DNA from: a virus
Reading direction: 5' to 3' (one strand)
DNA: 35,777 nt
Virus record (IMG/VR): IMGVR_UViG_3300029707_000012
Made by a program: the position numbers and the translations under genes. The notes under the pieces were generated by a model that saw nothing but the letters and a program-made list of their open reading frames with translations, was not told the origin of the DNA and did no database searches. Positions 1 through 35,777 of this stretch are shown piece by piece. Position 1 is the first letter of the stretch. Every line of letters begins with the position of its first letter.

Positions 1-99
1 GCCACCGGATGGACTGGGACGGAAATACCCTGACGCACACCTTCCGCGTCATCAAAGGCACCGACCGCACGGCCGGCATTCACCGCGTCGCATTTGTTG
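1..99. repeat. Terminal overlap, copy 1 (identical to 35679-35777)
   Basis: Base-by-base comparison: gccaccggatggactgggacgg...gcgtcgcatttgttg occurs at both ends. The match is exact for 99 nt and stops at the window edge. Confidence 0.97.
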
Positions 100-569
100 A
101 AGAGCAGGGGACATGTTCCGACCTTGTCATCAGTAAAGACGTGAGCACGTTTAAAAATGTCGCTTATGTGAAATACAAGCTGACCGACGAAACTGAGCCG
201 GTCGCGGTCGTTGGAAGCGCCTCTGGCGACGAGCGCTTCGAGCGTTGGTTCGACAGCTCAATCTCGCAGGAATCGGACGGCACCGCCGACGACGCTGCCA
301 AATCAGCAAAGTCTTTCGGCAATATGGAGCTTGGGAAGTATATCAAGCGATCCAGCTTTGACGTTGTCATCGACCCCTCCGAGCTCGGCATCCGCTATGA
401 CCTCGGCGACGTCGTGTTGTGCATTTCCGTCCGCTTCGGCGTGTCATTCGCCGCTCGCATCACGGGGTTAAAGTACACCCTCGACCGCACCGGCGAGAAA
501 ACGCAGATCATCCTCGGCGACCCAATCCTTGACGCATTAAGTGAGGAGAAACTAAATGGCAAATATTAA
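1..569 (+). CDS. Tail-tip/baseplate protein (Siphovirus Gp37-like), C-terminal part of the gene that starts at 35198
   Basis: The frame is open from base 1 (codons at 3, 6, 9...). Residues MDWDGNTLTHTFRVIKGTDRTAG are the same codons as 35687-35777. The gene lies directly after the distal tail protein, and the joined product is 349 aa. The family name is recalled from memory, not searched. Confidence 0.7.
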   Translation, partial: HRMDWDGNTLTHTFRVIKGTDRTAGIHRVAFVEEQGTCSDLVISKDVSTFKNVAYVKYKLTDETEPVAVVGSASGDERFERWFDSSISQESDGTADDAAKSAKSFGNMELGKYIKRSSFDVVIDPSELGIRYDLGDVVLCISVRFGVSFAARITGLKYTLDRTGEKTQIILGDPILDALSEEKLNGKY

Positions 570-1629
570 ATCTTTCCCGAACAACCGCGACGAATATGTC
601 GGCGCGGAATACGCCATGCGCTGGCTGCATGGCCGCACCTCCGGCGTGTTCGCCGCGAACAACAACGCCGCTGTTGCCGCCGTGCAGAACGCAATGGCGG
701 TCACGGTGTCAGACGGAATCGGCTGGATCTCCGATTCCGACGCAAACGGCGTTGTCTGGTGGAACGACGCCGAAAAAAACAACGGCGCAAAAATGCAGCT
801 CACAATTGACGCGGCGGACGGCGTTCTGAACCGTATTGACCGCGTGATCGTTGAGTGGAAAACCACCGACTACGCCGATCTACCGGAAATTAAAATCCTC
901 AAAGGCACACCGGCAAGCACGGCGGCCGCTCCTGCTCTCACAAACAACACCACGCAGCGGCAGTTGAGCCTCGCACAGATTCTCGTCGCCGCCGGTACGA
1001 CCTCCATCACCGCCTCCATGATTACAGACGAGAGGCAAAACCCGGACGTCTGCGGTCTTGTGACCGACACGTTGAGCATCGACACAAGCGTAATCAACGC
1101 GCAGTTCACGGAGCTGCTTGCGCAGCTTCGGGCGGCGATTGAACAGGCGAGCGGCGGCATTATCCCGGACAACACAGTAACGCTGGCGAAGTTGGCATCT
1201 GACGCAAAGTATTGGAATGAGCTTCCGCGAACAAACACAAGTTCCGACGCAACAAGCAATTATGTCGTTTCGAGCTGGGGACACGTTTTCAACTGGGTAT
1301 ACGGCAGCAATCAGTCTTTCATGTTCGATTTGAACGAGTTTAACCGTATTACGGATGACTTCTGGGAGACGGTCATCTTTGCCAACAATCCTTTTACGCT
1401 GATTTTGCAGAATATGCCCGCTGTGATTGAAAGCAATAAGGGAACATCATCCGCGGCGGCTGAAATCAGAATCACTGTTCCGCAAAACAAGTGGATCAAG
1501 CTGAAAAAGATTTCGAATGTTGCGCTCATTGTGACCGGCAACTATGACACACGCATGATCTATGCCGGAACGACGGAGCCGTCCGCCGAGCTCGGCGTGG
1601 ACGGCGATGAATATCTCATGTATTCCTAA
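556..1629 (+). CDS. Tail fibre / receptor-binding protein candidate (357 aa)
   Basis: A GAGGAG RBS lies 7 nt upstream of the ATG. The ORF overlaps the upstream tail gene by 14 nt and sits between the tail tip and the lysis cassette. No catalytic motif was recognised. Confidence 0.6.
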   Translation: MANIKSFPNNRDEYVGAEYAMRWLHGRTSGVFAANNNAAVAAVQNAMAVTVSDGIGWISDSDANGVVWWNDAEKNNGAKMQLTIDAADGVLNRIDRVIVEWKTTDYADLPEIKILKGTPASTAAAPALTNNTTQRQLSLAQILVAAGTTSITASMITDERQNPDVCGLVTDTLSIDTSVINAQFTELLAQLRAAIEQASGGIIPDNTVTLAKLASDAKYWNELPRTNTSSDATSNYVVSSWGHVFNWVYGSNQSFMFDLNEFNRITDDFWETVIFANNPFTLILQNMPAVIESNKGTSSAAAEIRITVPQNKWIKLKKISNVALIVTGNYDTRMIYAGTTEPSAELGVDGDEYLMYS

Positions 1630-1641
1630 GGGGTGAGCGAA

Positions 1642-2148
1642 ATGGCATGGAGCACAACGGCGCCGGAGCTCCCAAGCGGCAGCGCTTGGGAGCAGGAAAA
1701 AAGCATTTCTGGTGTAGCAAACCATTGGAGCCTTTCCGGAAAGCTGTACATTGCTCGCCTGAACGGCAGACAGTTCGCGGTTAAGGCAGAGCTGACGAGC
1801 GGCAACGGCAGCTACGGCACTTATTACCCGCCGGAGAAATGGAAGCTCCGGTGTGACATCGGCGGCGTTACCGGAACGGAGGACACGTCCTTTGGCGTAT
1901 CCAAGGGAACGACAACATTCTACTTCGTCGGTGAAGCCGGCGAGGGCGTCACAATCACCGCGAATGTCGGAGGCGTGGACGCCCCGGTCGCCGTTCAAAC
2001 CGCGACATTTACTGCCCCCGCGCTGCTCGGCTTGACAGTTTTTTTAAAGGTCGGCGGTGTATGGAGACCAGCGCAGGTCAAGGTCAAGATCGGCGGCGTC
2101 TGGAGGGACGCCGTGGCAAAAATCAAGGTCGGAGGGACATGGAAATGA
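1642..2148 (+). CDS. Fibre-associated protein with C-terminal 13-aa K(V/I)GG(V/T)W(R/K) repeats (168 aa)
   Basis: The ATG at 1642 is preferred over the GTG at 1633 because AAGGGG lies 8 nt upstream. The C-terminus contains three 39-nt repeats. The stop overlaps the endolysin start (ATGA). Confidence 0.6.
   Translation: MAWSTTAPELPSGSAWEQEKSISGVANHWSLSGKLYIARLNGRQFAVKAELTSGNGSYGTYYPPEKWKLRCDIGGVTGTEDTSFGVSKGTTTFYFVGEAGEGVTITANVGGVDAPVAVQTATFTAPALLGLTVFLKVGGVWRPAQVKVKIGGVWRDAVAKIKVGGTWK
2047..2144 (+). repeat. Three in-frame 39-nt period repeats (aaggtcggcggtgtatggag / aagatcggcggcgtctggag / aaggtcggagggacatggaa)
   Basis: Repeat cores sit at 2047, 2086 and 2125. They encode KVGGVWR / KIGGVWR / KVGGTWK. 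Confidence 0.85.
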
Positions 2149-2897
2149 ACGGTATCGACATTTCCCAGTGGCAGGGCGACATGGACCTGACGCCTTATAA
2201 AGATGGCTTTGTCATCATCCGCGGCGGGTTCTGGACGAGCACGGACCCGTGGGCGGAGCGGAACATCGCAAAGTGCGAGAAGCTCGGCATTCCGTGGGGG
2301 CTTTACTGGTATTCCTACGCGCTCAGCGAGGCGCAGGCACGGCAGGAGGCGGAGGCTTGTCTCGAGTTTCTTGCCGGACGGAAGCCCCGTCTCGGCGTGT
2401 GGTTCGATATGGAGGACGCGGACGGGTACAAGGCAAAGAACGGCTTCCCGGAGAATGAGACCATCAACGCGATGTGCAAAGCGTTCTGCGCGGCTATGGA
2501 AGACGCGGGGAACAGAACCGGCGTGTACGCCAGCTTAAGCTGGTTTGATACGCACATCGGCGAGACGGGGTATGATAAATGGATCGCCGCGTGGGGTGCG
2601 AACGACGGCATGCATTATCCCGACCTCTCTGGGAAATGCGTCATGCAGCAGTACCGGGGCAGCCCGCTGGATCTGGATATTTTGTATGTGCCGCTTTCGT
2701 ATTTTGACGATGGCGCGGCGGGCGGAGCAGAGCCCCGCCCCTACGAAAAGGACGGGAAATGCGTAAGCGTCTCGGCGATGGCGCAGGAGGTGCTTGACGG
2801 GAAGTGGGGCAACGGCGAGGAACGAAAGCGGAAGCTCGGCGCGTGGTTTTACGATCTCGTGCAGGGCGAAGTGAACCGTATCCTCGGAGTAAAGTAG
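2145..2897 (+). CDS. Endolysin: GH25 muramidase with one C-terminal CW_7 cell-wall-binding motif (250 aa)
   Basis: The product starts MNGIDISQWQG, the GH25 signature. The C-terminus AQEVLDGKWGNGEERKRKLG..YDLVQGEVNRILG matches the CW_7 repeat pattern. GGAGGG lies 8 nt upstream of ATG 2145. The 2061 start in the ORF track adds an Arg-rich, off-frame-looking extension. Confidence 0.9.
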   Translation: MNGIDISQWQGDMDLTPYKDGFVIIRGGFWTSTDPWAERNIAKCEKLGIPWGLYWYSYALSEAQARQEAEACLEFLAGRKPRLGVWFDMEDADGYKAKNGFPENETINAMCKAFCAAMEDAGNRTGVYASLSWFDTHIGETGYDKWIAAWGANDGMHYPDLSGKCVMQQYRGSPLDLDILYVPLSYFDDGAAGGAEPRPYEKDGKCVSVSAMAQEVLDGKWGNGEERKRKLGAWFYDLVQGEVNRILGVK

Positions 2898-2906
2898 GAG
2901 AAGAAA

Positions 2907-3293
2907 ATGGAAATCATAAAGGCAATTATCACCGCATGCGGCGGGGCTGCCGTTGCGGGCATCTTCTCGCTGATCCTCGCCAACCGTAAGAATAAAAGCG
3001 AGATCGTGAAGCGTTTGGACGCTCTCGACAGTAAGCTCGTAAAGCACATCGAGGACGACGCCGCGTGCCGAGCTGACGAGGCGCGAAGCCGCATCCTCCG
3101 CTTCGGTGATGAGGTGCGGCAGGGTGTTCTACACACCGCCGAGCATTGGGCGGACGTTCTTCGTGACGTTGACCGATACGAGGACTACTGCTCCGGTCAC
3201 CCGTTGTATGAGAACAACCGCGCTGCAAACACCATCCAGCATCTTAACTGCGTCTACGCCGGGCATCTCAAGAAAAACGATTTTTTGAAGTAA
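2907..3293 (+). CDS. Membrane-anchored protein in the lysis cassette (single N-terminal TM, 128 aa)
   Basis: An AGGAGA RBS is present. The N-terminus IITACGGAAVAGIFSLILA is hydrophobic and the C-terminal domain is soluble. The gene lies between the endolysin and the holin. Confidence 0.6.
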   Translation: MEIIKAIITACGGAAVAGIFSLILANRKNKSEIVKRLDALDSKLVKHIEDDAACRADEARSRILRFGDEVRQGVLHTAEHWADVLRDVDRYEDYCSGHPLYENNRAANTIQHLNCVYAGHLKKNDFLK

Positions 3294-3305
3294 GGAGAAT
3301 TTGCA

Positions 3306-3626
3306 ATGAACGAGATTATCACTACCTACGGCATGGAAATCATCAAGTACATCATCCTCGCCATCTGCGGAATTGCCGCGTCTTACGCCGCGAAGCAGTA
3401 CGAAAAGTACGTCAACACTGATACCAAGCGCAAGGTAGCGGCAACTACCGTTGCGTACATTGAACAGGTTTATAAGGATATCCACGGCAGCGAGAAACTG
3501 TCCCGCGCCATGGCTGTCGCTGCCTCCATACTCGAACAGAAGGGCATCAAAACCACGGAGGACGAGCTTAAGGTGTTGCTTGAGGCCGCCGTTAAGGAAA
3601 TGAACGATAAGTTCAAAGCCGCCTGA
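3306..3626 (+). CDS. Holin, LL-H-like (106 aa)
   Basis: An AAGGAG RBS is present. The protein has an N-terminal TM (IIKYIILAICGIAASYAA) and a long charged helical tail. Its size and layout match the LL-H holin family, and it lies next to the endolysin. Confidence 0.7.
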   Translation: MNEIITTYGMEIIKYIILAICGIAASYAAKQYEKYVNTDTKRKVAATTVAYIEQVYKDIHGSEKLSRAMAVAASILEQKGIKTTEDELKVLLEAAVKEMNDKFKAA

Positions 3627-3663
3627 CGGCAACAAAAACTTTGTAAACCGACACTGCGGAATC

Positions 3664-3816
3664 ATGAAAGAATCCGTAAAAACATTCTGCCGCATCAATG
3701 GCGTCGAGGCGTCTGAAAGCCTCGCAGAGACACTTTTTGAAGCATACATGGAGAGTGTAGCCAATGACGACAGAGAGCCTCCTACGGAGTTTAACAACGC
3801 CGGGGACAAAAAATAA
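3664..3816 (+). CDS. Possible small acidic protein (50 aa)
   Basis: An ATG-to-TAA ORF absent from the track because it is under 60 aa. It fills an otherwise empty 137-bp gap. The RBS is weak and the last 53 nt overlap the next gene in another frame. Confidence 0.3.
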   Translation: MKESVKTFCRINGVEASESLAETLFEAYMESVANDDREPPTEFNNAGDKK

Positions 3817-4027
3817 GCTGCAATTCCCGCGCGAGCTGCGCGAACAGTTTGAGCGGGACTGCGGCTTTACCGACGAGGAACTAAAAATCTTCCGCCTGCG
3901 GGCAAAGGGCATGAGTGTTTTGCAAATCTCCTTCGCCATGCAGACGGAAACGGAACTATACGGCACAGAGAAAGTCGAGCGCCGTATACGGGCGATAAAG
4001 GACAAGATCGCCGCTGCAATCGAATGA
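3764..4027 (+). CDS. Small HTH protein, sigma-70 region-4/LuxR-like (87 aa)
   Basis: GGAGAG lies 8 nt upstream. The motif TDEELKIFRLRAKGMSVLQISFAM resembles a region-4-type HTH. A terminator follows the gene. Confidence 0.55.
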   Translation: MTTESLLRSLTTPGTKNKLQFPRELREQFERDCGFTDEELKIFRLRAKGMSVLQISFAMQTETELYGTEKVERRIRAIKDKIAAAIE

Positions 4028-4047
4028 TGGGTTTTTGACGGATTATT

Positions 4048-4080
4048 GAGGGCTAACCGATGGGTTGGCCCTCTTTTTTT
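4048..4080 (+). terminator. Rho-independent terminator
   Basis: The hairpin is gagggc-t-aacc-gatg-ggtt-g-gccctc, followed by T7. Confidence 0.75.
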
Positions 4081-4112
4081 ATGCGAAAATTTTGGTAGTG
4101 GGAGGCGACCGT

Positions 4113-4481
4113 ATGCAATATTTCAACCCGAATCCGGCTGGCAAGGCCGTGGGCGATTGCGTGATCCGCGCGATTGCTAAGGCGACCGGCGACAGCTGGG
4201 GCAAGGTGTATATGGATCTGGCGGCGACTGGGCACGAGCTGTCCGACATGCCGTCAGCCAATGCGGTCTGGGGCGCGTATCTCCGCCGTCGTGGATTTGC
4301 GCGCTCCGCTCTCCCCGATTACGACGGTTATACCGTCCGGCAATTTGCCGCCGAGCACCCCCGCGGCTCCTACATCCTCGCCTTAAGCGGCCACGTCGTG
4401 GCGGTCGTGGACGGGGAGTATTTTGACGCGTGGGATTCCGGCAACGAAATACCGATCTACGTTTGGGAGGAAAAACGATGA
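4113..4481 (+). CDS. Small predicted papain-fold Cys-His-Asp protein (122 aa)
   Basis: A GGGAGG RBS precedes ATG 4113; the track start at 4065 lies inside the terminator. The ordered motifs GDCVIRA ... SGHVVAVVDG ... DAWDSG fit a thiol-hydrolase triad order. Confidence 0.5.
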   Translation: MQYFNPNPAGKAVGDCVIRAIAKATGDSWGKVYMDLAATGHELSDMPSANAVWGAYLRRRGFARSALPDYDGYTVRQFAAEHPRGSYILALSGHVVAVVDGEYFDAWDSGNEIPIYVWEEKR

Positions 4482-4858
4482 ACTATCCGCCGTATTACCA
4501 GCCGAACTATCAGCCCTACGCCCCGCCGATGATGGATCAGCTCGCGCAGCTCCGCGCGCAGCAGCCCGCCCCGAACCAGATGATCTGGGTGCAGGGCGAA
4601 GCCGCCGCCAAGTCCTACCTTGTCGCGGCGGGAAACACCGTCCCGCTGTGGGACAGCGAAAACATGTGCATCTATGTCAAGTCCGTTGACGCTTCGGGCG
4701 TCCCCTCCATGCGCATCCTCGACTACACCGAGCGCACCAAACCCGCACCGGCGCAGCAGACACCGGAATACGTCACCCGTGCGGAATTTGAAGCGTTCGC
4801 GGCGCAGTTCGCGCCGAAGAAAACCGCAAAGAAAGCGGAGGTGACCGAAAATGAGTAA
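4478..4858 (+). CDS. Hypothetical protein with a Pro/Gln/Tyr-rich N-terminus (126 aa)
   Basis: The start forms an ATGA overlap with the upstream stop, and a GGAGG RBS is present. The product reads MNYPPYYQPNYQPYAPP followed by a globular core (MIWVQGEAAAKSYLV...). Confidence 0.6.
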   Translation: MNYPPYYQPNYQPYAPPMMDQLAQLRAQQPAPNQMIWVQGEAAAKSYLVAAGNTVPLWDSENMCIYVKSVDASGVPSMRILDYTERTKPAPAQQTPEYVTRAEFEAFAAQFAPKKTAKKAEVTENE

Positions 4859-5057
4859 CCCCCTGTTTCAGGTATTCGGCGGCGGGCAGAACAACCAGTT
4901 CGCCCAGCTTGTCCAGCAGTTCCAGCAATTCCGAAACACCTTTCGCGGCGATCCGCAGCAGGAGGTGCAGAAGCTGTTGCAAAGCGGCAAAATCTCCCAG
5001 CAGCAGCTAAACCAACTGCAAAGTGCCGCACAGCAATTCCAGGCGCTCTTACGTTGA
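4851..5057 (+). CDS. Gln-rich small protein (68 aa)
   Basis: GGAGGTG lies 8 nt upstream, and the ORF overlaps the upstream gene by 8 nt. The sequence is Q-rich and helical (QLVQQFQQFRNTF...QQLNQLQSAAQQFQ). Confidence 0.6.
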   Translation: MSNPLFQVFGGGQNNQFAQLVQQFQQFRNTFRGDPQQEVQKLLQSGKISQQQLNQLQSAAQQFQALLR

Positions 5058-5059
5058 AT

Positions 5060-5087
5060 TTATCCGGCCGGATAAAAAATATTTTTT
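5060..5087 (+). terminator. Weak terminator-like palindrome
   Basis: ttatccgg/ccggataa is a perfect 16-bp palindrome, followed by aaaatatttttt. Confidence 0.35.
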
Positions 5088-5104
5088 GAAAGGAAAATTG
5101 AACA

Positions 5105-5806
5105 ATGTCTCTTACCGACGGTGGTATCCAGCCCACCATGCCCGTAACTCCTACCGGTGTGAATAACGGCGGCTGGGGCGGCTTCGGCGGCGACGGATGG
5201 TGGATCATCCTCTTCTTCATTGTCCTCTTCGGCTGGGGCGGCAACGGCTTCGGCGGTAGTCGTGGCGGTGTGACCGATGGTTACATCCTCACCTCCGACT
5301 TCGCCAACGTCGAGCGCAAGCTCGACGGCGTGAACAACGGCCTCTGCGATGGTTTCTTCGCGCAGGCGCAGCTCATCAACGGCGTGCAGCAGAACCTGAG
5401 CAACGGCTTTATGTCCGCCGAACTCTCCCGCGCGAACCAGCAGTCCGCCCTCATGGCGCAGCTCTTCCAGATGCAGATGCAGTCGCAGGAGTGCTGCTGC
5501 GAGAATCGCGCCGCCGTTGCGCAGGTGCGCTATGACATGGCAACGCAGGGCTGCGAAACCCGCAACACCGTGCAGAACGCCGCGCGCGACATCATCGACA
5601 ACGCCAACGGAAATAGCAAGGCCATCCTTGATTTCCTTGTGCAGAGCAAGATGCGCGATCTCGAAAGCGAGAACCAGTCCCTCAAGCTCGCAGCCTCCCA
5701 GGCGGCACAGAACAGCTACCTTGTCTCTGCCCTCCGTCCGTCGCCCATCCCGGCGTATCAGGTCGCAAATCCGTATTGCTGCAGCTACAACTGCGGCGTC
5801 GCCTAA
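5105..5806 (+). CDS. Membrane protein with a Gly/Trp-rich N-terminus, one TM and a Cys-rich coiled C-terminal domain (233 aa)
   Basis: A GAAAGGA RBS is present. The N-terminus reads NNGGWGGFGGDGWWIILFFIVLFGWGGNGFGGSRGG. The protein has 8 Cys, including ECCCEN and a terminal PYCCSYNCGVA. A strong terminator follows. Confidence 0.65.
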   Translation: MSLTDGGIQPTMPVTPTGVNNGGWGGFGGDGWWIILFFIVLFGWGGNGFGGSRGGVTDGYILTSDFANVERKLDGVNNGLCDGFFAQAQLINGVQQNLSNGFMSAELSRANQQSALMAQLFQMQMQSQECCCENRAAVAQVRYDMATQGCETRNTVQNAARDIIDNANGNSKAILDFLVQSKMRDLESENQSLKLAASQAAQNSYLVSALRPSPIPAYQVANPYCCSYNCGVA

Positions 5807-5868
5807 ACTCAATACCGAGAGCTTGCCCCCAGCGGCATGGTCGGCCTAATGCCGACGCTTAACACACG

Positions 5869-5900
5869 GCGGCGGGGCATTTTACCCCGCCGCATTTTTT
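5869..5900 (+). terminator. Rho-independent terminator
   Basis: A 9-bp GC stem (gcggcgggg-catttta-ccccgccgc) is followed by aTTTTTT. Confidence 0.85.
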
Positions 5901-5915
5901 GAAAGGAGAAACCCA

Positions 5916-6338
5916 ATGGCTGAATTTACTAACGCCACGACGGCGCTTGTCGCCGCCGGGCAGAACGTCCCCCTCACCGAAACAGCAGTTGCCGGGAATT
6001 GCGGTATCGTCCACCGCGAGGGCGCGGGAATCGTCACCCTCCGAGGGCTGACGAATCAGTGCCGCGCTCGGTACAAAGTGTCCTTCGGCGCAAACATCGC
6101 CATCCCCACCGGCGGAACGGTCGAAGCAATTTCCCTTGCTATCGCCGTTAACGGCGAGCCGCTTGTTAGCGCCACCGCCGTCGTCACCCCCGTAGCCGTC
6201 GGTGATTACGGAAATATCTTTGTTTCCGCGAACGTCGATGTTCCCCGCGGCTGCTGCCTGACTGTCGCGGCGGAGAACATCAGCGGACAGGCCATCAACG
6301 TTGCCAACGCCAACATGATCGTTGAGCGCGTGGCGTGA
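5916..6338 (+). CDS. Small beta-rich protein, C1q/TNF-like (BclA C-terminal-domain-like) candidate (140 aa)
   Basis: A GAAAGGAG RBS is present. The sequence alternates hydrophobic beta-strand patterns (IVTLRGL, YKVSFGANIAI, ISLAIAVNGEPL, IFVSANVDV, LTVAAENISG, NANMIVERV) in the way exosporium BclA-CTD-type jelly rolls do. This is a motif-level judgement only. Confidence 0.4.
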   Translation: MAEFTNATTALVAAGQNVPLTETAVAGNCGIVHREGAGIVTLRGLTNQCRARYKVSFGANIAIPTGGTVEAISLAIAVNGEPLVSATAVVTPVAVGDYGNIFVSANVDVPRGCCLTVAAENISGQAINVANANMIVERVA

Positions 6339-6351
6339 AAGGAGAAAAACC

Positions 6352-6753
6352 ATGAGTGAATATGCTATGAAGTCCATCCGTGAAAAGCTCTGCCGCGAGC
6401 TGGACGAAGTGGCCCGAAAGCCCGACCTCGGCGCGGGCGATCTCGATATCCTCCACAAAATCACCGATACTGTCAAGAACATTGACAAAATCGAAATGCT
6501 CGAAGACGGGGACTATTCCCGCGCCGGTGAGTGGGAGGCGGATATGCGCGGCACCTACGGACGCGGCAGCAGCTACGCCCGCCGCGGTACGCACTACGTC
6601 CGCGGACACTACAGCCGCGACGGCGAGGGCGACCGTTACAGCGAACGGTACAGCCGCGACGGTATGCGCGAGCATATCGAGGGCATGATGCGCGACGCGC
6701 AGGACGACCGCACCCGCGAGGCGCTGCGCCGCTGCCTCGACGATCTCGGCTGA
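6352..6753 (+). CDS. Hypothetical protein with an Arg/Tyr/Gly/Ser-rich low-complexity centre (133 aa)
   Basis: GAAAGGAG lies 6-7 nt upstream of ATG 6352. A helical N-terminus is followed by RGTYGRGSSYARRGTHYVRGHYSRDGEGDRYSERYSRDG. Confidence 0.6.
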   Translation: MSEYAMKSIREKLCRELDEVARKPDLGAGDLDILHKITDTVKNIDKIEMLEDGDYSRAGEWEADMRGTYGRGSSYARRGTHYVRGHYSRDGEGDRYSERYSRDGMREHIEGMMRDAQDDRTREALRRCLDDLG

Positions 6754-6754
6754 C

Positions 6755-7078
6755 ATGCTGGACGCACTCGAGATTCGCAAAGAGATAGCGAGGCTCGAGT
6801 ATGAAGAGTCGAGCTATCCCAATTATGCCAAGCTCGCCACGCTCTACACCATCCGCGCCGAAATGAACAAGGAGAACGAGCCGCAGAACGCCGCGCCACG
6901 AGCGCAGCCCATCCCGGCCTATTCCGGCGCAGCCTACGGAAACAGCGAATTTCTCCGCACCGTCTCGGACAAAGAGCCGCGAGACGCATGGCGGGTGATG
7001 GATGAGCTGATGGAGAGCCTGAGCGTGATGCAGCCAAAGACCTACGCCGCGGTCATGAACAAACTAAACGACCTATAA
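6755..7078 (+). CDS. Hypothetical protein (107 aa)
   Basis: The ORF starts 1 nt after the upstream stop, and a hairpin follows it. No motif was recognised. Confidence 0.55.
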   Translation: MLDALEIRKEIARLEYEESSYPNYAKLATLYTIRAEMNKENEPQNAAPRAQPIPAYSGAAYGNSEFLRTVSDKEPRDAWRVMDELMESLSVMQPKTYAAVMNKLNDL

Positions 7079-7085
7079 GCAAAGA

Positions 7086-7116
7086 AGAAGCGCCTGGAAT
7101 CAACCCCGGCGCTTCT
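7086..7116. terminator. Hairpin between convergent genes (possibly a bidirectional terminator)
   Basis: agaagcgcc-13 nt-ggcgcttct forms a 9-bp stem. The flanking T tracts are only weak on both strands. Confidence 0.45.
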
Positions 7117-7123
7117 CTAAATT

Positions 7124-7173
7124 GTTTAGCCATATTATATATTAACTGGTGTTAAGGTGCTATATAACTAAAC
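7124..7173. other. Candidate attP for the serine integrase (50-bp imperfect dyad)
   Basis: The dyad is GTTTAG-nn-ATAT-n6-TTAAC-tggt-GTTAA-n6-ATAT-nn-CTAAAC, with 16 of 25 arm positions symmetric. It lies in an AT-rich spacer abutting the integrase stop codon. Confidence 0.45.
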
Positions 7174-8460
7174 AAGATCAAAAAAGATATCGCCGTTGTT
7201 TGCGATGACAATTCGGCGGATGAAGCGATTCCACGCTTCCTTTTTCCCGCTTGGCGGCAGCTTGTCGTAGGCGTCGATCAATGACATGACAAGCGCTTTG
7301 TCTATGGGCTTCGGCTCGGGCGGTACGTTCAGTTTTTCCTTTAATGCTGTATATTCCATTTCGTATTTCTCGCGGTTGATTAGATCAGCGAGATATAGGT
7401 CTGTCAGCTTGTCCATTTTCCGTTTGATCGCCGCCGTGTCAACCGGCGGTTTTATTTTTCCCGCCTTTAGCTTTGCGTTGTGCGCTTGAACTTCAATCGG
7501 CAGCTTCATCAATAGGTACGCCTCAAGCTCTGCCTCGTTGATTCTTTTTTTGTGGCTGCAAAGACCGATTTCATAGTTTTTGCATCGATAATAAAAGTAA
7601 TCTGTCCCCCGTTGCCGTGTGGAATGCGTCACGAGCCGGTGGCCGCATTCGGCGCACCAGACAAGGCCGGAGAACAGCCAAGTGTGCCGCGATCCGTTGT
7701 TGCGAATGCTTCTTGCCGTCAGCATCCGCTGAACAAGGGCAAAATCCTCCGGCGGGATCAGCGCGTCGCAGACTTTTATTCCGTTGTTAAGGCCGATATA
7801 TCTCTCGTTGCTCAATGCGCCTTTTATATGATGGTTTGCTCGCATTATTCCAAACTCGGAAACGAGCATCTTTTTGACGTGGTTAACGCTTCCCGTTGCG
7901 ATGTAATCCTCAAACATTCGCCTCGCAATGTGCGCCGTTTCCTCATCGACGCAAAGGCGGCTCTCGACGGCCTTTAACCCGATGGGCGTTTTACCCGCTG
8001 GGCAAAGGCCAAGCTCCCGCTTGTGCTGCATGATCCGCTTAACGCGCTCTGACGTTCTGTCTGCCTCGTCCTGCGCGACGGACAGCATTATATTGACCTT
8101 TAACCGTCCGGCGGCGGTGGCGGTCTCGTAGTCTTCATATGTCGCCTGCCATACAACACCGTGCGCGTCTAGGACTTCCTGCGCCTTGTAAAACTCTCCG
8201 ATGTTGCGGAACCAACGGTCTAATTTCGTGAACGCTACGAGATCGATTTGCCCCGCTTCCACATCGGATAGAAGCCGCTGCAATTCAGGCCGCTTTGACA
8301 CGCTTTTCCTGCCGCTTACCCCGGCATCGACGTAATAATCAACGACCTTATGCTTGTTTTCTTCTGCCCATTTTTTCAGGCTTTCTTTCTGGTCATCGAC
8401 GGAAAGGCCGTGAACGGCTTGTTCTTCCGTGGAGACGCGGACATAAAGTGCAACTCTCAT
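7168..8460 (-). CDS. int: Large serine recombinase (integrase), 430 aa
   Basis: The N-terminus is a resolvase catalytic domain (MRVALYVRVSTEEQ...). It is followed by a recombinase domain, a Cys zinc ribbon (CAECGHRL...YYRCKNYEIGLC) and a C-terminal coiled coil. Confidence 0.93.
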   Translation of the reverse strand: MRVALYVRVSTEEQAVHGLSVDDQKESLKKWAEENKHKVVDYYVDAGVSGRKSVSKRPELQRLLSDVEAGQIDLVAFTKLDRWFRNIGEFYKAQEVLDAHGVVWQATYEDYETATAAGRLKVNIMLSVAQDEADRTSERVKRIMQHKRELGLCPAGKTPIGLKAVESRLCVDEETAHIARRMFEDYIATGSVNHVKKMLVSEFGIMRANHHIKGALSNERYIGLNNGIKVCDALIPPEDFALVQRMLTARSIRNNGSRHTWLFSGLVWCAECGHRLVTHSTRQRGTDYFYYRCKNYEIGLCSHKKRINEAELEAYLLMKLPIEVQAHNAKLKAGKIKPPVDTAAIKRKMDKLTDLYLADLINREKYEMEYTALKEKLNVPPEPKPIDKALVMSLIDAYDKLPPSGKKEAWNRFIRRIVIANNGDIFFDLV

Positions 8461-9032
8461 TTCTTTTTCCCCTTGTAAATGCTTTTGAAGGCGTAAATGA
8501 TGGTTGCGACGGAGGCGTTCAGTATCAGGGCGAGGACGCCCGCAAAAATGCTTGTCCCAGCCGAACGGAAAATACCGGCGGTCTCTACCTGGATGTCAAA
8601 TATGACGTACCATACAACTGCGCACAAAAGGATACTGCATACGCCTATGAGCATATAAATTGTCCTTGTGTGGGTTTCCCCCTGCTTTCTCAGCCCTGCG
8701 TTCATTTCTTGCAGATGCTGTACTTCGCCGGATAACCGCACGTTCTCCAATTCCAGATCATGGACATGCTGTGTGTCCGGCTGTTCATCCAGACCGACAA
8801 GCTCATTCAGCGATAGATTCAATACCTTGCAAGTGGCAGCGGCATAAAAAAGGAGCGGGTGCTTGACCCGCCCTGCATTCGTGTCGCAGATGTTGTTGTA
8901 TGGAACACCTGACAGGTCTGACAATTCTTGCAGGGTGAAGCCGCTGGCATTTTTCGCTTTGCGAATTTTTGTTGTATACTCATCTAAGTAAGGCTGCAAG
9001 TCTGTGAGCGCTGACACTCTCTCCATCTCCAT
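8457..9032 (-). CDS. Membrane-anchored XRE-family HTH protein (191 aa)
   Basis: The protein has an N-terminal HTH (FTLQELSDLSGVPYNNICDTNAGR), a coiled linker and two C-terminal TM segments (IYMLIGVCSILLCAVVWYVIF; IFAGVLALILNASVATIIYAF). Its stop overlaps the integrase ATG (ATGA). Confidence 0.75.
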   Translation of the reverse strand: MEMERVSALTDLQPYLDEYTTKIRKAKNASGFTLQELSDLSGVPYNNICDTNAGRVKHPLLFYAAATCKVLNLSLNELVGLDEQPDTQHVHDLELENVRLSGEVQHLQEMNAGLRKQGETHTRTIYMLIGVCSILLCAVVWYVIFDIQVETAGIFRSAGTSIFAGVLALILNASVATIIYAFKSIYKGKKK

Positions 9033-9171
9033 TCAGTTGTTTGTTTTCCCGGCAGTTTTGGGAACGGTTCTTGATTCTTCCTCCTGATTTGCTGTTTGAA
9101 ACATGGACATCGTAAAAATAAACTGGTACGCTTTAATCGTGGCAGACGTGTCGGTTTACCACATCCCTGAA

Positions 9172-9203
9172 GCCCCGGCAGAGGTTGCCGCCAATGCCGG
9201 GGC
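9172..9203 (-). terminator. Hairpin downstream of the lipoprotein gene (weak terminator)
   Basis: gccccggca-14 nt-tgccggggc forms a 9-bp stem. The U-tract on the minus strand is poor. Confidence 0.3.
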
Positions 9204-9211
9204 ATTTTAAT

Positions 9212-10171
9212 TCACGCAAAATAATCGTCGACCGTTCTCCCGTCAACGGAGCTTAAAAACGCGGTGTTGTGATCTACATCGCTAACAAGGATCGCGCCGA
9301 CATGCACCTCATCGCCGCAGAAAAACTGCGCAAGGCTGATTGCATTTTCTGTCATGGAGTTCAGCGCGGAAACCGTATCGCTCCAATTGCTCGGCTTCGT
9401 TCCGGCTTTCTTCGATTCTCTGATTTTCGCATCAAATCCGTCGTTCTCAATGAGCATCACAATCAAATTTTGATCTTCTTTGATTGTGTATGTAACGTTC
9501 GGCAGATTCTTTTTCCATGTCACCTGGATAAACTGCGCCGCGGCTTCCAGCGTCTCCGGTGTGCATTTGCCGAGATTGGATTCTTCGGACGCTTCCTCTT
9601 CCGGCTGCTGTGCAATGTCGAAATCCTTTGAGCCGATCTCTTCCCATCTGTACAATGCAACGAGCGTGACCGGCGTTTCCTCGTCGTCCAGCTCGTAGGT
9701 CATCACGTCCTCAACGGTTCCGCCCTTTTTGATTTTTGCGAATCCGGTATCGTGATAGGCGCTGTTCTCTTGCGATCCGACATTAAGCTCGTTCAGGAAG
9801 TTCGGGTCGTTGTCCTGATAGGCGCGGAATGTGTCAATCCATTTCCCGGAAGCGCTCACGTCCCAGTCGGACAGGTTTGTCACGTTGAATTTGAAGCAGA
9901 TGAGCGGAACGTCGCCATATTTGTTGTATTCCGACCCTACCTCTAAGATTTCATACCCAATGATCTCAATGCGGGCTTCATCGTCCTCGTACACCGTGCC
10001 GTCAAACGTTGCGGCAGGCTTCGGTTCTTCCGTCGGCTCAACTGTCGGCTCCGCAGTCGGCGCGGCGGTCGGTTCCGGTGTTGTCTGCGTCTCCGGCGCT
10101 TCTCCTCCACACGCGCAAAGGGCAAAAACGAGCGCAAAAACCAAGGCAAGGGCAAGCAGTTTCTTTCTCAT
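9212..10171 (-). CDS. Secreted lipoprotein with a DUF5067/DUF4352-like beta domain (319 aa)
   Basis: The ATG at 10171 has AGGAGA 9 nt upstream; the track's TTG at 10180 is less likely. The signal peptide plus lipobox reads MRKKLLALALVFALVFALCAC-GG and is followed by a Pro/Thr/Glu linker. The domain family is recalled from IEIIGYEILEVGSEYNKYGDVPLICFKFNVTNLS. Confidence 0.8.
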   Translation of the reverse strand: MRKKLLALALVFALVFALCACGGEAPETQTTPEPTAAPTAEPTVEPTEEPKPAATFDGTVYEDDEARIEIIGYEILEVGSEYNKYGDVPLICFKFNVTNLSDWDVSASGKWIDTFRAYQDNDPNFLNELNVGSQENSAYHDTGFAKIKKGGTVEDVMTYELDDEETPVTLVALYRWEEIGSKDFDIAQQPEEEASEESNLGKCTPETLEAAAQFIQVTWKKNLPNVTYTIKEDQNLIVMLIENDGFDAKIRESKKAGTKPSNWSDTVSALNSMTENAISLAQFFCGDEVHVGAILVSDVDHNTAFLSSVDGRTVDDYFA

Positions 10172-10281
10172 AACATCCAATCTCCTATTAAATTTTTGTT
10201 GTGGATATGTTTAGAATAACTCTTTTTATCGGTTGAATCAAGTTTAAATTTGTCGAAAGGCAATAAAATAAGGAGGGAAAA

Positions 10282-10383
10282 ATGGAAAAGGAACGCCAAA
10301 TTGAGAAGATCGTCCGCATCCTGCGCCTCATGGACACGAAAATGCTGCACCGCTTGTACATCGTTGCGTTGAATATGCTGTAA
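10282..10383 (+). CDS. Possible 33-aa peptide (MEKERQIEKIVRILRLMDTKMLHRLYIVALNML)
   Basis: A strong AGGAGGG RBS lies 5 nt upstream of the ATG, and a terminator follows directly. The ORF is too short for the ORF track. Confidence 0.45.
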   Translation: MEKERQIEKIVRILRLMDTKMLHRLYIVALNML

Positions 10384-10399
10384 CCCAAAAAGAAAAAAT

Positions 10400-10433
10400 G
10401 CCCGGTACGGATCACTCCGTATCGGGCTTTTTT
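10400..10433. terminator. Bidirectional rho-independent terminator
   Basis: The stem gcccggtacgg-atcact-ccgtatcgggc contains one G-U pair. It has T6 on the + strand and a T-rich run on the - strand. It overlaps the 3' end of the repressor gene. Confidence 0.7.
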
Positions 10434-10804
10434 ATTGTCTCGGCAAACCGCCGCAGGGCGCGGGCGAGGGTTTCCCATTCCTCAACCGTCGTTTCCGCCA
10501 TGAACTTGATGATGCTCTCCTCAATGTCCGTGATGTGCCCGCCGGTGATCCTGCCGACGTACGCCGCGATGGTGTCCTCGCGCGAGAGCTGCATGAACGG
10601 CTCGCCCGTGCCGTCCCGCAGCCAATCTTCGTTGACGTTGAACTCCCGGCAGATCATCAGAACGGTTTGATCGGACGGATTCGACTTTCCGTTTTCAATC
10701 GTGCTGCACGATGACGCTGTAATTCCTATACGCTTTCCGAAATTCTCCAAGGTCAGCCCGGCGCCCTTACGGATTTCCTTTATTCTTGTTCCCATTGTTT
10801 CCAT
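10412..10804 (-). CDS. CI-like repressor, XRE-family HTH, no peptidase domain (130 aa)
   Basis: AGGAGGTG lies 5 nt upstream. The HTH reads IKEIRKGAGLTLENFGKRIGITASSCSTIENGKSNPS. The gene is divergent from the early operon. Confidence 0.85.
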   Translation of the reverse strand: METMGTRIKEIRKGAGLTLENFGKRIGITASSCSTIENGKSNPSDQTVLMICREFNVNEDWLRDGTGEPFMQLSREDTIAAYVGRITGGHITDIEESIIKFMAETTVEEWETLARALRRFAETIKKPDTE

Positions 10805-10827
10805 GGTCTCACCTCCTATCGATGTCC

Positions 10828-10856
10828 ATTATAAATTATGGCAAAGGAAAAATCAA
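10828..10856 (-). promoter_or_regulatory. Repressor (lysogenic) promoter
   Basis: On the minus strand it reads TTGATT-17 nt-TATAAT, about 10 nt upstream of the repressor SD. Confidence 0.6.
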
Positions 10857-10863
10857 GAAAAAA

Positions 10864-10878
10864 TTTAGATAATCTAAA
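10864..10878. promoter_or_regulatory. Operator O1: perfect 15-bp palindrome TTTAGAT-a-ATCTAAA
   Basis: Read directly from the sequence. It lies between the two divergent -35 boxes. Confidence 0.6.
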
Positions 10879-10885
10879 AATCTTC

Positions 10886-10914
10886 TTGACTTTTTTGAGA
10901 ATCTAAATTATAAT
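10886..10914 (+). promoter_or_regulatory. Early (lytic) promoter
   Basis: TTGACT-17 nt-TATAAT is a near-consensus sigma-A promoter facing the early operon. Confidence 0.7.
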
Positions 10915-10919
10915 TTAGA
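10902..10919. promoter_or_regulatory. Operator O2: perfect 18-bp palindrome TCTAAATTATAATTTAGA overlapping the -10 box
   Basis: Read directly from the sequence. It shares the ATCTAAA/TTTAGA half-site with O1 but in the opposite arrangement. Confidence 0.6.
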
Positions 10920-10974
10920 CAGTCAAAAGAAAGCAACCAACCCCGCCCGACAGGGCGGAAGAAAGGAAATTGAA

Positions 10975-11169
10975 ATGAAATGGCAAAACACGATCTTTAA
11001 GAGTGCCGAACAGTGTCTAATTTGCAAGCAGAATCTAGAACATGCTCACGTTAAAACTGGAGACATTTTCCGCATAAGCGACAATGGCTACTGGTGCGTG
11101 CCGTGGCAACCGAGAAGTGAAAATGAGCGGCGAATTGCTTATGGAATTATTGCACAGAGCATTGAATGA
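10975..11169 (+). CDS. First early gene, hypothetical (64 aa), AT-richer than the genome
   Basis: A GAAAGGAAA RBS is present. The protein has 3 Cys (CLIC...C). No HTH was recognised. Confidence 0.55.
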   Translation: MKWQNTIFKSAEQCLICKQNLEHAHVKTGDIFRISDNGYWCVPWQPRSENERRIAYGIIAQSIE

Positions 11170-11345
11170 AAATGACCGGCTGGGCGTGGGATCACGCAAG
11201 GGCAGTTGCCGACCGCAATGAGAACCGTTTCGAGACCCGCGGCGAACTTGAGCAATATCTATTAACCGCGCATTGGACACCCTGCGAGGTGGGCCAGATG
11301 ATGGCCTACCTCGACCGAAAAAACAGAAAGGAGGCGAAAACATGA
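11166..11345 (+). CDS. Hypothetical small protein (59 aa)
   Basis: Both ends form ATGA overlaps. The ORF is under 60 aa and so absent from the track. The product reads MKMTGWAWDHARAVADRNENRFETRGELEQYLL... Confidence 0.5.
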   Translation: MKMTGWAWDHARAVADRNENRFETRGELEQYLLTAHWTPCEVGQMMAYLDRKNRKEAKT

Positions 11346-11485
11346 GCGAAAAGGAAAAGCAGGCTGCAAAGGAAGTTATCGACAGTCTGAAACAGATCCC
11401 CCCGGACGGCGCTGATTATGTCCGCGGATACCTGCAGGGCAGACTGGACGGCATCAAGGCTGAAAAGAAGGAGGACAAGGAATGA
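11342..11485 (+). CDS. Hypothetical small protein (47 aa)
   Basis: An AAGGAGG RBS lies upstream of ATG 11342, which forms an ATGA overlap with the upstream stop. The product reads MSEKEKQAAKEVIDSLKQIPPDGADYVRGYLQGRLDG... Confidence 0.55.
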   Translation: MSEKEKQAAKEVIDSLKQIPPDGADYVRGYLQGRLDGIKAEKKEDKE

Positions 11486-11604
11486 AACAGACGATCACCA
11501 CGGAAGAGGCCGAGCGCTTTGAGCGTATCATCTGGGCGCTTGTCGAAAAGTATTTCGGCGTGACGGTCACGCCGCTGGATTTGCCGGATGATCGCACCGT
11601 GTAA
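11482..11604 (+). CDS. Hypothetical small protein (40 aa)
   Basis: The start forms an ATGA overlap and has a GAAGGAGGA RBS. It is the only ORF covering this gap. Confidence 0.45.
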   Translation: MKQTITTEEAERFERIIWALVEKYFGVTVTPLDLPDDRTV

Positions 11605-11776
11605 GGCATGTACAGATCGGTACGTCGGCTGTCACGCATCCTGCCCCCGGTACGCGGAATTCAAGGCCGGATGCGAAGCCCGGCGGGAAGCGCGGACAAA
11701 GCTGTACCCAATCGCCGATTACACCGTCGACATCACCAAGAGAGTACAAAAAGCGGCGCACCGCCGCAGAAAGTAG
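11588..11776 (+). CDS. Cys-rich small protein, probable zinc binder (62 aa)
   Basis: The sequence is CKACTDRYVGCHASCPRY...C followed by a basic tail. Confidence 0.55.
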   Translation: MIAPCKACTDRYVGCHASCPRYAEFKAGCEARREARTKLYPIADYTVDITKRVQKAAHRRRK

Positions 11777-11787
11777 GAAAAACAACC

Positions 11788-12006
11788 ATGACAAAACGAA
11801 AGGCAACCTTCGCCACCACCGCGATCATGACGCTTCTGGCGCTTGTGATCTTCTTCGTCTGGAAATTCGGAAAATATAACGGCCTCGGCTTCGCCGTGAT
11901 CGAGGGAATCTTCGCCGTCTACGGATTTTCGAGCCTCGCCGATGACTGCTGCCGTTGGCTGCAAATGCCGGACACGGCGATCATGCAGAGAGGAGGGCGG
12001 CACTAA
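11788..12006 (+). CDS. Small membrane protein with two TM segments (72 aa)
   Basis: The ATG at 11788 lies inside track ORF 11608-12006. Hydrophobic segments are TTAIMTLLALVIFFVW and GLGFAVIEGIFAVYGF. Confidence 0.55.
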   Translation: MTKRKATFATTAIMTLLALVIFFVWKFGKYNGLGFAVIEGIFAVYGFSSLADDCCRWLQMPDTAIMQRGGRH

Positions 12007-12311
12007 TGATTATCTATCTGGTCGGGAAGATCACCGGCAATCCCGAATACCGCAAACAGTTTGCTGCGGCAAAGGCGGAACTGGAAGCAGAGGGGCATAT
12101 CGTTCTGAATCCTGCCGAGCTGCCGGAGGGAATGAGCAAAGCCGCGTACATGCGCATTTGCTTTGCAATGATCGACACGGCGGACGAGCTGCGTGTGATT
12201 CGTGGATGGGAAAGAAGCTCCGGCGCAACACTTGAAGTTGCATACTGCATATATATCGGCAAACCAGTGAGAAACGTCTACGGGCAAAGAGTGGGGGTTG
12301 GTGTGGAATGA
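12006..12311 (+). CDS. DUF4406-like (nucleoside 2-deoxyribosyltransferase-fold) protein (101 aa)
   Basis: The product starts MIIYLVGKITGNPEYRKQF...VLNPA...SSGATLEVAYC, the pattern typical of DUF4406. The start overlaps the upstream stop (TAATG). Confidence 0.6.
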   Translation: MIIYLVGKITGNPEYRKQFAAAKAELEAEGHIVLNPAELPEGMSKAAYMRICFAMIDTADELRVIRGWERSSGATLEVAYCIYIGKPVRNVYGQRVGVGVE

Positions 12312-12736
12312 ATGACACACGTTATACGGCCATCGCCGCCGCCCTCCGGGAAGAGTTCCCGAAAGCCAATAAGGGCACGGTGAGCATGGCGCTGCACACG
12401 AACGACTACGGCGTAAAGTTCTGCACCAGAGCGCAGGAGATTTACGACACTGTAACGCAGCGCAAGCCCCGCACACCGTGCCGCGTTAAGCCCATACGGT
12501 TACAGTGCCGGTTGACAGAAAGCACCGCACAGCGCGTTAAACAGGCGCTGGAAAGAAACGGCATCGCGTCCATGCAGACGTTTTTGGAATCCCTCGTTCT
12601 CGCGTGGCTCGCACAAAGCGAAAGCGCCGCCGGTGGAGATGACACCGACAGCGCTTACAGGAAAAACAACCTTGCTTCAAATTCTACAGCAAAGGAGGCT
12701 GACTTGTCAAGTGTCCAGAACGTGCCGCTGCCGTGA
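12308..12736 (+). CDS. Hypothetical protein, possibly with an RHH-like segment (142 aa)
   Basis: The start forms an ATGA overlap. The segment RLQCRLTESTAQRVKQALERNGIASMQTFLESLVLAWL looks like a ribbon-helix-helix/MobC-type motif. Confidence 0.5.
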   Translation: MNDTRYTAIAAALREEFPKANKGTVSMALHTNDYGVKFCTRAQEIYDTVTQRKPRTPCRVKPIRLQCRLTESTAQRVKQALERNGIASMQTFLESLVLAWLAQSESAAGGDDTDSAYRKNNLASNSTAKEADLSSVQNVPLP

Positions 12737-12995
12737 CTGCGGCGAGGACGGATTCTACCCCGTCGTTTACGCCGATGAAGGGTACGGCTGGGAGCGCTGC
12801 CCGACCTGCGGGTCTGACCGGATCGAATGGGGAAACAAATGCCCCTTGTGCGGTCGGTACGCCGAGCGCGACTACTGCGAGGACTGCAAGCAGAAACTCC
12901 GTGACCGCTTCCACGAGCTTTTAAAATGCAATTTCACCCCGGAAGAGATCAAAGCATTAAACGAAATCTATGACGGAAAGGGACTTGATGAATAA
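12711..12995 (+). CDS. Zinc-ribbon protein with four CxxC pairs (94 aa)
   Basis: The GTG at 12711 lies 12 nt after AGGAGG. The Cys pairs are CRCRDCG...CPTCG...CPLCG...CEDC. Confidence 0.55.
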   Translation: MSRTCRCRDCGEDGFYPVVYADEGYGWERCPTCGSDRIEWGNKCPLCGRYAERDYCEDCKQKLRDRFHELLKCNFTPEEIKALNEIYDGKGLDE

Positions 12996-13243
12996 TGGCT
13001 TACTACAAAAACGAATTTGACACCGGCTTCGTCGTTGACGAAAAGACCGGAGAGAGCACGGCAATGTTTACCGTCGGAATCACCGTCGCGGAATACCGCG
13101 AGCTCGTAGATAGAGCAGGAAAAAACGACGCGGCGCGTCTCGCGGATGACTACTGGAAGATGCGCACGGAGAATGTCGCCCTGCGCGCCGAGCTTGCCGA
13201 TCTCCGGCAGAAGCTCGCGGAGGTCAAGGAAGCAGCAAAATGA
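12995..13243 (+). CDS. Hypothetical coiled-coil protein (82 aa)
   Basis: The ORF has a TAATG overlap upstream and an ATGA overlap downstream. Confidence 0.55.
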   Translation: MAYYKNEFDTGFVVDEKTGESTAMFTVGITVAEYRELVDRAGKNDAARLADDYWKMRTENVALRAELADLRQKLAEVKEAAK

Positions 13244-14172
13244 GCATCACGAAAGTCAAAACGGCAAGTCACGGGGAATGGCTCGCACTGCGAAGCACGT
13301 ATATAGGCGGCAGCGACGCGGCGGCGGTCATGGGATTGAATCCGTTTTCCTCGCCTTATGCTCTGTGGGCAGAAAAGACCGGACAAATCCCCTGTTTTGC
13401 CGGGAACCTTGCAACGGAAGTCGGTACATTCCTCGAGGAATTTGTCGCGCAGAAGTTCGCCGCCGAGACCGGCAAGAAGGTTCGCAAATGCAAGCAGAGT
13501 TTTTTTAACACCGATTATCCATTCGCCATTGCCAATATCGACCGCGAGATCGTCGGCGAGGACGCGGGGCTGGAAATCAAAACCACGTCCGAGCTGAACA
13601 TGAAGAAGTTCAAGGGCGGCGAGTATCCGGCAAATTACTATTGCCAGTGCGTTCATTACATGGCAATGACCGGAAAACAGCGTTGGTATCTGGCTGTCCT
13701 GATCGGCAACCGTGATTTTCGATGGTTCACCATTGAGCGCGACGAAGCCGAGATTGCCGCTCTGATGGGCGCAGAAGCGGACTTTTGGGAGCTGGTGAAA
13801 AATCACACGCCGCCCGCTGCGGACGGCTCACGCGCCACAACAGAAGCAATCAAGACGATATACGCGGAAAGCAGCGAAGATACCGTTGATCTGACTTTGA
13901 AGCTCCCGGCGCTTTTGCAGTACATAGACCTTGGCAAGCAGATTGCCGAGCTGGAAACCATGCGGGACGAAGCAGCAAACAGGATCAAGTCCTTCATGGG
14001 CGACGCTGGCGGCGGCGAGTGTGACGGCTACCGCGTTTCGTGGAAATCCAGCACACGGCGCACGTTCGACAGCAAGAAATTTGCAAAGGATAATCCCGGT
14101 CTTGATCTGACCGGATATTACAAAGAAACATCTGCCCGGACATTCCGGGTGACAGAAATGAAGGGAGCATAA
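13240..14172 (+). CDS. YqaJ-type (lambda Exo-like, PD-(D/E)xK) recombination exonuclease (310 aa)
   Basis: The motifs are HGEWLALRSTYIGGSDAAAVMGLNPFSSPYALWAEKTG ... IDREI ... LEIKTTS. The gene lies next to RecT. Confidence 0.85.
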   Translation: MSITKVKTASHGEWLALRSTYIGGSDAAAVMGLNPFSSPYALWAEKTGQIPCFAGNLATEVGTFLEEFVAQKFAAETGKKVRKCKQSFFNTDYPFAIANIDREIVGEDAGLEIKTTSELNMKKFKGGEYPANYYCQCVHYMAMTGKQRWYLAVLIGNRDFRWFTIERDEAEIAALMGAEADFWELVKNHTPPAADGSRATTEAIKTIYAESSEDTVDLTLKLPALLQYIDLGKQIAELETMRDEAANRIKSFMGDAGGGECDGYRVSWKSSTRRTFDSKKFAKDNPGLDLTGYYKETSARTFRVTEMKGA

Positions 14173-14176
14173 AACA

Positions 14177-14329
14177 ATGAAAAACATCATCCAGAAGGAA
14201 GAACATCGCAAGAAGTCCAAGAATCCAACAACCAACTATCCGAAGGATAGCCACAAGGATTTCTGCAAGCGGTGTATGAAGTTCAACGGCTATTGCCCAA
14301 ATGGAAACCCCAAAACCTGCAATCTTTGA
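14177..14329 (+). CDS. Possible small Cys-rich protein (50 aa)
   Basis: An ATG-to-TGA ORF that fills the gap between the exonuclease and RecT. GGGAG lies 9 nt upstream. The Cys pattern is CKRC-x6-C-x8-C. Confidence 0.45.
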   Translation: MKNIIQKEEHRKKSKNPTTNYPKDSHKDFCKRCMKFNGYCPNGNPKTCNL

Positions 14330-14344
14330 GAGGAGAATTGAATT

Positions 14345-15163
14345 ATGGCAAACATTATTCAGCGTCAGGCGGTTGATATGAAAGCGCCGGAAAAAAAGAC
14401 GATGCAGCAGTACATCAAGAGCATGGAAGGCGAGATCGCAAAGGCTCTGCCTTCTGTCATCACGCCGGAGCGCTTCACGCGCATTGTCCTTTCGGCGATC
14501 TCCGTCAATCCGAAACTCGGAAGCTGCACACCGGCAAGCTTTCTCGGCGCGATGATGACCAGCGCCCAGCTTGGTCTTGAAGTAAACACGCCGCTTGGAC
14601 AGGCTTATGTCCTTCCCTACAACAACAAGGGGACGCTCGAAGCACAGTTCCAGCTTGGATACAAAGGGCTTATTGATCTTGCGTACCGTTCCGGCGAAGT
14701 GGAAGTCATTCAGGCGCACGTTGTTTATGCCAACGATGAATTTGAATGCGAATACGGCCTTGAGCCGAAGCTTACGCACAAACCGGCTGACAGCAACCGG
14801 GGCGAGCCTGTCAAGGTCTATGCCGTTTTCAAGACCAAAAGCGGCGGCTACGGCTTCGAGGTCATGAGCATGGAAGATGTGCGGCAGCACGCCGTGAAGT
14901 ACAGCAAGGCATACGGCAGCAGCTTTTCACCATGGAAGACAAACTTTGAAGAAATGGCGAAAAAGACGGTTTTGAAGCGTGTCCTCAAATACGCGCCGCT
15001 GAAATCTGAGTTTGTCAAAGCGGCGGTACAGGACGAGGTCATCAAGAAAGGGCTTTCTGACGATATGTATTCTGTGCCGAATGAAACGGTCTTTGATGCC
15101 GAGTTCGCCGAGGTTGACGAGGAAACCGGAGAAGTAAAGGACGGCGGTGAAATCCATGAATAA
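14345..15163 (+). CDS. recT: RecT-family single-strand annealing protein (272 aa)
   Basis: The segment ITPERFTRIVLSAISVNPKLGSCTPASFLGAMMTSAQLGLEVNTPLGQAYVLPY is the RecT core pattern. Confidence 0.88.
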   Translation: MANIIQRQAVDMKAPEKKTMQQYIKSMEGEIAKALPSVITPERFTRIVLSAISVNPKLGSCTPASFLGAMMTSAQLGLEVNTPLGQAYVLPYNNKGTLEAQFQLGYKGLIDLAYRSGEVEVIQAHVVYANDEFECEYGLEPKLTHKPADSNRGEPVKVYAVFKTKSGGYGFEVMSMEDVRQHAVKYSKAYGSSFSPWKTNFEEMAKKTVLKRVLKYAPLKSEFVKAAVQDEVIKKGLSDDMYSVPNETVFDAEFAEVDEETGEVKDGGEIHE

Positions 15164-15551
15164 AGTAATCCTTATCGGTCGGCTTACCGCTGACCCGGAC
15201 ATTCGGCAGACAAATTCCGGCAAATCGGTTGCCTCCTACCGTCTGGCCGTTGATCGGAATATAAAGGCCGAGGGACAGCCGGAAGCGGATTTCCTGAACT
15301 GTACCGCCTTTGGGAAGTCGGCGGAGTTTGCCGGGAACTATCTCCGAAAGGGAATGAAGATCGCCGTCGAGGGGCGCATCCAGACCGGAAGCTACGAAAA
15401 GGACGGCGTGAAGCGGTACACAACGGATATCATCGTTGACCGGCACGAGTTCTGCGAAAGCAAGCGTTCTTCCGAATCTGGCGGCGCTGCCCCGGAGCAG
15501 GGATTTTCGGAGATCCCCGAATCGGAAGATGACGGACAGCTTCCGTTTTAA
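15156..15551 (+). CDS. ssb: Single-stranded DNA-binding protein (131 aa)
   Basis: The product has the OB-fold start MNKVILIGRLTADPDIRQT and the acidic tail EDDGQLPF. The track start at 15147 is a GTG three codons upstream. Confidence 0.9.
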   Translation: MNKVILIGRLTADPDIRQTNSGKSVASYRLAVDRNIKAEGQPEADFLNCTAFGKSAEFAGNYLRKGMKIAVEGRIQTGSYEKDGVKRYTTDIIVDRHEFCESKRSSESGGAAPEQGFSEIPESEDDGQLPF

Positions 15552-15563
15552 CGGAGGCGCACA

Positions 15564-16229
15564 ATGGCATTAGAGAGCTTCAATGCCTATCACAGCTACC
15601 TCGACACCATGGAAGCGCTGAATGACGCGGAGTGCGGGAGACTGTTCAGGGCGCTGCTGGAATACAGCGCGACCGGCGCAGCTCCGGAACTCCGCGGTAA
15701 TGAACGCTTTGTCTTCCCCGGCATGAGGTCGCAGATCGATAGGGACATTGAGAAATACAACGCCAAATGCGCGCGAAACCGCGAGAACGGAGAAAAGGGT
15801 GGGGGGCATTCGCCCCCGAACGCCCCCGAACGCCCCCGAACGCCCCCCAAGGACAAGGACAAGGACAAGGACAAGGACAAAGACAGATGTTTTCCCTCTG
15901 ACGAGGAAAAACATAAAGGCGCTTCCGCGCTGGATGCGGCTTTGAACGATTTTGCGGAAATGCGGAAAAAGATGCGCAAACCGCTTACCGACCGCGCCCT
16001 TGCTCTCACGATTTCCGAACTGGAAAAGCTCGCCCCCGGCGATGACGAGAAGAAGATCGCCATCCTCAACCAGAGCATCCAGCGAGGCTGGCAGGGTGTT
16101 TTCCCGCTCAAGGACGAGCCGGAAGCGCCGAAGAAAACAGCTCCCGCCCGTATGCCGCATGAAGACGATTCAGAGCGGCTACAAAGAATTTTAGCAAATA
16201 TCGAAAATAAACAGAACGAAAAGGAGTAA
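15564..16229 (+). CDS. Replication-module protein (replisome-organiser/DnaD-like accessory candidate) with a low-complexity linker (221 aa)
   Basis: The conserved N-terminus is YHSYLDTMEALNDAECGRLFRALLEYSATG. The C-terminus is RKKMRKPLTDRALALTISELEKL...ILNQSIQRGWQGVFPL. The function is inferred from position and remembered similarity. Confidence 0.45.
   Translation: MALESFNAYHSYLDTMEALNDAECGRLFRALLEYSATGAAPELRGNERFVFPGMRSQIDRDIEKYNAKCARNRENGEKGGGHSPPNAPERPRTPPKDKDKDKDKDKDRCFPSDEEKHKGASALDAALNDFAEMRKKMRKPLTDRALALTISELEKLAPGDDEKKIAILNQSIQRGWQGVFPLKDEPEAPKKTAPARMPHEDDSERLQRILANIENKQNEKE
15811..15848 (+). repeat. 10-bp tandem repeat cgcccccgaa x3 plus a partial fourth copy
   Basis: The three full copies are perfect and lie inside CDS 15564-16229. 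Confidence 0.95.
15849..15884 (+). repeat. Hexanucleotide repeat (AAGGAC)x5 plus AAAGAC, encoding (KD)6
   Basis: Read directly from the sequence. It sits immediately 3' of the 10-bp repeat. Confidence 0.95.
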
Positions 16230-16234
16230 CAAAC

Positions 16235-16534
16235 ATGAAAGAAACAAACATCGGAAAGTACGTTATCATCCGCGGAGACCGCTCCGGCGTGTTCGCGGGA
16301 ACCCTTGCCGCCCGTGAGGGGCGCGAAGTCCAGCTCACCGACTGCCGCCGTATTTGGTATTGGGACGGCGCGGCAAGCATCTCACAGCTCGCCATTGACG
16401 GCACGAGCAAGCCGAGCGACTGTAAGTTCCCGGCGCCGGTGAAGGAGATCACGATTCTCGACGCTATCGAAATCATCCCCTGCACGGAGAAGGCCGAAGC
16501 GAGCATCAAGGCGGTGCGCGAATGGAAGCGCTGA
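16235..16534 (+). CDS. Conserved phage hypothetical protein (99 aa)
   Basis: The pattern GKYVIIRGDRSGVFAGTL...CRRIWYWDGAASISQLA recurs in phage replication modules as far as I recall. The function is unknown. Confidence 0.55.
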   Translation: MKETNIGKYVIIRGDRSGVFAGTLAAREGREVQLTDCRRIWYWDGAASISQLAIDGTSKPSDCKFPAPVKEITILDAIEIIPCTEKAEASIKAVREWKR

Positions 16535-17115
16535 CGCGGGAGGCATTCCTCCACACGGATTTTACCGGCTCCGGCTACGGCTACGGCTCCGGCTACGGCG
16601 ACGGCTCCGGCTCCGGCTCCGGCTTAAAATCCCTTAACGGGCAGACGGTCGATATGATCGACGACGTACCGACGATCCTCACGCGCATCATCGGCAACGT
16701 TGCCAAGGGCTTCATTGTCCGCACCGATCTCTCGCTTGCTCCTACATTCGTCTGCAAGCAGGGGAACACGTTCGCCCACGGCGAGACGTTGCACAAGGCG
16801 CGGGAGGCGCTGCTCGAAAAGCTCTTTGACGATATGCCTACAGAAGAACGCATAGCGGCATTCTGCGCCGAGTTCAAGCCCGCCGTCAAACGCCCGGCGA
16901 CGGATTTTTTCTCTTGGCATCACCGCCTTACCGGAAGCTGCGAGCAGGGGCGGCGAGAGTTCGCCCGGCAGCATGACATTGATATCGACAGCGATGAGAT
17001 GACGCCCGAAGAGTTCTTCGCTCTGACGCGCGATTCCTACGGCGGCAGTATCATCCGCCAGACGGAAGAGGCATTTGCCGACAGTAATGGCGAGATCGTA
17101 GAGGTGGAAGAATGA
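16522..17115 (+). CDS. Hypothetical protein with an N-terminal (GSGYG)-type glycine repeat (197 aa)
   Basis: GSGYGYGSGYGDGSGSGSG is followed by a globular domain (NGQTVDMIDDVPTIL...FAHGETLHKAREAL). Confidence 0.55.
   Translation: MEALTREAFLHTDFTGSGYGYGSGYGDGSGSGSGLKSLNGQTVDMIDDVPTILTRIIGNVAKGFIVRTDLSLAPTFVCKQGNTFAHGETLHKAREALLEKLFDDMPTEERIAAFCAEFKPAVKRPATDFFSWHHRLTGSCEQGRREFARQHDIDIDSDEMTPEEFFALTRDSYGGSIIRQTEEAFADSNGEIVEVEE
16567..16623 (+). repeat. Coding microsatellite (ggctcc/ggctac units, 19 codons)
   Basis: Read directly from the sequence. The repeat is in frame. Confidence 0.9.
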
Positions 17116-17774
17116 AAGTCCTGATTGCCTGCGAAGAATCGCAGAGGGTGTGCATCGCTTTCCGCAAGCGCGGTCAAGAGGCGTACAGCTGCGATTTTCA
17201 GGAGCCGTCCGGCGGTCATCCCGAATGGCACATTTTAGGCGATGCACTAAGGGCCATAGAGGGGGGGCAAGTGACCACCATGGACGGGAAAACGCATGAC
17301 ATAGGCCGATGGGATATGATTATCGCTTTCGTCCCCTGCACAAAAACAAGCAATGCCGGAGCGCGCCATCTCTACAAAGGCGGCAAACTGAACTTGCAGC
17401 GCTACTACGATGGACTATGCGGAAAAGCACTTTTCATGGCTGTGTGGGCCGCGGACTGTGACAAAGTGGTGATTGAAAATCCGACGCCGAGCAAGATTTT
17501 CGACTACCCGCCGCATACACAGGCGATACAGCCGTTCATGTTTGGGCATCCGTTCACAAAAAAAACCCTCCTCTGGGAGCGAGGCGTCGAGCCGCTGACG
17601 CCTACAAACATCGTGGAGCCGACGGCGACATGGTGTCCAAGCGGCAGTTACAGCGGGAAACACGGTGAGGAACACAAGGGAATGTTCACGACAGACAGGG
17701 CAAGGAACCGAGCAAAGACATTTCCCGGCATTGCGGAGGCAATGGCCGAACAATGGGGAGGTGATATCCGATGA
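17112..17774 (+). CDS. Divergent C5-cytosine-methyltransferase-fold protein lacking a canonical FxGxG SAM motif (220 aa)
   Basis: The N-terminus MKVLIACEESQ replaces motif I. FVPCT is a PC catalytic-loop-like motif, IENP is ENV-like, and the C-terminus reads RNRAKTFPGIAEAMAEQWGG. Confidence 0.45.
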   Translation: MKVLIACEESQRVCIAFRKRGQEAYSCDFQEPSGGHPEWHILGDALRAIEGGQVTTMDGKTHDIGRWDMIIAFVPCTKTSNAGARHLYKGGKLNLQRYYDGLCGKALFMAVWAADCDKVVIENPTPSKIFDYPPHTQAIQPFMFGHPFTKKTLLWERGVEPLTPTNIVEPTATWCPSGSYSGKHGEEHKGMFTTDRARNRAKTFPGIAEAMAEQWGGDIR

Positions 17775-18205
17775 TTTACATCGGAATAGACCCCGGCAAG
17801 AACGGCGGCCTTTCCATTCTGCAAGGGGAAGAAGTCCAGACGTTCCGGTATGACCGAGACACCTACCGCTGCGTCCTCTCCGACATGCGCGGGGAAAAGG
17901 CGGTGTGTTGTTTAGAGCACGTCAGCGCCATGCCGGGGCAGGGAGTTACATCCATGTTCCACTTCGGCGAGGGCTTCGGCTGGCTGCAAGGGATGCTCGA
18001 AGCATACGAGATCCCCTATGAGCTCGTCCGCCCGCAGAAGTGGAAGAAGGAATTTTCCGTCACCGCCGACAAGAACACGTCCATAGAGGTCTGCAAGCGG
18101 CTCTTCCCCGGCGTAAATCTCATCCCGCCGGGATGCCGCAAGGAGCATGACGGAATGGCAGAATCTTTACTCATGGCACTCTACGCCAAACGGAGGCTCG
18201 GATGA
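17771..18205 (+). CDS. RuvC-like Holliday junction resolvase (144 aa)
   Basis: The motifs are MIYIGIDPGKNGG, CCLEHV and RPQKWKK...DKNTS...HDGMAESLLMALYA. Confidence 0.7.
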   Translation: MIYIGIDPGKNGGLSILQGEEVQTFRYDRDTYRCVLSDMRGEKAVCCLEHVSAMPGQGVTSMFHFGEGFGWLQGMLEAYEIPYELVRPQKWKKEFSVTADKNTSIEVCKRLFPGVNLIPPGCRKEHDGMAESLLMALYAKRRLG

Positions 18206-18840
18206 AACGAATTGACCTTACCGGGCAGCGCTTCGGACGCCTGACGGTCATACGATACGACCACTCCGAGCACACCGGCGCGCATTGGCTCTGCAAATGC
18301 GATTGCGGAAAAGAAAAGGTTGCCGCCGGGTATTCCCTGCGGAGCGGAAATACAAAATCCTGCGGCTGTCTGAACTCCGACGCTTCGCGGGCAAAGCTCG
18401 AAAAGGCAAGGGCGGCTATAAAGGCACGACCGAGAAAAGACCTGACAGGTCAGCGGTTCGGGCGGCTCGTTGTCCTCGGCCTTGCCGATGTGCCGGACAG
18501 AAAGGGCTTCATTTTCTGGCGCGTCCGCTGCGACTGCGGAACGGAAAAAGTCATCATGCAGAACAACATCATTTACGGACAAACGCGATCCTGCGGCTGT
18601 CTCGCAAACGAAGTGAGAGCGGCAAGAGCCGAACACATGAGGCAGGGCAGAAAGCCGAAAAAAGCGACTGTGGAAGTCAGGAAGCCGAAACGCGAGAAAA
18701 CCGCCGTCCGCAAAGTTTACCCGGCAAGAACCGCCGCAGAGTTTTTCCGTTTCTCCAAAGCGCACGGATGCAGCGTGTGCGCGGACAGGAAGGACTGCGA
18801 CATGACATTCTGCAAATACGAAAAGGAGCTGACATCGTGA
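18202..18840 (+). CDS. Protein with a duplicated LTGQRFGRL-x-V...C-x-CDCG...SCGC zinc module (212 aa)
   Basis: Two copies of the module begin at residues ~5 and ~80, followed by a basic tail. It is probably DNA binding. Confidence 0.5.
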   Translation: MKRIDLTGQRFGRLTVIRYDHSEHTGAHWLCKCDCGKEKVAAGYSLRSGNTKSCGCLNSDASRAKLEKARAAIKARPRKDLTGQRFGRLVVLGLADVPDRKGFIFWRVRCDCGTEKVIMQNNIIYGQTRSCGCLANEVRAARAEHMRQGRKPKKATVEVRKPKREKTAVRKVYPARTAAEFFRFSKAHGCSVCADRKDCDMTFCKYEKELTS

Positions 18841-18992
18841 ACGAAAAACAGGAAAAGAAGCGCCGGTACAATCTGCGCCTTGAGTACATCGCGCATTTCA
18901 ACAAGTGGCTGGACAGCGAGCCGCCCCGGTGGCGCTTTATCCGCTGGCGCAAGTGGAAGAACAGCCGACCAGTATGGGAGGACGCGGCATGA
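18837..18992 (+). CDS. Hypothetical basic Trp/Arg-rich small protein (51 aa)
   Basis: The GTG start overlaps the upstream stop (GTGA), and AAGGAG lies 9 nt upstream. Confidence 0.45.
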   Translation: MNEKQEKKRRYNLRLEYIAHFNKWLDSEPPRWRFIRWRKWKNSRPVWEDAA

Positions 18993-19282
18993 TCTACAAA
19001 GAAGCAAAAGACATTCTCCGCGTCGCCGCTGCCGAAGTTGAATGGAGCTGCCCGCTGGACTATACGGAAGCGTTCAAGAAAGCAGAAGAGGCGCTGGACA
19101 AGCAGATTCCGCAGACGCCGAACAGCGGCGTTGACAGGACATGGGGAACGCTTATGAAAGAAGCCGTTTGCCCCGCGTGTGATTACGCTCTTGGGCATTG
19201 GGAATTTATTGGCGGCGGTGAGAAGATCACATACTGCGAGCATTGCGGACAGGCTATCTCTTGGGAGGGGTGGAAATGGTGA
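18989..19282 (+). CDS. Hypothetical protein with a C-terminal zinc ribbon (97 aa)
   Basis: The start forms an ATGA overlap. The ribbon is CPACDY...CEHCG. Confidence 0.55.
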   Translation: MIYKEAKDILRVAAAEVEWSCPLDYTEAFKKAEEALDKQIPQTPNSGVDRTWGTLMKEAVCPACDYALGHWEFIGGGEKITYCEHCGQAISWEGWKW

Positions 19283-19536
19283 AACCTAAACCTTGTCCTT
19301 TCTGCGGCGGAAAAGTTGCAGTAGTTGTTTGCGACCACGAAGGTAACCTTCATGATGACGAGTATCTTTTTCGTCCATACAGCGGCGTTGGGTACAGGAT
19401 TCGCCACACGCATGAATTGAACCCTAGATGTCCGATAGCAGAATACAACGTAGATGGCGGAATTGTTGGGGCCTGTATGTACGATACTGCTGAAAATGCA
19501 ATCGAAGCATGGAATAGGAGGATAGACAATGGCTGA
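19276..19536 (+). CDS. Lar-family restriction-alleviation-like protein (86 aa)
   Basis: The N-terminus KPKPCPFCGGK and the C-terminus AENAIEAWNRR are the two hallmarks of the Lar_restr_allev family. A GGGAGGGG RBS is present. Confidence 0.6.
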   Translation: MVKPKPCPFCGGKVAVVVCDHEGNLHDDEYLFRPYSGVGYRIRHTHELNPRCPIAEYNVDGGIVGACMYDTAENAIEAWNRRIDNG

Positions 19537-19834
19537 ATACTTAGAACGTGAAACGGCGGTTATGCGATTGATGCAAGACGGGTGCAGCGCAAAAAACGTA
19601 CAGTCCATAATGGAGCTTCCCGCCGTATCCGTCCCGCAATGGATCAGCGTCAAGGATAGGTTGCCGGAACCGGACGAAAACCCGGTGCTTGCTGGGAATG
19701 CGGAACTTTGCTTTGTAAACACGGCATGGTATCACGTCGCAACCAAACGCTGGGAATTGCCGTCTGGGATTTTTTGCGAAGTAACTCATTGGATGCCGCT
19801 TCCCGAACCACCGAAAGGAGAAAACTATGGATGA
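19529..19834 (+). CDS. DUF551-like protein (101 aa)
   Basis: The pattern is WISVKDRLPEPDE ... VTHWMPLPEPP. Confidence 0.6.
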   Translation: MAEYLERETAVMRLMQDGCSAKNVQSIMELPAVSVPQWISVKDRLPEPDENPVLAGNAELCFVNTAWYHVATKRWELPSGIFCEVTHWMPLPEPPKGENYG

Positions 19835-20348
19835 ATACATAAAGCGCGACGGGCTGCTTCGTAAGTTCAACATTGATGACATGATGAACGTAAACGGAAC
19901 GTTGATTTCTCTGCATGACGCGCGCGAGACGATTTCAAACTTTCCGGCCGCTGACGTTGCTCCTGTACGGCACGGAAAGTGGGTGCATTCTCGCTATGAA
20001 AACTGCTCTGAGCAGTTTGAAATGGTAAAGTGCTCGTGCTGCGGGCGTGAAGCTTATGCTATGGCGTTTTATGTGCGCGACGGGAATTACTGCCCAAACT
20101 GCGGAGCGCCGATCACCGGGAGCGTGTGCGAGTATTGCGGGACAAGGCACGAGACGGGGATTATGATTCGTTGCGCCCCTGCTTCGCAAATTTTCCGCGA
20201 TTCGTTTCTGCTTTCGTGCCGCATCCAACAATGCAGCAAGGAAGAGATTGAACGGCTGCAAACAATGCTCGCAAGGGAGTCTGTGAACGCTTTAGACAGT
20301 CTCATAAATTCATACGAGAGAAATAGAAACGCTGCACAGCGTATTTAA
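19827..20348 (+). CDS. Hypothetical multi-zinc-ribbon protein (173 aa)
   Basis: The motifs are VRHGKW, CSCCG...CPNCG...CEYCG. The last 7 codons are duplicated at 21028-21051. Confidence 0.55.
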   Translation: MDEYIKRDGLLRKFNIDDMMNVNGTLISLHDARETISNFPAADVAPVRHGKWVHSRYENCSEQFEMVKCSCCGREAYAMAFYVRDGNYCPNCGAPITGSVCEYCGTRHETGIMIRCAPASQIFRDSFLLSCRIQQCSKEEIERLQTMLARESVNALDSLINSYERNRNAAQRI

Positions 20349-20349
20349 C
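20327..20349. repeat. 23-bp direct repeat, copy 1 (aaacgcTgcacagcgtAtttaac)
   Basis: Matches 21030-21052 at 21 of 23 positions. It contains the inverted repeat acgctg/cagcgt. Confidence 0.85.
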
Positions 20350-20359
20350 GGGTGATGGC

Positions 20360-35777: not shown

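Follow-up and report, generated by a model that had tools for sequence, protein, structure and literature searches.

The window analysed here (IMG/VR record IMGVR_UViG_3300029707_000012, the whole stretch of 35,777 nt) carries seven small plus-strand ORFs, O1 to O7, within positions 4113-7078, and this locus raises the question of whether they form a system and on what its products would act. In agreement with the initial annotation, which had located them between the lysis genes and the integrase, they are bordered on the left by GH25 endolysin and LLH holin genes and on the right by a serine integrase gene (Table 1). The seven ORFs are genuine genes: O1 to O6 each match one function-unknown PHROG family (E from 4e-55 to 3.6e-7) and all seven are under purifying selection, with dN/dS values of 0.08-0.32 against relatives. 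The positions and the strong ribosome-binding sites claimed for them were recovered, the latter being of the GGAG/AAGGA type in six of the seven; in place of such a site, the start of O7 is coupled to O6 via TGAcATG. The compositions claimed at the outset also hold, with eight cysteines in O4, four in O5, and the P/Q/Y-, Q- and R/Y/G/S-rich proteins described. All seven genes of the cassette are present as proposed, but the cassette was drawn one gene short, as the upstream HTH gene (p3764) also belongs to it.

Table 1. Coordinates of the genes and control elements of the module and of its right flank in the window.
Feature	Position	Strand	Remark
p3764 (HTH gene)	3764-4027	+	first module gene
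Intrinsic terminator after p3764	4048-4073	+	11-pair stem then T7 run; second-best of the scan
T-run and extended -10-like box TTTTTTTATGCGAAAAT	4074-4090	+	candidate module promoter, inferred from the motif
O1	4113-4481	+	122 aa
O2	4478-4858	+	
O3	4851-5057	+	68 aa
Perfect 18-bp palindrome TTTATCCGGCCGGATAAA, then A/T-rich box	5059-5076		candidate O4 operator/promoter region
O4	5105-5806	+	
Conserved three-hairpin RNA	5824-5900	+	directly 3' of the O4 stop codon; H1 5824-5837, conserved AUG 5837-5839, H2 5841-5855, H3 5869-5893 and U-run
O5	5916-6338	+	140 aa
O6	6352-6753	+	
O7	6755-7078	+	
Hairpin AGAAGCGCC..GGCGCTTCT	7086-7116		between O7 and integrase; direct reading of the sequence
Serine integrase	7168-8460	-	right flank of O1-O7

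The distribution of these genes was surveyed twice. The search seeded with O5 returned 87 genome or phage sources, among which O4 is found in 83, O2 in 74, O6 in 64, O1 in 58, O3 in 57, the HTH gene, upstream of the module, in 47 and O7 in 31. The search seeded with O4 in IMG/VR returned 80 loci containing O2 (79 loci), O6 (71), O7 (59) and the upstream HTH gene (56); in the subset of 52 with at least 2.5 kb on each side, O2 is present in 52, O1, O3, O5 and O6 in 49 each, O7 in 40 and the HTH gene in 39. All 565 matches of the IMG/VR survey lie on the same strand. Order and strand are constant across more than 130 phage or prophage loci of gut and rumen Clostridia, so that the coherence initially attributed to the cassette extends far outside the window phage. 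The region is a single conserved, self-contained accessory operon of Clostridia siphophages, in which a GerE/LuxR-type HTH gene is followed by a terminator and an extended -10-like box, O1-O2-O3, a palindrome, O4, a three-hairpin RNA ending in a terminator, and O5-O6-O7. The HTH gene, O2, O4 and O5 constitute its minimal core, and O7 is optional, being the last gene wherever it is present.

This module moves as one block among phages with unrelated lysis, integration and head genes. The holin, endolysin and integrase families of the window were found again in just 1-6 loci, and none of the surveyed module loci contains the portal or capsid proteins of the window. The module lies either after the lysis genes and ahead of an integrase gene or the prophage end or, in at least 12 loci of one clade, between Phage_min_cap2 and the scaffold/capsid genes. 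In this head-cluster arrangement the HTH gene is located between O1 and O2, and the lysis genes lie at a distance from the module and adjoin the integrase gene. All loci with identifiable flanks are phage or prophage and the carriers are mostly temperate. Homing-endonuclease insertions were also observed at module junctions. A chance proximity of unrelated small morons in the window phage, without any system, might be suggested by products that are all small and lack a Pfam family; it is refuted by more than 130 loci that keep order and strand between unrelated flanks, by reciprocal co-occurrence and by common cis elements, and its probability is considered negligible.

In the window the operon begins with p3764. 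Within its family of 44 members, 20 match Pfam Sigma70_r4 and 11 match GerE, and the window copy by itself gave no Pfam match. The family profile, iteratively built and very divergent (mean column identity 16%), has GerE (1fse, E 1.8e-8) as its best natural match in the PDB, followed by NarL, SdiA and RhlR. The protein is therefore described here as a putative small stand-alone HTH regulator of the GerE/LuxR or sigma-70 region 4 type. Three intrinsic terminators had originally been placed in the locus; those at 4048-4073 and 5869-5893 were confirmed as the two best of our scan, and the third, at about 5060-5087, failed the scan and is a palindrome. Downstream of the first terminator, the motif T(4+)..TGnnAnAAT occurs within 170 nt 3' of p3764 in 14 of 47 loci, versus 0.9% of random windows, and is near-identical between distant loci. 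The succession of terminator and -10-like box 5' of O1 would fit a unit with its own promoter, promoter assignments in the module being motif-based throughout; a sigma-70 scan of the plus strand from 4000 to 7100 found no promoter.

Upstream of O4, 77 of 125 distinct regions (62%) contain a perfect palindrome of 10 nt or more, as compared with 6.9% of random windows, a nine-fold difference; in 72 of 112 cases the symmetry extends across the centre (GGCC, GCGC or TGCA). G-U pairs are not in excess among the mismatches of imperfect copies, which favours a site in the DNA over an RNA hairpin. GerE/LuxR-type HTH proteins bind palindromes as dimers. The palindrome occurs once in the window, hence no operator pair is seen.

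The RNA located between O4 and O5 was described by a covariance model (R1), which matches once per locus, on the plus strand and immediately 3' of O4 in every case; matches were obtained in 60 of the 87 sources and 75 of the 80 independent IMG/VR loci. Compensatory changes are found at 22 of 22 pairs, and 87.8% of the alignment cells are paired versus 41-58% with partners slid; none of 500 shuffles reached these values. The three hairpins also form when the window copy is folded (z = -3.4), and no Rfam family corresponds to this RNA. As the O5 ribosome-binding site directly follows H3, an intrinsic terminator, no promoter space remains and O5-O7 is not an independent unit, contrary to the initial division of the cassette. 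O4 and O5 abut in 17 loci, all missing the RNA, and are 1-2 nt apart in two more, the direct abutment indicating that O4 and O5 are co-expressed. The hairpin following O7 is probably the end of the unit, a terminator for the convergent integrase gene, or both; it was not flagged by the terminator scan because the plus strand has no T-run there.

Among the products, O1 (phrog_3754, E 6e-29) displays four residues, N5, C16, H94 and D105, that are invariant in 121 sequences. Its AlphaFold2 model (pLDDT 94.6) matches Josephin-2 (prob 0.91, TM 0.53), staphopain and MCF protease weakly in the PDB, and gives strong matches in BFVD to uncharacterised proteins from phages whose hosts span many phyla, including one that bears the name of a C39 peptidase domain. 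O1 has no Pfam membership. The Cys-His-Asp mini-protein recognized earlier is thus modelled as a minimal papain-like fold bearing this triad and is predicted to be peptidase-like. O2 (phrog_21718, E 1e-26) combines a P/Q/Y-rich N-terminus, a conserved domain of about 55 aa with the pattern WVQGE..Y.V.P..V.L.D...Y.K..D..G.P..R..D..ER, and a C-terminal helix. O3 (phrog_22984, E 5e-23) is helical and Q/N-rich, with the conserved motifs M.NPLF..LGG and GDP..EV..LL.SG..SQ.Q.NQ, and matched no Pfam family. In O6 (phrog_28802, E 3.6e-7) a disordered R/G/S/Y-rich stretch separates two conserved acidic helices. Pfam and PDB searches gave no relative of O2 or O6. O7 is helical (dN/dS 0.13-0.15).

O4 (phrog_16490, E 2e-39) matched no Pfam family. 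An alignment of 65 homologues displays one hydrophobic segment flanked by Gly/Trp, as expected of the Gly/Trp-rich single-TM protein initially described, followed by a helical region of GF repeats and coiled coil that contains an invariant CCC, by a P.P.PAY.V.NP motif and by a C-terminal tail rich in Cys and Gly. The family averages 11.6 Cys per protein and has an acidic N-tail nearly devoid of K/R; the topology is ambiguous because few charges flank the anchor. Matches with influenza HA2 are weak and compositional only (E ~0.02). This Gly-rich segment with its weak HA2-like composition could be that of a membrane effector tuning holin-endolysin lysis, through timing, membrane disruption or release across a proteinaceous envelope layer, and most loci do have the module directly 3' of holin/endolysin genes of several families; a lytic carrier also retains it. 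Head-cluster modules are however distant from lysis genes, no holin, spanin or lysis-regulator family was matched, and an operon of seven to eight genes with a TNF-like trimer and low-complexity proteins is foreign to known lysis systems, which makes such an accessory function very unlikely.

O5 (phrog_20016, E 4e-55) gave an all-beta AlphaFold2 model (pLDDT 93.6) whose best Foldseek matches are the F-BclA CTD (9h38), ExsF (9h3d), ExsFA (7r1m), BxpB (8d02) and BclA (1wck), with E from 1e-6 to 1e-5, TM 0.69-0.77 and prob 1.0; the phage-tail TNF-like knobs 9eul, 9k09 and 8ke9 match more weakly (E from 4e-5 to 1.5e-4). It scores 17.7 bits against Pfam BclA_C, under the cut-off of 38, and 6 of 77 relatives match that family (best 4.4e-7). 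Relatives share 41-92% identity; R34, C113, C114 and N121 are invariant and H33 is almost so. The C1q/BclA-CTD-like beta protein of the initial annotation hence stands the structural check, and O5 is, as modelled, a stand-alone TNF/C1q-like jelly roll of the ExsF/BclA-CTD type.

These exosporium matches bear on the spore- or cell-surface remodelling through lysogenic conversion that had been proposed for the cassette. A prophage module would be switched on in the mother cell by its GerE-like regulator, and its products would enter the coat or exosporium, with O5 as an ExsF/BclA-type unit and O4 and O6 as Cys-/Tyr-rich cross-linkable components. The top structural matches of O5, all exosporium or spore-appendage proteins, and the ranking of GerE for the regulator are favourable, as are the temperate nature of most carriers, the many Clostridia host lineages that include spore formers, and products that, like coat proteins, lack signal peptides. 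No signal peptide or membrane segment was found outside O4, which also makes display on the vegetative cell surface unlikely. The module is nevertheless complete in Ceridwen, a Butyrivibrio phage that lacks an integrase and whose observed growth on B. fibrisolvens is lytic only (PMC7372960); a large part of the sporulation genes has been lost in the genus Butyrivibrio (bioRxiv 10.1101/2022.02.25.481979). The labels of carrier MAGs further include Subdoligranulum, Agathobacter and Butyricicoccus, and among loci with identifiable flanks no chromosomal sporulation locus carries the module. The sporulation promoters to be sought upstream of 5105 and 5916 were not found, the window having no sigma-E- or sigma-K-type box (CATACA-T or CATA---TA) there, and O5 has neither collagen repeats nor an exosporium leader, an NCBIfam search being negative. 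The spore-surface reading is weakened, the operon not being tied to spore-forming hosts, and is regarded as improbable.

The weaker tail-knob matches would suit a virion accessory, in which a trimeric coiled-coil fibre made of O4 would carry O5 as its TNF-like knob, on the model of the Sf6 tail needle and the phi812 central spike, or in which O5 is a capsid decoration protein and the remaining genes are assembly factors. Insertion between head-morphogenesis and scaffold genes, retention in lytic Ceridwen and junctional homing endonucleases, typical of conserved phage genes, would suit it equally. Yet the portal, capsid and tail genes of the carriers have no detectable kinship and each would need a matching docking site, the identity among O5 proteins is far above the usual conservation of receptor-binding proteins, the module brings along a regulator, terminators and an attenuator of its own, and O4 combines a membrane-type anchor with about 12 Cys. 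A virion role is therefore held to be unlikely.

Our preferred account, held tentatively and with somewhat less than even confidence, is that of an autonomous accessory operon directed at the host, whose products would build a protein assembly anchored in the membrane and would act on the host cell and not on the virion. As for its role, the leading guess is that it provides envelope-level protection or exclusion, blocking superinfection or competing phages both in lysogens and in the lytic cycle; a PADLOC search matched no known defence family. An HTH dimer would gate O4 via the palindrome, and the RNA terminator would set or regulate the amount of O5-O7 relative to O4. The single hydrophobic segment of O4 would tether the system to the cytoplasmic membrane. 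Together with the low-complexity O2, O3 and O6, the Cys-rich O4 could form a cross-linked or condensed membrane assembly, one component of which might be processed by the papain-like O1. Clefts of the ExsF trimer dock Pro-rich leader peptides (PMC12357932). By analogy, O5 may be an ExsF/BclA-like trimer docking a Pro-rich peptide, candidates being TMPVxP or PxPxPAYxVxNP of O4 and the P/Q/Y-rich N-terminus of O2.

Several known systems resemble parts of this operon. O5 has the jelly-roll fold of Bacillus exosporium ExsF/ExsFA/BxpB and of the BclA CTD (PF18573, TNF/C1q superfamily); it shares with ExsFA/BxpB the stand-alone format, a length of about 140-165 aa and the lack of a signal peptide, and, as ExsF pairs with ExsY, it is paired with a Cys-rich partner. 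It differs from them by an identity of 11-17%, below the Pfam threshold, by the absence of collagen repeats and leader, by family-specific H33-R34 and C113-C114, and by being encoded only in phages, among them a lytic one with a non-sporulating host. O1 shares the fold and the conserved N..C..H..D arrangement of Josephin and C39-like minimal papain-fold cysteine peptidases, but has only 122 aa and no Pfam membership, and its structural relatives are encoded, apart from the rest of the module, by phages of many phyla. The p3764 family resembles GerE, the coat-gene regulator of Bacillus subtilis, as a stand-alone LuxR-type HTH of about 70-90 aa, and a palindrome of the kind used by LuxR-type dimers, a candidate site, precedes O4; unlike GerE, it has no known sigma-K link and its window copy has no Pfam match. 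The TNF-like knobs of phage tails, to which the Sf6 tail-needle knob belongs, share the fold class of O5 (phi812 central spike, 9eul; cyanophage A4 portal-tail complex, 9k09; cyanophage A-1(L) short tail fibre, 8ke9), and their association with a tail coiled coil recalls O4 with O5; these knobs are however fused to the fibre and encoded among tail genes, whereas O5 is a separate small protein in a mobile, regulated operon.

As with phage morons, for instance the autonomous promoter-gene-terminator units of lambdoid phages, the module lies between lysis genes and attachment site, its presence is independent of the backbone, and it is flanked by terminators and has a candidate promoter. Unlike morons of one or two genes, it comprises seven to eight genes, encodes a regulator of its own and contains an internal attenuator; it is conserved among highly divergent phages, can also be inserted in the head cluster, and has been retained by a lytic phage. 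HK022 put and EAR exemplify the cis-acting antitermination RNAs and intrinsic-terminator attenuators. The module RNA, with two small conserved hairpins 5' of a terminator on the transcribed strand, is of similar design, but shows no sequence or Rfam relation to them and no evident alternative pairing. The palindrome 5' of O4 and the three-hairpin RNA constitute new cis elements.

The region between the lysis genes and the integrase is one module, one gene longer than the seven-gene cassette (O1-O7) described in the initial annotation, with the addition of an upstream gene encoding a putative GerE/LuxR-type helix-turn-helix (HTH) regulator. The seven plus-strand ORFs were recovered by ORF reading at the positions proposed, the unusual amino acid compositions attributed to their products were found in the sequences, and the placement of the cassette between lysis genes and integrase was confirmed by the identity of its flanks. 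Strong ribosome binding sites of the GGAG/AAGGA type precede six of the seven ORFs, O7 being instead coupled to O6. Three intrinsic terminators had been proposed to split the cassette: the first and the last are the two strongest sites of the terminator scan, whereas the one at about 5060-5087 was not called. O1-O7 are genuine genes, since O1-O5 match PHROG families (E 6e-29 to 4e-55), as does O6 (4e-7), and all seven display dN/dS values of 0.08-0.32 relative to their homologs, with dS saturated. The PHROGs entries for the module families read 'unknown function' only, and no description of the module or of its RNA element was found in full-text literature searches.

The families co-occur outside this phage, so that the spore- or cell-surface remodelling initially proposed is not refuted on this point. 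O4 and O5 are adjacent in at least 12 phage records (tblastn), and Butyrivibrio phage Ceridwen, Dulem viruses 33 and 35 and contigs from the human gut share the full gene order. A scan of one genome per prokaryotic species with an O5 profile returned 184 relatives, the best 80 of which originate almost all from gut or rumen Clostridia, both MAGs and isolates (Oscillospiraceae, Lachnospiraceae, Ruminococcus, Subdoligranulum, Agathobacter and others). Iterated HMMs were then run over all the ORFs of 87 O5-seeded sources, with the counts listed in the table. Module order and strand are identical throughout these sources, while the holin, endolysin and integrase families of the window are each present in only 1-6 of the 87. 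A reciprocal test, in which IMG/VR was scanned with a narrow O4 alignment, retrieved at least 580 contigs. Of the loci found, 52 have flanks of 2.5 kb or more in both directions. Every one of these carries O2; O1, O3, O5 and O6 are each found in 49, the HTH gene in 39 and O7 in 40. All 565 module matches lie on one strand. A reduced variant consists of HTH-O2-O4-O5. The module is very common: public protein data contain more than 7,000 relatives for O1 and more than 7,000 for O5. The host range of the carrier phages covers Oscillospiraceae, Lachnospiraceae and other gut and rumen Clostridia; among cultured carriers are phage Ceridwen and two isolates, Lachnospiraceae bacterium JLR.KK009 (L039) and 1XD21-87 (L038). 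An O4 97% identical to that of the window was also observed on IMG/VR contigs of 29-38 kb (loci L088 and L089).

Features of the window in and around the module; counts are the O5-seeded sources (of 87) in which the family was detected
Feature	Position	Strand	Sources	Remark
Tail/fibre-like ORFs	9-2148			within tail-type end region 1-2148
GH25 endolysin	2061/2139-2897			upstream flank of cassette
128-aa protein	2907-3293	+		endolysin-holin gap
LLH-type holin	3306-3626			upstream flank of cassette; Pfam E 1e-16
HTH gene	3764-4027		47	putative GerE/LuxR-type regulator
Terminator	4048-4073			after HTH gene
Extended -10-like box	4074-4090			candidate promoter element
O1	4113-4481	+	58	
O2	4478-4858	+	74	
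O3	4851-5057	+	57	
Palindrome	5059-5076			before O4
O4	5105-5806	+	83	
Three-hairpin RNA	5824-5900	+		hairpins H1-H3
Terminator	5869-5893			last hairpin of the RNA
O5	5916-6338	+	86	
O6	6352-6753	+	64	
O7	6755-7078	+	31	
Serine integrase	7168-8460	-		downstream flank of cassette
191-aa protein	8457-9032	-		beside integrase
322-aa protein	9212-10180	-		lysogeny region
Probable tape measure (753 aa)	32095-34356			within tail-type end region 32095-35777

The flanks of the module are not conserved. Upstream lie either endolysins and holins from several families or Phage_min_cap2; downstream lie integrases of the tyrosine or serine type, host genes or genes for phage scaffold proteins. Two positions are occupied. 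The first, at the prophage end after the lysis genes, would suit an accessory of lysis; in the temperate Dulem virus 35, however, the lysis genes lie beside the integrase and the module is nonetheless located in the head cluster. This second position, between portal/minor capsid and scaffold/major capsid genes, was seen in 12 or more loci of a clade associated with Lachnospiraceae and would suit an accessory of the virion. The portal, capsid and scaffold proteins of the window have no relatives in the other module loci; the module is therefore transferred among unrelated phage backbones. Such movement is the main argument for an action on the host cell and against a fitted virion part, which we infer from it. 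All identifiable contexts are phage or prophage, and no chromosomal sporulation locus was found among the loci. An intact block amid exchanged surroundings must give the carrier phages a general advantage, and identifying it would annotate thousands of gut-virome genes at once.

The surroundings of the module in the window were examined as well. Tail-type genes are located at both ends, which suggests that the window is a circularly permuted, roughly complete phage genome. The 128-aa protein encoded between endolysin and holin displays an N-terminal hydrophobic segment and matches phrog_37604 (E 1e-24); its relatives adjoin the module in four other loci (L012, L013, L072 and L086). The 191-aa protein beside the integrase has an HTH-like region at its N-terminus and hydrophobic segments towards its C-terminus, and may be a membrane-tethered repressor-type regulator. 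Past the integrase and the repressor-like gene, the 322-aa protein carries a lipoprotein-like signal peptide (MDVMRKKLLALALVFALVFALCACGG...) and a Pro/Thr/Glu-rich linker. For superinfection exclusion or lysogenic conversion it is a more conventional candidate than the cassette is.

A three-hairpin RNA element was identified directly 3' of the O4 stop codon. A covariance model derived from 36 sequences detects it in 60 of the 87 sources and, independently, in 75 of 80 IMG/VR loci, with exactly one copy in each locus. It is always on the plus strand and right after O4, even where foreign genes spanning 0.2-1.3 kb intervene before O5 (among them putative HNH-type endonucleases, a C5 methyltransferase and a PAPS-reductase-like gene). 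Compensatory changes were observed in 22 of 22 pairs, G-U pairs are frequent, and 87.8% of cells are paired against 41-58% with slid partners, values reached by no shuffle; these counts derive from the model-fitted alignment, and H2 and H3 were independently recovered by RNAalifold on a MAFFT alignment. The window copy adopts the same fold (z = -3.4). The Rfam search returned only a chance match on the opposite strand, scoring 19 bits against a gathering score of 97. A small ORF starting at a conserved AUG (5837) within the element was considered and rejected, as loop lengths vary out of frame between loci. The O5 ribosome binding site lies right after the U-run, so that O5-O7 would depend on terminator read-through. 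Seventeen loci, Ceridwen among them, lack the element, and there O4 abuts O5.

The O3-O4 and RNA-O5 junctions are insertion hot spots in the relatives, with inserts in L002 6410-6961 (-), L051 6164-6841 (-), L082 5921-6712 (-), L071 3731-4381 (+), L039 6825-7940 (+), L035 7226-7939 (+) and L040 7138-7962 (+). Judging from sequence motifs and one record annotation, these appear to include HNH-type endonuclease-like, C5 cytosine methyltransferase-like and PAPS-reductase-like genes. An optional helical small ORF of 68-76 aa, absent from the window and apparently homologous among four loci, was also observed between the RNA element and O5 (L017 7802-8008, L019 7793-7999, L034 4485-4709 and L083 7769-7999).

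Two further cis elements were identified. A perfect palindrome, TTTATCCGGCCGGATAAA, precedes O4; of 125 distinct regions, 77 have one at this place, compared with 6.9% of background windows. From region to region the letters change but the symmetry, usually running through the centre, is kept, and no G-U bias is seen; the palindrome therefore looks like a DNA-level site, and the terminator hairpin proposed between O3 and O4 was rejected on these two features, the central symmetry and the lack of G-U bias. No second copy forming an operator pair was found. Directly after the HTH-gene terminator lies an extended -10-like box, TTTTTTTATGCGAAAAT; 14 of 47 loci have this motif after the HTH gene, compared with 0.9% of background windows (30-fold enriched). 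The sigma-70 scan returned no -35/-10 promoter for the module. The HTH family itself matches Sigma70_r4 in 20 and GerE in 11 of 44 members, and the best natural PDB match of its profile is GerE (1fse, E 1.8e-8), followed by LuxR/NarL-type domains; the window copy taken alone has no Pfam match. The three-hairpin RNA and the palindrome are new, well-supported and directly testable regulatory motifs.

O5 is the most informative product. Its AlphaFold2 model (124-sequence alignment, pLDDT 93.6) is all-beta, with a predicted TNF/C1q-like jelly-roll fold of the kind found in BclA_C/ExsF-type proteins. The top 17 Foldseek matches in the PDB (E 1e-6 to 1e-5, TM 0.69-0.77) are all Bacillus exosporium or spore-appendage proteins: F-BclA CTD 9h38, ExsF 9h3d, ExsFA 7r1m, BxpB 8d02 and BclA 1wck/3tyj. 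EDA, 4-1BBL and C1q come next, followed by the phage tail knobs 9eul, 9k09 and 8ke9; the virion proteins raised by the initial annotation as a competing structural match thus rank second to exosporium proteins. Sequence, architecture and context all place O5 outside the ExsF/BclA type. It scores 17.7 bits against PF18573 (BclA_C; gathering threshold 38), a BclA_C match at E < 0.01 is obtained for only 6 of 77 relatives, and the sequence-level PDB search gave no match. The 140-aa protein has neither collagen-like repeats nor an exosporium leader of the BclA type, and the NCBIfam search was empty; the family forms 620 clusters at 50% identity, the best 150 of which are all 75-196 aa long and free of fusions. 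Finally, a gene in the host sporulation regulon and a product on spores would be expected of a BclA_C/ExsF-type protein, whereas O5 lies in phage or prophage in all identifiable contexts, including lytic Ceridwen on Butyrivibrio. O5 is probably a distant relative of these proteins that works like them.

The O1 model (pLDDT 94.6) is consistent with a papain-like peptidase, displaying a Cys-His-Asp/Asn triad and an upstream oxyanion residue on a papain-like fold, with N5, C16, H94 and D105 invariant. Its best PDB structural matches, Josephin-2, staphopain and MCF, are weak (E 0.06-0.5). It strongly resembles uncharacterised BFVD proteins, one of them a named C39 domain, from phages of many phyla (E 1e-12 to 1e-4; phages of Pseudomonas, Sphingomonas, Acidovorax, Sinorhizobium, Cellulophaga, Nodularia and Enterococcus), and thus appears to represent a widespread phage mini-peptidase fold extending beyond the module. 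Neither the window protein nor any of 55 relatives matched a curated peptidase family in Pfam or NCBIfam. O4 has a single hydrophobic segment flanked by Gly/Trp, an acidic N-terminal tail almost without Lys/Arg, helical repeats that contain GF and vary in number, a CCC that is invariant, the conserved motif P.P.PAY.V.NP and a tail rich in Cys and Gly; the Cys content averages 11.6 per protein. A weak profile match of O4 to influenza HA2 in the PDB (E about 0.02) was taken as compositional, reflecting a Gly-rich hydrophobic segment with a coiled coil after it. O2, O3, O6 and O7 carry conserved motifs and have no Pfam or PDB relatives; PDB sequence searches gave no match for O1, O2, O5, O6 or O7, and no signal peptide was detected in O1-O3 or O5-O7. 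Searches of all products against Pfam, NCBIfam and PADLOC returned sub-threshold or chance matches only, and none of 10 proteins significantly matched the PADLOC models of known or candidate anti-phage defence proteins.

The leading guess is that the module acts in exclusion or protection at the cell envelope; the rival readings are spore-surface remodelling, an accessory of the virion and an accessory of lysis. In ExsF, Pro-rich leader peptides are docked in trimer clefts, and a protease cleaves the leader of BclA (PMC12357932). O5 trimers could, by analogy, dock the Pro-rich motifs of O4 or O2, O4 would serve as membrane anchor of the assembly and O1 might process one component, while the low-complexity proteins could condense or cross-link. 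The GerE-like HTH protein would act via the palindrome and the RNA terminator as an attenuator.

Spore-surface remodelling, as initially proposed, is not refuted by the co-occurrence of the families, is favored by the exosporium matches of O5, and is opposed by host lineages that do not always sporulate. Ceridwen, devoid of integrase, was isolated on B. fibrisolvens with only lytic growth seen (PMC7372960), and sporulation genes have been dramatically lost in Butyrivibrio (bioRxiv 10.1101/2022.02.25.481979); the general role therefore cannot be a spore-specific one. A bolder reading, which we consider improbable, is a phage-borne toolkit of spore-coat or exosporium type (GerE-like regulator, ExsF/BclA-like trimer, Cys-rich and Tyr/Arg-rich self-assembling proteins) that builds a shell of cross-linked protein, either around progeny particles or in cells that are vegetative, infected or lysogenic. 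If true, such an 'armour' or occlusion-like layer would have no known counterpart in phages, the origin of exosporium nap proteins would be tied to phage genes, and the three-hairpin RNA, as a cis-regulator of a new class, would control shell stoichiometry. The fold link between O5 and the exosporium, together with the GerE-like regulator, raises the testable question of whether a self-assembly toolkit has been exchanged between phages and spores.

In its position and autonomy the module is similar to a moron. It lies between backbone genes, its presence or absence is independent of the backbone, its flanks are unrelated and its insertion positions are two; terminators are present, and the extended -10-like box is a candidate for its own promoter. 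Unusual for a moron are its size, the breadth of its conservation, a regulator of its own, a putative internal attenuator and a second insertion site. The module is rated as a phage accessory operon, with a minority chance of being something categorically new.
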